IMG/VR virus record: IMGVR_UViG_2874915312_000003 | Coordinates: 1 to 14,407 of that record | Length of the DNA stretch: 14,407 bases | Direction: 5' to 3' (one strand) | Source of the DNA: a virus | Lineage: Duplodnaviria > Heunggongvirae > Uroviricota > Caudoviricetes | Part shown: positions 1 to 14,407 of the stretch, piece by piece | How positions within the stretch are numbered: the first letter of the stretch is position 1 | How the letters are laid out: each line of letters starts with the position of its first letter | Position numbers and translations under genes: made by a program | The notes under the pieces: model-generated | The model's input: only the letters and a program-made list of their open reading frames with translations | What the model was told of the DNA's origin: nothing | Databases searched by the model: none

Positions 1-200
1 CACAACATCCGAGGACAGCATCGTCCGCCAGCCTACAGAAGTCCGGAAAGCCATGGAAGGTCGTTGGGAGGAGGTACGAATTCTATCATGCAAAAAATAC
101 GTAAAATCGATAACGCCTAGAAATCATTCAATACTCGCACTATCGAAAGTTTACCAGCCAACCGCGGCACGTTCCTGCATACGACGTGCCGCAGCTTCTG

Positions 201-764
201 TTATTCCACGATAAAATTCCTAACCGAATTCAAATCCTTCAGACTATTCAGCTCTTCCTTCAGCTCCCGCTGACGGCGATAAATCTCATCGTTGCGATCG
301 ACCTGCGCCTGCACCATTGCTGCCGCCAGTTCTTCCAGTTCCGGCATCGACAGTTTCACCTGCTGATTATCGGCATCGCTCCACGCCATATGTGTTTGTG
401 CTGTGACAGATTTTGCCAGCATGACTACCGGGGACAGGCGGCCCAGTGAGTCGGGGCCAGCATTCCAGATACGACCGTTCCATTCAAACGTGAACGGCTT
501 CGCCTCCTGTTCTGTGCGCCATGCTTCAATTCCCTGACGTCTGGCCTCTCTGGCCGCTTCCAGCATTTCTGGTGTCACAGTGAATGGGGCTATCTCACCC
601 CATTTGCCGCTTTGCAGTTCCTGCCAGATTTGCTGACCCGTCGGAGCGACATCATCAGCGGTGGCTGTGTAGGGGACTGCCTGGTCCCTGTCGTCAAAAA
701 AAACGTCACAGTCTACTGCGCCACTTTCGGTATAACGGGGATTAATGATTTTTTTAATTTCCAC
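201..764 (-). CDS. Putative tail fibre assembly/chaperone-like protein (second tfa-like gene, directly 3' of stf)
   Basis: ORF 201..824 minus overlaps the stf stop by 50 nt. An in-frame GTG at 764 preceded by GAGGAA (6-nt spacer) is the likelier start. Assignment rests mainly on position after a tail fibre gene. Confidence 0.4.
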   Translation of the reverse strand: MEIKKIINPRYTESGAVDCDVFFDDRDQAVPYTATADDVAPTGQQIWQELQSGKWGEIAPFTVTPEMLEAAREARRQGIEAWRTEQEAKPFTFEWNGRIWNAGPDSLGRLSPVVMLAKSVTAQTHMAWSDADNQQVKLSMPELEELAAAMVQAQVDRNDEIYRRQRELKEELNSLKDLNSVRNFIVE

Positions 765-774
765 GGTGCATTCC

Positions 775-2043
775 TCACGATGTGCGAATAAAAAGCCCGG
801 GCATTGCGCCAGAGACATGAGCATCCGGCACCCCGGACAGGGCGCAATATGACCCTGGTAATGAATGCTCTGAACATCCCGTAATGAAAAATTGTGGGGA
901 TGCTATATACGTTCCGGTGGGAGTACTGGGCACTGAAATCCCCACCGGTCCCAGTCGTGAGCCTCTGTATGACTGCCCCCTGACAAGTCTGATGACTTTA
1001 TCACCGTCAGCTTCTCCCTGGTACGCAGCAATAATCAGCCCGCCAATGTCAGGGTCTCCCCATCTGTTGCGGACAGAGCTCGCCACGATTCTGTAAATAA
1101 TATCTTCTGTGGTTATATTTATTTTCACCCAGCCAGTCAGTCTGGATATGGGCCAATAGCAGTAGCGGGTGTGATAAATGGGGCCGTTAATGCCGTAAAA
1201 AGTAAGGGATTTGGCTCTGTACCGCGGTTCTGTTGTCTCAGGGCGTGCATCAGTCCACCGGATGCTGAGCACCCCTTCAAACCGTGTGTCGGGTATGATG
1301 ATGCCGTAGGGGCCAGCAACGGAATATTCACCTGGCAGCGCATTCCTTACCCAGGCCAGGAAATCACTCTTAGTGTCAAAACGGATAACATCTTCAGGCA
1401 GAAAAGCACACCCAAAGCCGAATGCGCCGGGTATCGCCAGACGGCCTTTTGTCCGGTCGTAAATGTCGCTCTGTGCTTCCATCGTGGCCGCACTTTTCAG
1501 CCCCAGATTATCCCGGGACTTCTGTTGTGCCTTTTCGCCTGCTGCTGCGATTTCAGACAGATGGTTAGCCGTTTTCAGGGTGCCGGTCAGCGCAGCATCA
1601 ATGTCATTTTTGGCCTGTTCTGCTGCGCGGGCATAACCTGCGGCTGCCGCCACATCCTGCGCCGTCTGCTGTGCGTTTCCGGCTGCGGCCCCGGCGCTCT
1701 GCTGCGCCTGCGCCACCATTTCCTCAAAGCGTTTGACGACATCCGGTTTCAGGTCGCCCTCATCAGGAGCAATCAGAAAGTCATTCAGCGTGCCGGGCTT
1801 TGAGTCCTCATATACAGCAATGTCGCCAACGTTGTACTCGTTGCGCCAGTCCTGTTTCAGATACACACCATATTTTCCAGTCCGCGCATGGAAACAGTAT
1901 TCACCATCGTTTCCTGTCATCACATCAGCAACAGTGTTCATCACCACTTCCGGGGTGTTTACCCGGGATTTCAGAATAATATGGTATCCGGACATGGGGA
2001 TACCTGCGCCATCAGTCAGCGCACCTGATATCACTACAGACAT
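775..2043 (-). CDS. stf: Side tail fibre protein, lambda Stf-like N-terminal domain
   Basis: 422-aa ORF. N-terminus MSVVISGALTDGAGIP...IAVYEDSKPGTLNDFL follows the lambda Stf N-terminal pattern (MAVKISGVLKDG...ITVYEDSQPGTLNDFL) as remembered. Followed by a tfa-like gene. Confidence 0.7.
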   Translation of the reverse strand: MSVVISGALTDGAGIPMSGYHIILKSRVNTPEVVMNTVADVMTGNDGEYCFHARTGKYGVYLKQDWRNEYNVGDIAVYEDSKPGTLNDFLIAPDEGDLKPDVVKRFEEMVAQAQQSAGAAAGNAQQTAQDVAAAAGYARAAEQAKNDIDAALTGTLKTANHLSEIAAAGEKAQQKSRDNLGLKSAATMEAQSDIYDRTKGRLAIPGAFGFGCAFLPEDVIRFDTKSDFLAWVRNALPGEYSVAGPYGIIIPDTRFEGVLSIRWTDARPETTEPRYRAKSLTFYGINGPIYHTRYCYWPISRLTGWVKINITTEDIIYRIVASSVRNRWGDPDIGGLIIAAYQGEADGDKVIRLVRGQSYRGSRLGPVGISVPSTPTGTYIASPQFFITGCSEHSLPGSYCALSGVPDAHVSGAMPGLFIRTS

Positions 2044-2066
2044 TGTTTTTCTCGCGATAAATTAAA

Positions 2067-2612
2067 TCAGGAAGAACCTTCCGGAGAGGCGGGCCATTCA
2101 ATGGCGTTGTATGAGGATTTATCAGTGATGGTGCTGAAATCCATCGCCTGCAGCGATTTCGCGTAAATACGACAGGCTTTCAGCTTTTCTTTATCTTCGT
2201 CGCTGATTAACCCCAGCAGCAGGTCTTCTTCCCATTCCCCTGTCCGGGCACTGACCTGAGCCAGAAGGGCATCACGCTCATCTTCCGCTTTGAGTCTGTA
2301 GTCAAAGACAAATTCATCATTGCGGTAAAACCAGTAACCCGGCGCGGTAATCCGTCGGTTAGCGGTAATATCAGGAACTTCAATAACACTGGCATTGCGT
2401 GGCTCGATGCCTGTCACATCCTTACCGACCCACACCACGCGACCATCTCCGGTGTAAGCTATTTTTATTGTGTCGCTGGCGAAATTCTTCAGCTCTTCAT
2501 ACCAGTTTTTTCCGTCTTCTGAAAAAAGCCAGGTGACCGAATATCGTTTTGTCATCTGATATTGTTCTGCTGTTTTCGGATTACCCGCAGTAATATTTTT
2601 TAAATGCAACAT
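2067..2612 (-). CDS. tfa: Tail fibre assembly protein Tfa
   Basis: 181-aa ORF. N-terminus MLHLKNITAGNPKTAEQYQMTK...WLFSEDGKNWYEE and C-terminal ...IEWP match E. coli prophage TfaQ/TfaR/lambda Tfa as remembered. ATG lies 2 nt after the stop of the upstream fibre fragment. Confidence 0.75.
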   Translation of the reverse strand: MLHLKNITAGNPKTAEQYQMTKRYSVTWLFSEDGKNWYEELKNFASDTIKIAYTGDGRVVWVGKDVTGIEPRNASVIEVPDITANRRITAPGYWFYRNDEFVFDYRLKAEDERDALLAQVSARTGEWEEDLLLGLISDEDKEKLKACRIYAKSLQAMDFSTITDKSSYNAIEWPASPEGSS

Positions 2613-2614
2613 TG

Positions 2615-3265
2615 TTAAATACTCGCTACGTTATACCAGGTGCCATTAATCAGTTTTTGCAGTGGTCGGTAATACACACCGTCAACGTTATCCGCTGAGT
2701 TACGGCCGGGGCTGTAATACATTTCATGGCCATACCGTACATCCTGTACCCCCTCTGTTCGATATTTATAGCGGGCATCGAAGTTTCCGTAATTTAACGG
2801 AATTACCTGTCCGTTAACAGTGAACACTATGCTGTTATCCGGGTTTCTCTGGCTGAAAAAATGCCAGCCTGAATCATCGCCAAGCTCTGCAACAACAGGC
2901 CTGGATGGATTACCCCACAAATAAAACGCTGCATTTTTCGTGGAGTTGTTGGCGCTGGATAACGTGAATTTTCTGACAGTTCCGGCCTGAATATTCTTAA
3001 AAGCAATAGCCACTCCATTCTGAAAGCGGAATACACGCTGACTATTAGCATAAACATCCAGAATACCGTCTCCATTCTGTTTAAATCCGGTGTCATTATC
3101 ACCAAGAACAATTGAATTCCCCCCCAGGGCGTTCTGAACGCCGATACCCAGCGCACCATTGACCTGCGAACCACCGCCAACAGACACTTTATGCGACATG
3201 GATATTTCACCCGTCCGCAAATTAATGGTGAACGGGCGCAGGGGACCAATATCGCCATTATTCAC
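2615..3265 (-). pseudogene. Tail fibre C-terminal (receptor-binding) domain remnant; 5' portion missing
   Basis: 216-codon ORF with Gly-rich tip-like sequence (HKVSVGGGSQVNGALGIGV...), immediately followed by tfa. Begins with GTG overlapping the holin stop and has no fibre N-terminal domain. First in-frame ATG is at 3199. Confidence 0.45.
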
Positions 3266-3473
3266 CTCTCGCAGCCTTACGCTTATCTTCTCTTATTTTG
3301 AAATACAGATTCGTCAGATAAGTCAGAAGCCCCAGAAGCAGACTTCCCAGCACACCAATCGCAGCCCACTGTGATGGACTGACCTGATCCAACCACTGCA
3401 AAAACCAGTAGCCGGCACTGCCGGCGGCGGTGCCGTAGGCAATGCCCGTTGAAATTTTGTCCATGGATTTCAT
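3258..3473 (-). CDS. Holin, lambdoid prophage EssD/EssQ type (71 aa)
   Basis: MKSMDK...[32 protein letters not shown] closely matches K-12 prophage holin EssD as remembered. SD GGAGGTGA sits upstream of the ATG. Hydrophobic core with a charged C-tail. Confidence 0.7.
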
Positions 3474-3633
3474 AGCCTCACCTCCGCAAATAACGGATGG
3501 CGTAGTTTTACACTGAGAAATGAAAGGGATTTGAAAAGAAAAAAACGCAAAAGCGGGCGAAACGATATATACAGTAAGGAAAGCACTCTATCCAACAAAC
3601 CACCCACAGTTAATCGGAATAAAAGCAGAGTGC

Positions 3634-3706
3634 TTATGAATGATCGCACGCCCGAAGGTTAGTATTTCTGCACAGCAATTTTGCAAAAAAAGGCGATCAT
3701 TCATAA
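3634..3706. repeat. Perfect 14-bp inverted repeat, TTATGAATGATCGC (3634-3647) / GCGATCATTCATAA (3693-3706), 45-nt spacer
   Basis: Read directly from sequence, in the tRNA-holin intergenic region. Confidence 0.8.
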
Positions 3707-3713
3707 CTTAAAC

Positions 3714-3759
3714 GTCTTTCAGTCACTCCGGGATTTCCCATCATCGCAGACTGAAAGAC
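3714..3759. repeat. Perfect 11-bp inverted repeat, GTCTTTCAGTC (3714-3724) / GACTGAAAGAC (3749-3759), 24-nt spacer
   Basis: Read directly from sequence, 7 nt beyond the 3' end of tRNA-Gly on the transcribed strand. Confidence 0.8.
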
Positions 3760-3765
3760 TCTGAC

Positions 3766-3840
<75 letters not shown>

Positions 3841-3843
3841 ATA

Positions 3844-3919
<76 letters not shown>

Positions 3920-3921
3920 GC

Positions 3922-3998
3922 TGGCCCACCACCGAGGACTCGAACCTCGCACCGTCAACTTAGAAGGTTGATGCTCTATCCGGATGAGCTAGTGGTGG
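3922..3998 (-). tRNA. tRNA-Arg (anticodon UCU, reads AGA)
   Basis: Reverse complement CCACCACTAGCTCATCCGGATAGAGCATCAACCTTCTAAGTTGACGGTGCGAGGTTCGAGTCCTCGGTGGTGGGCCA. Perfect 7-bp acceptor stem, anticodon loop CTTCTAA, T-loop TTCGAGT. Confidence 0.75.
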
Positions 3999-3999
3999 T

Positions 4000-4076
4000 T
4001 GGTGGCCCTTGCTGGACTTGAACCAGCGACCTGGCGATTATGAGTCGCTCGCTCTGACCAACTGAGCTAAAGGGCC
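4000..4076 (-). tRNA. tRNA with CAU anticodon, ileX/ileY-like (Ile2/lysidine type more likely than Met)
   Basis: Reverse complement GGCCCTTTAGCTCAGTTGGTCAGAGCGAGCGACTCATAATCGCCAGGTCGCTGGTTCAAGTCCAGCAAGGGCCACCA. Resembles E. coli tRNA-Ile2 as remembered. Ile versus Met identity cannot be settled by eye. Confidence 0.7.
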
Positions 4077-4085
4077 GGAGGCAGA

Positions 4086-4114
4086 ATAATAACCATATGT
4101 CATCACATCTGCAA
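4086..4114 (-). promoter_or_regulatory. Candidate sigma70 promoter for the tRNA cluster (-35 TTGCAG, 17-bp spacer, -10 TATTAT)
   Basis: Minus-strand hexamers at 4114..4109 and 4091..4086. The -10 ends about 10 nt upstream of the tRNA 5' end at 4076. Confidence 0.35.
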
Positions 4115-4160
4115 ACTCATCTGACCACCAGCGCGTTTAACGCCCTGTGCCATTTTTCAG

Positions 4161-4188
4161 GCACAAAAAAACCCGCATAAAGCGGGTT
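4161..4188 (-). terminator. Rho-independent terminator (minus strand)
   Basis: Minus strand reads AACCCGC-TTTAT-GCGGGTT followed by TTTTTTTGTG. Lies about 100 nt downstream of the antirepressor stop. Confidence 0.55.
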
Positions 4189-4284
4189 CTTTCAAGTGTC
4201 CATGTCTGCTATTCGCCTCGCGATACAGCTTTGCGGAGCTTACCGGAATTGAAGCAGTTTATGTGCAAAAATGCAAGAACTTTT

Positions 4285-4794
4285 TTAAAGCTGCATCAAC
4301 CTTTCCACCAGTTTATCTCTGCGAACAACAAACCAACCATTGGCTCTCGCCAGTTCCAGCCATGACTCAAGGGAAATAACAATATCATCATCCCGTAACT
4401 GAATTGTGGAAACAGTGACACCGCCTCTCTGATAACAGAGAACTCGCGTGTCGTAACTTTTCTGGCATGAAACTGGCGTTGACGGATCCTTTTGACTGAA
4501 ATAGCAGTCTTCCAGTTTTTCGAACACATCCCACGCCTGATCGGTTTCGAGCATTTTGGCGTGGCGTGCTGCGCCTCGTTCTGTCCAGAGGATGAGGGAG
4601 CGGGCTTTGGGTGAAACTGGATTTTGTGAGTAGTTTAAAGCGACCCGCAATTCTTTAAGGTCATTACCAACAACTTTGAAAAAGTGTTTCCCTTCAACGA
4701 AGCGTACTTTGTTCTCATGATGATTCTGGCGAATACGCACCGGCTCAGTGCCGTAAAGCTGCGCCAAAAGTTCGGTGGTAATAACAGGAATCTG
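4285..4794 (-). pseudogene. ORF6N-domain phage antirepressor-like protein, 3' part (interrupted by IS600)
   Basis: Translation ...IPVITTELLAQLYGTEPVRIRQNHHENKVRFVEGKHFFKVVGNDLKELR...SPKARSLILWTERGAARHAKMLETDQAWDVFEKLEDCYF matches the ORF6N consensus as remembered. The first 47 codons of track ORF 4285..4932 are read out of IS600 and are artefactual. Confidence 0.65.
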
Positions 4795-4837
4795 TGAGGT
4801 GTACTGGCAATAGCGGACACTACCATTTGTTCTTTTT

Positions 4838-5656
4838 TTAAGCAGCCATCTGATGATATTTTTCCCTGAAGGCTGCCAGGGAGATATTCCCCAGACGAGA
4901 GTGACGACGCTGACGATTGTAGAAAATCTCAATGTATTCCCGTATTACTGAGATGGCTTCATCCCGGTTATTAAAACGATAGTGGCTCAGGCTCTCATTT
5001 TTCAGCGTTCCCCAGAAGCTTTCCATCGGAGCGTTGTCGTAACAGTTACCTTTACGCGACATTGATGTTTTCAGACCAAACTGCTCCTGTATGACCCGGT
5101 AATCGTATGCGCAGTACTGTGAACCTCGATCAGAGTGGTGGATTAGCCCGGCAGGTGGGCGCTGGCTCCTGAGCGCCATAAACAGGGCTTTACCTGTCAG
5201 CTCTTTTGTCATGCGCTCTCCCATGGCGTAGCCGACAATTTCGCACGTATAAACATCTTTGATGCCAGCGAGGTACAACCATCCCTCCTGTGTGGCAACA
5301 TACGTCAGGTCCGCCACCCAGACCTGATTTGGTGCTGTAGGAGCGAACGTCTGGTTCAGCAGATTTGGCGCAACTGGCAGATTGTGGTTCGGGTTCGTAG
5401 TCGCTCTGAACTTGCGTTTCTGCTTACAGCGTAGCCTTAGCTCCTTACAAAGACGTGCCAGTCGGTCACGACCAACGATGATGCCATTCTCTGCCAGCTC
5501 CGTCTGGAGCCGCCGGGTTCCATATGTTTCGCGAGTGCGGATATGTGCCACCTTAATCTCCAGTTTTAGCCGCTCATCACTTTGTTTTCTGTCTGAGGGT
5601 TCATGCTGTACCCAGTTGTAATAACCGCTCCTGGATACACCAAATACCTGACACAT
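4838..5656 (-). CDS. IS600 orfB (DDE transposase catalytic part, expressed as OrfAB by -1 frameshift)
   Basis: 272-aa ORF with IS3-family integrase-core motifs (WVADLTYV...HSDRGSQY...NAPMESFWGTLK). Confidence 0.8.
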   Translation of the reverse strand: MCQVFGVSRSGYYNWVQHEPSDRKQSDERLKLEIKVAHIRTRETYGTRRLQTELAENGIIVGRDRLARLCKELRLRCKQKRKFRATTNPNHNLPVAPNLLNQTFAPTAPNQVWVADLTYVATQEGWLYLAGIKDVYTCEIVGYAMGERMTKELTGKALFMALRSQRPPAGLIHHSDRGSQYCAYDYRVIQEQFGLKTSMSRKGNCYDNAPMESFWGTLKNESLSHYRFNNRDEAISVIREYIEIFYNRQRRHSRLGNISLAAFREKYHQMAA

Positions 5657-5691
5657 CGCTTCAATGGGAAATTGTTGTCGCCATTGTTCGA

Positions 5692-5994
5692 TTAACGCGT
5701 ATTTTTCAGCGACTCCTGTGCAAAATACGCTGTTGCTTTTTTTAATATATCTCGCTCAAGGCGAGCTTCATTTAACGCCTTACGCAGTTGCAGAATTTCA
5801 GATTCCAGTTCAGCCACCGTGCGGGAACCAGGAGTACCGAGCCCTTTTCTGGCGGCGGTAACCCATTGTCCTAAAGTGCCTTCAGGAAGAGATAATCGGG
5901 AAGCGCCTTCACTGATCGAAAGTTGATTTTCAAGAACCGTTCTGACAGCTTCGGCTTTGAACTCTTTAGAGTAACGTTGGGTTTTTCTGCTCAT
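5692..5994 (-). CDS. IS600 orfA (helix-turn-helix / leucine-zipper transposase N-terminal part)
   Basis: 100-aa ORF starting 64 nt from the IS end, with a coiled-coil ELESEILQLRKALNEARLERDILKKA typical of IS3-family OrfA. Confidence 0.8.
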   Translation of the reverse strand: MSRKTQRYSKEFKAEAVRTVLENQLSISEGASRLSLPEGTLGQWVTAARKGLGTPGSRTVAELESEILQLRKALNEARLERDILKKATAYFAQESLKNTR

Positions 5995-6058
5995 TATTAG
6001 CTCCTTCTGATGCCATTCTATTTCAGGAAGGAGTGTCCGTTAAACTCAGGCTACCTCA

Positions 6059-6109
6059 CTGGTTATGGGTGATCGGGGAGAGAGTTTCAACAGAGATTTG
6101 AGTGGTCAT
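6059..6109 (-). pseudogene. ORF6N antirepressor-like gene, 5' part (MTTQISVETLSPITHNQ)
   Basis: Frame continues exactly across the IS600 insertion once the IS and one CTG copy are removed (...THNQ|IPVITT...). The ATG at 6109 has GGAG 9 nt upstream. Confidence 0.5.
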
Positions 6110-6272
6110 AACGATAACTCCGTACATTTGGAAATTATCGCCACCGACGACGCCAATCGAACTGGTGGCGAACTGTGCAGGGTTGGCGTAACCGGGTACG
6201 GAAACCGGCGAGCCTTTCGGCTCCCCCACACAGCCCGCCATAAATCGCGAATGTGACTGTGCAAACGATATG

Positions 6273-6294
6273 AAAAAAGACGCGGGCGCGTCTC
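6273..6294 (-). terminator. Candidate tR'-like intrinsic terminator
   Basis: Minus strand reads GACGC-GCCC-GCGTC followed by TTTTTT, about 55-75 nt downstream of the candidate late promoter. Confidence 0.4.
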
Positions 6295-6355
6295 ATATCG
6301 CTCCGTAAACATCCGGGACGCCAATCCCGACGCCAGATTTTGCTGGCGCGTGAGG

Positions 6356-6385
6356 AATATAGCCCCGGATAACAGATTGAGTCAA
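6356..6385 (-). promoter_or_regulatory. Candidate late promoter pR' (-35 TTGACT, 18-bp spacer, -10 TATATT)
   Basis: The -35 hexamer at 6385..6380 overlaps the Q stop codon (TGA at 6384..6382). The -10 is at 6361..6356. Lambdoid pR' sits immediately after Q. Confidence 0.5.
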
Positions 6386-6936
6386 CAAACGGTTTTTAGA
6401 TCCCCGGAAGAGAATGCATCACGCATCGGTAGATAGAGCATATATTCAGCAAGATTTAGCCATACATCTACCCGACTGCAGCACGTCCGGAAACACCACT
6501 CAGGGTGTGCGTCATTCAGCAATTCAGCCATTTTACGCTTAGTCATCCCCCGCCCTTCATACCGTTGCCGGAGGACACTAATCAATCCAGGATGCTCTGC
6601 CAGCACCTCACTTATGACTCTATCAATACATAACGCCTCTGCATCAGTACAATGCGCCAGCCAGGTCTTTTGCTTGCCATTGATCATCTCTCGCAAAAAC
6701 GCTTCCAGCTCAGGTTTCTCTATTCCCGCTTTTTTCATCCTGCGCAGGGCTTCATTGACGGCTGTTTTCGTCAATTTTTTGGATGCCAGCAACTGGTTAA
6801 ACATATTTCCCGCCTTACCGCCGCCAATATACGACCAGCGCCCCCACATGCGCAGTTTTCCCTGAATCCAGACACTTTCCAGCGTGGTGAGACGAAGGTG
6901 TTCCCCGCTTTTGCCTGTATTTGTTGGGTAAATCAT
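6382..6936 (-). CDS. Late-gene antitermination protein Q (Phage_antitermQ-like)
   Basis: Start taken at the internal ATG 6936 (MIYPTNTGKSGEH...), which has SD AAGGAAGG and overlaps the upstream stop as ATGA. Motif LRMWGRWSYIGGG resembles the W-G-x-W segment of Q21/QuuD-type proteins as remembered. Candidate pR'/tR' lie immediately downstream. Confidence 0.6.
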   Translation of the reverse strand: MIYPTNTGKSGEHLRLTTLESVWIQGKLRMWGRWSYIGGGKAGNMFNQLLASKKLTKTAVNEALRRMKKAGIEKPELEAFLREMINGKQKTWLAHCTDAEALCIDRVISEVLAEHPGLISVLRQRYEGRGMTKRKMAELLNDAHPEWCFRTCCSRVDVWLNLAEYMLYLPMRDAFSSGDLKTVC

Positions 6937-7223
6937 AAATAACCTTCCTTTCTCCAGATTTCTTGTGTGCGAAAAACACCTTCTGCATGCATCAGGCGTA
7001 ATTCTTCTTTGGTGTAATCGCTGGTTTTTACCCGCCCGTCGATTAAATCGTGGCATGAGCTACAGGCAATCGCTGCCTGCATATCGTGTGGTTTTGTCGC
7101 TGTTCCGCACGTCCCCGCCAGCCTGTAATGCGCCAGCACAGAAGTTTCGGGATTGTGATTGCAGTAGCCAGGGATTCTGACGGTGCACATCTGCCCCCGC
7201 GCCGCTTTACGTAAATCCACCAT
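6933..7223 (-). CDS. Cys-rich nin-region protein (YbcO/DUF1364-like)
   Basis: 96-aa ORF with spaced Cys/His residues (CTVRIPGYCNH...CGTATKPHD...CSSCHD). Start overlaps the upstream stop (TAATG). Family name is from memory. Confidence 0.45.
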   Translation of the reverse strand: MVDLRKAARGQMCTVRIPGYCNHNPETSVLAHYRLAGTCGTATKPHDMQAAIACSSCHDLIDGRVKTSDYTKEELRLMHAEGVFRTQEIWRKEGYL

Positions 7224-7822
7224 TACGCAAACTCCAGTAACTGCGCGGCCACATTTTCGACTTCCTCCGGAGAGGAAAATTTACGGAACAGGATCCAGTT
7301 CCACAGCACATTCAGTACAGATTTATAAACCTGCTGAAACTCGGTTTCGTCCATGTTCGCAAATGCGATAGATTTTGCCCTGCGCCCACGACTACCATCA
7401 GGATAAATATGCTCGGTGTAAAATCCGGCCTGAATGGTTACCCACTCGCGGAAAGCGTCAAACGACTTTAGCAATGCCGTATCCCGGGTTCTGCATGTCG
7501 CAACTGTATTAAGGTATTGCTCTGCGGCATCACTCAGGGCTGGAGTGTGTTCCCGACCTACTGATTCGCACAGGTAATCAACGAAGCCTGATACCAGTTT
7601 TCGTTCGCGAGGCGTGATCGCCCCACCGACCGGAGTCCAGTAATCAAATCCCAGTTGCAGGAGTTTGAAAAAACGCTTGTGGAATGCGTAGTTACGCACA
7701 CGCTTAAAGTCTGCGTGTATCCACTCACCTATTTTGATTTGATGCAAAAAATCGCAACTCTCCGGCGTCGCCGGGAGAAGTAATCCGGAAGAGGTTTGTT
7801 TGACCAGTTGTATATGCGCCAT
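7223..7822 (-). CDS. Lambdoid nin-region protein (DUF1367-like), unknown function
   Basis: 199-aa ORF, translationally coupled to the next gene, located between the Rem-like gene and Q. Confidence 0.45.
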   Translation of the reverse strand: MAHIQLVKQTSSGLLLPATPESCDFLHQIKIGEWIHADFKRVRNYAFHKRFFKLLQLGFDYWTPVGGAITPRERKLVSGFVDYLCESVGREHTPALSDAAEQYLNTVATCRTRDTALLKSFDAFREWVTIQAGFYTEHIYPDGSRGRRAKSIAFANMDETEFQQVYKSVLNVLWNWILFRKFSSPEEVENVAAQLLEFA

Positions 7823-7955
7823 CGTAGTTCTCCGCTGGCGCAGTAGAATGGGTGTTCAGCCCGTTATGTAGTATACCAGAATTAATGCCAATACTAACAG
7901 GGTAATGCTGCCAACTTACTGATTTAGTGTATGATGGTGATTTTAAGGTGCTTGC

Positions 7956-8231
7956 GTGGCTTCCATTTCCATCAGATGTCCTTCCTGCTCCGCTACTGAA
8001 GGCGTGGTGCGTAACGGCAAAAGCACTGCCGGGCATCAGCGCTATCTCTGCTCTCATTGCCGTAAAACATGGCAACTACAGTTCACTTACACCGCCTCTC
8101 AGCCCGGTACGCACCAGAAAATCATTGATATGGCCATGAATGGCGTCGGATGTCGCGCCAGTGCACGCATTATGGGCGTTGGCCTCAACACGGTTTTACG
8201 TCACTTAAAAAACTCAGGCCGCAGTCGGTAA
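7956..8231 (+). CDS. insA: IS1 InsA
   Basis: [40 protein letters not shown]..., 91 aa. Confidence 0.9.
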
Positions 8232-8653
8232 CCTCGCGCATACAACCGGGCAGTGATGTGATTGTCTGCGCTGAAATGGACGAACATTGGGGCTACGTCG
8301 GTGCTAAATCACGTCAGCGCTGGCTGTTTTACGCGTATGACAGGATACGGAGGACGGTTGTGGCGCACGTCTTCGGTGAACGCACTCTGGCCACACTGGA
8401 GCGTCTTCTGAGCCTGCTGTCGGCCTTTGAGGTCGTGGTATGGATGACGGATGGCTGGCCGCTGTATGAATCACGCCTGAAGGGAAAGCTGCACGTTATC
8501 AGCAAGCGTTACACTCAGCGCATTGAGCGACATAATCTGAATCTGAGACAACATCTGGCAAGGCTGGGACGGAAGTCACTGTCGTTCTCAAAATCGGTGG
8601 AGCTGCATGACAAGGTCATCGGGCATTATCTGAACATAAAACACTATCAGTAA
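8150..8653 (+). CDS. insB: IS1 insB reading frame (expressed as InsAB' fusion by -1 frameshift at the A6C motif near 8207)
   Basis: 167-codon ORF overlapping the insA 3' end. TTAAAAAACTC slippery motif present. Confidence 0.85.
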
Positions 8654-8752
8654 GTTGGAGTCATTACCTACTAACAGGATGTTCTGACTCGCAATTCGGT
8701 AATGCTGCCAACTTACTGATTTAGTGTATGATGGTGATTTTAAGGTGCTTGC

Positions 8753-9028
8753 GTGGCTTCCATTTCCATCAGATGTCCTTCCTGCTCCGCTACTGAAGGC
8801 GTGGTGCGTAACGGCAAAAGCACTGCCGGACATCAGCGCTATCTCTGCTCTCATTGCCGTAAAACATGGCAACTACAGTTCACTTACACCGCCTCTCAGC
8901 CCGGTACGCACCAGAAAATCATTGATATGGCCATGAATGGCGTCGGATGTCGCGCCAGTGCACGCATTATGGGCGTTGGCCTCAACAGGGTTTTACGTCA
9001 CTTAAAAAACTCAGGCCGCAGTCGGTAA
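8753..9028 (+). CDS. insA: IS1 InsA (copy 2; T->R substitution relative to copies 1 and 3)
   Basis: GLNRVLRHL versus GLNTVLRHL in the other copies. Confidence 0.9.
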
Positions 9029-9450
9029 CCTCGCGCATACAACCGGGCAGTGATGTGATTGTCTGCGCTGAAATGGACGAACATTGGGGCTACGTCGGTG
9101 CTAAATCACGTCAGCGCTGGCTGTTTTACGCGTATGACAGGATACGGAGGACGGTTGTGGCGCACGTCTTCGGTGAACGCACTCTGGCCACACTGGAGCG
9201 TCTTCTGAGCCTGCTGTCGGCCTTTGAGGTCGTGGTATGGATGACGGATGGCTGTCCGCTGTATGAATCACGCCTGAAGGGAAAGCTGCACGTTATCAGC
9301 AAGCGTTACACTCAGCGCATTGAGCGACATAATCTGAATCTGAGACAACATCTGGCAAGGCTGGGACGGAAGTCACTGTCGTTCTCAAAATCGGTGGAGC
9401 TGCATGACAAGGTCATCGGGCATTATCTGAACATAAAACACTATCAGTAA
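8947..9450 (+). CDS. insB: IS1 insB frame (copy 2; W->C substitution, DGCPLYES versus DGWPLYES)
   Basis: Direct comparison of the three copies within the window. Confidence 0.85.
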
Positions 9451-9698
9451 GTTGGAGTCATTACCCGCAATTCATCCAGCAGTTTATCATTTCCCATAAT
9501 GTCACTTACCCTCATCGGTAAAAAAATTGCCTTTCGACCATTACGATACATTATTGATTTTGGGGTTTCAGGGAAGTAATCCATTTCGACTATAACTGAC
9601 AGGTCATCACGACGTATGACTGCGTATTTGCTACTAAATAGTTTCTTTATTTTTTCCACGATGCCTCCAGGTTTATAAGTACAAACGGTTATATCCAC
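9444..9698 (-). CDS. Rem-like small prophage protein; last 5 native codons replaced by 6 IS1-derived codons
   Basis: GTG start at 9698. Removing both IS1 copies and one copy of each duplication restores an 83-codon ORF ending ...LLDELRVRTSC, with its stop inside the copy-1 target duplication. Position (upstream of Q and nin proteins, downstream of hokD) mirrors rem in K-12 Qin. Identity to Rem is from memory. Confidence 0.5.
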
Positions 9699-9842
9699 AT
9701 AGAGACAAAAATATTAATCTGAAAAACATTTATTTCACGCCGTATATTTGATTGTTTAATGTGCAAGTACAATGACTTTTATTTTTTGTTGTGTATATAA
9801 TCAAATATATGGTTATTTTTCACCCTGCGTATTCAGCACGCA

Positions 9843-9867
9843 ACAAAAAACCCGCCGAAGCGGGTTT
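9843..9867 (-). terminator. Rho-independent terminator downstream of hok
   Basis: Minus strand reads AAACCCGC-TTCG-GCGGGTTT followed by TTTTGTTG, 68 nt after the hok stop. Confidence 0.7.
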
Positions 9868-9934
9868 AGTGCGGGTGCGTTGAGGATGCCTGACACATGA
9901 GAGGTGGCGAGGGATTTCTCCCCCGCCTGGTCTC

Positions 9935-10090
9935 TTACTCCTCAGGTTCGTAAGCTGTGAAGACAGCGACCTCCGTCTGGCCGGTTCGGATTCGTACCTC
10001 GCAGAGGTCTTTCCTCGTTACCAGTGCCGTCACTATGACGGTTAAACAGATGACGATCAGGGCGATTAACATCGCCTTTTGCTGCTTCAT
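9935..10090 (-). CDS. hokD: Hok/Gef-family type I toxin, HokD (RelF)-like
   Basis: 51-aa MKQQKAMLIALIVICLTVIVTALVTRKDLCEVRIRTGQTEVAVFTAYEPEE matches K-12 HokD as remembered. SD AAGGAG is 8 nt upstream. Track ORF 9935..10147 adds an in-frame 19-codon upstream extension (MSHKCRLASYVPKGKEKQA). Confidence 0.8.
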   Translation of the reverse strand: MKQQKAMLIALIVICLTVIVTALVTRKDLCEVRIRTGQTEVAVFTAYEPEE

Positions 10091-10431
10091 AGCCTGCTTC
10101 TCCTTGCCTTTCGGCACGTAAGAGGCTAACCTACATTTGTGAGACATAGATTGGGCCTCAGATTAATGTTAAGCGTCTTGCAGGACGCGTAATGTTAACT
10201 GGGGCTTTTCTCTGTCTGCCTTACAGTGGCATGCCCGAGGCAGACAGCCTCAAGCACCCGCAGCAATCTTACCGATACCGATAAGAAAACGCTATTTTTT
10301 ATTGCCAGCACCTTCTATCCAGGCTAATTTATCTGCGTCAGAACGGCGCAATGCGCTCGCCTGAGATACGTTTACTTGCCATGGTAACAACAGGTAACGG
10401 CAATTGCTGTTTCTGTTTTGTTTCCTTCAAA

Positions 10432-10456
10432 AACCCCGGACCATCAATCCGGGGTT
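10432..10456. terminator. Terminator-like hairpin AACCCCGGA-CCATCAA-TCCGGGGTT with T-runs on both sides
   Basis: Plus strand is followed by TTTTTGTTTGTT (stronger); minus strand by TTTTTGAAGG. Sits directly 3' of the 27-aa peptide ORF. Confidence 0.5.
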
Positions 10457-10464
10457 TTTGTTTG

Positions 10465-10548
10465 TTAACCCCAACGGCAAATCGAATACACCACCATCGC
10501 CATCGCCATCGCAATTCCTACCGTGGTGAATGCCTCAGGCCAGGTCAT
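10465..10548 (-). CDS. Candidate 27-aa hydrophobic peptide (MTWPEAFTTVGIAMAMAMVVYSICRWG)
   Basis: Not in the ORF track (below size cutoff). ATG at 10548 has SD GGAGGTG (5-nt spacer) and overlaps the stop of the upstream frame as ATGA. TAA at 10467-10465 is followed at once by the hairpin. Contains three tandem GCGATG codon pairs (plus-strand CATCGC x3 at 10495-10512). Confidence 0.35.
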   Translation of the reverse strand: MTWPEAFTTVGIAMAMAMVVYSICRWG

Positions 10549-10906
10549 TGATTCACCTCCTGCGGTGGTTCCGGTAGCGGCATCCAGTGAGTTGAGCTCT
10601 CTACTTCAACGCCGTCTTTGTCCACAAAAGCCATCTTATTCCCGCCACGAGTGGGGCAAAAAACCTTATCCCAGGAACCGGGGAATACATTCCCGAGATC
10701 ATCGAGAAGAATCACATCGCAATATTCAGCAGGAACTGCATCACTACAGCTTATCCAGCTAGAGTTACCGGAGAGTTGCCAGCCTTACGCATGGCCATTT
10801 CCACGATTTCAACCATATCTCCTGGTGGAATTTTACAAAGTTGCCCAATACATTTCTGCTGCCTGGCATATTCGAGAATGTGCTCCAATTTGGTTCGATT
10901 AATCAT
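10545..10906 (-). pseudogene. Gene split into two frames: 51-aa N-terminal ORF (10906..10751) plus 79-codon open frame (10784..10545), probable frameshift
   Basis: Frame A MINRTKLEHILEYARQQKCIGQLCKIPPGDMVEIVEMAMRKAGNSPVTLAG has SD AAGGGAG and overlaps the upstream stop (TAATG). Frame B ...SCSDAVPAEYCDVILLDDLGNVFPGSWDKVFCPTRGGNKMAFVDKDGVEVESSTHWMPLPEPPQEVNQ has no plausible start of its own. The frames overlap at 10751-10784 around a direct repeat AACTCT x2. Confidence 0.35.
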
Positions 10907-11571
10907 TATTTATCTCCCTTAAGCATGGCAGCGCGGCAGGCGTTCCAGCCATCAACATAATCAAACGTATTACTATCGTTTGGCCCGATTTCATCCGGCA
11001 CTATCGGCTCTGGTTGGATAGTGACGTTGGCAAAGGCAGCACGCAAACCGGTTTTAATTTCTTCGATTTCATCAGAGCCAAGCGATGAATCTGACAGTGC
11101 GTGATGGAATGCGTAAGCCATGTCGTCGTTTACTGCAACCGGTACTGCCGGCGCTGCGTAAAGCGGTGTTATATCTGCCCGAAAATCACATGCTTTATGC
11201 AGTCGTACCCAACGCTCAACTTCCGCTTTGTCAAAATATATAGCAGTGAACGTATTAGATTCCTGGTCAACTTGAGTAAACGTCACCTTCCACGCTACAG
11301 CTACGGCTTTCCATCCATCAGGTTGTCGCATTCGCGGGGCAGCATAAAGCTCATGCATTCCATCAGGCAGCGAGTGACCCACATACTCACCGAACCCGTC
11401 AATACACATGCCCCCATCTTCAACAATGCATTCCGCTACAGGCTCTGCTTCCAGTGATGCCAGAGCGATAAGCGCCAGTTCACGAATTTCACCGCCGTCT
11501 ATATCGTCAATATCATCGCGGCCAGAAATGTTAGCCAGCCATTGCAGTCGCTCTTTGGTAATAGTGGTCAT
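10906..11571 (-). CDS. Acidic 221-aa hypothetical prophage protein
   Basis: Long ORF with start overlapping the HNH stop (ATGA). Internal repeat of LYAAP motifs (ELYAAPRMRQPDGWK and ITPLYAAPAVPVA). Confidence 0.5.
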   Translation of the reverse strand: MTTITKERLQWLANISGRDDIDDIDGGEIRELALIALASLEAEPVAECIVEDGGMCIDGFGEYVGHSLPDGMHELYAAPRMRQPDGWKAVAVAWKVTFTQVDQESNTFTAIYFDKAEVERWVRLHKACDFRADITPLYAAPAVPVAVNDDMAYAFHHALSDSSLGSDEIEEIKTGLRAAFANVTIQPEPIVPDEIGPNDSNTFDYVDGWNACRAAMLKGDK

Positions 11572-11933
11572 GCCGTAGCCCCTTCTTGATATTTTTCAAA
11601 CCAGAACACAACCGGGTCAGATTTCATTTCAACCAATCCCATACGAACCAGCGCTTTGCCTTTCCCGGACGCAAGGAATTCACGACGACCATCACTGATA
11701 ATTCGTCGATAATCTTCCAGGCTACTGCAATGCTTGTGCAGATTGCATGGGTGGCATTCTGGTACCATGTTGGATATATCGTCACGTTCCTGGTGAAGCA
11801 TATTTCCATCAAAACGAATGACCGGTTTTACATGGTCTGCATGCCACTTTTCGCCAAGTTCGCAGCCGCAATAAGCGCAGCGACCACCGAACTTAATGCG
11901 CAGTTCTGCACGTTGTTTTTTCGTCAGTGCCAT
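11568..11933 (-). CDS. HNH endonuclease
   Basis: CAYCG...WHADHVKP...NMVPECHPCNLHKH is an HNH / Zn-binding motif. Start taken at ATG 11933 (MALTKKQ...) with SD AAGGAAAG, rather than the track start 12023. Confidence 0.65.
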   Translation of the reverse strand: MALTKKQRAELRIKFGGRCAYCGCELGEKWHADHVKPVIRFDGNMLHQERDDISNMVPECHPCNLHKHCSSLEDYRRIISDGRREFLASGKGKALVRMGLVEMKSDPVVFWFEKYQEGATA

Positions 11934-12189
11934 ATCAGCTTTCCTTATACGGATTAATTTTATTGTGCAGTGTGTTGAATGACGCCCATACCACGTCGTT
12001 ATACAATTCAATAACTGGCTCAATTATTTTTCCGATTATCCAGACAAAAATTAGCGGGGATATCGGTGTCATCAACACGATAAACAGAATGAGAAACAGG
12101 AATTCTGTTGTTCTACTCTTTCGCGGATATTTTTGGTAATGCTGCCAACTTACTGATTTAGTGTATGATGGTGATTTTAAGGTGCTTGC

Positions 12190-12465
12190 GTGGCTTCCAT
12201 TTCCATCAGATGTCCTTCCTGCTCCGCTACTGAAGGCGTGGTGCGTAACGGCAAAAGCACTGCCGGACATCAGCGCTATCTCTGCTCTCATTGCCGTAAA
12301 ACATGGCAACTACAGTTCACTTACACCGCCTCTCAGCCCGGTACGCACCAGAAAATCATTGATATGGCCATGAATGGCGTCGGATGTCGCGCCAGTGCAC
12401 GCATTATGGGCGTTGGCCTCAACACGGTTTTACGTCACTTAAAAAACTCAGGCCGCAGTCGGTAA
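12190..12465 (+). CDS. insA: IS1 InsA (copy 3)
   Basis: Protein identical to copy 1 InsA. Confidence 0.9.
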
Positions 12466-12887
12466 CCTCGCGCATACAACCGGGCAGTGATGTGATTGTC
12501 TGCGCTGAAATGGACGAACATTGGGGCTACGTCGGTGCTAAATCACGTCAGCGCTGGCTGTTTTACGCGTATGACAGGATACGGAGGACGGTTGTGGCGC
12601 ACGTCTTCGGTGAACGCACTCTGGCCACACTGGAGCGTCTTCTGAGCCTGCTGTCGGCCTTTGAGGTCGTGGTATGGATGACGGATGGCTGGCCGCTGTA
12701 TGAATCACGCCTGAAGGGAAAGCTGCACGTTATCAGCAAGCGTTACACTCAGCGCATTGAGCGACATAATCTGAATCTGAGACAACATCTGGCAAGGCTG
12801 GGACGGAAGTCACTGTCGTTCTCAAAATCGGTGGAGCTGCATGACAAGGTCATCGGGCATTATCTGAACATAAAACACTATCAGTAA
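12384..12887 (+). CDS. insB: IS1 insB frame (copy 3)
   Basis: Protein identical to copy 1. Confidence 0.85.
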
Positions 12888-13022
12888 GTTGGAGTCATTA
12901 CCGATATTTTTTTCTAAATAATGTAACCATTCATTACCGCCCTTTCGGGCGGTCTCCTGATGATTTGAGGGTGCAGAAATCCCTCCGGTTAGAGATTAAA
13001 TTTTTAACAGTGCTAAATTTAA

Positions 13023-13248
13023 TTATTCAGTTCTGGATTTTGTCGCCCTGCGTATCCGCGCTTTCGCATTACGCTCAATCTGTATCAGCTTTTCTATATT
13101 TCTCCGCCTTTCCTGTTCCTCCTGGCGCAATAGCCTTACATCATCTGCCAGTCTGGTTTCTCTTTTTGCCACAGAGAGCATCCAGTCAAACGGCTCCACA
13201 ACCGCACCGCAGATTTTACAGCAGACCTGACGCTCTTTTTCGTCAACC
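13023..13248 (-). pseudogene. 3' fragment of an unidentified phage gene truncated by IS911 (...CCKICGAVVEPFDWMLSVAKRETRLADDVRLLRQEEQERRRNIEKLIQIERNAKARIRRATKSRTE)
   Basis: Minus-strand frame is open from the IS911 boundary to a TAA at 13025..13023. Charged, coiled-coil-like tail. No start codon inside the fragment. Confidence 0.25.
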
Positions 13249-13256
13249 TGAAGTGG

Positions 13257-14407
<1,151 letters not shown>

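Follow-up and report, generated by a model that had tools for sequence, protein, structure and literature searches.

How does a phage holin gene come to lie directly against the C-terminal part of a tail-fibre gene? The question is raised by a stretch of 14,407 nucleotides (the window) that, by sequence comparison, matches the Shigella flexneri sequence CP026803.1 with 100% identity across 13,265 nt. Two open reading frames on the minus strand are involved.

3473–3258, minus strand: holin gene, 71 codons, ATG at 3473–3471 and TAA at 3260–3258, intact in the ORF list and in the sequence
3265–2615, minus strand: tail-fibre remnant ORF, 216 codons, starting with GTG at 3265–3263

The two ORFs overlap by 8 nt and nothing lies in between. 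An earlier note on this DNA had called the arrangement a holin fused to a fibre remnant, the holin stop (3260–3258) overlapping the start of the fragment. The ORF coordinates agree with this overlap and the genes are indeed juxtaposed, but the frames differ, so the genes merely abut and no fusion protein is possible. The joint is probably a deletion scar in an S. flexneri cryptic prophage, left by one illegitimate recombination at the tetranucleotide AATG.

An intact holin gene

The 71-codon gene is predicted from its sequence to encode an intact class II holin of the phage 21 S type. In Pfam it matches the phage P21 holin S family (PF04971) with E = 1.2e-34 and 118.5 bits against a cut-off of 26, over profile positions 1–63 of 64, and it matches holin PHROGs as well. 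A Shine–Dalgarno sequence (GGAGGTGAGG) is present upstream of the ATG. The N-terminus, MKSMDK, carries the dual-start motif with both Met1 and Met4 in place; in phage 21 S, starts at Met1 and Met4 give the antiholin and holin forms. The closest holin is that of Escherichia coli FDAARGOS_943 (99.7% identical), where the structural genes are of the type seen in the CFSAN029787 prophage described below, and the exact holin protein is found on 248 contigs. In the comparator prophages an RrrD lysozyme gene follows the holin directly and starts at the sequence TAATG. The partner endolysin is not found 3′ of the window holin, where only the endolysin ATG is left.

A truncated tail-fibre gene

The 216-codon ORF is the C-terminal ∼60% of a 402-amino-acid tail fibre and not a complete protein. 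From residue 4 onwards (NGDIGPLRP...) it aligns with residues ∼164–402 of the 402-residue comparator fibre. Against the PHROGs it matches phrog_454 (E = 8e-70) and phrog_6859 (E = 1e-66), the latter only from profile position 163 of 346, and the full-length comparator fibre covers positions 1–346 of the same profile; Pfam finds no domain in the 216-residue product. At the nucleotide level the segment 2699–3259 is 94.7% identical to the RMDEC465 locus (L002) and 89.3–89.6% identical to two further loci (L004 and L005), the unambiguously fibre-derived bases of the ORF being only those at or below 3255. Genes for baseplate J/gp47 and YmfQ lie upstream of the comparator fibres, the holin lies upstream of the window remnant, and the missing N-terminal part of the fibre is presumably baseplate-proximal. 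The alignment and the profile match from position 163 bear out the identification of this ORF as a fibre remnant in the earlier note and speak against a complete, unrelated protein.

The last point deserves some attention, as the FDAARGOS_944 prophage has a 209-residue hypothetical gene between its holin and lysozyme genes, and the 216-codon ORF might likewise be a complete, unrelated accessory gene that normally follows the holin. We regard this as extremely improbable. Compared by eye, the 209-residue protein does not resemble the 216-residue ORF, and it was dropped as a candidate relative; DNA homology to the FDAARGOS_944 locus ends at 3271, and the alignment of the ORF to the C-terminal 60% of the 402-residue fibre, which follows the baseplate genes, runs residue for residue.

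The remnant carries a second lesion and is followed by the other genes of a fibre module.

2699–2709, minus strand: site of a 75 bp in-frame deletion (25 codons) in the remnant, from alignment against three comparators
2067–2612, minus strand: tail fibre assembly (chaperone) gene, 181 codons, full length and of comparator-like length, PF02413 (E = 8e-27)
775–2043, minus strand: second fibre gene, 422 codons, full length, prophage tail-fibre N-terminal domain PF08400 (E = 2.5e-70)
201–824, minus strand: DUF4376 gene, 207 codons, PF14301, last in the fibre module

All three comparators keep the 75 bp that are absent from the remnant. The deletion is bounded by imperfect direct repeats CCGGCnGTAAC, one copy of which is retained at 2699–2709, and the deleted form was found in no complete E. 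coli genome. This extra deletion suggests that the fibre fragment is a decaying pseudogene. The three genes that follow (chaperone, tail_N fibre and DUF4376) are all full length, and the second fibre gene is 98.4% identical to its CFSAN029787 counterpart. Reading the sequence of the remnant, an internal ATG at 3199–3197 lies in the fibre frame and could give a 194-residue product; the only other start is the GTG at 3265.

The junction at base level

Alignment to intact prophages places the crossover at 3259–3256, inside the interval near 3200–3265 where it had been predicted in the earlier note.

3259–3256, minus strand: deletion junction, 4 bp microhomology AATG common to both parents
2827–3258, minus strand: out-of-frame ORF, 143 codons, opening at the retained endolysin ATG, no Pfam match

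Three comparator sequences for the holin side and three for the fibre side (two of these from the single FDAARGOS_944 locus) supplied the parental sequences. On the holin–endolysin side, three E. coli prophages whose holin is nearly identical have GGTGAATAATG followed by TCGCC (at greater length, GAGAGGTGAATAATG followed by TCGCCATCATTACGC), and the ATG in the parental TAATG opens the lysozyme gene (PF00959, E = 9.5e-46). On the fibre side, full-length fibre genes have GGGGAAAATG followed by GCGAT (at greater length, GGTCAGGGGGAAAATG followed by GCGATATTGGTCCC). Across the joint the window reads GGTGAATAATGGCGAT, or GAGAGGTGAATAATGGCGATATTGGTCCC when more of both flanks is included. Imperfect similarity extends to about 10 of 13 bases ending in AATG; by our own calculation, a microhomology of at least 4 bp would be met in ∼1–2% of random joins by chance.

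The break points are inside genes, the endolysin start codon being joined to approximately codon 164 of the fibre with short homology only. The ATG of the lost endolysin (3258–3256) is kept at the joint, and the 143-codon ORF that opens there is a by-product of the deletion in which fibre DNA is read in the wrong frame. An origin of the deletion through an insertion sequence was considered and rejected because no IS sequence is present at or beside the joint.

Six independent S. flexneri assemblies share the identical holin–fibre junction, which rules out that it was created during assembly. An exact-protein look-up recovers the exact 216-residue product from one complete genome, four drafts and one Logan read-set assembly; nothing favours an assembly artefact, to which we attach practically no credence. 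Outside this set, a search of 5,426 complete E. coli genomes with a 701 nt probe spanning the junction found none that covers it, and the junction 25-mer GAGAGGTGAATAATGGCGATATTGG gave no matches in JGI metagenomes. The same 25-mer had no matches among species-representative genomes either, a result that tells little since this set is believed to fold Shigella into E. coli.

Intact relatives and the deleted segment

The prophage of CFSAN029787 occupies the Rac site (ttcA ... uspF). Its order is intR, xisR, early genes, DUF1367, DUF1364, DUF1133, four tRNAs and a class II holin, followed by RrrD lysozyme, lysis protein, small and large terminase, portal, head, sheath and baseplate, and ending with fibre, chaperone, tail_N fibre, DUF4376 and sitDCBA. 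The window is 98.4% identical to it over 1–2709 and 93–94% identical over 3253–4286 and 6491–7821, and ∼21.6 kb of CFSAN029787 lie between the two junction points. The phiP27-like prophage of FDAARGOS_944, situated beside a tRNA-Ser gene and mtfA, has a collinear order with a Mu-like tail, ipaH cargo and a fibre of the same type as the remnant. Here the junction points are 22.0 kb apart including two ISEc60 copies, leaving ∼19.4 kb net. The Shiga-toxin 2e phage phiP27 has the matching order from attL to attR; its holin is of another type, and its identity of ∼84% to the window is confined to the fibre side.

Both flanks of the joint are collinear with intact E. coli prophages, the intervening genes are missing from the window and the best-matching relative differs by segment. 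Between the junction points these two prophages and phiP27 have ∼19–22 kb, encoding endolysin, an Rz-type lysis protein or spanin, terminase, portal, head, sheath, tube and baseplate. This agrees with the proposal in the earlier note that endolysin, spanin, terminase, head and tail genes are absent from between holin and fibre, since the intact collinear prophages hold them at this place; the gene and Pfam annotation of L006, the CP026803.1 locus identical to the window, shows no lysis or morphogenesis genes elsewhere in the window. The size and content of the deleted DNA are those read from the relatives.

The holin gene and the remnant lie on one strand and in phage order, and a single deletion of ∼19–22 kb therefore accounts for the arrangement; we infer that it was one event inside one prophage. 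The parent is a temperate phage with lambdoid regulation and a contractile tail, of the phiP27 or Rac-site type, and not a lambda-type siphovirus. Its early half would have run from a Q-like gene through tRNAs, class II holin, endolysin and spanin to terminase, and its late half from head, tail and baseplate through fibre, chaperone, second fibre and DUF4376 to the cargo. The crossover at AATG would have brought the endolysin start codon up against codon ∼164 in the first fibre gene and taken out ∼19–22 kb, which held the genes for endolysin, spanin, terminase, head, tail and baseplate together with ∼163 codons from the start of the fibre gene. Short-homology illegitimate recombination is the likely route by which this happened. 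With host lysis, particle formation and DNA packaging lost, the element would be fixed in the chromosome along with its cargo (sitABCD and the tRNAs), which stays.

A loss in the same part of the genome is seen in E. coli VL7S7 (L016, 26600–30650), where holin, lysozyme and lysis protein are kept and terminase, head and most tail genes are lost. The VL7S7 gap carries IS600 and IS911, and ipaHa is found at the fibre end. This is an independent, IS-associated decay of the matching block, and as a separate loss it makes the removal of this block look recurrent in related prophages.

One prophage or two

No single comparator is the best match throughout. For segment 1–2709 the nearest relative is the sit prophage of CFSAN029787 (98.4%), and the fibre body at 2710–3255 is of the ipaH/phiP27-like type, with 94.7% identity to RMDEC465 and ∼46% amino-acid identity to the CFSAN029787 fibre. 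Since the best relative changes by segment, either the exact parent was a mosaic absent from our comparators or two elements took part. Such a patchwork of best relatives is to be expected with mosaic fibre genes.

The surroundings of the window bear on this choice. In the identical locus L006, sitDCBA begins ∼200 nt past window position 1, with sitD following the DUF4376 gene, and the window is the phage-derived part of the S. flexneri pathogenicity island PAI sit, which carries the sitABCD iron/manganese transporter. A review summarising Fisher et al., 2009 (PMC7545054) describes PAI sit as an unstable island in which insertion sequences, deletions and rearrangements are numerous. Our literature search returned nothing specific on holin/fibre deletions in Shigella cryptic prophages. 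About 4 kb past window position 1 (L006 17076–17118, in CP026803.1) a 43 nt core joins the sitA side to intR–xisR, and this core is common to the uspF/sitA-side and intR/ttcA-side flanks of the CFSAN029787 prophage. The attP-like joint points to a tandem pair of Rac-site prophage remnants in S. flexneri. It survives downstream of the window element, and the deletion thus did not reach the neighbouring tandem element.

An S. flexneri draft (AFGX01000042.1, L008) that matches window 231–5053 has the identical holin–fibre junction and IS600 insertion, followed after DUF4376 by an ipaH (NEL-domain) gene in place of sitD. The differences from the window are concentrated at 237–408 (33 of 38), from which we conclude that the distal arms were exchanged by recombination in the 3′ end of DUF4376.

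Some of these observations could be taken to mean that the joint arose by recombination between two resident prophages, for example a sit Rac-site prophage and an ipaH phiP27-like one, or tandem lysogens. The fibre body is ipaH/phiP27-like and the distal arm and sit genes match the Rac-site prophage; tandem prophage remnants with the 43 nt att core are present at the locus; and the draft, in which ipaH and not sit lies beyond the identical junction, shows that remnants exchange arms. We nevertheless consider such an event unlikely. Fibre genes are mosaic within single elements, VL7S7 for example combining a DUF2612-type baseplate with the fibre type of the remnant, and the holin type and fibre type of the window co-occur on single prophages. 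A join between prophages lying far apart would remove or invert large parts of the chromosome, a two-copy deletion that spares the downstream attP-like joint would need a third copy, and the arm swap in the draft lies at window 231–410, distant from the junction. A single deletion in one mosaic prophage remains our preferred explanation.

The region upstream of the holin

The part of the window that precedes the holin contains regulatory features, tRNA genes and several insertion sequences.

3766–4076, minus strand: four prophage tRNA genes, Gly-TCC, Thr-TGT, Arg-TCT and one with a CAT anticodon, from ARAGORN
4795–6058, minus strand: IS600, 1264 bp with a 3 bp target duplication, from BLAST break points against L001, transposase ORFs and the annotation of IS600 in comparators
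6936–6382, minus strand: Q-like antiterminator gene, DUF1133, matching PF06576 and faintly PF06530
6385–6356, minus strand: promoter-like site, TTGACT, 18 nt spacer, TATATT, overlapping the Q-like stop, from a consensus pattern match
6294–6277, minus strand: terminator-like hairpin, ∼60 nt after the promoter-like site
7901–8668, 8698–9465 and 12135–12902: three IS1 copies of 768 bp each, the first two in tandem and 29 nt apart
13249–14375: IS3-family element, 95% identical to a copy annotated as ISEc52 in FDAARGOS_944, opposite in orientation to the surrounding early genes

The layout at 6277–6385 is that expected of a lambdoid late promoter and first terminator, which presumably once drove the holin. 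IS600 has inserted ∼50 nt into an ORF6N gene, which places it downstream of the Q-like gene and the late-promoter-like site there and ahead of the holin. Because IS600 separates the presumed late promoter from the holin, the orphan holin is probably unexpressed or only rarely expressed. An ORF at 4285–4932 reads out of the end of IS600 and is a chimera.

The tRNA cluster lies upstream of the holin, and the intact comparators have it in the matching position. Its composition varies among related prophages, with Gly or Val and Arg or Lys at the respective positions. The tRNA with the CAT anticodon is assigned to Met by ARAGORN and to Ile in the RefSeq annotation.

Is the present arrangement kept by selection? 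The lone holin might act as a membrane-depolarising toxin, or the fibre C-terminus, expressed together with its chaperone, might bind receptors as a soluble protein. In favour of this, the holin has an unbroken ORF with both Met1 and Met4, the three genes 3′ of the remnant are full length and the internal ATG at 3199–3197 could yield the 194-residue product. ORFs are, however, expected to stay intact for a while after a recent deletion, the remnant has the additional 75 bp deletion that is absent from every complete E. coli genome, IS600 cuts the holin off from its presumed late promoter, and the retained endolysin start opens the wrong frame. Maintenance by selection therefore seems to us very improbable. 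There is similarly little to expect from the more specific proposals that the orphan holin is kept as a putative depolarising toxin, for instance in abortive infection or stress-induced growth arrest, or that the endolysin start makes a putative new 143-residue protein: the extra deletion in the remnant and the upstream IS600 argue for plain decay instead. The holin–fibre pair is not a working unit but a scar of ordinary prophage decay, of a known kind.

Comparison with known prophages

A close parallel is the cryptic prophage Qin of E. coli K-12, to which the earlier note had likened this locus as showing an analogous but smaller deletion. Qin is also a lambdoid remnant from which head and tail genes are gone and in which a truncated side-tail-fibre gene abuts a late gene, nohA overlapping stfQ, which is followed by tfaQ. 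The analogy holds, the Qin scar being one that spares lysis genes and breaks further downstream: Qin keeps essQ, ydfR, rrrQ and rzpQ/rzoQ, and its break is in the small-terminase gene, whereas the break in the window is at the endolysin start codon and the holin is the sole lysis survivor. Qin furthermore has the pin invertase beside tfaQ, and none was seen in the window.

The CFSAN029787 prophage shares with the window the insertion-site family, the order of early genes, Q-like gene, tRNAs, holin and fibre module, and the sit cargo, with 93–98% identity on both sides of the joint. It differs in being complete between holin and fibre (∼21.6 kb) and in having another fibre-body type (46% amino-acid identity). 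Phage phiP27 and the ipaH prophages of FDAARGOS_944 and RMDEC465 resemble the window element in their lambdoid regulation, Mu-like contractile tail and four-gene fibre module at the attR end, and the ipaH prophages have, as a 402-residue fibre, the full-length form of the window remnant. Unlike the window, phiP27 carries stx2e and a holin pair of another kind, the cargo of the E. coli relatives is ipaH and not sit, and the morphogenesis genes are kept in all of these elements.

Compared with the earlier note, the analysis adds that the endolysin ATG is retained at the joint, that the remnant has a second deletion of 75 bp, that the parent was contractile-tailed and that no protein fusion exists.

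Implications

For annotation, the 216-residue product, which is labelled 'tail protein' in the GenBank records of S. flexneri K-227 and K-272, should be changed to a truncated pseudogene, and the element as a whole is to be scored as defective, being devoid of endolysin, spanin, terminase, head and tail genes. Among the collections searched the junction sequence is specific to S. flexneri and may serve as a lineage marker. Beyond annotation the finding is of little importance, the locus reflecting routine decay of the known unstable sit island. It does provide an example, at the level of single bases, of how one microhomology-mediated deletion would fix a cargo prophage in its host, with the capacity for killing and packaging lost and the cargo left in place.

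Follow-up and report, generated by a model that had tools for sequence, protein, structure and literature searches.

The RNA 3'ETS-leuZ is reportedly the 3' external transcribed spacer of E. coli glyW-cysT-leuZ, and RNAs of this type are released by RNase E, bind Hfq and sponge small RNAs. The tRNA cluster of bacteriophage T4 also encodes stable small RNAs, species 1 and 2 (rnaC/rnaD), for which we know of no explanation in terms of function. The put RNA of phages HK022 and HK639 acts on the zinc-binding domain of the RNA polymerase beta' subunit, thereby suppressing termination; it consists of two stem-loops that are about one nucleotide apart and about 70 nt in all (PMC9378689). In lambdoid prophages, the late leader is a source of further small RNAs, namely STnc100/PasD, IsrJ-like RNAs, PasA/PasC and AgvB/AsxR (PMC4104026, PMC8550237, bioRxiv 10.64898/2026.05.13.724894).

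The locus described here lies in a stretch of 14,407 nucleotides (IMG/VR virus record IMGVR_UViG_2874915312_000003, positions 1 to 14,407), which we call the window. The whole window is a decayed lambdoid prophage, and all relevant genes are on its minus strand, in the order Q-type antiterminator, isrK and C4 antisense RNA genes (Rfam), ORF6N-domain gene, strong intrinsic terminator, four tRNAs, a non-coding interval and a class II holin. The interval contains three consecutive RNA hairpins (A, B and C), a linker and a decayed terminator (T2), and the first gene downstream of this module is the class II holin gene, for which the RefSeq annotation of the identical locus was also consulted (Table 1).

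The ORF6N fold is typical of phage anti-repressors, and the gene adjoins an IS3-family element. Past the holin, a 216-aa ORF with no Pfam match is followed directly by tail-fibre genes, and no endolysin gene was found between the holin and the tail-fibre genes in the window. Three IS1 copies, a second IS3-family element and a hok/sok locus are located farther along. Intact relatives have Q followed by a short PR' region, then a strong terminator and, after about 85 nt, the tRNA array, the same interval and the holin/lysozyme/spanin genes.

Table 1. Positions of the features in the window (position 1 is its first nucleotide)
Feature	Position	Strand	Description and basis
Q-type antiterminator gene	6382-7056	minus	DUF1133/Phage_antitermQ
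ORF6N-domain gene	4285-4932	minus
Strong intrinsic terminator	4165..4188	minus	AACCCGC-UUUAU-GCGGGUU-U7; ends the upstream unit
Predicted sigma-70 promoter	4086..4114	minus	-35 TTGCAG (4114-4109), 17-nt spacer, -10 TATTAT (4091-4086)
Four-tRNA array	3766..4076	minus	ARAGORN; Rfam tRNA matches of 56-70 bits; RefSeq identical locus
tRNA-CAU	4000-4076	minus	Met by ARAGORN; Ile in RefSeq relatives
tRNA-Arg-UCU	3922-3998	minus	ARAGORN
tRNA-Thr-UGU	3844-3919	minus	ARAGORN
tRNA-Gly-UCC	3766-3840	minus	ARAGORN
Non-coding interval	3474-3765		292 bp between tRNA-Gly and holin
Hairpin A	3714..3759	minus	11-bp stem, internal loop, inner GGG/CCC stem, variable loop
Perfect 11-bp repeat	3714-3724 / 3749-3759		24 nt between arms; repeat search
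Hairpin B	3634..3706	minus	14-bp outer stem closing a three-way junction
Perfect 14-bp repeat	3634-3647 / 3693-3706		45 nt between arms; repeat search
Hairpin C	3583..3633	minus	8-bp lower stem (GCACUCUG / UAGAGUGC), internal loop, upper stem
Perfect 9-bp repeat	3581-3589 / 3627-3635		repeat search
Linker	3559..3582	minus	AU-rich, single-stranded, from hairpin C to T2; fold
Decayed T2 terminator	3534..3558	minus	GCCCGC-UUUU-GCG, then U7CU4; alignment A1
Holin leader and class II (P21 S-type) holin	3258..3533 (CDS 3258-3473)	minus	Phage_holin_2_1, PF04971, E = 1.2e-34

The module shares its organisation with 3'ETS-leuZ and the T4 RNAs and its genomic niche with the late-leader small RNAs, and the sequence and covariance-model searches described below placed it in no family, so it was classed by kind as a prophage late-leader/tRNA-trailer non-coding RNA. 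Like 3'ETS-leuZ, it immediately follows the final tRNA of an operon in the same orientation, with neither a promoter nor a terminator between, and it would be freed by tRNA 3' processing. An intrinsic terminator closes the module in most relatives, and the terminator stem is only 3-4 bp in the window and about one third of the unique variants. In contrast to 3'ETS-leuZ, the module is about four times longer and highly structured, with covariation in each of its three domains; it lacks a conserved single-stranded seed and is prophage-borne and portable. The likeness to T4 rnaC/rnaD, structured phage RNAs that are co-transcribed with a tRNA array and processed from it, lies in organisation only; T4 is a virulent phage whose cluster is neither beside the lysis cassette nor controlled by Q.

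The late-leader small RNAs occupy the same Q-to-holin slot of lambdoid prophages, and each unit has its own terminator. PasA (PP2) and the module both lie upstream of a class II holin. However, the module has no sequence or covariance-model similarity to these RNAs and conserves helices and loops, not a seed, and PasA/PasC and AgvB/AsxR are encoded on the other strand. With the put RNA of HK022/HK639, the module has in common two adjacent stem-loops upstream of terminators, and HK639 carries both elements. Hairpins B and C abut, comprise about 124 nt together compared with about 70 nt for put, and include a three-way junction (B). The two elements differ in place, since put follows directly after PL/PR (the HK639 putL-like RNA is beside pL), whereas the module is in the late leader, past Q and the tRNAs.

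Searches against known families gave no assignment. Rfam 15 at gathering thresholds had no match in the interval, and at E <= 10 the window returned only noise (sR38 at 12 bits against a gathering value of 50); the copy in HK639 gave sub-threshold matches that were driven by the terminator (istR 26/45, isrB 22.5/35, rsmX 21.7/56). The STnc100 covariance model (RF02076) found no match in the window. The Pas coordinates and probes of EPEC E2348/69 were taken from PMC8550237. With these, the interval was compared by blastn with the PasA/PasD2, PasB and PasC loci and showed only 10-14-nt chance matches, the four Pas Northern probes had at least 8 mismatches with the interval, and a covariance model of hairpins B and C (B+C) did not match the same loci. 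The annotated putL-like RNA of HK639 (34187-34312) was likewise not matched by the B+C model. Literature searches with characteristic sequence strings of the module, and others on external transcribed spacers and prophage small RNAs, turned up no account of the element.

Two other assignments were considered and rejected. Hairpin A shares GAUGAUG with tRNA-Gly, and a decayed copy of that tRNA was dismissed as its origin when the local alignment score was reached in 201 of 1000 shuffles. When the loops were compared by eye with the consensus motifs of the kink-turn, box C/D, hammerhead and boxA, they fitted none of them, and Rfam gave no support for any.

An earlier note on this DNA, made by reading the sequence, had reported a 14-bp repeat with a 45-nt spacer and an 11-bp repeat with a 24-nt spacer within about 290 bp of noncoding DNA. 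A repeat search reproduced both exactly, within the 292-bp interval, and detected a third perfect repeat of 9 bp. The two noted repeats supply the principal stems of hairpin A (11 bp) and hairpin B (14 bp). In dinucleotide-preserving shuffles of the interval (perfect inverted repeats with a loop of 3-60 nt), arms of at least 11 bp occurred in 11 of 2000 shuffles and arms of at least 14 bp in 1 of 2000, so the three repeats together are far beyond chance. The note was also correct that no T-run follows either repeat and that they are not canonical terminators: the sequence has no such U/T run on either strand, and hairpins A, B and C all lack a U run directly after them. Folding of the minus-strand RNA, a check that it had proposed, gave three consecutive hairpins with an MFE of -89.1 kcal/mol and z = -4.07, compared with z = -1.9 for the plus strand. 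The third hairpin, the closing terminator, the promoter before the tRNAs and the widespread distribution of the module are absent from that note.

In the sense of the late operon, hairpins A-B-C run from 3759 to 3583 and form a structured module of about 180 nt. Hairpin A starts 6 nt past the CCA end of tRNA-Gly, and its asymmetric internal loop, UGCGAUGAU / GGAGU, is conserved in sequence. Inside hairpin B, the junction holds an 8-bp hairpin (UUUUUGCA / UGCAGAAA, with a 9-nt loop) and a short CC-UUCG-GG hairpin. Hairpin C directly abuts hairpin B with zero spacer, and the 3' strand of its upper stem, GGGUGGUUUGUUGGAU, is nearly invariant in relatives. Folded singly, the three hairpins gave -22.5 kcal/mol (A, z = -4.83), -24.4 kcal/mol (B, z = -3.23) and -20.2 kcal/mol (C, z = -4.54). 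The linker sequence differs between subfamilies, as judged by comparison of the downstream sequences.

Homologues were retrieved with patterns of two exact loop stretches, so the conservation of these two loops is partly an ascertainment effect and is inflated; the stems, hairpin C (including GGGUGGUUUGUUGGAU) and the terminators were outside the patterns. Hairpins B and C were aligned using MAFFT (alignment A2, 31 non-redundant sequences, 41 pairs), and RNAalifold recovered the same helices as the single-sequence fold at -35.06 kcal/mol, with compensatory double changes at 11 of the 41 pairs. Standard pairs made up 97.6% of the cells, compared with 92.5% after shuffling of partners, and the covariation score was 0.268 compared with 0.179 (0/500 shuffles in each case). 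When partners were slid by 1-3 columns, only 36-51% of cells could pair. Shared ancestry of the relatives means that the shuffle controls overstate independence, and the slide controls and the strand asymmetry are unaffected by it.

In hairpin B, helix 1 (14 pairs) was 96.8% paired with compensatory changes at 5 pairs, and helix 2 (8 pairs) was 99.6% paired with U:A<->U:G and G:U<->G:C changes. In hairpin C, helix 4 (8 pairs) was 98% paired with compensatory changes at 5 pairs, and helix 5 (9 pairs) was 97% paired. A separate alignment of hairpin A (A3, 25 sequences) had 95.8% of cells paired, compensatory changes at 4 stem pairs and a covariation score of 0.193 compared with 0.138 for shuffled partners (0/500), and slid partners paired at no more than 54%. 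All helices of the module thus covary. The earlier note had named loss of the repeat arms in related prophages as evidence against its observation; in the relatives, the arm sequences vary and the pairing stays.

The alignments also discriminate between the strands. Across the 41 pairs of A2, there were 157 G:U cells, which can pair only in the minus-sense RNA, compared with 12 A:C cells, whose pairing would require the opposite sense, and RNAalifold of the reverse-complemented alignment gave -11.1 kcal/mol compared with -35.1 kcal/mol for the sense strand. These two results disfavour both a DNA operator or palindrome and a convergent small RNA. A-B-C is very probably an RNA structure kept by selection in the tRNA-operon/late transcript. 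Among the options raised by the earlier note, a tRNA-processing structure or a small RNA is therefore retained, at the RNA level and in the tRNA/holin sense, and an operator is disfavoured by the compensatory changes and the G:U pairs.

In the window, 9 nt separate the -10 element of the predicted promoter from the first tRNA (mature 5' end); a consensus scan read this promoter as TTTGCA-18-TATTAT. Among 121 unique upstream regions, TTGCAx, a distance of 17 nt and TATTAT/TATCAT are kept 8-9 nt before the first tRNA, and the spacer sequence and flanks diverge widely. Judged from this comparison of sequences, the conserved hexamers and spacing bear the signature of a genuine sigma-70 promoter. 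The consensus terminator scan did not call the strong terminator that precedes this promoter, and its identification is based on the sequence and the fold (-19.0 kcal/mol, z = -5.95). In position, this terminator corresponds to tR' in relatives with Q directly upstream; an equivalent terminator between Q and the tRNAs is present in two relatives (L001 and L002), and one is annotated in HK639. The conserved promoter and this strong upstream terminator give the tRNAs, A-B-C and T2 the appearance of a self-contained operon within the late leader.

In most relatives, T2 reads GCCCGC-UUUU-GCGGGC with a U run after it and lies a short distance before the class II holin gene. A canonical terminator was found 10-39 nt past hairpin C in 57 of 93 unique sequences, and the stems have several unrelated sequences (for example GCCCGC/GCGGGC, CCUCGC/GCGAGG and GGCUGCG.../...GUGGCC). 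Within the E. coli subtype, the T2 alleles are constant in length, and their 3' arms GCGGGC, GCGGGT, GCGGTT and GCGTTT correspond to a stem that shrinks from 6 to 3 bp. The folding energy is -13.7 kcal/mol for the 6-bp allele, -6.6 kcal/mol for the 4-bp allele and -3.3 kcal/mol for the 3-bp allele of the window, which is the weakest. Since T2 is weak (4-bp or 3-bp stem) in about one third of unique relatives and in the window, a sharp 3' end of the module is not universal. The HK639 record annotates the terminator of its module at 44715-44736.

The 292-bp interval occurs in 530 of 5426 complete E. coli genomes (about 10%), mostly at 95-99% identity, and is unannotated there; the interval of E. 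coli CFSAN029787 is 100% identical. Searches with the two exact loop patterns listed at least 120 IMG/VR contigs among their matches, and representatives of E. coli, Shigella flexneri, Citrobacter sedlakii, Enterobacter hormaechei, Yokenella regensburgei and Phytobacter ursingii were also matched. Part of the HK639 late leader matches a divergent subtype of the module at 99.6% identity. In the whole genome of this phage, the B+C model had a sole match (44569-44720, 165 bits), and the model also matched the Salmonella prophage Fels-1 at 73 bits. No module matches were found in Stx phages, which together with the prevalence of about 10% suggests that EHEC Sakai is without the module.

The neighbours of the module vary on both sides. 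Most copies follow tRNA-Gly(UCC) and others follow tRNA-Val, Thr, Lys, Met or Glu; the tRNA ends 18-79 nt before the hairpin B anchor in 84 of 102 unique relatives. Some copies are without hairpin A, and hairpin B then begins 1-3 nt past the CCA end. B, C and the terminator are also placed after small moron ORFs on the same strand. Downstream, different relatives have different holins, and in HK639 the module is directly upstream of an STnc100 gene (RF02076, 52.6 bits) that has its own terminator, with one further terminator between the STnc100 unit and the lysis genes. The module is thus portable and always forms the 3' end of whatever separates the Q antiterminator from the lysis cassette.

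The explanation that we consider best for these data is that the three-hairpin RNA is the 3' trailer of a prophage tRNA operon and is released as a discrete RNA, to which we assign a probability of roughly 50%. It is possible, though on balance somewhat unlikely, that A-B-C is instead an element acting purely in cis to process or stabilise the tRNA-lysis transcript, with no separate functional RNA. The helices would then be RNase III-type cleavage sites or barriers that uncouple tRNA maturation from the lysis mRNA, the tRNA precursor would be shielded from 3' exonucleases, and a 5'-terminal hairpin would stabilise the holin mRNA. Such an element would account for the conserved helices equally well, and the position of hairpin A, or of hairpin B in some relatives, within a few nucleotides of the CCA end agrees with it. 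Long helices of 11-16 bp with internal loops may be compatible with an RNase III signal, and T7 and lambda provide known examples of phage RNase III sites that contain internal loops. Because Q-modified polymerase would read past T2, the hairpins would also come to lie in the 5' part of the lysis mRNA. However, processing sites do not need three multi-helix domains with conserved sequence (such as GGGUGGUUUGUUGGAU in C and the internal loop of A), and a cis element fits poorly with the retention of a terminator of its own in most contexts, the recruitment of unrelated terminator sequences, and copies that follow protein-coding morons or precede a small RNA gene instead of a holin. A device acting at the level of transcription, in which the nascent hairpins either boost termination at T2 or, like put, make the polymerase resistant to terminators, is improbable. 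Two abutting stem-loops, B and C, upstream of one to three terminators would suit it, and the module-bearing HK639 record does annotate a put-like antiterminator RNA elsewhere; but the B+C model matched neither that RNA nor any other part of the genome outside the module, B+C is about 124 nt compared with about 70 nt for put (PMC9378689), the module is far from the promoter-proximal put site, and module-bearing phages encode Q, which already provides late antitermination.

We regard a convergent, plus-strand prophage small RNA of the PasA/PasC or AgvB/AsxR type as very improbable. PasA of EPEC E2348/69 does lie in the corresponding interval, immediately before a class II holin, and convergent small RNAs at the PR' moron site were reported by Tree et al. 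(PMC4104026). However, sequence similarity to PasA, PasB or PasC and covariance-model matches in their loci are lacking, the plus strand folds poorly (z = -1.9; -11.1 compared with -35.1 kcal/mol in the alignment), G:U cells far outnumber A:C cells (157 compared with 12), and neither the scan nor the sequence provides a terminator on the plus strand. Equally remote is a role of the palindromes in DNA (operator, recombination site or cruciform) or a small protein gene. The arms are perfectly palindromic in the window copy, but those of relatives are not palindromic as DNA, because many G:U pairs work only in the minus-sense RNA; the arm sequences vary and the pairing is kept. As for a protein, a plus-strand hypothetical protein of 43 aa is annotated in phage vB_EcoS-689R5. 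Across the family, no ORF keeps its position or length, and the T-run inside hairpin B varies from 5 to 9 nt among relatives, so this protein is unlikely to be real.

Under the trailer reading, the operon would comprise, in order, the sigma-70 promoter, tRNA-CAU, Arg, Thr, Gly, A-B-C and T2, with the holin next. In the lysogen, A-B-C would be co-transcribed with the tRNAs from the tRNA promoter, and T2 would keep this transcription out of the holin gene; during lytic growth, Q-modified polymerase from PR' would transcribe the tRNAs and A-B-C. Maturation of the tRNA 3' end would cut A-B-C away from tRNA-Gly, and the freed trailer may persist as a stable discrete RNA of about 200-230 nt, with its 5' end guarded by hairpin A and its 3' end by T2. 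It would then act through its folded conserved loops by binding a protein or an RNA, and not through a linear seed. The linker, which is the usual place of a seed, is unconserved, while the helices, the loop of A and GGGUGGUUUGUUGGAU are conserved; this pattern makes a structure-dependent activity, if there is one, more likely than a seed-dependent one, and any role in trans would not be that of a typical Hfq small RNA. A more specific proposal, which we put forward only tentatively and consider rather unlikely, is that A-B-C represents a new class of structured phage RNA from tRNA operons, a folded protein-binding or structure-dependent effector and neither a seed-pairing small RNA nor a processing site. 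The copy in the window may no longer be functional as a unit, even if the family is, since the prophage is defective and T2 is decayed. Overall, a new family of tRNA-operon trailer RNA is the best reading of the sequences, from which its function is inferred.

The short Q-to-lysis interval of lambdoid prophages is densely filled with tRNAs, toxins and small RNAs that affect the host, and the module adds a widespread member to this interval. It is missing from Rfam and from genome annotation, and some phage records mis-annotate a 43-aa protein in its place. The results also suggest that a prophage tRNA array is an operon in its own right, with a conserved promoter of its own, in which case the terminator before the holin would matter for survival of the lysogen. 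If the effector proposal is true, the module could have a role in host RNA processing, tRNA-directed defence or lysis timing. If a stable RNA is indeed formed, it would be a tractable counterpart, in temperate phages, to the RNAs of the T4 tRNA cluster and a ready candidate for RNA-protein interaction screens.

A motif of the form TTGCAx-N17-TATTAT/TATCAT, ending 8-9 nt upstream of the first tRNA, was found in prophage tRNA arrays (121 unique upstream regions). The spacers of these promoters diverge while the architecture stays, which implies that the arrays would be autonomous operons downstream of tR', the terminator following the late promoter PR', and not merely passengers on the PR' late transcript. 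The predicted promoter and the other features discussed here are listed in the table.

Features in and around the late region, with their positions and basis
Feature	Position	Strand	Basis
Predicted promoter of tRNA array	4086-4114	minus	motif and spacing kept in relatives
Terminator T2, RNA module/holin junction	3534-3558	minus	sequence comparison with relatives, folding
HK639 late leader	2264-3147 of L184 (L184 = HK639 42018-47242)
IS1 copies (InsA + DDE_Tnp_IS1)	7898-8653, 8695-9450, 12132-12887	plus
Second IS3-family transposase	13257-14096	minus
hok/sok toxin-antitoxin locus	9935-10259	minus	sok, 118 bits
C4 antisense RNA, isrK and c4-a1b1 target element	6161-6362	minus	Rfam
Second tRNA of array, tRNA-Arg UCU	3922-3998	minus	compared with relatives
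Holin-to-tail-fibre segment	775-3265	minus
43-aa 'hypothetical protein'	L002 (phage vB_EcoS-689R5) 2761-2892 = window 3531-3662	plus	phage-record annotation

Downstream of the tRNAs, the three-hairpin A-B-C RNA module is separated from the holin by the intrinsic terminator T2. Four T2 alleles of the same length occur in the window and its relatives, GCGGGC, GCGGGT, GCGGTT and GCGTTT, with stems of 6, 5, 4 and 3 bp, respectively; the 6-, 4- and 3-bp stems fold at -13.7, -6.6 and -3.3 kcal/mol, and the weakest allele is that of the window. This series looks like either a stepwise G-to-T decay or a tuning of terminator strength. Some phage records place a 43-aa 'hypothetical protein' opposite hairpins B and C, in the antisense direction; it is probably a mis-annotation, because no conserved ORF was found at this site across the A-B-C family.

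The late leader of phage HK639, which also carries the module, spans about 950 nt and is built of RNA units in series, each closed by a terminator. An isrJ-like PR' leader (34.6 bits, under the gathering score) is followed by tRNA-Asn, a 3' tRNA-Gly fragment, the A-B-C module, STnc100 and one more terminated segment ahead of the lysis genes.

In the window, the gene after the holin is a 216-aa ORF that lacks a Pfam match; tail-fibre assembly and tail-fibre genes come immediately after it. The order in relatives is holin, (ORF), lysozyme and Rz. No endolysin or spanin was found in the holin-to-tail-fibre segment; the lysis cassette is truncated, and the prophage is therefore defective. The three IS1 copies are near-identical to one another, and two of them are almost tandem (797 bp start to start). 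With the second IS3-family transposase added, this number of insertion sequences would be in keeping with a prophage region that is Shigella-like or in some other way strongly degraded.

Directly downstream of the Q-like gene (6382-7056), Rfam detected C4 antisense RNA (77.6 bits), isrK (75.6 bits) and c4-a1b1 (52.2 bits), a combination that reads as an antisense control module of the P1/P7 ImmI or Gifsy IsrK type. Further downstream lies an ORF6N-domain gene (4285-4932) that directly borders an IS3-family element (4838-5994).

The array's second tRNA has a single scaffold, CCGCCACTAGCTCATC...GGTGGCGGTCCA, in which the anticodon loop varies among prophages. UUU (Lys) is the commonest anticodon in relatives, UCU (Arg) is that of the window, and AAA and UUA also occur; some copies have shortened, odd anticodon loops. 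On this scaffold, UUA would read a stop codon. The second tRNA is thus a fixed body with a switched anticodon, and the switching might serve codon supply or help to escape anticodon nucleases.

Follow-up and report, generated by a model that had tools for sequence, protein, structure and literature searches.

The window, the whole 14,407-nt stretch of viral DNA that was analysed (IMG/VR record IMGVR_UViG_2874915312_000003), contains a gene for an ORF6N-type protein that is interrupted by an IS600 element of the IS3 family. The element occupies positions 4795..6058 (1264 bp) and, like all genes and RNA features described below, lies on the minus strand. Along its entire length (1264/1264 bp aligned) it shares 99.8% identity with E. 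coli copies annotated as 'IS3-like element IS600 family transposase'. The terminal inverted repeats are imperfect and of the TG...CA type, and both ends open with TGAGGT. Both reading frames of the element are intact and co-oriented with the target gene: orfA (5994-5692, 100 aa) harbors HTH_Tnp_1 (PF01527), and orfB (5656-4838, 272 aa) harbors rve (PF00665) together with PF13276 and matches NF033516 of the IS3 family with 328.7 bits. Near 5745-5735, inside the overlap of orfA and orfB, an A7G frameshift-type motif, TTAAAAAAAGC, occurs as a candidate slippery site.

IS600 is flanked by a 3-bp target-site duplication, which reads CTG on the plus strand and CAG in gene sense and is present at 6059-6061 and, as the second copy, at 4792..4794. 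The 5' fragment of the interrupted gene (6059..6109) comprises codons 1-17 (MTTQISVETLSPITHNQ), codon 17 (CAG) being the copy of the duplication at 6059-6061. The 3' fragment (4285..4791) comprises codons 18-185 and the stop codon and includes the bulk of the ORF6N domain followed by a family-specific C-terminal region of about 65 residues. The initial annotation proposed that, once IS600 and a single copy of CTG are taken out, ...SPITHNQ continues in frame into IPVITTELL.... In-silico excision gave precisely this result, an open reading frame of 558 nt encoding 185 aa with its ATG at 6109 and its stop codon at 4285-4287. A longer reading of 229 aa starting at an ATG at 6241 was rejected: RefSeq and most homologues begin at the MTTQ methionine, which is preceded by GGAG at a distance of 8 nt, and the frame further upstream varies among relatives.

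A 3-bp repeat is by itself weak evidence for an insertion, as it occurs by chance with a frequency of 1/64. The split is decisive because an empty-site allele exists and because the same junction is present in independent assemblies. The uninterrupted allele was found in E. coli 300709, where it displays 99.8% nucleotide identity and resides in a matching gene context (DUF1367, YbcO, DUF1133, ORF6N, holin). At its empty site, ...CCCATAACCAG|ATTCCTGTT..., CAG occurs only once. Window positions 6059-7899 and 4163-4794 map to adjoining stretches of the empty-site locus L001 with an overlap of exactly 3 bp, the latter segment corresponding to L001 6049-6680 at 97.0% identity. The gene is whole in 113 complete E. 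coli genomes, and the insertion was absent from all complete E. coli genomes searched with the interrupted locus. By contrast, three complete chromosomes of S. flexneri share the identical junction, as do draft contigs and two contigs from IMG/VR; the allele is, therefore, already public. An exact-junction pattern scan of a one-genome-per-species collection yielded zero matches, which was expected because Shigella is counted under E. coli in that collection. The clean split of the gene by IS600, as put forward in the initial annotation, is thus confirmed by base-perfect junctions, the CTG duplication, and the empty-site allele.

isrK and C4-type RNAs upstream of the ORF6N gene

The region upstream of the gene is formed by a Q-like antiterminator gene and a compact set of RNA elements. 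The Q-like gene (6382..6936) belongs to the DUF1133 family (PF06576, E 8e-108) and has a weak match to PF06530, Phage_antitermQ (26.6 bits). It is located directly upstream of the module in the same position as antQ of Gifsy-1, and its 184-aa equivalent in E. coli 300709 is annotated in RefSeq. A promoter-like site, TTGACT-18 nt-TATATT, at 6356..6385 agrees with the consensus at 10/12 positions and is position-equivalent to PisrK and to the lambdoid PR'. Its -10 region (...CCGGGGCTATATT) is nearly unchanged among 34 related leaders; promoter activity has been demonstrated for the Gifsy-1 counterpart only (PMC4825925). The sRNA isrK was identified at 6349-6273 (Rfam RF01394, 75.6 bits vs. a gathering score of 50, model positions 1-77), and a terminator scan placed an intrinsic terminator with a subsequent U run at 6294-6277. 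Overlapping isrK is a c4-a1b1 target motif at 6362-6310 (RF03163, 52.2 bits vs. a gathering score of 46.7), and complementarity points to candidate C4 target sites b1 at 6324-6318 and a1 at 6307-6302.

A C4-type antisense RNA follows at 6161..6245, where RF01695 matches in full length (1-87) with 77.6 bits vs. a gathering score of 45. This RNA is the equivalent of the STnc1160/orf45 region in Gifsy-1. For RF01695 and RF03163, see also Weinberg et al. 2010 (PMC2864571). The predicted fold (-45.9 kcal/mol) shows the two expected inner hairpins and predicts two exposed segments, loop a' at 6202-6196 and the single-stranded b' at 6189-6183. Candidate downstream target sites are located at 6118..6156, namely b2 (UUGGCGU, 6156-6150) and a2 (GUACGGA, 6125-6119), the latter overlapping the Shine-Dalgarno sequence GGAG (6121-6118) of the ORF6N gene. 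An upstream ORF of 44 codons (6110..6241), the counterpart of Gifsy-1 orf45, overlaps C4; it is stop-less and in frame with the gene, so that together with the 17 N-terminal codons it constitutes a 61-aa ORF at 6241-6056. Among relatives, this upstream ORF begins at a conserved AUG and is variable in length and frame, and the peptide is unconserved: the Gifsy-1 version has 45 codons and an ATGA overlap, and that of E. coli 300709 is 31 codons long. On the far side of the gene, an intrinsic-terminator-like hairpin with U7 is present at 4165..4192 (fold -26.4 kcal/mol, z = -5.2), which ends the transcription unit ahead of the tRNA cluster.

The complementarity between C4 and its sites covaries among related leaders. 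Five types of b' were found, each of which has a perfect 7-8 nt complement at b1 as well as at b2. Across 34 related leaders, 97.9% of b'-b1 and 100% of b'-b2 positions were paired, with 5/7 pairs being compensatory in either case; when the partner was slid by 1-3 columns as a control, 14-44% were paired. For a', about six types occur, with complements of 6-8 nt in both a1 and a2, and a' covaries with a2. Because the a' loops of different types are out of register with one another in the alignment, the a sites were scored by longest complement, and column pair counts were dropped. RNAduplex runs of whole C4 against whole leader segments scored about 1 sd better than shuffles, which is uninformative, as such runs take no account of intramolecular structure. 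They were replaced by complementarity at the level of single sites and by counts of covarying pairs. The a and b specificity types reassort freely.

The arrangement closely resembles isrK-orf45-anrP of Gifsy-1 in Salmonella Typhimurium (Hershko-Shalev et al. 2016, PMC4825925). Common to both is the order of a Q-type gene, promoter, isrK with its terminator, STnc1160/C4 leader, a 185-187-aa ORF6N gene, and tRNA and lysis genes, and the b-site specificity is shared. We found that Gifsy-1 STM2616 directly follows Q and that the stop codon of the 45-codon upstream ORF overlaps its ATG, matching the published description (PMC4825925). In contrast to Gifsy-1 anrP, the gene in the window is interrupted by IS600 and resides in a prophage remnant. 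Further differences concern the Q gene (DUF1133 family in the window vs. Q82-like in Gifsy-1), the a-site specificity (UCCGUAC vs. CGGUGAU), and the upstream ORF, which is stop-less and in frame in the window, whereas that of Gifsy-1 has 45 codons and ends in the ATGA overlap. In the Gifsy-1 model, IsrK activates translation via the upstream ORF orf45 (PMC4825925). This coupling step is not transferable unchanged, because the upstream ORF in the window is in frame without a stop codon and is different again in E. coli.

A second point of comparison is provided by phages P1 and P7, whose immI region consists of the c4 antisense RNA, icd, and ant1/ant2. In these phages, as also stated in the Rfam family descriptions, the C4 RNA controls specifically the antirepressor gene ant. 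As in immI, the antisense RNA in the window would be processed from the leader of its own target transcript, and each of its two exposed segments has a pair of complementary sites, one upstream (a1 b1) and one downstream (a2 b2). The downstream site is likewise positioned at the ribosome-binding site, and the controlled gene would be one that drives induction. In addition, the specificity types differ by concerted change at all three sites, as is the case in P1/P7 heteroimmunity. Unlike immI, the module in the window would control an ORF6N protein that is apparently not of the P1 Ant type, its a1b1 segment has a terminator of its own and would accumulate as an sRNA (isrK), and the module lacks an icd homologue and belongs to a lambdoid late region, where it follows Q.

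Family and predicted role of the restored protein

The restored 185-aa protein was searched for homologues, and an exact letter-for-letter entry (P0002) was obtained from the protein collection, 'MULTISPECIES: ORF6N domain-containing protein [Enterobacteriaceae]', representing 256 contigs. Homologues of similar length (182-203 aa) are numerous, contrary to what would be seen if the reconstruction were spurious. Residues 1-185 align end to end with the 187-position profile of PHROG 2379 (E 3e-94), and ORF6N (PF10543) matches residues 12-97 with 72.9 bits vs. a cut-off of 27.8. At 50% clustering, about 12 clusters (182-203 aa) span the full length of the protein. A characterized relative is AnrP of Gifsy-1 (STM2616), with 57% identity over residues 1-182 by BLASTP (E 7e-66), and tblastn to Gifsy-1 anrP resulted in 56.7% identity across 98% of the query. 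The first 27 residues of both proteins are the same, and residues L10 and I13 of the ORF6N-gene protein are nearly invariant.

When the restored protein was scanned against Pfam, ORF6N was the only domain returned, without P22_AR_C, P22_AR_N, ANT/KilAC, or AntA domains; the expected domains of the controls VT2-Sakai Ant (ORF6N + P22_AR_C) and Roi (ANT) were recognized. No family was assigned by the NCBIfam scan, a sequence search of PDB chains yielded nothing at E <= 1, and the C-terminal 74 residues as sole query retrieved nine fragments of the same gene and nothing else. An AlphaFold2 model based on a 20-sequence alignment had a mean pLDDT of 40 and was unusable.

The label 'antirepressor' used in the initial annotation is reasonable because the protein is homologous to AnrP (PMC4825925) over its full length and because a C4/isrK control region lies upstream of its gene; a resemblance to P22 Ant does not hold, since P22_AR_C is absent. 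Neither the AnrP homology nor the C4/isrK region had been part of that annotation. Expression of AnrP raises antQ/SL2581 mRNA and induces Gifsy-1 (PMC4825925), and the designation of AnrP as 'anti-repressor-like' was drawn from annotation and induction phenotypes (PMC4825925). By analogy, we infer that the intact protein of the window was an antirepressor-like inducer.

It is possible, though on present evidence rather doubtful, that the intact protein is instead a sequence-specific DNA-binding regulator, e.g. an activator of the early or Q operon, or has another role in the late phase, and does not bind a repressor. ORF6N, a predicted DNA-binding module of the KilA-N type, is its only recognized domain, and P22_AR_C, by which the Ant proteins of Stx phages are tied to P22 Ant, is missing (PMC3064807). 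Moreover, most relatives at 50% clustering have only the N-terminal ~120 residues in common and carry C-termini of many kinds, and function may, therefore, depend on the C-terminal module. Among Stx phages, the Ant/AntA proteins (VT2-Sakai Ant, phage 2851 antA, Phi24B Ant; Fogg et al. 2011, PMC3064807) resemble the window protein in the N-terminal ~116-120 residues (ORF6N, ~97% DNA identity). They are 244 aa in length with a P22_AR_C C-terminus, and their genes belong to the nin region and precede Q, whereas the window protein has a different C-terminus without P22_AR_C and its gene is located downstream of Q. The similarity of Stx-phage Ant to P22 Ant lies in the C-terminal 104 residues (PMC3064807). 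However, the induction of Gifsy-1 by expressed AnrP does not depend on isrK (PMC4825925), a phenotype expected for an antirepressor. Also at odds with a DNA-binding regulator, the gene is situated behind a C4 RNA, which in P1/P7 controls ant, and the PHROG families sharing the module are uniformly annotated as anti-repressor, albeit by annotation transfer. The account of the IS insertion is the same for either role; the functional label alone changes.

Predicted loss of the switch output

Taken together, we consider it probable (roughly 85%) that the locus represents an IS600-split gene of a Gifsy-1-like isrK-orf45-anrP switch that follows the logic of immI (c4-icd-ant) and in which the RNA regulators are intact and the protein output is gone. 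The prophage would be lambdoid, of the Shigella type, and heavily decayed; the window would carry the end of its late region, with a self-contained induction switch directly downstream of the Q-like gene. From a single promoter, a short terminated RNA, isrK, would be produced bearing the decoy sites a1 and b1, while read-through of the terminator would give rise to the C4-type antisense RNA and the mRNA for the 185-aa ORF6N protein. Loops a' and b' of C4 are predicted to pair with a1/b1 and also with a2/b2. As a2 is positioned on the Shine-Dalgarno sequence, C4 could thereby keep translation off. By titrating C4 or by remodeling the leader, isrK would probably turn translation on. IS600 transposed into codon 17/18, duplicating CTG, and thereby cut off the remaining protein from its regulated start codon and from its first 17 residues, which are highly conserved. 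The predicted outcome is a pseudogene, with intact RNA regulators and no protein output.

A product could still arise from the 3' part of the gene. The initial annotation had described a 215-aa ORF as a chimera with its first 47 codons derived from the IS. The frame (4285..4932), a mechanical fusion of element and gene, is indeed chimeric and starts at a TTG within IS600, but it contains 46 IS codons followed by CAG, the duplicated target triplet, as codon 47 and then 168 codons of the gene. We regard it as very improbable that this chimera, or a shorter product of the 3' fragment, is expressed from IS600 signals and has kept or gained a function, the gene thus being rewired. The 215-codon frame is open and its TTG is preceded by a weak GGGA 7-10 nt upstream; IS600 is co-oriented, so that read-through transcripts of the transposase would span the fragment, and the allele is found at 98-100% identity throughout S. 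flexneri lineages. This conservation is, however, explained by recent common descent. No ATG occurs among the first ~100 codons of the chimera, and public annotations of the interrupted allele use four different starts, resulting in 215, 186, 168, and 160 aa. The lost residues 1-17 match Gifsy-1 AnrP exactly, including the nearly invariant L10 and I13, and the Pfam domain starts at residue 12 within the lost part. In addition, the C4-controlled ribosome-binding site stays with the 17-codon stub. The surrounding prophage is full of IS elements; genes for lysis, head, and tail are gone from it, and nothing would therefore be left for an inducer to induce.

Mis-joins may occur in a region with so many IS elements (three IS1, IS911, two IS600), but an assembly artefact, or a chance placement of an IS next to two unrelated gene pieces, is effectively refuted by junctions that are exact to the base with a 3-bp duplication, by flanks that abut with a 3-bp overlap in an independent empty-site genome, and by the recurrence of the junction in finished S. 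flexneri chromosomes, draft contigs, and IMG/VR contigs.

A switch inactivated by IS600, our preferred reading, is as an event an ordinary IS-mediated pseudogenisation, a case of gene decay that has already been sequenced. It is identical in kind to the pseudogene-making IS600 insertions of Shigella/EIEC genomes, with which it shares the 1264-bp length, orfA/orfB, the 3-bp duplication, and simple insertion into a coding sequence, and no differing feature was observed. Loss of function of the split gene is the likely consequence. The insertion itself, one more IS600 pseudogene in a decaying Shigella-type prophage, is of little importance. The new point is the identity of the gene, an AnrP homologue behind an intact isrK and a C4-type RNA. 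The analysis unites isrK, the C4 RNA with its a1b1 targets, and the ORF6N 'antirepressors' as one switch similar to P1 immI, which is found after the Q gene in many prophages of E. coli, Shigella, and Salmonella and whose several covarying specificity types are candidate heteroimmunity classes.

A second, independent IS600 insertion in this type of module was detected in the a1 site of isrK (IMG/VR loci L023/L024). Two independent IS600 insertions along with the free reassortment of a and b types could reflect selection on the switch, favoring either the silencing of an AntQ-toxic induction circuit or the diversification of immunity. More speculatively, and with little expectation that it holds, the orphan isrK/C4 pair, which has a defined a/b specificity, could still act in trans, as c4 does in the heteroimmunity of P1 and P7, and block translation of the anrP-type inducer of any lambdoid phage with a matching specificity type, whether that phage resides in the same cell or newly enters it. 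If true, the dead prophage would have retained an immunity determinant based on RNA.

With regard to annotation, the 215-, 186-, 168-, 160-, and 61-aa 'proteins' are pieces of one 185-aa gene, for which a pseudogene label is due. Only one sequence matched the chimera at 100%, a 954-bp contig of assembly GCA_902503095.1, and in public S. flexneri genomes the chimera is labelled 'putative bacteriophage protein'.

Interruption of an ORF6N gene by IS600

A minus-strand reading frame opens with ATG 6109-6107, 8 nt downstream of a GGAG motif, and reads MTTQISVETLSPITHNQ before it ends at a TGA supplied by an inserted element. This element, IS600, occupies 4795-6058 (exactly 1264 bp, minus strand), has imperfect terminal inverted repeats with both ends starting TGAGGT, and is flanked on both sides by the target duplication CTG (4792-4794 and 6059-6061). 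E. coli copies to which RefSeq gives the name 'IS3-like element IS600 family transposase' match the full length of the element at 99.8% identity. It encodes orfA (100 aa, HTH_Tnp_1) and orfB (272 aa, rve; 328.7 bits to the NCBIfam IS3-family transposase), both on the minus strand like the interrupted gene. In-silico deletion of IS600 and one CTG resulted in a 558-nt frame of 185 codons with its stop at 4287-4285, bearing out the in-frame rejoining to 185 aa proposed in the initial annotation. The 215-aa ORF at 4932-4285 (minus strand, TTG start) is indeed a chimera, as had been suggested; however, its IS-derived part comprises 46 rather than 47 codons and is followed by the duplicated CAG and gene codons 18-185.

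The restored 185-aa protein clearly has homologues of similar length. The protein collection contains it letter for letter under the title 'MULTISPECIES: ORF6N domain-containing protein [Enterobacteriaceae]' (256 contigs), and it matches Pfam ORF6N at residues 12-97 (72.9 bits), and is matched end to end by PHROG 2379. Among 2157 related clusters obtained at 50% clustering, about a dozen are full-length clusters of 182-203 aa, while most others have only the N-terminal ~120 residues in common and are fused to different C-termini, a pattern that corresponds to the domain shuffling already known for this protein network (PMC10111431). Searches with the C-terminal module yielded no informative relatives, and the structure model of the restored protein was poor (pLDDT 40).

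The uninterrupted allele also exists. Copies covering at least 80% of the gene are present in 113 complete E. coli genomes, the best being 99.8% identical. In E. coli 300709, a 558-nt CDS has the same start as the restored gene, and the order DUF1367, YbcO-like, DUF1133/Q-like, ORF6N and holin corresponds to the context in the window. Positions 6059-7899 and 4163-4794 map adjacent to each other in this locus with a 3-bp overlap, and the empty site reads ...AACCAG/ATTCCT... with a single CAG.

This insertion was absent from all complete E. coli genomes searched, and the exact junction pattern had no match in species-representative genomes. Finished chromosomes of Shigella flexneri share the junction in three cases (CP007037, CP020339 and CP001383), all collinear over window 3766-8697 with identities of 99.3-99.4%; draft contigs and two IMG/VR contigs also have it. 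Only a 954-bp contig of GCA_902503095.1 displayed 100% identity to the chimera of the window. The window thus probably derives from a Shigella-type genome that is closely similar to these S. flexneri strains without matching them exactly. The interrupted allele is thus already known from public S. flexneri genomes, where its fragments are annotated as a 'putative bacteriophage protein' of 215 aa, as 'ORF6N domain-containing proteins' of 186, 168 and 160 aa, and as a 61-aa upstream ORF that consists of 44 upstream in-frame codons and the 17-codon stub of the gene. Such scattered start choices are typical of a pseudogene, and since several 'proteins' at the locus are pieces of a single pseudogene, the result is of practical value for annotation. 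The split gene is a correct, cleanly demonstrable and ordinary finding: IS600, the ORF6N/AnrP-type gene, isrK and C4 are all of known kinds, and Rfam already lists both RNAs. Of greater interest is a by-product of the analysis: the ORF6N gene probably forms one switch with isrK, the a1b1 motif and C4.

C4 and its target sites in the leader

An Rfam scan from the Q-like gene to the start codon returned three families above gathering scores, all on the strand of the gene (minus): the 'a1, b1 targets of C4' motif (6362-6310, 52.2 bits), isrK (6349-6273, 75.6 bits) and a full-length C4 antisense RNA (6245-6161, 77.6 bits). At its end, the Q-like gene overlaps a promoter-like site (TTGACT, 18 nt, TATATT; 6385-6356), an intrinsic terminator of isrK is predicted at 6294-6277, and a strong terminator hairpin is located at about 4192-4165. 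The C4 hairpin loop carries a' (UCCGUAC, 6202-6196), complementary to a1 in isrK (UACGGA, 6307-6302) and to a2 downstream of C4 (GUACGGA, 6125-6119), the latter overlapping the Shine-Dalgarno GGAG at 6121-6118. Likewise, the single-stranded C4 segment b' (ACGCCAA, 6189-6183) is complementary to b1 in isrK (UUGGCGU, 6324-6318) and b2 downstream of C4 (UUGGCGU, 6156-6150).

This complementarity is maintained by covariation in related leaders. Eighty related loci were fetched from viral contigs, and 34 distinct leaders were aligned. Five b' types occurred, each with perfect 7-8-nt complements at b1 and b2; in one of them, b', b1 and b2 all carry a 1-nt insertion. The a' loops fell into about six types, each of which matched its own a1 and a2. 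Pairing amounted to 97.9% for b'-b1 and 100% for b'-b2, with changes on both sides in five of seven pairs in either case. When the partner was slid by 1-3 columns as a control, only 14-44% of cells paired, and no shuffle reached the observed covariation score. Whole-sequence duplex energies were uninformative for C4/leader pairing.

The 34 leaders (window 6110-6400) contain 14 different a/b combinations, drawn from at least five b types and about six a types, as if the a and b determinants at the C4, isrK and ribosome-binding sites were reassorting. These types could define heteroimmunity classes among lambdoid prophages.

In P1 and P7 immI, c4 RNA is processed from the leader of the ant operon, and expression is blocked through a2/b2. 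Judged from this established knowledge and from the Rfam families of C4 and its target motif (Weinberg et al. 2010, PMC2864571), the window module has the immI architecture. In the study of isrK in Gifsy-1, isrK/STnc1160 was likened to P4 seqA/CI and not to P1 c4 (PMC4825925). Terminator read-through past isrK would yield C4 RNA and the mRNA of the gene, C4 would repress the gene, isrK would relieve this repression, and the hairpin at about 4192-4165 would close the transcription unit before the tRNA cluster. We propose a single immI-like switch, with reassorting specificity types, located after Q in many enterobacterial prophages.

The uORF overlapping C4 (window 6110-6241) retains its AUG but varies in frame and length: it has 45 codons in Gifsy-1, where our reconstruction shows two AUGs spaced by 13 nt and a stop that overlaps the ATG, and 31 in E. 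coli 300709, and is in frame and stop-less in the window. For some homologues, gene callers place the start further upstream so that the uORF is included, and the predicted products then reach 229-265 aa. Constraint at this overlap seems to fall on the RNA rather than the peptide; as the uORF is not conserved as a peptide, the Gifsy-1 coupling step is not simply transferable.

Relation to AnrP and effect of the insertion

Derivation of the name 'antirepressor' from similarity to P22 Ant was rejected. Stx-phage Ant/AntA shares only the N-terminal ORF6N module with the restored protein (about 97% nucleotide identity over the first ~350 nt), and the likeness of such proteins to P22 Ant resides in their C-terminal 104 residues (PMC3064807). 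VT2-Sakai Ant combines ORF6N with P22_AR_C, whereas a Pfam scan did not find the latter domain in the restored protein, and this route therefore fails.

isrK has been characterised in the Gifsy-1 prophage of Salmonella, in which AnrP expression leads to more antQ-operon mRNA and to Gifsy-1 induction (PMC4825925). In the Gifsy-1 record, the gene following Q and an isrK-like leader is STM2616, whose 564 nt equal the size deleted in that study. STM2616 and the restored protein are 57% identical over the full length (E 7e-66) and identical in the first 27 residues. The split gene is therefore an anrP homologue. The antirepressor label of the initial annotation, lost by way of P22 Ant, thus has indirect experimental backing as a putative function through AnrP homology, and the isrK/C4 leader also speaks for it.

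IS600 is inserted after codon 17, leaving the regulated ribosome-binding site with the 17-codon stub. The residues cut off (1-17) are identical in Gifsy-1 AnrP, some being nearly invariant, and the Pfam ORF6N domain begins at residue 12. No ATG start occurs in the 3' fragment for about 100 codons. Most likely, the insertion abolished gene function. An S21-type holin (3473-3258, minus strand) abuts a tail-fibre remnant, so that the prophage lacks the head and tail genes and the remainder of the lysis cassette; it carries three IS1 copies, the end of a second IS600 and a remnant of IS911. Since the surrounding prophage is a remnant, neutral decay is the default reading. Silencing could also bring an advantage, given the toxicity that AntQ shows in Salmonella upon induction via AnrP (PMC4825925). 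Compatible with such an advantage, without proving it, is a second, independent IS600 insertion in another prophage (IMG/VR contigs L023, 680-1006, and L024, 1-283). There, IS600 is oppositely oriented and interrupts isrK within its a1 site, 195 nt before the anrP start, so that C4 and the gene are cut off from the promoter and the 5' portion of isrK.

Further elements of the window and its relatives

The three IS1 copies (7901-8668, 8698-9465 and 12135-12902) have their own target duplications, TACTAACAG, CGCAATTC and GATATTTTT, respectively. The first two are co-oriented and separated by just 29 bp, at a place where the S. flexneri relatives have one IS1. At 13243-14407, an IS911-like element (orfA and orfB on the minus strand) lacks its orfA-proximal end, which is cut by the second IS600 terminus starting at 14376 and running off the window; hence, one IS inserted into another. 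A sok RNA (10259-10085, minus strand; RF01794, 118 bits) and a Hok-like ORF of 70 aa (10147-9935, minus strand) constitute a hok/sok-type toxin-antitoxin pair at 9935-10259.

The anrP terminator and the holin are separated by four phage-borne tRNA genes (Met-CAT, Arg-TCT, Thr-TGT and Gly-TCC; 3766-4076) with a promoter-like site of their own (4115-4086, minus strand); in Stx phages, the corresponding position is taken by tRNAs and stx. Beside tRNA-Gly, S. flexneri chromosomes contain a stretch of about 5.8 kb (L003, one of the relative loci, 11167-16961) that includes further IS elements and a tyrosine integrase of 534 aa; in its place, the window (2710-3765) has the S21-type holin fused to the tail-fibre remnant. 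The difference reflects either a deletion in one lineage or, in the other, integration of an island next to the prophage tRNA cluster. Finally, PP818812.1 ('Actinobacillus phage vB_Apl-pPE4') contains an E. coli-type hok, DUF1367, YbcO, DUF1133, isrK/C4 and anrP region at about 93% nucleotide identity, and its recorded host, Actinobacillus pleuropneumoniae, looks doubtful.

What the first reader, a model, noticed from the sequence alone, without database searches (positions are those of the whole stretch)
6273..6390. Late regulatory module: promoter -35 overlapping the Q stop codon, then a short-leader terminator
TTGACT-18-TATATT reads on the minus strand with the -35 overlapping the Q TGA, followed about 55 nt later by a GC hairpin plus T6. 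This is the lambdoid pR'-qut-tR' architecture. Unusually, an ORF6N antirepressor gene is the first gene after it.
Basis: partly seen in the sequence, partly recalled or inferred. Interest (0 to 1): 0.45.

Follow-up and report, generated by a model that had tools for sequence, protein, structure and literature searches.

The report
IsrK decoy RNA, not late promoter
The promoter and short terminated transcript just after the Q-like gene are real, but they are the known IsrK small RNA that heads a portable antisense-RNA (C4) cassette controlling an antirepressor gene; the late promoter that belongs to this Q protein most likely lies about 2 kb further on.

Summary
On the minus strand TTGACT(6385-6380)-18-TATATT(6361-6356) has the Q-like gene's TGA inside the -35. 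A GC hairpin plus T6 (6294-6273) begins 55 nt after the predicted start. The pR'-qut-tR' reading is most likely wrong. The 77-nt transcript is IsrK (Rfam 75.6 bits). C4 antisense RNA follows at 6161-6245, then an ORF6N antirepressor gene split by an IS600-like element. This is the Gifsy-1 isrK-orf45-anrP locus and matches P1 immI part for part. IsrK carries copies of both C4 target sites, and all three sets of sites co-vary. The same unit follows unrelated genes (DUF1133 Q, Q82-type Q, NinE, VRR-NUC), so it is not a Q-specific qut. A different promoter-leader-terminator unit (4276-4165) always accompanies DUF1133 Q genes. It lies at the Q stop in about 53 loci and just after the cassette in about 31. 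Its spacer co-varies with the Q residues that align with Q21's DNA-reading helix. That unit is the probable late promoter. The finding is a known element. The placement of the cassette between Q and its late promoter is a modest new point.

The parts
6382..6936 (-). Q-like gene, 184 aa. It belongs to the DUF1133 family and is a distant relative of Q21/Q933W antiterminators.
   Evidence: Pfam PF06576 scores 358.8 bits and PF06530 scores 27.5 bits against a cutoff of 26. All 120 listed homologues carry both Pfam hits. A profile of 20 homologues hits the Q21 structures 6p18/6jnx at E = 1e-5.
6380..6385 (-). -35 hexamer TTGACT of the isrK promoter. It contains the TGA stop codon of the Q-like gene.
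   Evidence: TTGAC sits at the same spacing in all four upstream contexts examined.
6356..6361 (-). -10 hexamer TATATT of the isrK promoter.
   Evidence: It is invariant in 17 module variants. It lies inside the Rfam c4-a1b1 match at 6310-6362.
6273..6349 (-). IsrK small RNA, 77 nt. It has hairpin 1, hairpin 2, a linker and a terminator. It corresponds to the a1-b1 unit of P1 immI.
   Evidence: Rfam RF01394 scores 75.6 bits over positions 1-77 of 77. RF03163 (c4-a1b1) scores 52.2 bits.
6318..6325 (-). a1 site AUUGGCGU in the loop of IsrK hairpin 2. It is a copy of target a2 and is complementary to a' of C4.
   Evidence: All 17 sequences are paired at this site, 4 of 8 pairs show compensatory changes, and 0 of 500 shuffles reach this. 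It corresponds to P1 a1.
6301..6307 (-). b1 site UACGGAG in the IsrK linker. It is a copy of target b2 and is complementary to the b' loop of C4.
   Evidence: Cognate complementarity with the C4 loop is 6-8 nt in 4 of 6 loop classes, against 3-5 nt for non-cognate pairs. In the other two classes pairing needs a G-U wobble.
6273..6294 (-). Intrinsic terminator of IsrK, a GC stem followed by T6.
   Evidence: At least 6 stem variants in related loci all fold and end in U6-7.
6161..6245 (-). C4-type antisense RNA (STnc1160 / 'orf45' region of Gifsy-1). The b' loop UCCGUAC lies at 6196-6202 and the a' segment ACGCCAA at 6183-6189.
   Evidence: Rfam RF01695 scores 77.6 bits. The fold z-score is -4.6. 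Covariation is shown.
6150..6157 (-). a2 target AUUGGCGU in the leader of the antirepressor gene.
   Evidence: It is 100% paired with a' in 17 sequences, with 4 of 8 pairs compensatory.
6118..6125 (-). b2 target GUACGGAG. It overlaps the Shine-Dalgarno GGAG of the antirepressor gene, whose ATG is at 6109-6107.
   Evidence: Cognate complementarity with the C4 loop is 6-9 nt against 3-5 nt for pairs of unrelated loop classes. The two closely similar GGUUUC loop classes cross-match at 6-7 nt.
6059..6109 (-). 5' fragment (17 codons) of the ORF6N antirepressor gene.
4795..6058 (-). IS600-like IS3-family element, 1264 bp, inserted in the antirepressor gene. The 3-bp target duplication CAG lies at 6061-6059 and 4794-4792.
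   Evidence: The sequence is. Intact loci read ...CATAACCAGATTCCTG... across the insertion point.
4285..4794 (-). 3' part of the ORF6N antirepressor gene.
   Evidence: Pfam ORF6N scores 68.2 bits. The intact homologue in pPE4 is 193 aa.
4165..4276 (-). Candidate cognate late unit of the DUF1133 Q. The -35 TTGCAT lies at 4276-4271. The spacer carries a class-specific TGCACA at 4267-4262. TGcTTCAAT lies at 4256-4248. The conserved box AAGCTCCGCAAAGCTGTATCG lies at 4241-4221. The terminator hairpin plus T7 lies at 4192-4165.
   Evidence: The unit is homologous to DNA directly at the Q stop in about 53 loci that lack the cassette, and it lies just after the cassette in 31 loci. The box is conserved with Q homologues down to 61% identity. 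The spacer co-varies with the putative recognition helix of Q. The leader fold z-score is -4.0.
3766..4076 (-). tRNA cluster (Met, Arg, Thr, Gly) downstream of the candidate late promoter.
   Evidence: ARAGORN and Rfam.
3258..3473 (-). Phage 21-type holin S gene, the first lysis gene of the late region.
   Evidence: Pfam PF04971 scores 118.5 bits.

Best explanation
The segment 6385-6273 (minus strand) is the promoter, body and terminator of IsrK. IsrK is the first unit of a portable cassette of the P1 immI type, ordered P(isrK), a1, b1, terminator, C4 RNA, a2, b2/SD, antirepressor. RNA polymerase starts at about 6349. Most transcripts stop at the hairpin and T6, giving the 77-nt IsrK. Some read through and produce C4 (6245-6161) and the antirepressor mRNA. 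C4 pairs through two short segments (a' and b') with a2 and with b2. Because b2 covers the Shine-Dalgarno sequence, this pairing blocks antirepressor translation. IsrK carries copies of both targets (a1, b1). It can therefore hold C4 in cis or titrate it in trans, which releases antirepressor translation. The antirepressor then inactivates the prophage repressor and early genes, including Q, are expressed. The unit does not depend on Q. The Q-responsive late promoter, leader and terminator are most likely the separate unit at 4276-4165, upstream of the tRNA and lysis genes. In this window the cassette cannot make antirepressor, because an IS600-like element splits the gene. The two RNA genes are intact. 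Shown here: the identity of the RNAs, the covariation of the sites, the portability of the cassette and the linkage of the other unit to Q. Taken from experiments on the Gifsy-1 orthologue: promoter activity, partial read-through, activation of antirepressor translation by IsrK in trans, and antirepressor-driven antQ expression. Inferred: the decoy mechanism stated in C4 terms, and the assignment of 4276-4165 as the qut site.
For: Rfam finds IsrK at 75.6 bits, c4-a1b1 at 52.2 bits and C4 at 77.6 bits, in the P1 order. In P1 immI the deposited annotation has the same layout, and the IsrK model also hits P1 at 35 bits, terminator included. The a1/a' and a'/a2 pairs are 100% paired in 17 variants, 4 of 8 pairs are compensatory, and 0 of 500 shuffles reach this; slid controls give 14-45% paired. 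The b' loop is complementary to b2 over 6-9 nt in cognate pairs, against 3-5 nt for pairs of unrelated loop classes, across 6 loop classes; two closely similar classes cross-match at 6-7 nt. Similarity to Gifsy-1 starts at the -35. Gifsy-1 AntQ is PF06323 (Q82 family), whereas the window Q is DUF1133/PF06530. In Stx2a phages the unit follows NinE, about 3 kb upstream of Q. In APSE-7 it follows a VRR-NUC gene. The module is present in 282 phage records and in 742 of 5426 complete E. coli genomes. Among DUF1133 Q loci, 35 have the cassette at the Q stop, and 31 of these show the 4276-4165-type unit 826-1036 nt downstream. Another 53 have that unit directly at the Q stop and no cassette. Q homologues of 50-67% identity all have an equivalent promoter, conserved box and terminator at their stop codon. 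The one exception is a Pantoea locus where hok/sok is inserted and the unit follows it. The residues of Q aligned to Q21 A124/R127/R128 fall into three classes, and each class goes with its own spacer in that unit. RTCCSR goes with GCACAT in 15 loci. ATCRNR goes with AGCCAT in at least 16 loci. STCEKR goes with ACGyAT in 50 loci. There are no exceptions. Cassette specificity classes are shuffled across the first two Q classes, and the isrK promoter is identical in both. In Gifsy-1, deleting P(isrK) does not prevent phage production when the antirepressor is supplied (PMC4825925). The Gifsy-1 isrJ unit after anrP lies directly at the stop of Q82-type genes in other phages.
Against: The geometry is exactly that of a canonical pR': the -35 overlaps the Q stop and a short terminated leader follows. 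The same geometry is seen for the other unit in cassette-free relatives. A -10-like CAAAAT lies at +8 to +13 and could cause a sigma-dependent pause, although it is also the conserved loop of hairpin 1, present in P1 too. In Gifsy-1 an isrK-anrP transcriptional fusion rose 8-fold when IsrK was over-produced in a strain that has antQ. Q action at this terminator could in principle explain that. No DUF1133 protein has been tested for antitermination. The proposed late promoter has a weak -10 (TGcTTCAAT), the consensus scan missed it, and its start site is unmapped. The Q-spacer covariation could partly reflect linkage rather than selection.
Confidence: 0.8

Rival explanations
1. The 6385 promoter is the phage late promoter pR'. 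The initial transcribed region holds the qut/pause signals. The 6294-6273 hairpin is tR'. The upstream Q loads here and carries RNA polymerase through the antirepressor gene, the tRNAs and the lysis genes.
For: The promoter lies directly after a Q-like gene with the -35 over the stop codon, and a short terminated leader follows. A -10-like CAAAAT lies at +8 to +13. There is an 8-fold rise of a transcriptional fusion in antQ+ Salmonella when IsrK is over-produced.
Against: An identical promoter and leader follow two unrelated Q families, and also non-Q genes. Two DUF1133 Q classes with different putative recognition helices share the same isrK promoter but have different spacers in the 4276-type unit. 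DUF1133 Q genes without the cassette have a different conserved unit at their stop codon. A second promoter-terminator unit lies between the antirepressor gene and the late genes. A P(isrK) deletion in Gifsy-1 still yields phage when the antirepressor is supplied. The 8-fold effect can be explained by relief of translational repression and polarity, as is known for P1 c4 (from my own knowledge of that system).
Confidence: 0.06
2. This is a dual-use reading. The unit is IsrK of the C4 cassette, but Q also acts on RNA polymerase that starts there. Q expression would then raise read-through into C4 and the antirepressor gene, and close a positive feedback loop.
For: The evidence is the same positional and -10-like evidence as above. 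The cassette has been placed exactly at the Q stop in two unrelated Q systems.
Against: No Q-class-specific sequence is seen in the isrK promoter. The same unit works in contexts without an adjacent Q. The exact placement can also be explained by insertion of accessory genes at the Q/pR' junction, as with hok/sok in Pantoea.
Confidence: 0.06
3. This is an inert-relic reading. In this heavily IS-ridden cryptic prophage the promoter and RNAs are no longer expressed or have no target, so the feature has no present function.
For: The antirepressor gene is split by an IS600-like element. The window holds three IS1 copies, and tail-fibre genes follow almost directly after the holin, so the late region looks shortened. 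A sister strain has lost 2914-4794 altogether.
Against: The promoter, IsrK, C4, a2 and b2 are 100% identical to those of loci with an intact antirepressor gene (L032, L036). Nothing in the sequence would stop transcription. C4 and IsrK could still act in trans on cassettes of the same specificity in other prophages.
Confidence: 0.06

Closest known systems
Gifsy-1 isrK-orf45(STnc1160)-anrP-isrJ locus of Salmonella (Hershko-Shalev et al. 2016, PMC4825925; Padalon-Brauch et al. 2008, PMC2330248)
   Same: The order is the same: Q-like gene, promoter with its -35 at the Q stop, 77-nt IsrK with terminator, C4-like RNA, ORF6N-type antirepressor, then a second short terminated transcript before the tRNA and lysis genes. 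DNA similarity runs from the -35 through C4 at about 80%. The a-site class is the same (GGCGU).
   Different: The upstream Q belongs to an unrelated family (PF06323 in Gifsy-1, DUF1133/PF06530 here). The b-site class differs. The small ORF that overlaps C4 is 45 aa and stop-start coupled in Gifsy-1, whereas here it runs in frame into the antirepressor gene. The antirepressor gene here is split by an IS. The unit after the antirepressor gene is isrJ in Gifsy-1 and a different sequence here.
immI region of phages P1 and P7: P1c4 (P51b) promoter, a1, b1, c4, a2, b2, icd, ant
   Same: The correspondence holds part by part. The promoter, hairpin 1, a1 in the loop of hairpin 2, b1 in the linker, a terminator-like hairpin with a T run, C4, a2, and b2 over the ribosome-binding site are all present. 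Specificity lies in short a and b sites that change together, as between P1 and P7 (the P1/P7 difference is from my own knowledge).
   Different: P1 has the icd gene between b2 and ant, and b2 covers the icd ribosome-binding site. Here b2 covers the antirepressor's own Shine-Dalgarno sequence. The P1 antirepressor (Ant1/2) belongs to another protein family. The P1 promoters carry a C1 operator (Oc4), and none is evident here. The host phage here is lambdoid, not P1-like.
Lambdoid pR'-qut-tR' units (lambda 6S RNA; phage 21, 82 and 933W; the StxS RNA of Stx phages, PMC7547250)
   Same: A constitutive sigma70 promoter lies directly after Q and gives a short terminated transcript.
   Different: The sequence is not tied to one Q family. 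The first downstream gene is an antirepressor, not a late gene. A separate unit at 4276-4165 shows the Q linkage expected of a qut site. That unit, not the finding, is what resembles pR'-tR'.
P4 CI RNA with seqA/seqC (the analogy drawn by the authors of the Gifsy-1 paper)
   Same: A processed antisense RNA is flanked upstream and downstream by copies of its target sequence within one transcript.
   Different: P4 CI causes transcription termination of replication genes. No sequence or Rfam match to P4 was examined here.

Membership tests
Lambdoid pR'-qut-tR' late regulatory unit | A sigma70 promoter immediately downstream of the Q gene. | tested here: met
   TTGACT-18-TATATT, with the Q stop codon inside the -35.
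Lambdoid pR'-qut-tR' late regulatory unit | An intrinsic terminator a short distance downstream that gives a short leader RNA. | tested here: met
   A hairpin and T6 at 6294-6273, giving a 77-nt transcript.
Lambdoid pR'-qut-tR' late regulatory unit | Promoter and leader sequence specific to, and inherited with, the cognate Q family (qut/QBE specificity). | tested here: not met
   The same promoter and leader follow DUF1133 Q, Q82-type Q, NinE and VRR-NUC genes. DUF1133 Q genes without the cassette carry a different unit. The Q helix classes co-vary with that other unit, not with this one.
Lambdoid pR'-qut-tR' late regulatory unit | A -10-like pause-inducing element in the initial transcribed region. 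| tested here: inconclusive
   CAAAAT lies at +8 to +13 (4 of 6 matches, with A2 and T6). It is also the invariant loop of hairpin 1 of the c4-a1b1 motif, and P1 has it too.
Lambdoid pR'-qut-tR' late regulatory unit | Late (lysis or morphogenesis) genes are the first genes after the terminator. | tested here: not met
   C4 RNA and an antirepressor gene follow. Another promoter-terminator unit lies before the tRNA and holin genes.
Lambdoid pR'-qut-tR' late regulatory unit | Q-dependent read-through of the terminator. | not testable with these tools
   This needs reporter or in vitro transcription assays.
IsrK sRNA (Rfam RF01394) | A covariance-model score above the curated threshold over the full length. 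| tested here: met
   75.6 bits against 50, model positions 1-77 of 77.
IsrK sRNA (Rfam RF01394) | The same neighbours as the type locus: a Q-like gene upstream, and a C4-like RNA and antirepressor downstream. | tested here: met
IsrK sRNA (Rfam RF01394) | A 77-nt RNA is actually made and activates antirepressor translation in trans. | not testable with these tools
   This was shown only for Gifsy-1 (PMC4825925, PMC2330248).
P1/P7 immI-type C4 antisense module | A C4 RNA gene. | tested here: met
   RF01695 scores 77.6 bits against 45. The fold z-score is -4.6.
P1/P7 immI-type C4 antisense module | An a1-b1 unit upstream of C4, in the same transcript. | tested here: met
   RF03163 scores 52.2 bits against 46.7. 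The layout is the same as in annotated P1.
P1/P7 immI-type C4 antisense module | The a' and b' segments of C4 are complementary to a1/b1 and a2/b2, with changes that compensate across relatives. | tested here: met
   The a sites are 100% paired with 4 of 8 pairs compensatory, and 0 of 500 shuffles reach this. The b' loop pairs with b2 over 6-9 nt in cognate pairs in all six loop classes, against 3-5 nt for unrelated classes, although two similar classes cross-match at 6-7 nt. With b1 it pairs over 6-8 nt in four classes and needs a G-U wobble in the other two.
P1/P7 immI-type C4 antisense module | The b2 site overlaps the ribosome-binding site of the regulated reading frame. | tested here: met
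   GUACGGAG at 6125-6118 includes the GGAG that lies 8 nt before the ATG at 6109.
P1/P7 immI-type C4 antisense module | An icd-like leader gene translationally coupled to ant. | tested here: not met
   There is no icd. The small ORF that starts inside C4 varies from 16 to 45 aa, or is fused to the antirepressor gene, across 17 variants.
P1/P7 immI-type C4 antisense module | An antirepressor gene downstream. | tested here: met
   An ORF6N-domain protein (68 bits), of a different family from P1 Ant, and interrupted here by an IS.
P1/P7 immI-type C4 antisense module | C4 is released from the precursor by RNase P. | not testable with these tools
   This feature is known for P1 (from my own knowledge). 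No data are available here.
Q antiterminator, Q21/Q933W superfamily (upstream protein) | Sequence membership in the family. | tested here: met
   PF06530 scores 27.5 bits against a cutoff of 26, which is marginal. A profile of 20 homologues hits the Q21 chains at E = 1e-5, collinear and including the S-K and T-C-x-x-R motifs. hhalign against a single Q933W-type sequence is weak (probability 12.5%, E = 0.0023).
Q antiterminator, Q21/Q933W superfamily (upstream protein) | A Q21-like fold. | tested here: inconclusive
   The AlphaFold model from a shallow alignment has mean pLDDT 53 and pTM 0.36. Foldseek found no PDB match at E <= 0.001.
Q antiterminator, Q21/Q933W superfamily (upstream protein) | The gene lies between nin-type genes and a promoter-terminator unit that precedes the lysis genes. 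| tested here: met
   DUF1367 and YbcO genes lie upstream. The conserved unit and then lysis genes lie downstream in the window and in relatives.
Q antiterminator, Q21/Q933W superfamily (upstream protein) | Antitermination activity. | not testable with these tools
   No paper in the library mentions DUF1133.

The most novel reading that the evidence does not exclude
The isrK promoter is also a Q-loading site. The CAAAAT at +8 to +13 would pause sigma70-RNA polymerase, and the adjacent Q would carry it through the IsrK terminator into C4 and the antirepressor gene. That would make an antirepressor-Q-antirepressor positive feedback loop. It would also explain why the cassette has been captured exactly at the Q stop codon in two unrelated Q systems.
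Probability: 0.06. Interest if true: 0.55.

Novelty: already known. Interest (0 to 1): 0.25.

Why it matters
A promoter with a short terminated transcript directly after a Q gene is easily annotated as pR'/tR'. This case shows that such an annotation can be wrong. About 14% of complete E. coli genomes (742 of 5426) and 282 phage records carry this IsrK-C4 cassette. RefSeq lists no feature under it in the sampled hits. Recognising the cassette explains the 'odd' antirepressor gene after Q. It also restates IsrK in simple terms, as a decoy that carries both C4 target sites. Finally, it points to a specific and testable qut site for the uncharacterised DUF1133 branch of Q-like proteins: 4276-4165, with a class-specific hexamer in the spacer. 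None of this changes the picture of lambdoid regulation. It is a correction and a refinement.

Tried and rejected
- **Whole-RNA duplex energies.** IsrK against C4 and C4 against the leader were no better than shuffles, because all the sequences are GC-rich. I replaced this test with column-wise and class-wise covariation.
- **Column-based covariation for the b sites and the terminator.** This was not usable, because the alignment register shifts between classes. I used per-sequence complementarity and folding instead.
- **Rfam at a permissive threshold on 4060-4330.** It found no family for the candidate late leader.
- **NCBIfam.** It has no model for the Q-like or antirepressor proteins.
- **Structure prediction of the Q-like protein.** A 30-sequence shallow alignment gave a low-confidence model (pLDDT 53), and the Foldseek matches were meaningless. 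I therefore make no claim about the fold.
- **hhalign of the DUF1133 profile against a single Q933W-type sequence.** The result was weak.
- **The Q21 QBE hexamer TGAGCA.** I looked for it in the candidate late promoter. It occurs in some distant relatives, but inside the Q coding tail and about 50 bp apart, so I did not interpret it.
- **A common -10 hexamer register across all DUF1133 late units.** I could not fix one. The start site of the 4276 promoter remains inferred.
- **A LexA box or repressor operator at the isrK promoter.** I considered this and saw none by eye.
Full report
**Observation.**
- On the minus strand, TTGACT (6385-6380), an 18-nt spacer and TATATT (6361-6356) form one of the two best promoter-like sites in the window, at 10 of 12 matches.
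- The TGA stop (6384-6382) of a 184-aa ORF (6936-6382) lies inside the -35.
- A start at G6349 gives a transcript whose GC hairpin (6294-6277) begins 55 nt later and ends in T6 (6278-6273).
- The description is therefore accurate.
- Promoter-like hexamer pairs are no more frequent in the window than in shuffles (16 against 16.1). The case for function rests on what follows.

**Identity of the transcript.**
- Rfam matches 6349-6273 end to end to IsrK (RF01394): 75.6 bits, gathering score 50, E = 1.7e-16.
- It matches 6362-6310 to c4-a1b1 (RF03163, 52.2 bits).
- It matches 6245-6161 to C4 antisense RNA (RF01695, 77.6 bits).
- After C4 comes an ORF6N-domain antirepressor gene with its ATG at 6109.
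- A 1264-bp IS600-like element (6058-4795) splits that gene. The 3-bp target duplication is CAG.

**The studied orthologue.**
- This is the arrangement described in Salmonella prophage Gifsy-1: antQ, isrK, orf45 (the stable RNA STnc1160), anrP, isrJ (PMC4825925).
- In Gifsy-1 the isrK promoter is required for transcription of anrP (280 against 3 Miller units).
- Part of the transcripts read through the IsrK terminator.
- IsrK supplied in trans raises AnrP translation more than 100-fold.
- AnrP in turn raises antQ mRNA.
- The 77-nt IsrK RNA was mapped earlier (PMC2330248).
- BLAST similarity between the window and Gifsy-1 starts at the -35 and covers IsrK and C4 only.

**Correspondence with P1 immI.**
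- The deposited P1 annotation places promoter P1c4, sites a1 and b1, C4, a2, b2 (over the icd ribosome-binding site), icd and ant in that order.
- Rfam finds c4-a1b1 and C4 in P1. The IsrK model also scores 35 bits there, terminator-like hairpin and T run included.
- In P1 terms the window has:
  - a1 AUUGGCGU at 6325-6318, in the loop of IsrK hairpin 2;
  - b1 UACGGAG at 6307-6301, in the linker;
  - b' UCCGUAC at 6202-6196, in the loop of C4 hairpin 2;
  - a' ACGCCAA at 6189-6183;
  - a2 AUUGGCGU at 6157-6150;
  - b2 GUACGGAG at 6125-6118, which includes the GGAG before the antirepressor ATG.

**Covariation of the sites.**
- I compared 17 distinct module variants from prophages and phages.
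- The a1/a' and a'/a2 pairings are 100% standard pairs. Four of 8 pairs change on both sides, giving five specificity classes: GGCGU, AGCAC, AGGAAC, GGAAC and GGUCU.
- No shuffle out of 500 reaches this. Sliding the partner by 1-3 columns drops pairing to 14-45%.
- The b' loop exists in six classes. Each is complementary over 6-9 nt to its own b2. With its own b1 it pairs over 6-8 nt in four classes and needs a G-U wobble in two.
- Pairs of unrelated loop classes reach 3-5 nt. The two closely similar GGUUUC loop classes cross-match at 6-7 nt.
- The IsrK terminator stem occurs in at least six sequence versions, and all of them fold.
- The small ORF that starts inside C4 ('orf45') has no conserved frame or length: 16-45 aa, or fused to the antirepressor gene as in this window. 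Conservation in that stretch is therefore at the RNA level.

**The unit is portable.**

| Context | Gene just upstream of the unit |
|---|---|
| Window and relatives | DUF1133 Q |
| Gifsy-1 | Q of family PF06323 (Q82 type) |
| Stx2a phages | NinE, about 3 kb upstream of the PF06530 Q and its tRNAs |
| APSE-7 | VRR-NUC gene, with a BRO-N gene after the cassette |
| Some prophages | Two copies, one in the nin region and one at the Q stop |

- In every context a TTGAC -35 is present, and similarity begins at it or about 13 nt after it.
- The module is found in 282 phage records and in 742 of 5426 complete E. coli genomes. No feature is listed under it in the sampled RefSeq hits.
- A qut site should be specific to its Q, and this unit is not.

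**Where the Q-linked unit is.**
- In phage vB_EcoS-666R9 a DUF1133 Q has no cassette. The DNA at its stop codon is homologous to window DNA just after the antirepressor stop (4276-4165).
- I surveyed 107 loci that encode relatives of this Q. Among relatives of 77% identity or more only two layouts occur:
  - 35 loci have the cassette at the Q stop. In 31 of them this second unit lies 826-1036 nt further on. In the remaining four the region is deleted or the contig ends.
  - 53 loci have the second unit directly at the Q stop and no cassette.
- Homologues of 50-67% identity all carry a promoter-like TTGCAA-18-T(G/A)AATT over their stop codon. A conserved box and a terminator follow 50-70 nt later.
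- In three of these homologues (L015, L016, L027) the box is the same ATGCTTCGCAAAGCTGTA as in the window.
- The single exception is a Pantoea locus in which a hok/sok module sits between Q and the unit.

**Covariation of the second unit with Q.**
- The family profile aligns with the phage 21 Q structure (E = 1e-5). In that alignment the window residues R-T-C-C-S-R match Q21 A124-T125-C126-R127-R128-E129.
- Q21 residues A124 and R127 are reported to read the bases of its QBE, which lies between the -35 and the -10 (PMC6606751).
- Three classes of this segment exist among close relatives, and each goes with its own spacer in the second unit.

| Q segment | Spacer hexamer in the second unit | Loci | Position of the unit |
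|---|---|---|---|
| RTCCSR | GCACAT | 15 | after the cassette |
| ATCRNR | AGCCAT | at least 16 | after the cassette |
| STCEKR | ACG(C/T)AT | 50 | at the Q stop |

- I found no exception.
- The first two classes share an identical isrK promoter, and the same cassette specificity classes are found in both.
- The element that stays matched to Q is therefore the distal promoter.
- Linkage could contribute to this pattern, but the intervening cassette has clearly been exchanged.

**The same pattern in Gifsy-1.**
- The isrJ unit that follows anrP is found, promoter included, directly at the stop of PF06323 Q genes in phages CobraSix and PhiR47_2. In CobraSix Rfam scores isrJ at 62.6 bits.
- The cassette has thus been placed between Q and its own short-leader unit in two unrelated Q systems.
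- Gifsy-1 with the isrK promoter deleted still produces phage when the antirepressor is supplied. This argues against that promoter being the late promoter.

**The upstream protein.**
- It is Pfam DUF1133 (358 bits), with a marginal PF06530 hit (27.5 against 26).
- All 120 listed homologues carry both hits, and a few sources call them antiterminator or late gene regulator.
- The match to Q21 is by sequence profile only. A structure model was too poor to use.
- I regard it as a probable, untested, distant member of the Q21/933W superfamily.
- The three Q families listed by Yin et al. (10.1101/651190) do not include DUF1133. No paper in the library mentions it.

**Mechanism.**
- The 6385 promoter makes IsrK, and some transcripts read through to C4 and the antirepressor message.
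- C4 pairs with a2 and with b2/SD and blocks antirepressor translation.
- IsrK carries a1 and b1 and competes for C4, in cis or in trans, so translation is released.
- The antirepressor then lifts prophage repression and early genes, including Q, are expressed.
- Q then acts at the 4276-4165 unit to open the tRNA and lysis region.
- Three steps are taken from the Gifsy-1 work: promoter activity, read-through, and activation by IsrK.
- The C4-decoy wording and the qut assignment are my inference from covariation and synteny.
- In this window the antirepressor gene is broken, so only the RNA part of the circuit can still work.

**Caveats.**
- The geometry is that of a classical pR'.
- A -10-like CAAAAT lies at +8 to +13.
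- An 8-fold transcriptional effect in antQ+ cells could hide a Q contribution.
- The proposed late promoter has a weak -10 (TGcTTCAAT) and an unmapped start.

**Context and verdict.**
- The window matches a Shigella flexneri-type chromosome (99% to CP182556). It holds a decayed lambdoid prophage with IS600-like and IS1 insertions.
- The feature is a further copy of a known element, so novelty is low.
- The useful outcomes are the corrected annotation and a testable qut prediction for DUF1133 Q proteins.

Noticed in passing
window 4165-4276 (-): A promoter-leader-terminator unit: TTGCAT-17-TGcTTCAAT, the box AAGCTCCGCAAAGCTGTATCG, and a hairpin with T7. It always accompanies DUF1133 Q genes and its spacer co-varies with them. 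It is probably the real pR'/qut/tR' of this prophage. No Rfam family matches it, and the terminator scan missed it because the stem absorbs the T run.
   Followed up: yes
L002 4841-4947 (Gifsy-1); L112 1522-1610 (CobraSix); L113 1519-1547 (PhiR47_2): The Salmonella sRNA IsrJ, described as a HilA-dependent invasion-related sRNA, occupies the position of the promoter-proximal terminated transcript directly after Q82-family Q genes in other phages. It may therefore be the pR'-tR' leader of Gifsy-1, much as StxS is for Stx phages. I found no paper that says this.
   Followed up: partly
L018 5053-5730 (Pantoea osteomyelitidis): A hok/sok toxin-antitoxin module (sok at 128.6 bits) lies between a DUF1133 Q stop and its conserved late unit. 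The Q/pR' junction seems to be a recurrent insertion point for accessory cassettes.
   Followed up: partly
window 4795-6058: A 1264-bp IS600-like IS3-family element lies inside the antirepressor gene, with the target duplication CAG. A sister strain (L005/L006) has lost window 2914-4794 next to this IS.
   Followed up: yes
window about 7901-8668, 8698-9465, 12135-12902 (+): There are three IS1 copies (InsB ORFs at 8150, 8947 and 12384). The first two are almost tandem, about 29 bp apart. Only the third copy's ends were checked by BLAST. The others are inferred from ORF offsets.
   Followed up: partly
window 10085-10259 (-): A sok antitoxin RNA (Rfam 118.1 bits) with a likely hok ORF (9935-10147, -). 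A terminator-like hairpin lies at 9867-9848.
   Followed up: no
window 6109-6241 (-) and alignment A4: The small ORF that starts at the AUG inside the C4 5' end ('orf45' in Gifsy-1) has no conserved frame. It is 16-45 aa in other variants and is fused in frame to the antirepressor gene in this window. A weak Pfam 'Phage_ASH' hit on its translation is probably an RNA-level artefact.
   Followed up: partly
L045 1783-2127 and 5045-5389; L058: Some prophages carry two IsrK-C4 cassettes, one in the nin region and one at the Q stop. They share the same a-site class but differ in b-loop class.
   Followed up: no
window 3766-4076 (-), 3258-3473 (-), 775-2612 (-): A four-tRNA cluster (Met, Arg, Thr, Gly) and then a phage 21-type holin are followed almost directly by tail-fibre assembly and tail-fibre genes. 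Most of the late region appears to have been deleted.
   Followed up: no
L012-L029, last 30 nt of the Q genes: In distant DUF1133 homologues the -35 (TTGCAA, codons Leu-Gln) and the -10 (TGAATT or TAAATT, containing the stop codon) of the presumed late promoter lie inside the Q coding tail. That tail is therefore under both protein and promoter constraint.
   Followed up: no

Follow-up and report, generated by a model that had tools for sequence, protein, structure and literature searches.

Two copies of the insertion sequence IS1, lying 29 bp apart in a prophage of Shigella flexneri, and a third copy in the same prophage very probably represent independent, ordered simple insertions into a decaying element. 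The original prediction had proposed two independent hits in the same short stretch. This is borne out by the fact that each copy has its own target duplication, and the occurrence of copy 1 alone in nine other genomes now also gives the order of the events. Nothing in the data speaks against independent insertion.

The window, i.e., the whole stretch of 14,407 nucleotides that was analysed, is an exact substring of CP026803.1 of S. flexneri 89-141. This accession represents the chromosome of the strain, which has the serotype Y (PMC9455713).

Three IS1 copies and their target sites

By every structural criterion the element is IS1. A repeat search, an alignment and a script agree that all three copies are exactly 768 bp long and are found in direct orientation on the plus strand (Table 1), in line with the original prediction that they form direct repeats. 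The 23-nt terminal inverted repeats IRL and IRR are identical at 20 of their 23 positions, and a promoter-like site lies inside IRL, where the weak IS1 promoter is described. The 91-aa InsA product contains the zinc-ribbon and the HTH (PF03811, E 5.9e-20, and PF12759, E 4.9e-30), while the insB' frame is covered by the full profile of PF03400 (DDE_Tnp_IS1, E 1.1e-73). All three copies share the A6C slippery motif AAAAAAC at element position 307, and a simulated -1 frameshift resulted in an open InsAB' fusion of 232 aa. The arrangement of insA and insB' with a -1 frameshift at A6C matches the architecture that has been described for IS1 (PMC12428005).

IS1A and IS1B of E. coli K-12 and the expanded iso-IS1 elements of Shigella have the same length of 768 bp, imperfect inverted repeats of about 23-30 bp and target duplications of 8-9 bp, and they share the overlap of insA with insB', the A6C -1 frameshift and the 232-aa InsAB' with its DDE domain. 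However, the copies described here have diverged by about 9% from the annotated E. coli IS1A (68 differences) and IS1B (72 differences), and in contrast to IS1A and IS1B, copy 2 carries the exchanges T79R and W168C.

The coordinates and the flanks of the neighbouring copies confirm the proposed arrangement of two IS1 elements 29 bp apart, one with a 9-bp and the other with an 8-bp duplication. The gap between copies 1 and 2 (8669-8697) consists of the two inner duplications and 12 bp. It contains a strain-specific base at 8682, a T, which is a C in the other strains examined. Copy 3 has the 5' end of a DUF4014 gene as its target, 3.4 kb away from the pair. Of 26 duplication-bearing IS1 copies in the fetched loci, 19 have duplications of 9 bp and seven have duplications of 8 bp, and therefore the 8-bp duplication of copy 2 is normal for IS1.

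Table 1. Positions in the window of the IS1 copies, their target duplications and junctions, and the neighbouring prophage genes.
Feature	Position	Strand	Remarks
DUF1367 gene	7223-7822	-	first gene downstream of the IS1 pair, prophage early-right (nin-like) operon
IS1 copy 1, left duplication	7892-7900		TACTAACAG, 9 bp; single copy in empty sites
IS1 copy 1, left junction			AATGCCAATACTAACAGGGTAATGCTGCC
IS1 copy 1	7901-8668	+	768 bp; IRL 7901-7923, insA 7956-8231, IRR 8646-8668
IS1 copy 1, A6C frameshift motif	8207		
IS1 copy 1, right duplication	8669-8677		TACTAACAG, 9 bp
Native target DNA between the duplications	8678-8689		12 bp; former last codons of the small ORF, now severed
IS1 copy 2, left duplication	8690-8697		CGCAATTC, 8 bp
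IS1 copy 2, left junction			CTGACTCGCAATTCGGTAATGCTGCC
IS1 copy 2	8698-9465	+	768 bp; A6C motif intact at 9004
IS1 copy 2, right junction			GAGTCATTACCCGCAATTCATCCAGC
IS1 copy 2, right duplication	9466-9473		CGCAATTC, 8 bp; codons E-L-R of the small ORF, minus strand
Small prophage ORF (phrog_1813)	9444-9659	-	function unknown; now 71 aa
hokD/sok toxin-antitoxin locus	9935-10259	-	directly upstream of the small ORF
Hok ORF	9935-10147	-	
sok RNA	10085-10259	-	
IS1 copy 3, left duplication	12126-12134		GATATTTTT, 9 bp
IS1 copy 3	12135-12902	+	768 bp; reference allele for base comparisons
IS1 copy 3, right duplication	12903-12911		GATATTTTT, 9 bp

The prophage is a defective lambdoid prophage, which was already crippled. 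The DUF1367 gene is followed by YbcO and then by a Q-like DUF1133 gene. On the transcribed strand, the IS1 pair separates the early genes from DUF1367-YbcO-Q. Both copies are antisense to the early operon, and 1.57 kb of IS1 now stand between the DUF1367 gene and the genes upstream of it. Two further lesions were found. An IS600 at 4795-6058 separates the Q-like gene from the late genes; it has the Q-like gene on one side and an antirepressor-like gene and tRNAs on the other. In addition, the holin gene is fused directly to tail-fibre genes.

Empty sites and the order of the insertions

The empty site was reconstructed by the deletion of copies 1 and 2 together with one duplication each, and the resulting sequence of 1248 bp was searched against 5,426 complete E. 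coli genomes. The reconstruction aligns ungapped, in a single piece and over 100% of its length with E. coli prophages, with an identity of up to 98.8%, and in 145 of the 5,426 genomes a single place accounts for at least 80% of it. When it is aligned with E. coli STEC308, TACTAACAG and CGCAATTC each occur once and in their native order. For copy 3, a gap-free alignment of 771 nt across the junction was obtained with S. flexneri strains that do not contain this copy. Empty sites are thus available from E. coli for copies 1 and 2 and from S. flexneri for copies 2 and 3. Because the reconstructed empty sites align without gaps to uninterrupted relatives, the duplications are real and not chance matches.

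The left junction of copy 1 and the right junction of copy 2 are absent from all 5,426 complete E. coli genomes, and both are Shigella-specific. The junction IRR-29 bp-IRL had no exact match in a genome contig collection that holds one genome per species. Matches of the whole region in a megablast search that pair IS1 with hokD were rejected, since in these cases IS1 is located on the other side of hokD, at a different site.

The neighbouring DUF1367 protein led to ten listed places, which were read for the presence or absence of the copies. Nine of the ten contain a single IS1, whose insertion site is identical to that of copy 1, as are its 9-bp duplication and its orientation. These nine genomes have an intact 29-bp stretch with a single CGCAATTC, and they have no copy 3. 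Four of them are named S. flexneri, namely 2013C-3749 (serotype 3b), AR-0425 (serotype 2a), AUSMDU00010535 (serotype 2a), and FDAARGOS_535 (serotype 1b). The tenth place, in a 5.1-Mb genome, is an empty site. A comparison with strains lacking the insertions had been suggested as a check, and it uncovered both empty sites and copy-1-only strains, i.e., a presence/absence polymorphism of the IS1 copies among strains. The copy-1-only strains cannot have arisen from a doublet by recombination between copies 1 and 2, because they have kept both copies of TACTAACAG and the native spacer. As copy 1 is shared by nine other genomes, it is ancestral, while the 89-141 lineage acquired copies 2 and 3 recently, a timing that is based on the sample of ten places and not on a phylogeny.

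The copy-2 insertion can also be followed via the small ORF, the 71-aa product of which is fused to IS1. In a large gene-position collection this product occurs on only two contigs, CP026803.1 and a draft contig of 2.8 kb. At the junctions of copy 2 and copy 3 the draft contig runs into IS1 and ends there, and it represents independent support from a second assembly.

The pair is best explained by two separate simple transpositions of a Shigella iso-form of IS1 into a small AT-rich prophage ORF. In the older event copy 1 would have been inserted by a 9-bp staggered cut spanning the stop codon of the ORF. The duplication would have kept the ORF intact, IS1 would have come to lie between the ORF and the DUF1367-YbcO-Q genes, and copy 1 would have been passed on to several S. 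flexneri lineages. In the more recent event, in the 89-141 lineage, an IS1 would have been inserted 29 bp away into the last codons of the ORF, with an 8-bp duplication, and the C-terminal VRTSC would have been replaced by VMTPTY, read from the right end of IS1. A third event in the same lineage would have brought copy 3 into the DUF4014 gene. With its one ancestral and two lineage-specific insertions, the locus offers a clean and dated case of nested accumulation of IS1 in a decaying S. flexneri prophage, and the three junctions could serve as markers of the 89-141 sublineage.

Chance, targeting and other origins of the pair

Uniform placement of about 80-115 IS1 copies, a number that was derived from PMC7373316, in a genome of 4.48 Mb predicts 0.04-0.12 pairs within 29-40 bp per genome. 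A distance of 29 bp is therefore mildly unusual for one genome, but unremarkable across the species. In addition, the DNA effectively open to insertion amounts to less than the entire genome, because insertions are tolerated mostly in dispensable DNA and because the site is AT-rich, with a GC content of 39-42% at the target versus 49.5% for the window. In S. flexneri the ratio of genic to intergenic IS insertions is 0.20 (PMC7373316).

Instead of chance and a permissive AT-rich site, targeting could explain why the second copy lies so close to a resident IS1. The second IS1 might have been drawn to the AT-rich stretch or to the end of the resident IS1, and the means that can be proposed are the action of transposase or InsA at the inverted repeats or a strong cis preference of the InsAB' of copy 1. 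The low number of pairs predicted by uniform placement and the low local GC content would fit to such a hot spot, as would the preference of the IS1 transposase for action in cis (PMC12903888). The same ORF of about 70 codons was hit elsewhere by a third, independent IS1, as one protein (P0009) shows. In this protein an antisense read-out of an IS1 left end is joined to ...RRDDLSV..., with the element in the same orientation as here and about 145 bp upstream of the site used by copy 2. Furthermore, a metagenome scaffold (L038) breaks exactly after GAATTGCG, which is the insertion point of copy 2. However, P0009 comes without a contig, and the distal part of L038 has no E. coli match, so that this scaffold is probably chimeric. 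With thousands of S. flexneri genomes one such pair is expected somewhere, and the bias towards dispensable DNA shrinks the target and raises the chance rate further. None of the 5,426 complete E. coli genomes contains either junction, in contrast to the 145 that are uninterrupted, and the three base differences between the neighbouring copies disfavour copy 2 as a direct daughter of the present copy 1. Taken together, targeting is rather unlikely at this site, and it is clearly unlikely that IS1 preferentially re-inserts a few tens of bases or less from the end of a resident copy, or into this AT-rich ORF in particular, as a form of local homing or hot-spot behaviour. If it were true, the cis-acting InsAB' of the neighbour could assist such re-insertion and could keep copy 2 mobile, which is possibly defective in DNA binding owing to T79R in the HTH, and deletions and inversions could arise unusually readily at the inside-out IRR-29 bp-IRL junction.

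It is extremely unlikely that the doublet was generated in a single event, be it through insertion of a dimer or a composite of IS1, through replicative transposition of copy 1 within the same molecule, or through a tandem duplication of biological or assembly origin. The copies are indeed adjacent, have the same orientation and are 99.6% identical, and IS1 transposition has been described to be mainly replicative (PMC12428005). But each copy has a different duplication, the outer flanks are unlike (TACTAACAG versus CGCAATTC), and the 29 bp between the copies are native target DNA in its native order. Intramolecular replicative transposition leads to deletions or inversions with split duplications. 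This route would not yield two direct copies with intact pairs of duplications. The copy-1-only state in nine genomes effectively refutes a single event, and the three base differences together with the independent draft assembly exclude a collapsed or duplicated assembly artefact. A tandem dimer or circle junction of the IS, in which abutting IRR and IRL ends are a few non-native bases apart, was also rejected, the spacer being 29 bp long and colinear with the uninterrupted target. A composite transposon of the Tn9 type has the same two direct IS1 copies with intact outer ends, and joint mobilisation of the pair is possible in principle. Unlike in Tn9, only 29 bp of native DNA lie between the copies, and a single duplication around the unit is missing. 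Instead, each IS1 has its own pair, with TACTAACAG and CGCAATTC as the outer flanks. The own duplications and the differing outer flanks show that the pair did not arrive as a transposon.

Finally, the insertions could have been selected, because they silence the small ORF or block read-through to Q and the late genes and thereby stabilise a harmful prophage. The position of the pair on the transcribed strand, after the early genes and ahead of DUF1367-YbcO-Q, and the retention of copy 1 across lineages would be in agreement with this idea. Yet copy 1 spares the ORF and copy 2 changes only its last five residues, the prophage has other inactivating lesions (the IS600 and the holin-tail-fibre fusion), and any neutral fixed insertion is expected to persist across lineages. 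Selected inactivation is therefore very unlikely, and the independent, ordered insertions discussed above are probably neutral.

Effects on the small ORF, allele differences and consequences

The small ORF has a mechanical form of 84 aa (9444-9698), but its likely start is the GTG at 9659, which is preceded by GGAGG. The 84-aa form has no record in the gene-position collection, in which the gene callers start at the internal GTG. According to gene callers and RefSeq the uninterrupted ORF encodes 70 aa and has the native C-terminus ...DELRVRTSC. The native stop codon TAG (minus strand, 8671-8673) is located inside the right duplication of copy 1, on the gene side, and its duplicate is found in the left duplication (minus strand, 7894-7896). 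With its stop codon thus preserved, the ORF yields the same product after the insertion of copy 1, and copy-1-only strains encode the full 70-aa protein. In contrast, copy 2 interrupts an Arg codon six codons before the stop. The last 22 nt and the stop codon of the present 71-aa form are supplied by the IRR of copy 2, and the last five residues VRTSC are changed to VMTPTY. The earlier view that both IS1 copies had been inserted into the 3' end of the gene thus holds for copy 2, which displaces the last five codons, but overstates the case of copy 1, which leaves the ORF intact.

The gene had also been regarded as Rem-like. A BLASTP comparison with the annotated E. coli protein Rem (WP_000980999-type) yielded no alignment at E <= 100, and the two proteins belong to different PHROG families, both of unknown function (phrog_1813 for the small ORF and phrog_340 for Rem). 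Homologues of the small ORF are named only "hypothetical protein". Both the small ORF and Rem of the E. coli prophages of the Qin type have about 70-83 codons and are located on the same strand directly downstream of hokD in a lambdoid prophage. The order is hokD and then rem in E. coli 20AR0192 and 55989, and hokD and then the small ORF in the window. The likeness to Rem is therefore one of position and not of homology.

Copies 1 and 2 differ at three bases. Compared to copy 3, copy 2 has C291G, resulting in T79R in the HTH of InsA and InsAB', and G558T, resulting in W168C in InsAB'. These are the two missense changes that had been noticed in copy 2. Copies 1 and 3 had been treated as alike, but they are separated by A133G, a private change of copy 1 (position 8033 of the window), which is silent in insA.

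The 97-aa C-terminal product with W168C was retrieved from 101 blocks of the gene-position collection. The W168C copies that were read occupy at least eight distinct chromosomal loci, and four of them have their own 8-9-bp duplications. The presence of such copies at these loci, several with duplications of their own, shows that G558T is an established, transposing allele. Of the orthologous elements at the copy-1 site, those of two strains have 558T and the remaining ones 558G, and positions 141, 262 and 668 vary as well. Mean divergence between S. flexneri lineages is 0.089% (PMC7373316), and the variation among the copy-1 orthologs exceeds the expectation for 768 bp at this level. It is likely explained by gene conversion among IS1 copies or by recurrent mutation. 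C291G was found in none of the other IS1 copies examined, and no record of InsA with T79R was found, in a collection in which insA is not called in the CP0267xx-CP0268xx assemblies. C291G/T79R is probably a private mutation. It had been concluded that copy 2 came from a different source copy. The common G558T does fit to a donor with 558T, but since G558T is polymorphic among the orthologous copy-1 elements, the state of this allele is not a safe marker of donor or descent. This is a general caution for IS genealogies: a donor copy cannot be identified from one or two base differences, because orthologous IS1 elements at the same site vary from strain to strain, at positions that are also polymorphic in the IS1 population.

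From established IS1 biology, the pair should terminate transcription of the early operon before Q and should be polar on DUF1367-YbcO-Q. Copy 1 alone would already be enough for this effect, which is probably inconsequential, because the prophage is already defective.

The locus represents ordinary IS1 expansion in a decaying prophage, a known kind of event in a public, annotated genome. About 130-240 IS insertions have been detected in S. flexneri, 42-59% of which are IS1 (PMC7373316). IS1 is the main expanding IS, and S. flexneri lineages share about a third of the IS sites (PMC7373316). The analysis of IS expansion in Shigella, with prophage decay, has revealed the same pattern of shared versus lineage-specific sites (Hawkey et al., 2020, PMC7373316). 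There is no substantive difference to the locus described here, which is one instance of this process.

As three direct repeats, the copies are plausible, potential RecA substrates for homologous deletion. Recombination between copies 1 and 2 is predicted to remove 797 bp, and recombination with copy 3 would lead to deletions of 3437 bp or 4234 bp, including hok/sok. In the fetched loci, 10 of 36 IS1 copies lack any duplication, which indicates that IS1-mediated rearrangement is frequent in these genomes.

Further breaks and base changes around the small ORF

The small minus-strand ORF (phrog_1813, 9444-9659), whose last codons have been displaced by the second IS1 copy (copy 2, 8698-9465), has also been hit elsewhere. 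The metaclust protein P0009 (100 aa) consists of an antisense read-out of an IS1 left end fused to the small-ORF residues RRDDLSV..., and it represents an independent IS1 insertion in the small ORF in another sample; this lies some 145 bp further upstream than copy 2, equivalent to about window position 9612-9616. In a metagenomic scaffold (L038, ENA ERZ16268119 scaffold_41346, 331-345) the small ORF can be followed up to GAATTGCG, the exact insertion point of copy 2. Past GAATTGCG a Crp-like regulator gene follows, and a match to E. coli was not found for this part. L038 probably represents a chimera joined at the boundary of an IS.

The 12-bp spacer of native DNA between the duplications of the first two IS1 copies (8678-8689) contains a single base difference, namely, a T at 8682, whereas E. 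coli STEC308, with an uninterrupted site, and the nine genomes that carry only the first copy (copy 1, 7901-8668) have a C. This position now lies within the orphaned piece severed by copy 2; had that end of the small ORF stayed attached, the T would have put Thr in place of Ala in its native C-terminus. The DUF551 gene (10545-10906, minus) is split into ORFs of 51 aa and 56 aa, in contrast to one ORF of 121 aa in the copy-1-only strains, likely due to a frameshift or nonsense change particular to the strain of the window.

IS1 allele variation and rearrangement

The IS1 elements orthologous to copy 1 (loci L028-L037, locus positions 3155-3922) vary from strain to strain, at positions 141, 262, 558, and 668 as well as by 1-nt indels. 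The 558T allele is present at many further loci besides the copy-1 site. Such a pattern suggests that IS1 copies have undergone gene conversion with one another. A second close IS1 pair was found in a prophage tail-fibre region of another genome (L015, CP026810.1); its copies (1542-2309 and 3032-3799) are inverted, 722 bp apart, and both lack a duplication. Among the fetched loci, 10 of 36 IS1 copies are without duplications, which indicates that IS1-mediated rearrangement is frequent.

Other mobile elements and prophage remnants

Features in the left part of the window
Feature	Position	Strand	Source
Holin gene	3258-3473		
Four prophage-borne tRNA genes (anticodons CAT, TCT, TGT, TCC)	3766-4076	minus	
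IS600-like IS3-family element	4795-6058	minus	
orfB of IS600-like element	4838-5656	minus	
orfA of IS600-like element	5692-5994	minus	
C4 antisense RNA	6161-6245	minus	Rfam
isrK	6273-6349	minus	Rfam
c4 a1/b1 target	6310-6362	minus	Rfam

The three Rfam features, directly downstream of the Q-like DUF1133 gene, form a P1/P7-type antirepressor control module. With the Q-like gene region on one side and the ORF6N antirepressor-like gene (4285-4932) on the other, the IS600-like element now parts the module from this gene. Its 32-nt end sequence occurs again at 14376-14407, the edge of the window; there it cuts short an IS911-like element (13257-14375), and this is a nested insertion of one IS into another.

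Of the prophage's genes for lysis, head, and tail, most have been deleted. The tRNA cluster sits upstream of the holin gene. In the stretch 2615-3473, what comes straight after the holin gene is the C-terminal fragment of a tail fibre, then a gene for tail-fibre assembly and a phage_tail_N gene. Part of the tRNA-Thr gene is matched at 75% identity by a 32-nt stretch (6144-6175) that overlaps with the match to C4 RNA.

What the first reader, a model, noticed from the sequence alone, without database searches (positions are those of the whole stretch)
9843..10300. hokD-like toxin locus without relBE, with a structured leader
The 51-aa Hok toxin ORF is intact with its own SD and terminator. In K-12 Qin, hokD (relF) is the third gene of relB-relE-hokD (established knowledge). 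Here no RelE or RelB reading frame exists in any minus-strand frame for 450 bp upstream. The presumed leader carries a 10-bp inverted repeat (10212-10221 / 10238-10247, 16-nt loop) and two 9-bp direct repeats TAATGTTAA (10164-10172, 10190-10198) flanking a 5-bp hairpin. An in-frame 19-codon upstream extension (ATG at 10147) could play a mok-like role. Whether a Sok-type antisense RNA exists on the plus strand cannot be decided by eye.
Basis: partly seen in the sequence, partly recalled or inferred. Interest (0 to 1): 0.55.

Follow-up and report, generated by a model that had tools for sequence, protein, structure and literature searches.

The report
Complete prophage hok/mok/sok toxin-antitoxin cassette

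Summary
Together they form a complete type I toxin-antitoxin cassette, window about 9846-10271, with hok and mok on the minus strand and sok on the plus strand. The toxin is 51/51 identical to K-12 HokD. The leader matches the Rfam hok-leader model at 118 bits. The cassette is about 93% identical to hokW/mokW/sokW of phage 933W/Sp5, which has been shown experimentally to be a type I TA system. The annotated sokW and sokC RNAs both map to window 10139 to about 10212 on the plus strand. The sok promoter (TTGCCT, 17 nt, TAACCT) is identical to that of sokW. All canonical RNA switch elements are present and covary across 41 loci from more than 10 genera: tac/fbi, the metastable 5' hairpin, tac/ucb, ucb/SD-mok and SD-mok/dcb. 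The in-frame 70-codon extension is mok, as in mokW and mokC. No relBE trace exists. K-12 hokD shares homology only from the hok Shine-Dalgarno onward. The full leader occurs in 4262 of 5426 complete E. coli genomes, and the relE-hokD junction in 1167. Verdict: observation confirmed, interpretation supported, already known, low interest.

The parts
10266..10271 (-). Putative hok promoter -10 hexamer TAAGAT, 6 nt upstream of the inferred mRNA start. The -35 is poor (TAGCGT at 17-nt spacing).
   Evidence: Read directly from the sequence. The aligned position reads TAGAAT, TATAAT or TACAAT in relatives. The consensus promoter scan did not flag it. Inferred, not shown.
9846..10259 (-). Full-length hok mRNA, about 414 nt. 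The start (+/-2 nt) is placed by homology to the R1 hok mRNA 5' end and to the start of the Rfam model. The 3' end follows the terminator.
10231..10259 (-). tac element. nt 1-12 pair with fbi in the full-length mRNA. nt 3-13 pair with nt 19-29 to form the metastable hairpin of the nascent transcript.
   Evidence: tac/fbi pairs are in the minimum-free-energy fold. The metastable hairpin has -21.2 kcal/mol and z -3.82 and is 95.6% paired across 41 loci, against 32-47% for slid controls.
10212..10247 (-). Inner tac stem-loop.
   Evidence: The helix is 85% paired, with 4 pairs changed on both sides.
10201..10207 (-). ucb (anti-SD) element AAGCCCC. It pairs with SD-mok in the closed full-length form and with the 5' tac nucleotides in the processed open form.
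   Evidence: The tac/ucb helix is 96.5% paired.
10160..10200 (-). Sok-target hairpin, whose complement is the Sok terminator stem.
   Evidence: The apical stem is present in 16 hokD/hokW-type loci and absent from hokC-type loci.
10156..10159 (-). mok Shine-Dalgarno GAGG, 8 nt upstream of the mok ATG.
   Evidence: coordinates and window pairs. Both alternative partners are conserved, in 35-40 of 41 loci for ucb and 36-40 of 41 for dcb.
9935..10147 (-). mok reading frame, 70 codons, in frame with hok. Its product is Hok with a 19-aa N-terminal extension.
   Evidence: The start is at the same aligned position as annotated mokW and mokC.
10122..10126 (-). dcb element GCCUC, which pairs with SD-mok in the processed mRNA.
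   Evidence: The 5 pairs are conserved in 36-40 of 41 loci.
10104..10132 (+). sok promoter: -35 TTGCCT (10104-10109), 17-nt spacer, -10 TAACCT (10127-10132).
   Evidence: The segment is identical to 933W. The -10 was validated by mutation for sokW. It falls below the threshold of the generic scan.
10139..10212 (+). Sok antisense RNA, about 71-74 nt. It has a single-stranded 5' tail complementary to the mok start region, followed by a long terminator-like hairpin and a CUUUUCUC tail.
   Evidence: Annotated sokW and sokC map here. The fold is -30.7 kcal/mol, z -5.75. Expression is not shown for this copy.
10100..10105 (-). hok Shine-Dalgarno AAGGAG. K-12 hokD homology begins here.
9935..10090 (-). 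hok toxin gene, 51 aa plus stop. The protein is identical to K-12 HokD.
   Evidence: 100% over 51 aa. Pfam HOK_GEF scores 81.6 bits against a cut-off of 22. PHROG 251 'MokW-like host killing' matches.
9906..9927 (-). 3' stem-loop GGCGGGGGAGAAAUCCCUCGCC, expected to form the protected 3' end of the processed mRNA.
   Evidence: The helix is 95-96% paired with compensatory changes. Its role is inferred from R1 (PMC9841398).
9873..9885 (-). fbi element CCUCAACGCACCC. It pairs with mRNA nt 1-12, giving 12 pairs and one bulge.
   Evidence: The helix is 89% paired. Pair 4/384 is U-A in 30 loci, C-G in 7 and U-G in 4.
9848..9867 (-). Intrinsic terminator of hok mRNA: an 8-bp stem, a 4-nt loop and a T run.

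Best explanation
Window 9846-10271 is an intact hok/mok/sok type I toxin-antitoxin cassette of the hokD/hokW subtype. It sits as an accessory gene in the early-right (nin to Q) region of a lambdoid prophage.

Mechanism, by homology to R1 hok/sok and Sp5 hokW-sokW:
1. A weak promoter makes a roughly 414-nt hok mRNA.
2. While the transcript is nascent, its 5' end is locked in a metastable hairpin.
3. Once complete, the 5' tac element pairs with the 3' fbi element and ucb sequesters the mok Shine-Dalgarno. The stable mRNA is then neither translated nor bound by Sok.
4. Slow 3' trimming removes fbi, probably back to the stem-loop at 9906-9927.
5. The 5' end refolds into tac/ucb and SD-mok/dcb, which exposes the mok start region.
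6. The short-lived roughly 71-nt Sok RNA (10139 to about 10212, plus strand, with its own promoter) pairs with that region and blocks mok translation. The duplex is cleaved by RNase III.
7. If Sok is lost, for example through prophage loss, transcription shut-off or prophage induction, mok is translated. Coupled hok translation then yields the 51-aa membrane toxin.

Shown here: the presence, integrity, homology and covariation of every sequence element.
Inferred: transcription start sites, 3' processing, Sok instability, toxicity and any biological role in this host.
For: - The Rfam hok-leader model RF01794 matches 10085-10259 (-) over its full length at 118.1 bits, E 6.6e-27.
- Hok is 100% identical to K-12 HokD and matches Pfam HOK_GEF at 81.6 bits.
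- The cassette is 92.8% identical over 93% of its length to the annotated hokW/mokW/sokW of 933W and VT2-Sakai. That locus is experimentally a type I TA system (PMC8621323).
- sokW and sokC map to 10139 to about 10209-10215 on the plus strand.
- The sok promoter segment is identical to 933W and includes the -10 hexamer mutated in the promoter-less sokW construct.
- The Sok fold has z -5.75.
- The minimum-free-energy fold of the full-length mRNA contains the 12-bp 5'-3' tac/fbi closure and the ucb/SD-mok hairpin. The truncated mRNA refolds into tac/ucb.
- On 41 loci from Escherichia, Shigella, Kluyvera, Citrobacter, Pseudocitrobacter, Photorhabdus, Erwinia, Pantoea, Kalamiella and an R1-type plasmid, the closed structure is 83.5% paired, the open structure 84.6% and the metastable hairpin 95.6%. 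Slid controls give 32-49%, and 0 of 500 shuffles reach the observed covariation.
- tac nucleotide 4 covaries with both of its alternative partners: U-A 30, C-G 7, U-G 4 with fbi, and U-A 31, C-G 6, U-G 3 in the metastable hairpin.
- The full leader is present in 4262 of 5426 complete E. coli genomes.
Against: - No expression data exist for this copy.
- The hok promoter has only a recognisable -10. Neither the hok nor the sok promoter passes the generic consensus scan.
[quoted passage not shown] Intact sequence therefore does not prove activity.
- Pair counts use structures derived from the window sequence, which favours them over the slid controls.
- The helix around the mok start is only 60.5% paired.
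Confidence: 0.9

Rival explanations
1. Silent relic: the cassette looks intact, but it is a transcriptionally or functionally inert chromosomal copy carried along in a decaying, IS1-riddled prophage.
For: Chromosomal hok loci tested natively did not give post-segregational killing, and K-12 hok loci are described as non-functional (PMC7232551). The prophage is damaged by three IS1 copies, one of which truncates the next ORF downstream. The hok promoter's -35 is poor.
Against: No element is disrupted. All pairs of the closed and open structures listed for the window are standard pairs. The toxin is identical to HokD, which is toxic when expressed. The sok promoter is identical to that of functional sokW. 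The nearest IS1 end lies about 380 bp beyond the terminator. The 436-nt cassette is 100% identical in two other genomes.
Confidence: 0.1
2. Remnant of a relB-relE-hokD operon that lost relBE by deletion, so that the 'leader' is unrelated filler sequence.
For: The toxin is identical to K-12 HokD. The relE-hokD junction is fairly common, being present in 1167 of 5426 E. coli genomes.
Against: There is no RelB or RelE similarity at protein or DNA level. The leader is homologous along its whole length to hok leaders of hokW, hokC, R1 and other genera. K-12 homology starts only at the hok Shine-Dalgarno, with relE sequence replacing the promoter, tac, ucb, the Sok target, the mok start and the sok -10. 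K-12 is therefore the derived form.
Confidence: 0.01
3. The minus-strand Rfam 'sok' hit is itself the antitoxin gene, which would put Sok on the same strand as hok.
For: Rfam labels RF01794 'sok antitoxin', and the hit is on the minus strand.
Against: The same model hits the hok-sense strand in K-12 hokC, 933W and an R1-type plasmid, which is opposite to the annotated sokC and sokW. The model spans the mok start and ends at the hok ATG, so it describes the hok mRNA leader.
Confidence: 0.01

Closest known systems
hokW/mokW/sokW of Stx2 phage 933W / Sakai prophage Sp5 (Takada et al. 2021, PMC8621323)
   Same: 92.8% DNA identity over 93% of the cassette. Same element order. mok is in frame with hok at the same ATG position. 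The sequence is identical from the sok -10 through the sok -35 to the hok ATG. The Sok hairpin has the same extended form with the GCGTC/GACGC tip.
   Different: The toxin C-terminus is FTAYEPEE here and FVDYESEK in HokW. The Sok 5' tail and mok start region differ at several positions. 933W lacks the terminator hairpin found at 9848-9867. In 933W the cassette lies near the right end of the phage genome; here it lies between DUF551 remnants and the DUF1367/YbcO/Q genes.
relB-relE-hokD (relF) of K-12 cryptic prophage Qin
   Same: Identical 51-aa toxin, and the same hok SD, 3' UTR and fbi. Both lie upstream of a prophage Q antiterminator gene.
   Different: K-12 lacks the hok promoter, tac, ucb, the Sok target, the mok start and the sok -10. 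The relE 3' end abuts the hok SD. The window has no relBE.
hokC/mokC/sokC (gef) of the E. coli K-12 chromosome
   Same: Same leader architecture, with an Rfam score of 118.3 bits. mokC is in frame with hokC. sokC maps to the same position.
   Different: About 75% DNA identity. The Sok-target hairpin is shorter, lacking the apical stem of roughly 18 nt, and sokC is 59 nt. In K-12 the 3' end, including fbi, is cut off by IS186.
hok/sok of plasmid R1 (parB), the mechanistic paradigm
   Same: All named elements (tac, fbi, ucb, dcb, SD-mok, the metastable hairpin and the Sok promoter position) align and covary.
   Different: The DNA is distant: this cassette's blastn search against plasmids found no R1-type record over its full length, and the R1-type leader scores 88.9 bits with RF01794. 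HokW, which is closely related to the toxin here, is 44% identical to R1 Hok. mok is out of frame with hok in R1. R1 hok/sok is plasmid-borne with a proven post-segregational killing role.

Membership tests
[quoted passage not shown] | A small (about 50 aa) Hok/Gef membrane toxin ORF | tested here: met
   Pfam PF01848 scores 81.6 bits against a cut-off of 22. The protein is 51/51 identical to HokD.
[quoted passage not shown] | An overlapping upstream mok reading frame with its own SD, starting inside the Sok target | tested here: met
   ATG at 10147 with GAGG 8 nt upstream. It aligns with annotated mokW and mokC. The frame relative to hok varies across the family: in frame in 24 loci, +1 in 10 and +2 in 5 of 41.
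[quoted passage not shown] | A cis-encoded antisense Sok RNA with its own promoter, complementary to the mok translation initiation region | tested here: met
   At sequence level only. Annotated sokW and sokC map to 10139 to about 10212 (+). The promoter TTGCCT-17-TAACCT is identical to that of validated sokW. The hairpin fold has z -5.75. Expression of this copy could not be tested.
[quoted passage not shown] | Long-range tac/fbi pairing that closes the full-length mRNA | tested here: met
   12 pairs, nt 1-12 with nt 375-387, in the minimum-free-energy fold. 89% paired across 41 loci, with 5 pairs changed on both sides.
[quoted passage not shown] | Alternative pairings: ucb/SD-mok in the closed form versus tac/ucb plus SD-mok/dcb in the open form | tested here: met
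   All pairs are standard in the window. In the closed form the five ucb/SD-mok pairs are conserved in 35-40 of 41 loci, and the helix that contains them is 85% paired. tac/ucb is 96.5% paired, and the SD-mok/dcb pairs are conserved in 36-40 of 41 loci. Most of these pairs are nearly invariant, so the support comes from conservation more than from covariation.
[quoted passage not shown] | A metastable 5' hairpin in the nascent transcript | tested here: met
   -21.2 kcal/mol, z -3.82. 95.6% paired, with 5 pairs changed on both sides.
[quoted passage not shown] | 3' processing of hok mRNA, Sok instability, RNase III cleavage of the duplex, and toxicity when Sok is lost | not testable with these tools
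   Shown for R1 (PMC9841398) and in part for hokW-sokW (PMC8621323). Not shown for this copy.
relBE-hokD operon (K-12 Qin arrangement) | relB and relE immediately upstream of hokD and co-oriented with it, with relE abutting the hok SD | tested here: not met
   tblastn and blastn find no relB or relE in the window. The alignment shows a hok leader where K-12 has relE.
hokW-sokW of Sp5/933W (closest characterised locus) | Near-identical cassette sequence including the sok promoter | tested here: met
   92.8% identity over 93% of the cassette. The promoter-to-hok-ATG segment is identical.
hokW-sokW of Sp5/933W (closest characterised locus) | Same position in the phage genome | tested here: not met
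   In 933W the cassette is at 58.4-58.8 kb of 61.7 kb, next to L0139 and L0136. Here it lies between DUF551 remnants and DUF1367/YbcO/Q, as in E. coli AVS0790 and phage Rac 442/2.

The most novel reading that the evidence does not exclude
The cassette is co-oriented with the prophage early-right genes (DUF551 to hok to DUF1367 to YbcO to Q). In this variant it lies directly behind a rare 193-nt spacer that carries a strong terminator hairpin. The cassette could therefore act as an induction-gated lysis helper. In the lysogen the terminator would insulate hok. After induction, antiterminated read-through would run against the sok promoter and silence Sok by transcriptional interference, releasing Hok. 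That would explain mechanistically the RecA-dependent disappearance of sokW RNA reported for Sp5. The in-frame mok would then also yield a 70-aa extended Hok with its own activity.
Probability: 0.12. Interest if true: 0.45.

Novelty: already known. Interest (0 to 1): 0.1.

Why it matters
It matters little as a discovery. The locus type was annotated in phage 933W, has been characterised experimentally in Sp5, and occurs in about four of five complete E. coli genomes. The useful outcomes are practical.
- RefSeq annotates only the hokD CDS at these loci. Nothing is annotated under the leader, so mok and sok are invisible in RefSeq.
- The Rfam 'sok' model is oriented as the hok mRNA leader, so its strand must not be read as the antitoxin strand.
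- K-12 relBE-hokD should not be used as the reference architecture for hokD.

Tried and rejected
- **relBE remnant.** tblastn with K-12 RelB, RelE, Rem and YdfV, plus word-size-7 blastn of relBE DNA against the window, found nothing.
- **Generic promoter scan.** It flagged neither the hok nor the sok promoter. I relied instead on homology to the mutationally validated sokW -10.
- **K-12 Rem homologue downstream.** None was found. The 84-aa ORF at 9444-9698 belongs to PHROG 1813 and is cut by IS1.
- **Direct repeats as a repeat family or binding sites.** Rejected. They are the two arms of one imperfect palindromic hairpin.
- **Minus-strand Rfam hit as Sok itself.** Rejected by strand comparison with annotated sokC and sokW.
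- **First helix definition.** My first definition of the inner tac stem was off by one position and was corrected before counting.
- **Pedersen & Gerdes 1999.** This paper is not in the held library. Its conclusions are cited second-hand from PMC7232551, PMC5630033 and the 2026 bioRxiv preprint.
- **Not used.** No structure prediction or large protein-database search was run, because the identity was unambiguous.

Full report
**Observation**

- The 51-aa ORF lies at 9935-10090 (-).
- An in-frame ATG at 10147 extends it to 70 aa.
- A perfect 10-bp inverted repeat lies at 10212-10221 and 10238-10247.
- Two copies of TAATGTTAA lie at 10164 and 10190. They are the only two in the window and they flank GCGTC..GACGC.
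- AAGGAG lies upstream of the hok ATG, and an intrinsic terminator hairpin lies at 9867-9848.
- tblastn with K-12 RelB and RelE and sensitive blastn with relBE DNA find nothing in the window. The one exception is the 14-nt hok Shine-Dalgarno segment that K-12 shares.

**Identity**

- The Rfam covariance model RF01794 matches 10085-10259 on the minus strand over its full length at 118.1 bits, against a gathering score of 59 (E 6.6e-27).
- The toxin is 51/51 identical to K-12 HokD. It matches Pfam HOK_GEF and PHROG 251 'MokW-like host killing'.
- Against phage records, the 431-nt cassette is 92.8% identical over 93% of its length to phage 933W and VT2-Sakai (Sp5). There it is annotated as mokW, hokW and the SokW antisense RNA.
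- Takada et al. 2021 (PMC8621323) showed that HokW is toxic, that sokW transcribed from its own promoter neutralises it, and that the locus assists lysis and phage release after mitomycin C.
- The cassette over 436 nt is 100% identical to loci in Shigella flexneri SFBU1023 and in one genome labelled E. coli. Together with three IS1 copies, this suggests a Shigella-type host.

**Relation to K-12 hokD**

I aligned the window with 933W, phage Rac 442/2, K-12 hokC, K-12 relE-hokD and two E. coli prophages.
- Homology to the hok family runs from the -10 region at about 10271 to the terminator.
- K-12 hokD is homologous only from the hok Shine-Dalgarno (about 10104) onward. Upstream of that point K-12 carries the 3' end of relE.
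- K-12 therefore lacks the hok promoter, tac, ucb, the Sok target, the mok start and the sok -10. [quoted passage not shown]
- The 157-nt leader alone is found at 80% coverage or better in 4262 of 5426 complete E. coli genomes (8690 places in all). The relE-hokD junction is found in 1167 genomes.

The complete, relBE-free form is thus the common one.

**Anatomy**

Below, mRNA position = 10260 minus the window coordinate.
- The inferred start is G at 10259, preceded by TAAGAT at 10271-10266.
- Nucleotides 1-12 (tac) pair with CCUCAACGCACCC at 9885-9873 (fbi) in the minimum-free-energy fold of the 414-nt RNA. That fold has z -7.59.
- AAGCCCC (ucb, 10207-10201) can pair either with the mok SD GAGG(C) at 10159-10155 or with the 5' GGGUGCUU.
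- The mok SD can alternatively pair with GCCUC (dcb, 10126-10122).
This hairpin is the Sok-target hairpin, and its complement forms the Sok terminator stem.
- A 35-nt 5' fragment folds into the metastable hairpin at -21.2 kcal/mol.
- These are exactly the elements defined for R1 hok mRNA (PMC9841398).

**Sok**

- The annotated sokW (933W) and sokC (K-12) map through the alignment to window 10139 to about 10209-10215 on the plus strand.
- Upstream lie TTGCCT (10104-10109) and TAACCT (10127-10132), separated by 17 nt.
- This whole segment is identical in 933W.
- The primers used to build the promoter-less sokW construct replace precisely this TAACCT.
- The 74-nt RNA folds into a single-stranded 5' tail plus a long hairpin (z -5.75).
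- Rfam RF01794 is named 'sok', but it hits the hok-sense strand in K-12 hokC, 933W and an R1-type plasmid, opposite to the annotated Sok RNAs. The model therefore describes the hok leader.

**Comparative test**

A scan of one genome per species with the Hok protein returned 53 loci. I aligned 41 distinct cassettes. They come from Escherichia species, Shigella, Kluyvera, Citrobacter, Pseudocitrobacter, Photorhabdus, Erwinia, Pantoea and Kalamiella, plus the two phages (933W, Rac 442/2) and an R1-type plasmid.

| Structure | Cells paired | Slid controls | Shuffles reaching the observed covariation |
|---|---|---|---|
| Closed, full-length | 83.5% | 38-47% | 0 of 500 |
| Open, processed | 84.6% | 40-49% | 0 of 500 |
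| Metastable hairpin | 95.6% | 32-47% | 0 of 500 |

- tac position 4 covaries with both of its alternative partners. With fbi the counts are U-A 30, C-G 7 and U-G 4. In the metastable hairpin they are U-A 31, C-G 6 and U-G 3. This is the coupled covariation typical of the hok family. I recall that Gultyaev et al. 1997 first described it, but that paper was not read here.
- Caveat: the structures were derived from the window sequence, which favours them over the slid controls. Many pairs are simply invariant.

**mok**

The ATG at 10147 aligns with the starts of annotated mokW and mokC, both of which share their stop codon with hok and are therefore in frame. Across the 41 loci, mok is in frame with hok in 24, in the +1 frame in 10 (including R1 and Rac 442/2), and in the +2 frame as a 19-codon ORF in 5. 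It is absent in 2. What is conserved is translation across the region, not the peptide. This fits the known coupling role of mok.

**Context**

The cassette sits in a lambdoid early-right region, and all genes listed below lie on the minus strand.
- DUF551 remnants and a 27-aa hydrophobic ORF lie upstream.
- A PHROG 1813 ORF truncated by IS1 lies downstream.
- Two tandem IS1 copies follow.
- Next come DUF1367, YbcO and a Q-like antiterminator, and then the isrK/C4 RNAs and tRNAs.
- The same hok position, two to three genes upstream of Q, is seen in E. coli AVS0790, strain 2009C-3378, phage Rac 442/2 and K-12 Qin. In 933W the cassette lies near the right end of the genome.

**Verdict**

The open question about Sok is answered by homology to two annotated Sok RNAs, one of them experimentally validated. 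Nothing distinguishes this copy from a very common and well-described module. Whether it is active in this host remains untested. Native chromosomal hok loci have been reported inactive in post-segregational killing assays, so a silent but intact copy remains a minor rival. Novelty: already known. Interest: low.

Noticed in passing
window 7901-8668, 8698-9465 and about 12135-12902: There are three IS1 copies. Two are in tandem, 29 bp apart, and the right end of the second truncates the 84-aa PHROG 1813 ORF at 9444-9698 (-). That point is about 380 bp beyond the hok terminator, so the hok cassette itself is untouched.
   Followed up: partly
window 10465-10548 (-): A 27-aa hydrophobic ORF, MTWPEAFTTVGIAMAMAMVVYSICRWG, overlaps the stop of the DUF551 ORF (10545-10715) by ATGA. 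tblastn finds it in 88 phage records. In several of them (for example vB_EcoM-606R7, vB_EcoS-689R5 and vB_Apl-pPE4) it ends about 36 nt upstream of the hok cassette, and a related ORF end precedes hokW in 933W. It may be a linked small membrane protein gene. Its function is unknown.
   Followed up: partly
window 10272-10464: A 193-nt unannotated spacer lies between that small ORF and the hok promoter. It carries a 13-bp palindromic terminator-like hairpin (10428-10460) and a second hairpin (10396-10411). It is rare, occurring in 39 of 5426 E. coli genomes, while the cassette next to it is nearly ubiquitous.
   Followed up: partly
window 9947-9952 (-): The Tyr47 codon UAC sits in UACGAA, and this hexamer is invariant in all 41 aligned hok loci. 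[quoted passage not shown]
   Followed up: partly
window 10085-10259; L004 502-654; L005 1509-1683: Rfam RF01794, named 'sok antitoxin', is oriented as the hok mRNA leader and therefore hits the strand opposite to annotated sokC and sokW. RefSeq lists no feature under the leader in the E. coli genomes sampled.
   Followed up: yes
L032 (Kluyvera sp. CHPC 1.2972) 900-1650; L048; L011: The relB-relE-hok junction is not specific to K-12. A Kluyvera genome has RelB 99% and RelE 97% identical to K-12, joined at the same point to a different hok allele. That Hok is about 70% identical to HokD and closest to a Citrobacter youngae locus that has a full leader. Another genome carries a decayed relE.
   Followed up: partly
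L010 (genome labelled E. coli ECMA0423) about 1322-1750: A second hokD-type copy in the same genome as an identical match to the window has a diverged 5' end: the tac sequence is replaced by GACTGCATGTGGCTATGTGCC. It is probably a decaying cassette.
   Followed up: no
L022, L027, L060; phage record PP818812.1: Near-identical hokD cassettes appear on very short contigs attributed to Acinetobacter idrijaensis, Xanthomonas pisi and a 'Candidatus Scatousia' MAG, and in an 'Actinobacillus phage'. These are probably E. coli contamination or mislabelled hosts.
   Followed up: no
window 3769-4076 and 6161-6362 (-): Four tRNA genes and the C4 antisense, isrK and c4-a1b1 RNA elements lie downstream of the Q-like antiterminator gene, as is typical of Stx-phage-like late-region leaders.
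   Followed up: no

Follow-up and report, generated by a model that had tools for sequence, protein, structure and literature searches.

The minus strand of the window, a stretch of 14,407 nucleotides from a virus of the class Caudoviricetes, carries a reading frame of only 27 codons between a DUF551 gene and a strong hairpin. It raises the question of whether so short a frame is a gene at all and, if so, whether its product is a membrane protein, a toxin or a leader peptide. The signals that an earlier note had pointed out are all present on this strand. The ORF (10465..10548) starts with an ATG at 10548..10546, encodes MTWPEAFTTVGIAMAMAMVVYSICRWG and ends with a TAA at 10467..10465. A Shine-Dalgarno (SD) sequence, GGAGGTG (10560..10554), is located inside the last codons of the upstream gene (..QEVNQ followed by the stop) and is separated from the start by a spacer of 5 nt. 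The start codon and the upstream stop codon (TGA, 10547..10545) share the sequence ATGA (10545..10548, minus strand), forming a termination-reinitiation junction, and a GC-rich hairpin with a T-run follows the stop of the ORF at 10460..10428.

The length of 27 codons is by itself within chance expectation, as 38 ORFs of at least 20 residues are found within the same 2 kb, and its significance comes from the comparative data only. Exactly 27 codons are present in 125 of 130 distinct contexts and in 88 of the 91 copies of another sample, and 14 of 15 distinct sequences are intact in a sample anchored on the terminator only. Because a first, protein-anchored sample was skewed to identical peptides, selection was computed on flank-anchored samples. 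Among 26 flank-anchored alleles, dN/dS is 0.22 in the frame of the ORF, compared to 1.06 and 1.67 in the other two frames, with 13, 9, and 21 variable sites at the first, second, and third codon positions, respectively; among close alleles, the in-frame value is 0.125. Alleles that have diverged to ~60% nucleotide identity retain the length of the peptide, as well as residues M1, W3, P4, E5, A6, G11, A15, Y21, R25, and W26. Null alleles are occasional, with nonsense codons in two loci (L132 and L215) and a 1-nt deletion in a third (H111), and the stop codon is lost in three others (L023, L055, and L065). The comparison of synonymous with nonsynonymous change that the earlier note had proposed thus reveals purifying selection, and the frame is held across contexts where a chance ORF had been considered. 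Judged by this pattern of substitution, the ORF is a real protein-coding gene of an undescribed small-protein family.

The same 84 nt might also be kept as DNA or RNA, for instance as a structured RNA, as a stretch of the regulatory region of hok or as a recombination linker joining phage modules, with the reading frame being incidental. Mosaic breakpoints identified by BLAST coincide precisely with the two ends of the ORF, its ATG and its stop, and most alleles are >90% identical in nucleotides. Recombination thus clearly uses the segment as shared homology, and the case illustrates neatly how a homology block the size of a gene can provide mosaic recombination joints at both ends. However, the substitutions follow a three-base periodicity with dN/dS below 1 in the ORF frame only, the protein motif and length survive at ~60% nucleotide identity, and the indels in the internal repeat tract are multiples of 6. 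In addition, the start codon, the SD sequence and the ATGA overlap are held behind unrelated upstream sequences. Conservation for a purely non-coding purpose is thus distinctly improbable.

The 84-nt ORF is present in 1,631 of 5,426 complete E. coli genomes (~30%) in a total of 3,105 copies, with up to 7 copies per genome and 163 of them plasmid-borne. Phage records with the ORF number 94, among them 933W, VT2-Sakai, Min27, and ArgO145, and IMG/VR contains 509 confirmed stretches. In 933W, the ORF occupies 58829-58912 on the complementary strand. The carriers are temperate phages and prophages of Escherichia/Shigella, comprising lambdoid phages, Stx phages, and some P1-like phage-plasmids. Since the family is young and narrow, being essentially limited to Escherichia/Shigella, part of its conservation stems from recombination and recent shared descent and not from selection.

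Although strongly conserved, the ORF is almost never annotated. It has no annotation in PGAP output or in the 933W record, and the large protein database, which was probed with the 27-residue peptide by exact look-up only, contains it under AOM45384.1, ASL59396.1, ETI78407.1, and similar accessions, which are named "hypothetical" or "bacteriophage protein". No homolog is present in the K-12 prophages Rac, Qin, DLP12, and e14, which explains why no curated gene name exists. A scan of the peptide against Pfam and NCBIfam gave no match at E up to 10, scans against PHROGs and PADLOC gave nothing significant, and a profile search of the PDB returned only chance matches to pilins (E ~3). The closest of the PHROGs matches, phrog_4612 (E = 0.02-0.13), was considered as a set of over-extended calls of the same ORF and rejected, as the in-frame extension upstream gave no added score. 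An apparent kinship to 121-residue DUF551 proteins, suggested by clustering, was an artefact of mislabelled partial entries; the small ORF accounts for a set of such "DUF551, partial" records. Literature and supplements searched by sequence motif and by the hokW/Ea22 context contain no description of the peptide, and it does not appear in the supplements of a RIBOseq study of the Sakai strain and of a survey of the Enterobacteriaceae microproteome (PMC5597208, PMC11188072).

The ATGA overlap with the upstream gene is found in all 130 distinct contexts and in 90 of the 91 copies of another sample. The genes that precede it end in at least four non-homologous C-terminal tails belonging to mosaic Ea22-like/DUF551 genes, each class with its own GGAGG-like element before the ATGA. 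The same peptide allele follows every class of tail, so that linkage does not point to any partner. The ORF would be the last cistron in a run of early accessory Ea22-like/DUF551 genes, a run that is located either in the nin region, as in the window, or beside xis-int or hok in Stx phages. In VT1-Sakai, it lies directly 3' of an Ea22-like gene and ~400 nt upstream of xis-int, which in lambda is the position of ea8.5. The ORF thus occupies the same genomic niche as the genes of the lambda exo-xis/b region (ea22, ea8.5, orf60a, orf61, and orf63), which suggests its early expression, although its product, in contrast, is hydrophobic and much smaller than theirs. The exo-xis studies found in the literature do not include it. 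With no recognisable promoter, the ORF would be translated from an early polycistronic mRNA by termination-reinitiation at the AUGA overlap, using the SD sequence that lies within the final codons of the preceding gene. We infer this mode of expression from a sequence design that is kept in every copy.

A different use of the junction would be a frameshift through which the peptide is produced mainly as a fusion, giving the upstream Ea22-like/DUF551 protein a C-terminal membrane anchor. In many loci no stop codon interrupts the frame of the small ORF over the 17-32 codons before it, and in one locus (L091), which has no ATG, the two genes are fused in frame. Such a product would, however, require a +1/-2 shift, no slippery site is common to the several unrelated upstream classes, and the ATG with its properly spaced SD sequence is kept in 130 of 130 contexts, which makes this the most remote of the explanations weighed here.

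In the window itself, the upstream DUF551 gene (10545..10906, minus strand) is a pseudogene. A deletion of 4 nt near 10763/10762 splits it into fragments of 51 codons (10906..10751) and 56 codons (10715..10545). Ribosomes that start at the true DUF551 start would terminate at 10751, so the coupling of full-length DUF551 to the small ORF is broken here; the SD sequence and the 56-codon remnant, which starts with GTG, are still present. The host prophage is decaying and IS-ridden, and two nonsynonymous changes are private to this copy of the small ORF. Together with the frameshifted upstream partner, these features indicate that the window copy may be past expression or selection.

The tract of three GCGATG units (10495..10512, minus strand), which encodes AMAMAM, is also particular to the window. 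In the family, the consensus is the imperfect repeat GCGATG GCGGTG GCGCTG (..AMAVAL..), from which the window allele differs by two point substitutions resulting in V16M and L18M; the perfect triple is seen nowhere else. The earlier note had regarded the tract as prone to slippage and possibly variable in length. In-frame variants of one hexamer do occur (+6 nt in H110 and -6 nt in H113 and L384, giving alleles of 29 or 25 residues), but they are rare, the standard length being found in 102 of 103 IMG/VR contexts, and the perfect repeat arose by substitution. A bare scan with GCGATGGCGATGGCGATG was uninformative since the motif is generic, and an anchored gap pattern was used instead. A role of the tract as a contingency locus with phase variation was rejected, as the changes in length are rare and, being in-frame hexamers, cannot switch the frame.

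The hairpin that follows the ORF (10428..10460) is GC-rich and symmetric, with a stem of 13-15 bp flanked by an A-run and a T-run, and resembles an intrinsic terminator on either strand. The free energy of its RNA is -23.7 kcal/mol on the minus strand and -21.2 kcal/mol on the plus strand (z ~-4.8), and none of 200 shuffled sequences folded as well. The stop codon of the ORF lies only ~5 nt before the A-U-extended stem and ~10 nt before its G/C core, so that a terminating ribosome could occlude this stem. This arrangement is what makes a leader peptide conceivable, that is, a short ORF whose translation governs the hairpin and thereby read-through into a gene such as hok, and it recalls the trpL, thrL, and pheL leaders, where a short ORF likewise stops a few nucleotides before an intrinsic terminator.

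The terminator, however, is not conserved together with the ORF. Downstream of the stop, 143 instances fall into 41 sequence classes. About 47 of them have this hairpin, ~44 have no terminator and run into the promoter or 5' region of hok, and in 16 an unrelated hairpin stands between the ORF and convergent TA genes. In the remaining instances the stop is followed by other unrelated hairpins, at +6 to +30 nt, or else by another gene that brings an SD sequence of its own, and at least five kinds of unrelated replacement hairpins can be distinguished in all. The hairpin travels with the hok module. In the minimum free energy fold it stands alone, with no antiterminator pairing into the ORF. The ORF contains no runs of regulatory codons, selection acts on its amino acid sequence and not merely on its length, and hok is equipped with a separate promoter and RNA element. 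The locus differs from the known leaders in its selected peptide sequence, in a terminator that can be exchanged or missing, and in the lack of an alternative pairing. The Rfam matches to Thr_leader and rimP-leader are weak, below threshold and due to the terminator alone, as are those on the plus strand (STnc30, PsrR1, Thr_leader, and others), all far below their gathering scores. A leader peptide coupled to termination, as suggested in the earlier note, is thus largely refuted, and we regard control of the hairpin by translation of the ORF as highly improbable. The hairpin would rather be an ordinary intrinsic terminator, probably bidirectional, which ends the transcription segment, forms part of the hok-carrying module, and has no mechanistic tie to the peptide. 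By its location in the early-right operon, with the replication genes on one side and Q on the other, it resembles the terminators tR2-tR4 of the lambda nin region, where intrinsic terminators make the expression of Q depend on antitermination. There is no sequence relationship to them, and the window hairpin differs in its symmetric, bidirectional-looking form and in its place in a module with hok.

The hok gene itself (9935..10087, minus strand, 50 residues) is identified by a match to NF007279 at 9e-13, and the hok/sok RNA element (10085..10259, minus strand), comprising the leader of the hok mRNA and the Sok target, by Rfam RF01794 with 118 bits against a gathering score of 59. This locus is a neighbouring, independent type I TA module outside the small-ORF unit. 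The ORF had been described as lying just upstream of hok; hok is indeed downstream, but a gap of 378 nt separates the ORF from the ATG of hok (10087) and ~205 nt from the hok/sok element. In phages of the 933W type, the distance to hok is 44 nt. Linkage to hok is seen in 87 of 130 contexts.

This linkage, together with a size and hydrophobicity that recall TisB, ShoB, DinQ, and Ibs, favours the reading of the peptide as a small hydrophobic membrane toxin of type I, maybe a second one beside hok, kept under an antisense RNA. Compared to Hok/Gef, TisB, ShoB, DinQ, and IbsC, however, the ORF lacks its own promoter, a structured 5' UTR, and any antisense RNA that could be found, its translation is coupled, and its product matches neither Hok/Gef nor any other toxin model. 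A consensus scan, which could miss a weak promoter, revealed no promoter-like site near the ORF on either strand, and no RNA family reached the Rfam threshold there. The antisense RNA envisaged in the earlier note, running on the plus strand and ending at the same hairpin, is barred by geometry, since on that strand the hairpin (10428-10460) precedes the complement of the ORF (10465-10548) and an RNA ending at it cannot overlap the ORF. No hok is present nearby in one third of the copies, and the polar termini of the peptide are better conserved than its hydrophobic core. With a strong, exposed SD sequence and an obligatory overlap with the upstream gene, the ORF appears to be built for translation whenever the operon is translated, a design that, by its signals, is contrary to that of a toxin gene under tight silencing. 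We therefore consider a type I toxin improbable.

The features of the peptide point to a small membrane protein instead. The hydrophobic core that had been noted is a segment of 18 residues (7-24), placed between conserved ends (WPEAF...Y..CRWG). By a simple calculation on hydrophobicity scales alone, its Kyte-Doolittle mean is ~2.1 (1.9-2.5 across variants), and its summed Hessa dG is ~0 (-1.8 to +1.5 across variants). The hydrophobicity is thus only moderate, and membrane insertion is plausible but not assured. The short N terminus, M-x-W-P-E-A-F, is polar and aromatic, G11/A15 and A13/A17 provide the small-xxx-small spacing of a helix, and the chain ends with the conserved Y21..C24-R25-W26-G27. 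Combined with purifying selection in the ORF frame, the hydrophobic segment supports the earlier suggestion of a small membrane protein, and the product is probably a single-pass membrane peptide, which would insert as a helix into the inner membrane with R25 on the cytoplasmic side.

Several single-pass E. coli proteins, encoded by first or last cistrons whose translation is coupled, provide a precedent. KdpF (29 residues), CydX (37 residues), YohP (27 residues), AcrZ, and MgtS have, like the phage peptide, at most 50 residues, one hydrophobic helix, and aromatic or charged ends. Such small inner-membrane proteins are often missed by annotation and bind larger membrane proteins, and some of them are encoded in operons, overlapping a neighbouring cistron. 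The peptide described here differs in being phage-borne, with no homolog in K-12 and no sequence similarity to them. Taking the several lines of evidence together, we conclude with good confidence that the ORF is a genuine gene, the last cistron of its run, translated by coupling into a single-pass membrane peptide, and that the hairpin is not mechanistically tied to it.

The function of this peptide is a more tentative matter. The polar termini are more strongly conserved than the hydrophobic core, which suggests specific recognition, and the peptide may act through a conserved membrane protein that it binds, and not through non-specific damage to the membrane. We can speculate, as a possibility that is itself rather doubtful, that it is an undescribed effector of 27 residues, produced early after induction, universally co-opted by Stx-converting and other temperate phages of E. 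coli and directed at a conserved inner-membrane protein of the host, such as a transporter, a phage receptor, or a component of the divisome or of energy coupling. A functional link with the hok/sok module, which was shown to aid the release of Sp5 (PMC8621323), might lie behind the frequent placement of the ORF right before hok.

At the level of annotation, the analysis indicates that ~30% of complete E. coli genomes, as well as the reference Shiga-toxin phages 933W, Sp5/VT2-Sakai, and VT1-Sakai, contain a gene under selection that escapes standard annotation and that pipelines could pick up with a simple profile. Small membrane proteins of phages make up a short list so far, and the gene provides a further candidate for this class, members of which have repeatedly been found to control host physiology. 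It also belongs to the Ea22/exo-xis/nin accessory region, which is poorly understood and influences the lysis-lysogeny decision in Stx phages. If the peptide were indeed an effector acting on a host membrane protein, superinfection exclusion, the timing of lysis, or the release of phage and toxin would be influenced by it.

The 27-codon ORF (10548..10465, minus strand, ending with TAA at 10467..10465; product MTWPEAFTTVGIAMAMAMVVYSICRWG) belongs to a defective lambdoid prophage and lies in its early-right (nin-type) region, the gene context of which was assigned with Pfam and Rfam. In minus-strand order, this region comprises an HNH gene, a gene for an Ea22-like protein of 221 aa, a DUF551 gene (10906..10545), the small ORF with a hairpin behind it, the hok/sok RNA element (RF01794, 118 bits, 10259..10085), the hok CDS (10087..9935), and then DUF1367, YbcO, and a DUF1133/Q-like gene. 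All features described in the earlier note are present. The Shine-Dalgarno sequence GGAGGTG (10560..10554, minus strand) is followed after five bases by the ATG at 10548, which overlaps the TGA stop of the upstream frame (10547..10545) as ATGA; three perfect GCGATG units occupy 10512..10495 on the same strand, and a hairpin of 13-15 bp, flanked by an A-run and a T-run, spans 10460..10428. Since the surrounding 2 kb contain 38 ORFs with 20 aa or more, an ORF of 27 codons is by itself unremarkable.

As protein-based retrieval biases toward conserved peptides, two samples were anchored on flanking DNA alone, one on the downstream terminator sequence and the other on the upstream HWMPLP-coding tail of DUF551. 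The intact 27-codon ORF is found in 14 of 15 distinct terminator-anchored sequences, the remaining one being a deletion junction. Wherever DUF551 ends with EVNQ, EVRQ, or ELNR followed by ATGA, the small ORF comes next, with two nonsense alleles among the copies (homologous loci L215 and L132). The comparison of synonymous and nonsynonymous changes proposed earlier gives, for 26 distinct flank-anchored alleles, a Nei-Gojobori dN/dS of 0.22 in the ORF frame (0.125 among close alleles), as against 1.06 and 1.67 in the two remaining frames, with 13, 9, and 21 variable sites in the first, second, and third codon positions of the flank-anchored alleles. Diverged alleles (MNWPEAFTAVGVAIAVAFILYSLFRWG, MIWPEAFAITGVAIAIDFLVYVICRWG, and MSWPEAFATVGIVMAAALGLYSICRWW from a phage-plasmid), with ~60-85% nucleotide identity to the consensus allele, keep its length and residues Met1, Trp3, Pro4, Glu5, Ala6, Gly11, Ala15, Tyr21, Arg25, and Trp26. 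Constraint on a non-coding element cannot account for the frame-specific dN/dS, the codon-position pattern, and the residues conserved in diverged alleles. In three IMG/VR loci (L023, L055, and L065), the stop codon is replaced by GTG, AAG, or GAA, extending the products to 38-53 aa, apparently at a recombination joint located exactly at the end of the ORF.

The start codon overlaps the stop of the upstream gene as ATGA in all 130 distinct genomic contexts. The genes in front encode early Ea22-like/DUF551 proteins of highly mosaic make-up, whose C-termini fall into at least four unrelated tail types (..HWMPLPEPPQEVNQ, ..NGLISVEDVLR, ..NDLKNIEQEVNR, and ..KKKGMNQ). Each type supplies a suitably spaced GGAGG-like element of its own, and in BLAST alignments the mosaic modules break precisely at the ATG and precisely past the stop. 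The small ORF thus forms a self-contained module, which in every case serves as the distal, translationally coupled cistron. A search of both strands revealed no sigma-70-like promoter near it, and, judging from this conserved design, it would presumably be made only from early, antiterminated phage transcripts.

The hairpin looks like a bidirectional intrinsic terminator because of its flanking A-run and T-run and the strength of its RNA fold from both strands (-23.7 kcal/mol on the minus strand and -21.2 on the plus strand; z-score of about -4.8, with none of 200 shuffles folding equally well). Being symmetric, it probably also halts plus-strand transcription from the sok side. The sequence downstream of the small-ORF stop falls into 41 classes among 143 instances. 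The hairpin of the window type follows in ~47 of them; in ~44 (the 933W/Stx type), a terminator is missing, the hok promoter/5' element beginning 44 nt past the stop; in 16 (the ArgO145 type), an unrelated hairpin precedes convergent toxin-antitoxin genes; in several more, different hairpins occur at +6 to +30 nt, and in some, another gene with its own Shine-Dalgarno sequence comes next. The hairpin of the window travels together with the hok module, which makes it an ordinary terminator at the end of a segment, in a position like that of the terminators in the lambda nin region. A 141-nt fold leaves it isolated and shows no competing pairing with the ORF. Unlike in leader peptides, the terminator is not conserved with the ORF, and the proposals of a leader peptide and of the hairpin as its attenuator partner are rejected, the terminator being interchangeable or absent. 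Linkage to hok itself, found in 87 of 130 contexts with other neighbours in one third of copies, is best explained by morons (hok/sok and other toxin-antitoxin cassettes) inserting beside the operon end.

Several observations concern the hok side. In 933W-type Stx phages (933W, 1201-1300 of its locus), the early accessory genes and the small ORF run up to the hok 5' element without an intervening terminator, so that read-through transcripts would yield 5'-extended hok mRNAs. Between the hairpin and the hok promoter is a conserved spacer that accompanies the hok module in many genomes and contains a perfect palindrome, GCGCAATGCGC (10347-10357). Just downstream of hok, a sub-threshold Rfam match to isrK (30.6 bits, E = 2e-4, with the gathering score at 50; 9845-9926, minus strand) overlaps a terminator-like hairpin (9867..9848) and could be either the 3' fold-back/terminator region of hok mRNA or an IsrK-like prophage sRNA.

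The perfect triple GCGATG was found only in the window among 103 distinct IMG/VR contexts and is absent from all aligned E. coli copies, the family consensus being the imperfect repeat GCGATG-GCGGTG-GCGCTG. It is created by the substitutions V16M and L18M, each of which turns its unit into the sequence of the first one, which hints at templating, by an event akin to slippage or conversion. The suggested variation in copy number does exist, with a four-unit, 29-aa allele in strain NCCP15648 and two-unit, 25-aa alleles in CFSAN029787 and locus L384, although such changes are rare; strain 639 carries a separate 1-nt frameshift. Since the unit is six bases long, slippage changes the length of the helix and cannot turn the gene off. 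The notion of a slippage tract holds only marginally, and a contingency locus is rejected, the rare, in-frame length changes differing from those of phase-variable loci.

Residues 7-24 form an 18-residue hydrophobic segment (Kyte-Doolittle mean ~2.1; summed Hessa dG of -1.8 to +1.5 across variants), bracketed by Trp3 on one side and by Tyr21, Arg25, and Trp26 on the other. Small residues recur with i, i+4 spacing (Gly11/Ala15 and Ala13/Ala17), and the termini are conserved more strictly than the core. From the analogy to small membrane proteins characterised in E. coli, we infer a predicted single-pass inner-membrane peptide that would recognise a specific partner; the closest in working are the operon-embedded KdpF, CydX, and YohP, which share no sequence with it. 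The hydrophobic segment and the purifying selection on the protein support the earlier view of a small membrane protein, and the product is classified among phage-encoded small hydrophobic proteins. The alternative of a type I toxin finds no support, as none of the antisense RNA, own promoter, and family-model match that characterise such toxins was found by the scans for promoters, RNA families, and protein families.

The window copy resides in a decaying element. Tail-fibre genes (775-2612) come directly beyond the Q-like gene (6382-7056) and an IS3-family element (4838-5656), which leaves no lysis or head genes and marks the element as a defective remnant. A second IS3-family (rve) transposase ORF is found at 13257-14096, and three IS1 insA/insB-sized ORF pairs (7956-8653, 8753-9450, and 12190-12887) lie within spans 7927-9450 and 12161-12887, with DDE_Tnp_IS1 confirmed by Pfam in one of them; two of these copies are in an unusual head-to-tail arrangement, ~100 bp apart. 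Aligned with strain FDAARGOS_944, the closest relative among complete E. coli genomes (99.1% identity), the DUF551 gene has a 4-nt deletion (CCGG, at about 10763/10762) that shifts its frame and splits it into 51- and 56-codon pieces, and the small ORF differs by exactly two substitutions, G to A (V16M) and C to A (L18M). The coupling to a full-length upstream gene is thus broken, and this copy may be inactive.

Searched by itself, the 84-nt ORF has matches in 1,631 of 5,426 complete E. coli genomes, with 3,105 copies (as many as seven in one genome, 163 plasmid-borne). It is present in 509 confirmed IMG/VR stretches and, by tblastn, in 94 phage records, including 933W, VT2-Sakai, VT1-Sakai, Min27, BP-4795, and ArgO145. 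Among one-genome-per-species representatives, it occurs in E. coli and Shigella flexneri only, except for two short contigs that are probably contaminants. A diverged copy (MSWPEAFATVGIVMAAALGLYSICRWW) on pMS6198C, a 98-kb P1-like phage-plasmid (2501-2584 of its locus), overlaps a small upstream gene as ATGA and is followed by the next gene 3 nt past its stop; the family is therefore not confined to lambdoid phages.

The small ORF is not called by PGAP, and in the 933W reference record it falls into an unannotated gap between ST933Wp77 and sokW/mokW/hokW. A few submitters deposited the peptide as 'hypothetical' or 'bacteriophage protein' (AOM45384.1, ASL59396.1, and ETI78407.1). NCBI entries named 'DUF551 domain-containing protein, partial' (e.g. 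GGESMTWPEAFTTVGIAMAVALVVYSICRWG, P0012) are the small ORF with its reading begun at the edge of a contig, and because of these mislabelled fragments the peptide co-clusters with true DUF551 proteins at 90%. In Min27, ORF82, probably spurious, is annotated on the opposite strand over the stretch where the small ORF meets the hok 5' element. The K-12 prophages Rac, Qin, DLP12, and e14 have no copy, hence no curated gene name, and the peptide sequence appears in no paper or supplement of the literature searched. Sequence comparison identifies the small ORF as a genuine gene that is widespread and hardly ever annotated. Its niche is the Ea22/exo-xis/nin accessory region of lambdoid phages, which is known to influence developmental decisions; in the papers listed on it, titles and abstracts mention no such ORF. 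A prevalent gene under selection, carried by medically important Stx phages, has yet to receive an annotation.

What the first reader, a model, noticed from the sequence alone, without database searches (positions are those of the whole stretch)
10545..10906. Gene immediately upstream of the peptide is split across two reading frames
A 51-codon ORF with an excellent SD stops at 10751. The adjacent frame is open from 10784 to 10545 and reads as ordinary protein sequence but lacks a start. The frames overlap across a short AACTCT direct repeat. This is the signature of a single-nucleotide indel, or less likely a programmed frameshift or a sequencing error. The restored product would be about 120-130 aa of unknown function, sitting between the HNH/221-aa pair and the peptide-hok module.
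Basis: seen in the sequence. Interest (0 to 1): 0.4.

Follow-up and report, generated by a model that had tools for sequence, protein, structure and literature searches.

The report
Frameshifted DUF551 prophage pseudogene
A small phage gene of unknown function (a DUF551-family gene) in a decaying, IS-riddled Shigella flexneri prophage has been broken in two by loss of one 4-base CTGG repeat unit; this is an ordinary pseudogene.

Summary
On the minus strand, a 51-codon ORF (10906-10751) is followed by an 80-codon open frame (10784-10545) with no usable start. That second frame is a full-length Pfam DUF551 domain (E 2.5e-19). In the two closest E. coli prophages (98.6% DNA identity) both halves form one 121-aa gene, WP_038341689.1. 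The same is true in phage HK022, in Stx phages and in 41 diverse homologue clusters.

The lesion is a 4-nt deletion, not a single-base indel. An intact S. flexneri allele reads ACT(CTGG)3ATA. Some isolates read ACT(CTGG)2ATAA, which is frameshifted. The window has that allele plus a G>A change (CTAGCTGG).

The truncated 51-aa product is encoded on at least 24 contigs from independent assemblies, so this is not a sequencing error. There is no slippery heptamer, and the frameshift is not conserved, so it is not programmed recoding. Other lineages carry different frameshifts in the same gene.

The window matches the S. flexneri 89-141 chromosome (CP026803.1) exactly in every stretch compared.

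The break falls in the predicted disordered linker between an N-terminal helical hairpin and the DUF551 beta domain. Interest is low.

The parts
10751..10906 (-). 5' fragment of the DUF551-family gene. It has 51 codons plus a premature TAA (10753-10751). It encodes the N-terminal helical-hairpin module and part of the linker.
   Evidence: ORF list. It is identical to residues 1-48 of the intact 121-aa protein WP_038341689.1. The AF2 model shows helices 4-19 and 28-41.
10545..10784 (-). 3' fragment of the same gene in the -1 frame. It has 79 sense codons plus TGA and contains a complete DUF551 domain. It has no usable start: the only candidate is GTG at 10715, which lacks an SD.
   Evidence: Translation. 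Pfam PF04448 at E 2.5e-19, covering profile 1-68 of 68. The DNA is identical to the intact E. coli allele across the whole domain.
10755..10762 (-). The lesion. CTAGCTGG is the remnant of a (CTGG)3 tetranucleotide tract that lost one unit (a 4-nt deletion, equivalent to a -1 frame change). It then acquired a G>A change at 10760.
   Evidence: Allele series at DNA level. Intact Pro allele: ACTCCGGCTGGCTGGATA (L001, L002). Intact Leu allele: ACTCTGGCTGGCTGGATA (L020, L021). Frameshifted: ACTCTGGCTGGATAA (L004, L008, L012). Window type: ACTCTAGCTGGATAA (L003, L005-7, L009-11).
10761..10777 (-). It is not the cause of the frameshift.
   Evidence: Read. In the Pro allele the second copy is AACTCC. 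The intact Leu allele also has both copies.
10906..11571 (-). Upstream 221-aa gene of unknown function. Its stop overlaps the start of the split gene (TAATG). A relative of this gene is fused in frame to the same DUF551 domain elsewhere.
   Evidence: no Pfam family. (PHROG 60 and others, function unknown). The 234-aa fusion ORF is L014:967-1671.
10465..10548 (-). Downstream 27-aa hydrophobic peptide ORF, MTWPEAFTTVGIAMAMAMVVYSICRWG. It has an ATGA overlap with the DUF551 stop and its own GGAGG SD. It contains a (GCGATG)3 repeat.
   Evidence: Sequence. Conservation and repeat-number variation across loci. TRF row 10494-10512.
10428..10460 (.). 13-bp G+C-rich hairpin with T/A runs on both sides. 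It looks like a bidirectional intrinsic terminator and closes the HNH / 221-aa / DUF551 / peptide gene string.

Best explanation
This is a recently inactivated pseudogene of a lambdoid-phage DUF551-family gene, which is 121 aa when intact. It lies in an IS-riddled prophage remnant of Shigella flexneri.

The most likely mutational path has three steps:
1. A C>T change (Pro49 to Leu) turned ACTCCGGCTGGCTGG into ACT(CTGG)3.
2. Slipped-strand mispairing on this tetranucleotide tract removed one CTGG unit. This shifted the frame by -1 and put a TAA two codons later.
3. A G>A change turned the tract into CTAGCTGG, which interrupts the repeat, so regaining a unit by slippage is unlikely.

The consequences are as follows. 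Ribosomes that start at the good SD make only a 51-aa fragment, comprising the N-terminal helical hairpin and half of the linker. The DUF551 beta domain is no longer translated, because it has no start or SD of its own. The downstream peptide ORF loses its ATGA coupling but keeps its own SD.

Shown: the lesion, the allele series, the intact one-frame architecture in relatives, and the reality of the allele in many independent assemblies.

Inferred: the order of the mutations, slippage as the mechanism, and the loss of DUF551 expression.
For: - The second frame is a full DUF551 domain.
- An intact 121-aa gene lies at the same position (HNH, 221-aa gene, DUF551, hok) in E. coli FDAARGOS_944 and VL40. 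The flanking DNA is 98.6% identical and the whole DUF551 part is identical.
- Four alleles form a stepwise series at the DNA level. The intact Leu allele protein (P0014, P0032) is labelled S. flexneri.
- The 51-aa product is encoded on 24 contigs that were read, from 28 index blocks. These include several NCBI assemblies and Logan per-run assemblies, and they show two sub-variants.
- One-frame homologues exist in HK022 (HK022_35, 121 aa), YYZ-2008 gp05, phage 2851, Stx2 phage 86 and 41 clusters at 53-65% identity. All are contiguous across ...GNSPVTPDGWISCS....
- There is no X XXY YYZ heptamer in the ORF.
- Independent, different frameshifts occur in the same gene in other lineages (P0038, P0062).
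- The context is a decaying prophage: three IS1 copies and IS3-family elements, with tail-fibre genes lying close to the holin gene.
- The window equals CP026803.1 in all stretches tested. PMC9455713 lists that accession as S. flexneri 89-141.
Against: - No expression data exist. A low level of termination-reinitiation at GTG 10715, 36 nt after the stop, cannot be excluded.
- The order of the C>T change, the deletion and the G>A change is the most parsimonious path through observed alleles. It is not a dated phylogeny.
- The 3' half carries no further damage, so selection on it cannot be judged.
Confidence: 0.93

Rival explanations
1. Programmed -1 ribosomal frameshifting. The two frames would be joined during translation to give a full-length protein plus a short 51-aa product.
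For: The frame offset is -1, and the frames overlap by 31 nt (10784-10754).
Against: - There is no X XXY YYZ slippery heptamer anywhere in the ORF. The only run of 4 or more identical bases is an AAAA far upstream of the overlap.
- The frameshift is absent from the nearest relatives and from all 41 diverse homologue clusters, HK022 and the Stx phages.
- It is explained by a simple 4-nt deletion with observed intermediates.
Confidence: 0.01
2. Sequencing or assembly error in the source genome.
For: None specific. Indels are a common assembly artefact.
Against: - The exact 51-aa product is encoded on 24 contigs that were read. They come from different NCBI assemblies and from independently assembled sequencing runs.
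- The carriers fall into two sub-variants (CTGGCTGG and CTAGCTGG). These co-vary with a separate change in the neighbouring peptide ORF, AVAL against (AM)n. That pattern indicates inherited alleles.
- A 4-nt loss in a non-homopolymer context is not a typical platform error (general knowledge).
Confidence: 0.01
3. The 51-aa ORF is a functional stand-alone gene (N-terminal module only), kept because the short helical product is useful without DUF551. Alternatively, the CTGG tract acts as a reversible on/off (phase-variation) switch.
For: - The N-terminal 56 residues are the most conserved part of the family.
- PHROG 24004 is a 56-position family that matches only this part.
- The SD and the coupling to the upstream gene are intact.
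- Both (CTGG)3 and (CTGG)2 alleles exist in Shigella.
Against: - Every phage homologue I inspected carries the N-terminal module fused to a DUF551 domain in one frame.
- Three repeat units is far below the tract lengths of known contingency loci (general knowledge).
- In the window allele the tract is interrupted by G>A (CTAGCTGG), so reversal by slippage is unlikely.
- Other lineages inactivate the gene at other positions, which fits dispensability rather than switching.
Confidence: 0.04

Closest known systems
E. coli prophage protein WP_038341689.1 (DUF551 domain-containing protein, 121 aa; FDAARGOS_944 I6H01_RS24495 and VL40 ACNUJ8_RS11575)
   Same: It sits at the same position in the same gene string (DUF4014, HNH, 221-aa gene, DUF551, hok). 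The DNA is 98.6% identical over 561 nt and identical across the DUF551 domain.
   Different: It is intact. It reads ...VTPAGW..., with CCGGCTGGCTGG where the window has CTAGCTGG (a 4-nt deletion and 2 substitutions).
Phage HK022 gene HK022_35 (121 aa, annotated 'Homolog of P22 EaA C-term half'), and the Stx-phage genes YYZ-2008 gp05, phage 2851 EP2851_03 and Stx2 phage 86 orf44
   Same: They have the same two-module architecture in one frame: an N-terminal module (84% identical to the 51-aa ORF by tblastn), the linker GNSPVTPDGW, and then DUF551.
   Different: The central DUF551 core is very different, since this part of the family is hypervariable. In these phages the gene lies in the early-left ea22/xis-int region rather than next to hok.
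YfdS of the E. coli K-12 CPS-53 prophage, and the Ea22 V2 variant of Stx phages (other DUF551 carriers)
   Same: They carry the same Pfam/InterPro domain (DUF551, IPR007539). PMC10834534 describes it as a portable domain of unknown function. PMC4776307 and PMC10834534 both cite the H2O2 sensitivity of yfdS mutants.
   Different: Their N-terminal parts differ. I did not compare them directly with this protein, and no biochemical function is known for any of them.
Prophage pseudogenes in Shigella (genome reduction with IS expansion)
   Same: This is a frameshifted accessory gene inside a prophage remnant cut by IS1 and IS3-family elements.
   Different: Nothing unusual. The only extra is that the mutational intermediates are all observable.

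Membership tests
Pfam DUF551 (PF04448) | The sequence matches the family HMM above the curated gathering score. | tested here: met
   The second frame (10784-10548) scores 70.3 bits against a cut-off of 22, at E 2.5e-19, and covers profile 1-68 of 68. The 51-aa ORF alone matches no Pfam family.
Frameshifted pseudogene | Close relatives carry both parts in one uninterrupted frame at the same locus. | tested here: met
   L001:6095-6460 and L002 encode the 121-aa WP_038341689.1. L020 and L021 carry the intact Leu allele.
Frameshifted pseudogene | A defined lesion accounts for the frame change. | tested here: met
   There is a 4-nt gap in the pairwise alignment at the frame junction. The change from (CTGG)3 to (CTGG)2 is seen across alleles.
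Frameshifted pseudogene | The lesion is real and not an assembly artefact. | tested here: met
   The same product is encoded on 24 contigs from independent assemblies and runs, in two linked sub-variants. Read-level data could not be inspected.
Frameshifted pseudogene | No full-length product is made. | not testable with these tools
   This needs proteomics or ribosome profiling. The sequence shows only that there is no SD before GTG 10715.
Programmed -1 ribosomal frameshift | A slippery heptamer X XXY YYZ lies in the zero frame within the frame overlap. | tested here: not met
   None was found in the whole 156-nt ORF.
Programmed -1 ribosomal frameshift | The two-frame arrangement is conserved among homologues. 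| tested here: not met
   All 41 aligned clusters, HK022 and the Stx phages have a single frame.
Programmed -1 ribosomal frameshift | A stimulatory downstream structure or an internal SD. | not tested
   This is moot without a slippery site.
Phase-variable simple-sequence contingency locus | A long uninterrupted repeat tract whose unit number switches the frame on and off. | tested here: not met
   The tract has at most 3 units in any allele seen. In the window it is 1 perfect unit plus 1 mutated unit (CTAG CTGG).

The most novel reading that the evidence does not exclude
The 51-aa N-terminal helical module is retained as a functional stand-alone product after loss of the DUF551 domain. It might, for example, still bind the partner of the full-length protein. 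Alternatively, the short CTGG tract gives low-rate reversible switching of a phage accessory gene in Shigella.
Probability: 0.04. Interest if true: 0.35.

Novelty: already known. Interest (0 to 1): 0.08.

Why it matters
It matters little beyond correct annotation. The two ORFs should be annotated as one frameshifted DUF551 pseudogene, not as two hypothetical genes.

It is one more example of prophage decay in Shigella flexneri. It is a tidy one, because every mutational step can be seen in public assemblies: a substitution that creates a (CTGG)3 tract, loss of one unit, then a further substitution. The ΔCTGG and G>A alleles could serve as lineage markers.

The family itself is uncharacterised. 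It has a conserved N-terminal hairpin and a hypervariable DUF551 core, and it is widespread in lambdoid and Stx phages. That is where any real biological interest lies.

Tried and rejected
- **Single-nucleotide indel.** Rejected. The alignment shows a 4-nt gap plus a substitution.
- **AACTCT repeat as the slippage site.** Rejected. Both copies are present in the intact Leu allele, and the lost bases belong to the CTGG tract.
- **The 56-aa GTG-start ORF (10715-10545) as a marker of frameshifted alleles elsewhere.** Rejected. The contigs that carry it (L013-L019) lack the 51-aa N-terminal module, and in L014, the only one inspected, it is part of a 234-aa in-frame fusion ORF.
- **Function by sequence.** There was no PDB sequence match at E up to 1. 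All PHROG matches are 'unknown function'.
- **Literature.** DUF551 is described only as an uncharacterised portable domain.
- The first Pfam call failed because I had the peptide ORF coordinates off by one.

Full report
**1. Observation**

On the minus strand, a 51-codon ORF runs from the ATG at 10906 to a TAA at 10753-10751. A GGGAG lies 7 nt upstream of the ATG, and the ATG overlaps the stop of the preceding 221-aa gene (TAATG).

The frame at -1 relative to this ORF is open from 10784 to the TGA at 10547-10545. It translates to GWQLSGNSSWISCSDAVPAEYCDVILLDDLGNVFPGSWDKVFCPTRGGNKMAFVDKDGVEVESSTHWMPLPEPPQEVNQ. Its only in-frame start ahead of the domain core is GTG 10715, and no Shine-Dalgarno precedes it. 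The AACTCT hexamer occurs at 10777-10772 and at 10766-10761.

The description is therefore accurate. The second frame is real coding sequence: it matches Pfam DUF551 (PF04448) over the whole 68-position profile at 70.3 bits, E 2.5e-19. The 51-aa ORF has no Pfam match.

**2. What it is**

A megablast of 10440-11000 against 5,426 complete E. coli genomes found two that cover the whole query. They are FDAARGOS_944, at 98.6% identity, and VL40.

In both, the annotated gene order is DUF4014, HNH endonuclease, 221-aa hypothetical, DUF551 protein (366 nt, WP_038341689.1), then Hok/Gef. This is the same order as in the window.

The pairwise DNA alignment shows a 4-nt gap and one adjacent substitution at the point where the window's frames change. 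There are no differences in the rest of the DUF551 part. The E. coli gene translates to a 121-aa protein. It reads MINRTK...GNSPVTPAGWISCSD...PPQEVNQ and joins the two window halves.

**3. The lesion and its history**

Exact look-ups of the 51-aa product and of related cluster members returned contigs that carry intermediate alleles. At the DNA level the alleles are:

| Allele | Sequence | Loci |
|---|---|---|
| Intact, Pro | GTAACTCCGGCTGGCTGGATA | L001, L002 |
| Intact, Leu, (CTGG)3 | GTAACTCTGGCTGGCTGGATA | L020, L021 (protein labelled S. flexneri) |
| Frameshifted, (CTGG)2 | GTAACTCTGGCTGGATAA | L004, L008, L012 |
| Frameshifted plus G>A | GTAACTCTAGCTGGATAA | window, L003, L005-L007, L009-L011 |

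The simplest path is as follows. A C>T change created a three-unit tetranucleotide tract. One CTGG unit was then lost, most likely by slippage, although that mechanism is inferred. This gave a -1 frame change and a stop two codons later. A G>A change at 10760 followed.

The AACTCT repeat is incidental, because both copies are also present in the intact Leu allele.

**4. Not an artefact, not recoding**

The exact 51-aa product is encoded on 24 contigs that were read, from 28 index blocks. They come from several NCBI assemblies and from independently assembled sequencing runs.

The two frameshifted sub-variants co-vary with a separate difference in the neighbouring small ORF: AVAL against (AM)n. 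That is how inherited alleles behave, not random errors.

The ORF contains no X XXY YYZ heptamer. All homologues I examined are single-frame:
- HK022_35, 121 aa.
- YYZ-2008 gp05, phage 2851 EP2851_03 and Stx2 phage 86 orf44.
- 41 clusters at 53-65% identity, whose alignment runs straight through GNSPVTPDGWISCS.

Other lineages carry different frameshifts in the same gene. P0038 shifts after ...GNVFP, and P0062 shifts after ...DKVF. This indicates that the gene is repeatedly lost, not regulated by recoding.

**5. Source and context**

A 2.2-kb stretch and nine 300-mers of the window match L003 exactly at consistent offsets. L003 is CP026803.1 (assembly GCA_002946695.1). PMC9455713 lists that accession as the chromosome of Shigella flexneri 89-141, serotype Y.

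The window is a degraded lambdoid prophage. It holds:
- three direct IS1 copies, starting at about 7901, 8698 and 12135;
- IS3-family transposase genes at 4838-5994 and 13257-14407;
- an ORF6N gene and the DUF1133 (Q-like), DUF1364 and DUF1367 genes;
- a holin gene at 3258-3473, with a tail-fibre assembly gene (2067-2612) and other tail-fibre genes (201-2043) close by, separated from it only by an ORF with no Pfam match (2615-3265).

The DUF551 pseudogene lies in the segment between the second and third IS1 copies.

**6. How it works now, and what the intact protein looks like**

An AF2 model of the intact Leu-type protein was built from the 41-sequence alignment (mean pLDDT 76.6). It shows:
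- an N-terminal helical hairpin, helices 4-19 and 28-41, with pLDDT about 65-75;
- a low-confidence linker, residues 43-48, with pLDDT below 50;
- a four-stranded beta domain, residues 64-111, with pLDDT 84-90.

The frameshift falls at residues 49-51, at the end of the linker. The 51-aa product is therefore the N-terminal module alone, and the DUF551 domain is left untranslated (inferred).

The literature describes DUF551 only as a portable domain of unknown function. It is found in YfdS of CPS-53 and in an Ea22 variant of Stx phages. The function of the intact gene therefore remains unassigned. I would guess a small binding module used in early phage-host interplay, but nothing here tests that.

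**7. Novelty and verdict**

This is an ordinary, recent pseudogene of a known family of unknown function, in a decaying Shigella prophage. It is already present in public databases: NCBI names the fragment [quoted passage not shown].

Interest is low. The only pleasing feature is that the full mutational path is visible.

Noticed in passing
window 10465-10548 (-), repeat at 10494-10512: An unannotated 27-aa hydrophobic peptide ORF, MTWPEAFTTVGIAMAMAMVVYSICRWG. It has an ATGA overlap with the DUF551 stop and its own GGAGG SD. It contains an in-frame (GCGATG)n repeat whose copy number varies (3, 4 or 5) among S. flexneri contigs that carry the window-type allele (L003, L005-L011). E. coli and the ΔCTGG-only contigs have the non-repetitive AVAL form.
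   Followed up: partly
L014:967-1671, compared with window 10906-11571 (-): In other E. coli prophages, a relative of the upstream 221-aa protein is fused in frame to the very same DUF551 C-terminal domain, giving a 234-aa ORF. The 221-aa protein itself ends in ...DGWNACRAAML, which resembles the DGWISCS start of DUF551. This suggests domain shuffling and a functional link between the two genes.
   Followed up: partly
alignment A4 (family of the split gene): Across 41 homologue clusters, the first 56 residues or so and the last 15 or so (THWMPLPEPPQEV) are nearly invariant. The central 45 residues or so of the DUF551 domain are hypervariable in sequence and length. This could be a mosaic pattern or diversifying selection, and it is unexplained.
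   Followed up: no
window 7901-9465 and 12135-12902 (approximate IS1 ends): There are three IS1 copies in direct orientation. Two are almost back to back, with start-to-start spacing of 797 nt. The second and third bracket the segment that runs from hok through the peptide ORF, DUF551 and the 221-aa gene to HNH, in the manner of a composite transposon. The DUF4014 gene is cut at its start by the third copy, and the 84-aa ORF 9444-9698 runs into the second copy.
   Followed up: no
P0038 and P0062 (homologues from other genomes): Independent frameshift alleles of the same gene exist at other positions. P0038 shifts after ...GNVFP, at a CCCC run. P0062 shifts after ...DKVF. P0038 comes from a 4.53-Mb contig.
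   Followed up: no
PHROG 24004, compared with window 10751-10906 (-): A PHROG family of only 56 positions matches just the N-terminal module (E 2e-37). In some phage genomes this piece is therefore annotated as a separate short protein. I did not resolve whether those are real short genes or similar split genes. Every phage homologue I inspected was full length.
   Followed up: partly
L022 (phage 2851) 905-1261: In phage 2851, the gene just upstream of the DUF551 homologue is annotated as 'N-terminal half' and 'C-terminal half'. In Stx2a_WGPS4 and WGPS6 it is annotated as a pseudogene, whereas YYZ-2008 has it intact (gp06). This is another split gene in the same neighbourhood of Stx phages.
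   Followed up: no
window 201-3473 (-): The lysis cassette appears reduced to the holin gene. Just downstream of it (2615-3265) the window has an ORF with no Pfam match, where E. coli FDAARGOS_944 likewise has a 630-nt hypothetical gene before its lysozyme gene. Tail-fibre assembly and tail-fibre genes follow. This implies a large internal deletion of the prophage.
   Followed up: no

Follow-up and report, generated by a model that had tools for sequence, protein, structure and literature searches.

An HNH endonuclease gene and its acidic mosaic neighbour are probably independent cassettes in the nin region of a decayed lambda-like prophage

The two overlapping genes studied here, one for a small HNH endonuclease and one for an acidic protein of 221 residues (p221), are probably two independent cassettes that came to lie side by side in a nin operon through ordinary phage mosaicism, the first a mobile HNH gene and the second a mosaic accessory gene. 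A dedicated partnership between them is unlikely. Both lie in a 14,407-nucleotide stretch of DNA (the window), the source of which is a decayed lambda-like prophage of Shigella or E. coli. The original prediction had described them as one coupled unit and had raised the idea of a nuclease with a partner protein serving in packaging, defence or anti-defence. Our reading builds on the structure of the genes, the mosaic anatomy of p221, the purifying selection on both genes and their distribution. Since the HNH gene appears to be an independent mobile cassette, there is no case for listing the two genes as a new nuclease-partner or defence module, and p221, which is WP_000208061.1 and was until now an unannotated 'hypothetical protein', can be assigned to a mosaic group of accessory proteins associated with Ea22 and DUF551. 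As it stands, this finding is of little consequence.

The block is compactly built. On the upstream side stands a DUF4014 gene (Pfam DUF4014, 1.5e-23), whose 3' part occupies 11935-12134 on the minus strand and whose 5' end lies at about 12903-12930, beyond an IS1 copy (12135-12902) that interrupts the gene. A gap of 1 nt separates it from the HNH gene (11568-11933, minus strand), which is intact from its ATG start to its TGA stop and encodes 121 aa. The p221 gene (10906-11571, minus strand; ATG start, TAA stop) is likewise intact, and it is followed by a DUF551 pseudogene (10545-10906, minus strand) whose 3' fragment still matches Pfam DUF551 at 3e-11. The overlaps described earlier are present, ATGA between the HNH and p221 genes (tcat on the plus strand, 11568-11571) and TAATG between p221 and the next open reading frame. 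The downstream gene is indeed split, into frames of 51 and 56 aa compared with 121 aa for the intact DUF551 gene, and relative to the intact copy in E. coli FDAARGOS_944 (locus L001) it has a 4-bp deletion near 10762 and one substitution. Placement in the nin region holds by synteny with intact relatives, in which the block is flanked by replication genes (DUF1376, IstB-like, DUF977) and by DUF1367/YbcO/DUF1133 (Q-like antiterminator). No promoter- or terminator-like sites were found on the coding strand within the block. As for the tight coupling of the two genes, the packing is real, but it is not specific to this pair, because the HNH stop codon overlaps the start of any following gene in nearly all Enterobacterales loci examined. 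Both cassettes would then sit in a tightly packed, delayed-early nin operon, and the HNH stop codon may be built to overlap the start of the next gene, so that insertion of the HNH gene would leave downstream translation unblocked.

The nuclease has the profile and the residues of an HNH endonuclease. It matches Pfam HNH (PF01844) with 23.3 bits, above the cut-off of 21.4, and PHROG 2118 at 9e-54, and its translation contains two CxxC zinc ligand pairs (C19/C22 and C60/C63) along with the His/Asn/His arrangement of ββα-metal nucleases (H31-A-D-H34, N55, H66/H68). The C-terminal PVVFWFEKYQEG tail is native to its family, with a motif that is kept across genera. The gene is 99.5% identical in DNA to that of WP_001229296.1, and a dN/dS of 0.06-0.07 indicates purifying selection. 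Among known systems it is like the free-standing homing-type HNH proteins of PHROG 2118 in its profile match, its CxxC...HxDH...N...CxxC...H motif and its sporadic spread in unrelated phages. Two defence-related candidates were tried and rejected: for the retron HNH the NCBIfam score was 19.1 against a cut-off of 52, and for Septu PtuAB the best PtuB match reached 27 bits, at the level of the HNH domain, with a 12-bit JetA match for p221 and no ATPase such as PtuA nearby.

A role as a packaging nuclease of the HK97 gp74 type, acting with terminase, or as a recombination nuclease of the nin region like NinG/Rap, has some points in its favour. As in gp74 we have a small single-domain HNH protein in a lambdoid phage, its 121 aa are close to the size of gp74, and a weak Pfam match to NinG (E = 0.0017) goes with the location in the nin region. 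Against this, the HNH gene is not adjacent to terminase or portal genes. In the intact relative L001 it lies at 11076-11441 and terminase at 390-2490, about 8.6 kb away; between them lie the Q-like gene, tRNAs and the lysis cassette. A packaging module of nuclease and partner is unsupported on the same ground. The NinG match (PF05766) covers the HNH-like core only and stays at 18.7 bits, below the cut-off of 25.4. Of 5426 E. coli genomes, moreover, just 385 have the complete HNH gene, and one of its contexts is CPS-53-like, without packaging genes nearby. We thus rejected both candidates, and consider a function of either kind very improbable.

The nuclease gene is a discrete cassette. The cassette measures about 390 bp, from roughly 13 nt upstream of the reading frame to 17-22 nt past its stop, where homology to the window begins and ends. 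The E. coli contexts in which WP_001229296.1 is annotated are four distinct ones and comprise a CPS-53-like prophage, where yfdR-side genes and a DUF551 gene flank it, and lambdoid nin regions with differing neighbours. Its relatives have a scattered distribution that takes in lambdoid, Drexlerviridae, RB49-like, Vibrio, Caulobacter and Streptococcus phages. The 3' remnant of the gene (the last ~50 nt or so) occurs alone in about 300 E. coli genomes, and in strain 300709 it is part of a 55-aa frame in which an N-terminal module of the p221 type is fused to the HNH tail. Presence and absence at a conserved site, together with cleavage of the allele that lacks the gene, would mark a homing endonuclease; what we see is a discrete cassette in several contexts, but the HNH-less allele of strain 300709 carries other reading frames with the HNH 3' remnant in place and is not an empty site. 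Examples of HNH-less alleles are the strain 300709 junction and the conserved ATGACNACNATNACNAAAGA start. Taken as one of two independent cassettes, the HNH gene would encode a small free-standing ββα-metal nuclease that shifts between phage contexts much as homing-type or selfish nucleases do.

Turning to p221, the protein is acidic as claimed (pI 4.39; 39 D+E vs 18 K+R) and at least four cassettes (aa 1-46, 47-79, 88-136 and 137-221) combine in it to form a chimera. The breakpoints of BLAST matches cluster at aa 46, 79, 88-92, 137-145, 193-195 and 217-221, the protein makes partial matches to seven different PHROGs, and its tblastn matches in phages cover single modules only. The first module, M1 (aa 1-46; 11434-11571, minus strand), is an N-terminal two-helix module, MTTITKERL...IALASLEAEPVA, which matches PHROG 3323 and 660 and is the common N-terminus of the mosaic family; 14 alignments end at aa 46, the AlphaFold2 (AF2) helices span residues 6-15 and 26-40, and dN/dS is 0.10 (against locus L002). 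M2 (aa 47-79; 11335-11433, minus strand) closes with a first LYAAP (aa 75-79, 11335-11349), where 15 alignments end. AF2 predicts it poorly (pLDDT <50). In UTI89 the gene upstream of the HNH gene contains this module too. M3 (aa 88-136; 11164-11310, minus strand; PHROG 17148) is a small β-β-α-β domain, VAWKVTFTQ...FRADITP, with alignment starts grouped at aa 88-92 and a pLDDT of about 73-77, and tblastn matches in Stx, Dewey-like and Erwinia jumbo phages span aa 88-138 only. The last part (aa 137-221; 10909-11163, minus strand) consists of a second LYAAP as a joint (aa 137-141, 11149-11163) and M4 (aa 142-221), a three-helix region made up of VNDDMAYAFHHALSD..., a VVPDE linker and a GWNACRAAML helix. 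It matches PHROG 12449 and 5117, 26 alignments start at aa 137, and pLDDT is 78-89. At dN/dS 0.11 for M4, the p221 modules are under purifying selection (0.10-0.11).

Searches with the whole protein gave little beyond this. No family was returned for p221 from Pfam (E <= 0.1), NCBIfam or PADLOC, with neither PF13935 (Ead_Ea22) nor PF04448 (DUF551, a small C-terminal domain ending WMPLPEPP) among Pfam matches at that threshold. The PDB sequence searches, with single sequence and with profile, stayed at noise level (E ~0.06-0.85). An AF2 model built with 30 close relatives was unusable (pLDDT 46.7). That built with 139 diverse representatives reached pLDDT 67.3 and pTM 0.35 and contained small helical and β-β-α-β modules, and a fold search with it found no significant match. 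We saw no known catalytic or defence signature in p221. The lambda NinI phosphatase (orf221), a Ser/Thr phosphatase with the same length and genome region as p221, was also considered; it was rejected, the equal length being a coincidence, as p221 has no metallophosphatase or other Pfam match. HK225 has a NinI-like phosphatase gene, further downstream. Clear homology of p221 to a nin protein with a well-characterised role, which would have pointed away from a partnership, was not found, and the relatives of p221 are all uncharacterised.

The internal duplication that had been proposed around LYAAP did not survive the comparison. The motif does occur twice, but the best alignment of one half of the protein with the other scores 35, against 26 +/- 5 for shuffled sequences with a maximum of 54, and the LYAAP regions lie outside this alignment. 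The codons also differ between the copies (CTT TAT GCT GCC CCG and CTT TAC GCA GCG CCG). Across the family, LY(A/T)xP is a motif that caps the ends of unrelated modules, with 79 occurrences in 120 relatives where 0.2 are expected. The two LYAAP copies are separate instances of this module-end motif and not a duplication.

The family to which p221 belongs is very large. Its relatives form 872 clusters at 50% identity; they are annotated as DUF551, Ead/Ea22-like or EaA, or carry no annotation, and hold the cassettes in many other combinations, about 20 of them among 138 cluster representatives. Fusion partners among the representatives are DUF551 (36), Ead_Ea22 (7), dATP/dGTP pyrophosphohydrolase (2), DUF3850 (1) and Lar (1), so that 36/139 and 7/139 of the module-sharing representatives carry a DUF551 and an Ead_Ea22 domain, respectively. 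In the 120 relatives, EPV[AGS] is found in 103, AC.AAML in 101 and an LYxxP-like motif in 64, where shuffling leads one to expect about 0-2 each. The group 'MTTITKE...EPVA / PLYAAP / WNACRAAML' is an operational one, defined in this analysis, and p221 shows its features, an M1-type module ending in SLEAEPV, LY(A/T)xP caps and a C-terminal WNACRAAML helix. One matched protein, P0144 (2728 aa, 23 matched stretches), was rejected as a spurious repeat-protein match because it consists of tandem repeats without the family motifs. The outcome is a data-driven map of the modules and their conserved peptide joints, drawn for a family of enterobacterial phage proteins that is very large and uncharacterised; its general value is modest, and it could guide functional screens domain by domain.

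The closest comparison is with Ead/Ea22-like and DUF551 proteins of lambdoid and Stx phages, including lambda Ea22 and YfdS of CPS-53. M1 to M4 all occur in carriers of PF04448 or PF13935, and these proteins share with p221 an acidic and mosaic nature, portable domains and an accessory location in early operons (PMC10834534). p221 differs from them in lacking both the Ead_Ea22 coiled-coil signature and the DUF551 domain, DUF551 being encoded by the separate next gene, and in lying in the nin (pR) region and not, as Ead/Ea22-like proteins do, in the exo-xis (pL) region. The 'EaA protein' of P22-like and other phages has M4 at 87-90% identity, in some cases with M3, and is related to p221 through single modules; matches so annotated, which extend to phage-plasmids, span aa 148-218 only, and EaA of P22 itself was not among the phage matches to p221. 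From the name 'EaA' nothing can be learned about function. The literature on DUF551, Ea22-like, EaA and DUF4014 proteins yielded, apart from the Ea22 structure paper, no study of what these modules do. As an independent accessory cassette, p221 would be a non-enzymatic, strongly acidic, multi-module member of the enterobacterial mosaic group, which may also supply the variable parts of DUF551, Ead/Ea22-like and 'EaA' proteins. It would comprise at least four small, independently folding cassettes, namely the two-helix N-terminus, the weakly predicted second module, the β-β-α-β domain and the three-helix region, swapped in frame at the short conserved joints EPVA, PLYAAP, VVPDE and WNACRAAML. 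With the DUF551 gene it may form two coupled genes equivalent to the single-chain architecture of its relatives. Its cassettes most likely bind host or phage macromolecules, which would make p221 a putative adaptor or modulator, as has been reported for Ea22, rather than a catalyst.

A more specific role for p221 would be as an effector in anti-defence or host takeover, where it might act, for example, as an acidic mimic of DNA or as a decoy, with the shuffling of the family reflecting an arms race and the HNH gene irrelevant to function. The acidity of p221 and its place in an accessory region of an early operon are consistent with this, as are the combinatorial diversity of the family, the fusion of relatives to Lar (restriction alleviation) or to dATP/dGTP pyrophosphohydrolase, and the effect of Ea22-type relatives on the lysis/lysogeny decision (PMC10834534). 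On the other hand, p221 has no similarity to characterised anti-defence proteins and no structural match, selection on its modules is purifying and not diversifying at the sequence level, and its charge appears to be distributed over modules and linkers with no evident DNA-like surface. We regard such a role as unlikely.

The strongest point for a link between the two genes comes from the neighbourhood of the HNH gene. The gene after it is a member of the mosaic family in 10/12 Enterobacterales loci, including loci whose HNH proteins are only 47-50% identical, and in every E. coli context sampled, so this neighbourhood is non-random and chance alone is a weak explanation. We assume that conserved synteny or a preference for the insertion site accounts for the pattern as well as function does. 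An assembly collection contains the exact p221 protein in 167 blocks, of which we read the 24 with the longest contigs; the 8 p221 places shown all lie directly after an HNH gene and before a DUF551 gene, with DUF4014 upstream in 7/8. A family gene recurs after the HNH gene, but the inner modules differ, and family genes are common without an HNH gene.

One could read these observations as a functional pair, in which the N-terminal helical module of the family protein regulates, targets or, like an immunity protein, inhibits the nuclease, and the ATGA overlap provides co-translation. Im proteins inhibit the HNH DNases of colicins, and as in those pairs a basic HNH nuclease (pI 8.6, against 4.4 for p221) is followed by a translationally coupled acidic protein, with the coupling conserved. 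However, unlike in colicin pairs, the two genes do not occur together obligately, similarity to Im proteins is absent, and the downstream protein varies, sharing only a generic type of N-terminal module while the rest is wholly different (114, 221, 264 and 328 aa). In HK225 a DUF4014 gene intervenes between the HNH gene and the family gene. No family gene stands beside the HNH gene in Serratia, in Yersinia, in any of the non-Enterobacterales relatives or in a 76%-identical T1-like phage copy, and the HNH relatives without such a neighbour come from T1-like, RB49-like, Vibrio, Acinetobacter, Pseudomonas and other phages or genomes. ATGA-type stop/start overlaps are also retained with unrelated downstream genes. 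Family genes far outnumber HNH genes, and they are found in pL ea regions, on phage-plasmids and in nin regions that have no HNH gene. An obligate nuclease-immunity module would show co-occurrence without independence, and here the whole HNH gene is present in 385 genomes and the complete p221 gene in 2/5426, with the p221 modules widespread where HNH is absent; a dedicated pairing is not borne out. The same holds for a defence or anti-defence module, for which PADLOC gave weak, generic HNH-domain matches and nothing meaningful for p221. We consider a functional pair improbable.

The recurrence of the HNH cassette immediately upstream of, or between, mosaic-family genes invites another idea. 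The joints (EPVA, PLYAAP, VVPDE, WNACRAAML and GNSPVTPDGWIS) could form a combinatorial system in which tandem arrays of family genes in enterobacterial prophages keep swapping small binding modules in frame, with the HNH nuclease targeting the 5' end or junction of these genes or driving the shuffling through break-induced recombination. We hold this to be quite improbable. DNA identity at the joints as a substrate for recombination was unsupported at the two joints inspected, with the LYAAP copies differing at 3/5 wobble positions and the two 'PVA' joints sharing 6/9 nt. The recurrent cassette at the 5' edge of family genes, a side result of modest general value, suggests a connection, which can be tested, between a selfish nuclease and a hot spot of recombination in the nin region, and if nuclease-assisted shuffling were true, this would be a diversification locus for host-interaction or anti-defence proteins.

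A separate issue is whether the block is expressed in this genome at all. The prophage would be a Rac-like lambdoid one, reduced to a remnant riddled with IS elements in a chromosome of Shigella type. That IS1 severed the operon from its early promoter and left an unexpressed relic, with reading frames still intact owing to recent decay, is quite possible, though we lean somewhat against it. The position of IS1 within DUF4014 immediately upstream, the 4-bp deletion in the DUF551 gene, the loss of replication, head and tail genes, the five IS copies and the failure to find a sigma-70-like promoter on the coding strand all point in this direction. The two intact reading frames, 99.5-99.8% identical to the E. 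coli copy, speak against it, and IS1 may provide outward transcription. Such a relic is compatible with two independent cassettes, because it concerns expression in this genome and not the identity of the genes. The IS1 copies were detected as repeats, and on either side of the IS1 in DUF4014 the window matches the intact locus L016.

The HNH nuclease gene (11933 to 11568, minus strand; ATG start, TGA stop, 121 aa, pI 8.6) and the gene of the adjoining 221-aa protein, p221 (11571 to 10906, minus strand; ATG start, TAA stop), belong to a block in which all genes are on the minus strand. The overlaps described in the original prediction, ATGA between the two genes and TAATG between p221 and the next ORF, are present in the sequence. 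The junction sequences have a Shine-Dalgarno-like purine run ahead of each start, and no promoter-like or terminator-like sites were found on the coding strand within the block. Also as predicted, p221 is strongly acidic (pI 4.39, with 39 acidic versus 18 basic residues) and the gene directly downstream of it is split. Aligned with the undamaged 121-aa copy of E. coli FDAARGOS_944, this DUF551 gene has lost 4 bp and has one substitution, and thus reads as 51-aa and 56-aa fragments. Directly after this pseudogene comes an intact hok/sok locus at 9935-10259 (minus strand), in which Pfam identifies a hok/gef toxin ORF (3e-23) and the Rfam model RF01794 the region of the sok antisense RNA (118 bits). 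Between the two, at 10428-10460, a perfect palindrome with a 13-bp stem (CAAAAACCCCGGACC...GGTCCGGGGTTTTTG-like) looks like a bidirectional terminator. An 84-aa ORF matching the uncharacterised PHROG 1813 at 4e-32 (9444-9698, minus strand) lies between hok and a pair of IS1 copies; its start region directly adjoins the end of the IS1 at 9465. Upstream of HNH, the 3' part of a DUF4014 gene ends 1 nt before the HNH start.

In intact relatives the gene order runs from cI/cro-like HTH genes through YdaT, DUF1376, an IstB-like ATPase, DUF977 and small genes to DUF4014, HNH, p221, DUF551, hok, DUF1367, YbcO, DUF1133 (Q-like), tRNAs and a holin. This order bears out the location that had been proposed: the prophage is a Rac-like lambdoid one, and the block is its nin region. 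The prophage in the window is a remnant, with three IS1 and two IS3-family elements and with the replication and most of the morphogenesis genes gone. Identity among the IS1 copies (7901-8668, 8698-9465 and 12135-12902) is 99-100%. Only 29 bp separate the first from the second, and the DUF4014 gene is interrupted by the third, where a target duplication of 9 bp is inferred. Both IS3-family elements have orfA/orfB with HTH_Tnp_1 and rve domains; the one at 4795-6058 has a second, 99.7% identical copy in CP026803, and the one at 13249-14407 extends past the window end. Directly after a P21-type holin gene (3258-3473, minus strand) comes a 216-aa ORF that matches nothing in Pfam, and beyond it are tail-fibre assembly genes. 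Homology to the intact prophage breaks off near 3271, and the region 2615-3473 (minus strand) looks like a deletion joint at which lysis, head and tail genes were removed. Positions 4906-14407 match CP026803.1 at 100% identity. Records of the exact p221 protein come from Shigella flexneri, S. sonnei and, in a few cases, E. coli, always within one prophage lineage, so its constant neighbours reflect descent and are not independent evidence.

p221 itself matched no Pfam or NCBIfam family and had no meaningful PADLOC match, while seven PHROGs match it, each over a different part. In phage genomes, translated searches recovered pieces only (aa 148-218, 88-138 or 44-81), and few of the 3284 matches among 5.8 billion proteins are full-length; most have one or two segments in common at 75-96% identity and diverge elsewhere. 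When p221 was compared by BLAST with 138 representatives taken at 50% identity, segment ends and starts clustered at aa 46, 79, 88-92, 137-145, 193-195 and 217-221. These breakpoints set the limits of four modules, M1 (aa 1-46), M2 (aa 47-79), M3 (aa 88-136) and M4 (aa 137-221, separable into 4a and 4b), which occur in about 20 combinations among the 138 representatives. In all, 872 clusters at 50% identity match p221 at E <= 1e-3. Among 139 module-sharing proteins the fusion partners are DUF551 (36), Ead_Ea22 (7), dATP/dGTP pyrophosphohydrolase (2), DUF3850 (1) and Lar (1), the remainder being without a Pfam domain. M1 and M4, with dN/dS of 0.10-0.11, are under purifying selection. In one retrieved protein of 255 aa (P0127), the linker PPAPVVPD connects the M4 modules with a zinc ribbon of Lar type (CPFCGG...CTECG) ending in AWNSRAAM, which resembles the M4-closing helix GWNACRAAML. 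A 2728-aa giant (P0144) scored 6e-30 through 23 weak stretches, and we read it as a phmmer false positive driven by its tandem repeats, as it carries no family motifs.

The original prediction also described an internal duplication around LYAAP. Two copies of the motif do exist, one closing M2 (aa 75-79) and one closing M3 (aa 137-141), but the two halves of p221 have no significant similarity, and the duplication falls away. The two copies use different codons, so the motif is kept at the peptide level. In 120 relatives LY[ATSRV][ATSVP]P occurs 79 times, versus 0.2 expected, and it caps differing sequences (DITPLYAAP, GGVPLYATP, GTHQLYTAP, RVIPLYRVP, KGIPLYTSP). Other conserved joints, too, are highly over-represented: VVPDE, EPV(A) where the N-terminal module closes, and WNACRAAML ahead of a following module or stop. 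In the AlphaFold model LYAAP is predicted to form the last β-strand of a module and to be followed by a proline-rich linker. That model, built with 139 diverse representatives, has a mean pLDDT of 67.3 and a pTM of 0.35; the one built with 30 close relatives was unusable (pLDDT 46.7). Two helices are predicted for M1 (pLDDT about 59-71), a β-β-α-β unit for M3 (73-77) and three helices for M4 (78-89), with no structure assigned to M2 (below 50). As modelled, p221 resembles a chain of small modules of a binding type, without a catalytic signature.

Among described entities, the mosaic Ea22 proteins and the portable DUF551 domain (PMC10834534) come closest, and EaA-annotated proteins are also close and have modules in common with p221. 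Since p221 shares modules with Ea22 and DUF551 proteins but fails the Ead_Ea22 and DUF551 Pfam tests, it is a mosaic accessory protein outside those families. The match in length to lambda NinI (orf221) is a coincidence.

The HNH gene behaves as an independent cassette. Its product passes the Pfam HNH threshold (23.3 versus 21.4 bits), matches PHROG 2118 at 9e-54 and has its zinc and catalytic residues visible in translation; no sequence-close solved structure was found. At the DNA level the gene and the FDAARGOS_944 copy are 99.5% identical. Comparison with three E. coli copies gives a dN/dS of 0.06-0.07, so selection maintains the protein. The protein WP_001229296.1 is annotated in several different neighbourhoods, including a CPS-53-like element beside yfdP-yfdQ-yfdR and lambdoid nin regions, some having an upstream DUF4014 gene and others not, and homology between these contexts and the window runs from about 13 nt before the HNH start codon to 17-22 nt past the stop. 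Relatives of 30-76% identity are scattered over T1-like, RB49-like, Vibrio, Caulobacter, Acinetobacter and Streptococcus phages, and the C-terminal motif PVVFWFE(K/Q)YQEG is native to the HNH family across genera. The last ~50 nt only of the gene remain in about 300 further E. coli genomes. In strain 300709, a 55-aa ORF (2501-2668 of that locus) consists of a family M1 module (MTTITKERIELF...SLEAEPV) and the last 13 HNH residues (VFWFEKYQEGATA), and appears to be a ghost left when the nuclease gene was replaced. HNH is not adjacent to a terminase, it scores below threshold as NinG, and defence-system models gave generic HNH-domain matches only. It fits into the free-standing HNH group of phages as an ordinary member, and homing would be plausible for it.

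In favour of a functional link between HNH and p221, as a nuclease with its partner, is a one-genome-per-species scan in which a gene of the mosaic family directly follows HNH in 10 of 12 Enterobacterales loci, some of them with an HNH of only 47-50% identity. Against this, of 5426 complete E. coli genomes, 385 have the whole HNH gene (95-99.5% identity) and only 2 the whole p221 gene. Modules of p221 occur without HNH in nin regions beside Ea22-like genes, in a P22-like prophage pL ea region near erf and abc-type genes, and in a phage-plasmid. The E. coli proteins encoded after HNH (114, 221, 264 or 328 aa) have only the N-terminal module type in common, a DUF4014 gene intervenes in HK225, and no family gene accompanies the 76%-identical T1-like copy or the Serratia, Yersinia and non-Enterobacterales copies. 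We consider the link unlikely, and the nuclease-partner module that had been proposed is unsupported. HNH is thus habitually found within mosaic-gene arrays or at their 5' edge, a recurrent position that we attribute to conserved nin-region synteny, to an insertion-site preference of the cassette, or to both. Nearly all Enterobacterales loci have the HNH stop codon overlapping the start ATG of the next gene, whichever gene that is, and several loci also have an Ea22-like or family gene before HNH. In two loci (2868-3224 in UTI89; 2868-3275 in L004) the upstream gene is of the mosaic family too (M1-M2-...-GWNDCREAMLQG), which places HNH inside a tandem array there; M2 of p221 has 87% DNA identity to this upstream gene.

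The observation behind the original prediction was thus largely correct, and the pairing is ordinary lambdoid mosaicism. What the analysis adds is a map of the modules and joints in a very large family of uncharacterised proteins, and an HNH cassette recurrently placed at the edge of that family's genes. That the nuclease assists the shuffling of cassettes in a family of host-interaction proteins seems to us improbable. A better-supported unit may be p221 with the DUF551 gene that follows it. Relatives such as the 264-aa UTI89 protein carry M1, M4 and a spacer module together with DUF551 on a single chain, and p221 and DUF551 could represent this single-chain architecture divided between two overlapping genes. 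For UTI89 (1710-2504 of its locus) and FDAARGOS_1303 (2057-2851), RefSeq has only a partial DUF551 pseudogene after HNH, 'missing N-terminus'; the site holds an uninterrupted 264-aa ORF with an ATGA overlap with HNH, and the pseudogene call is probably an annotation artefact.
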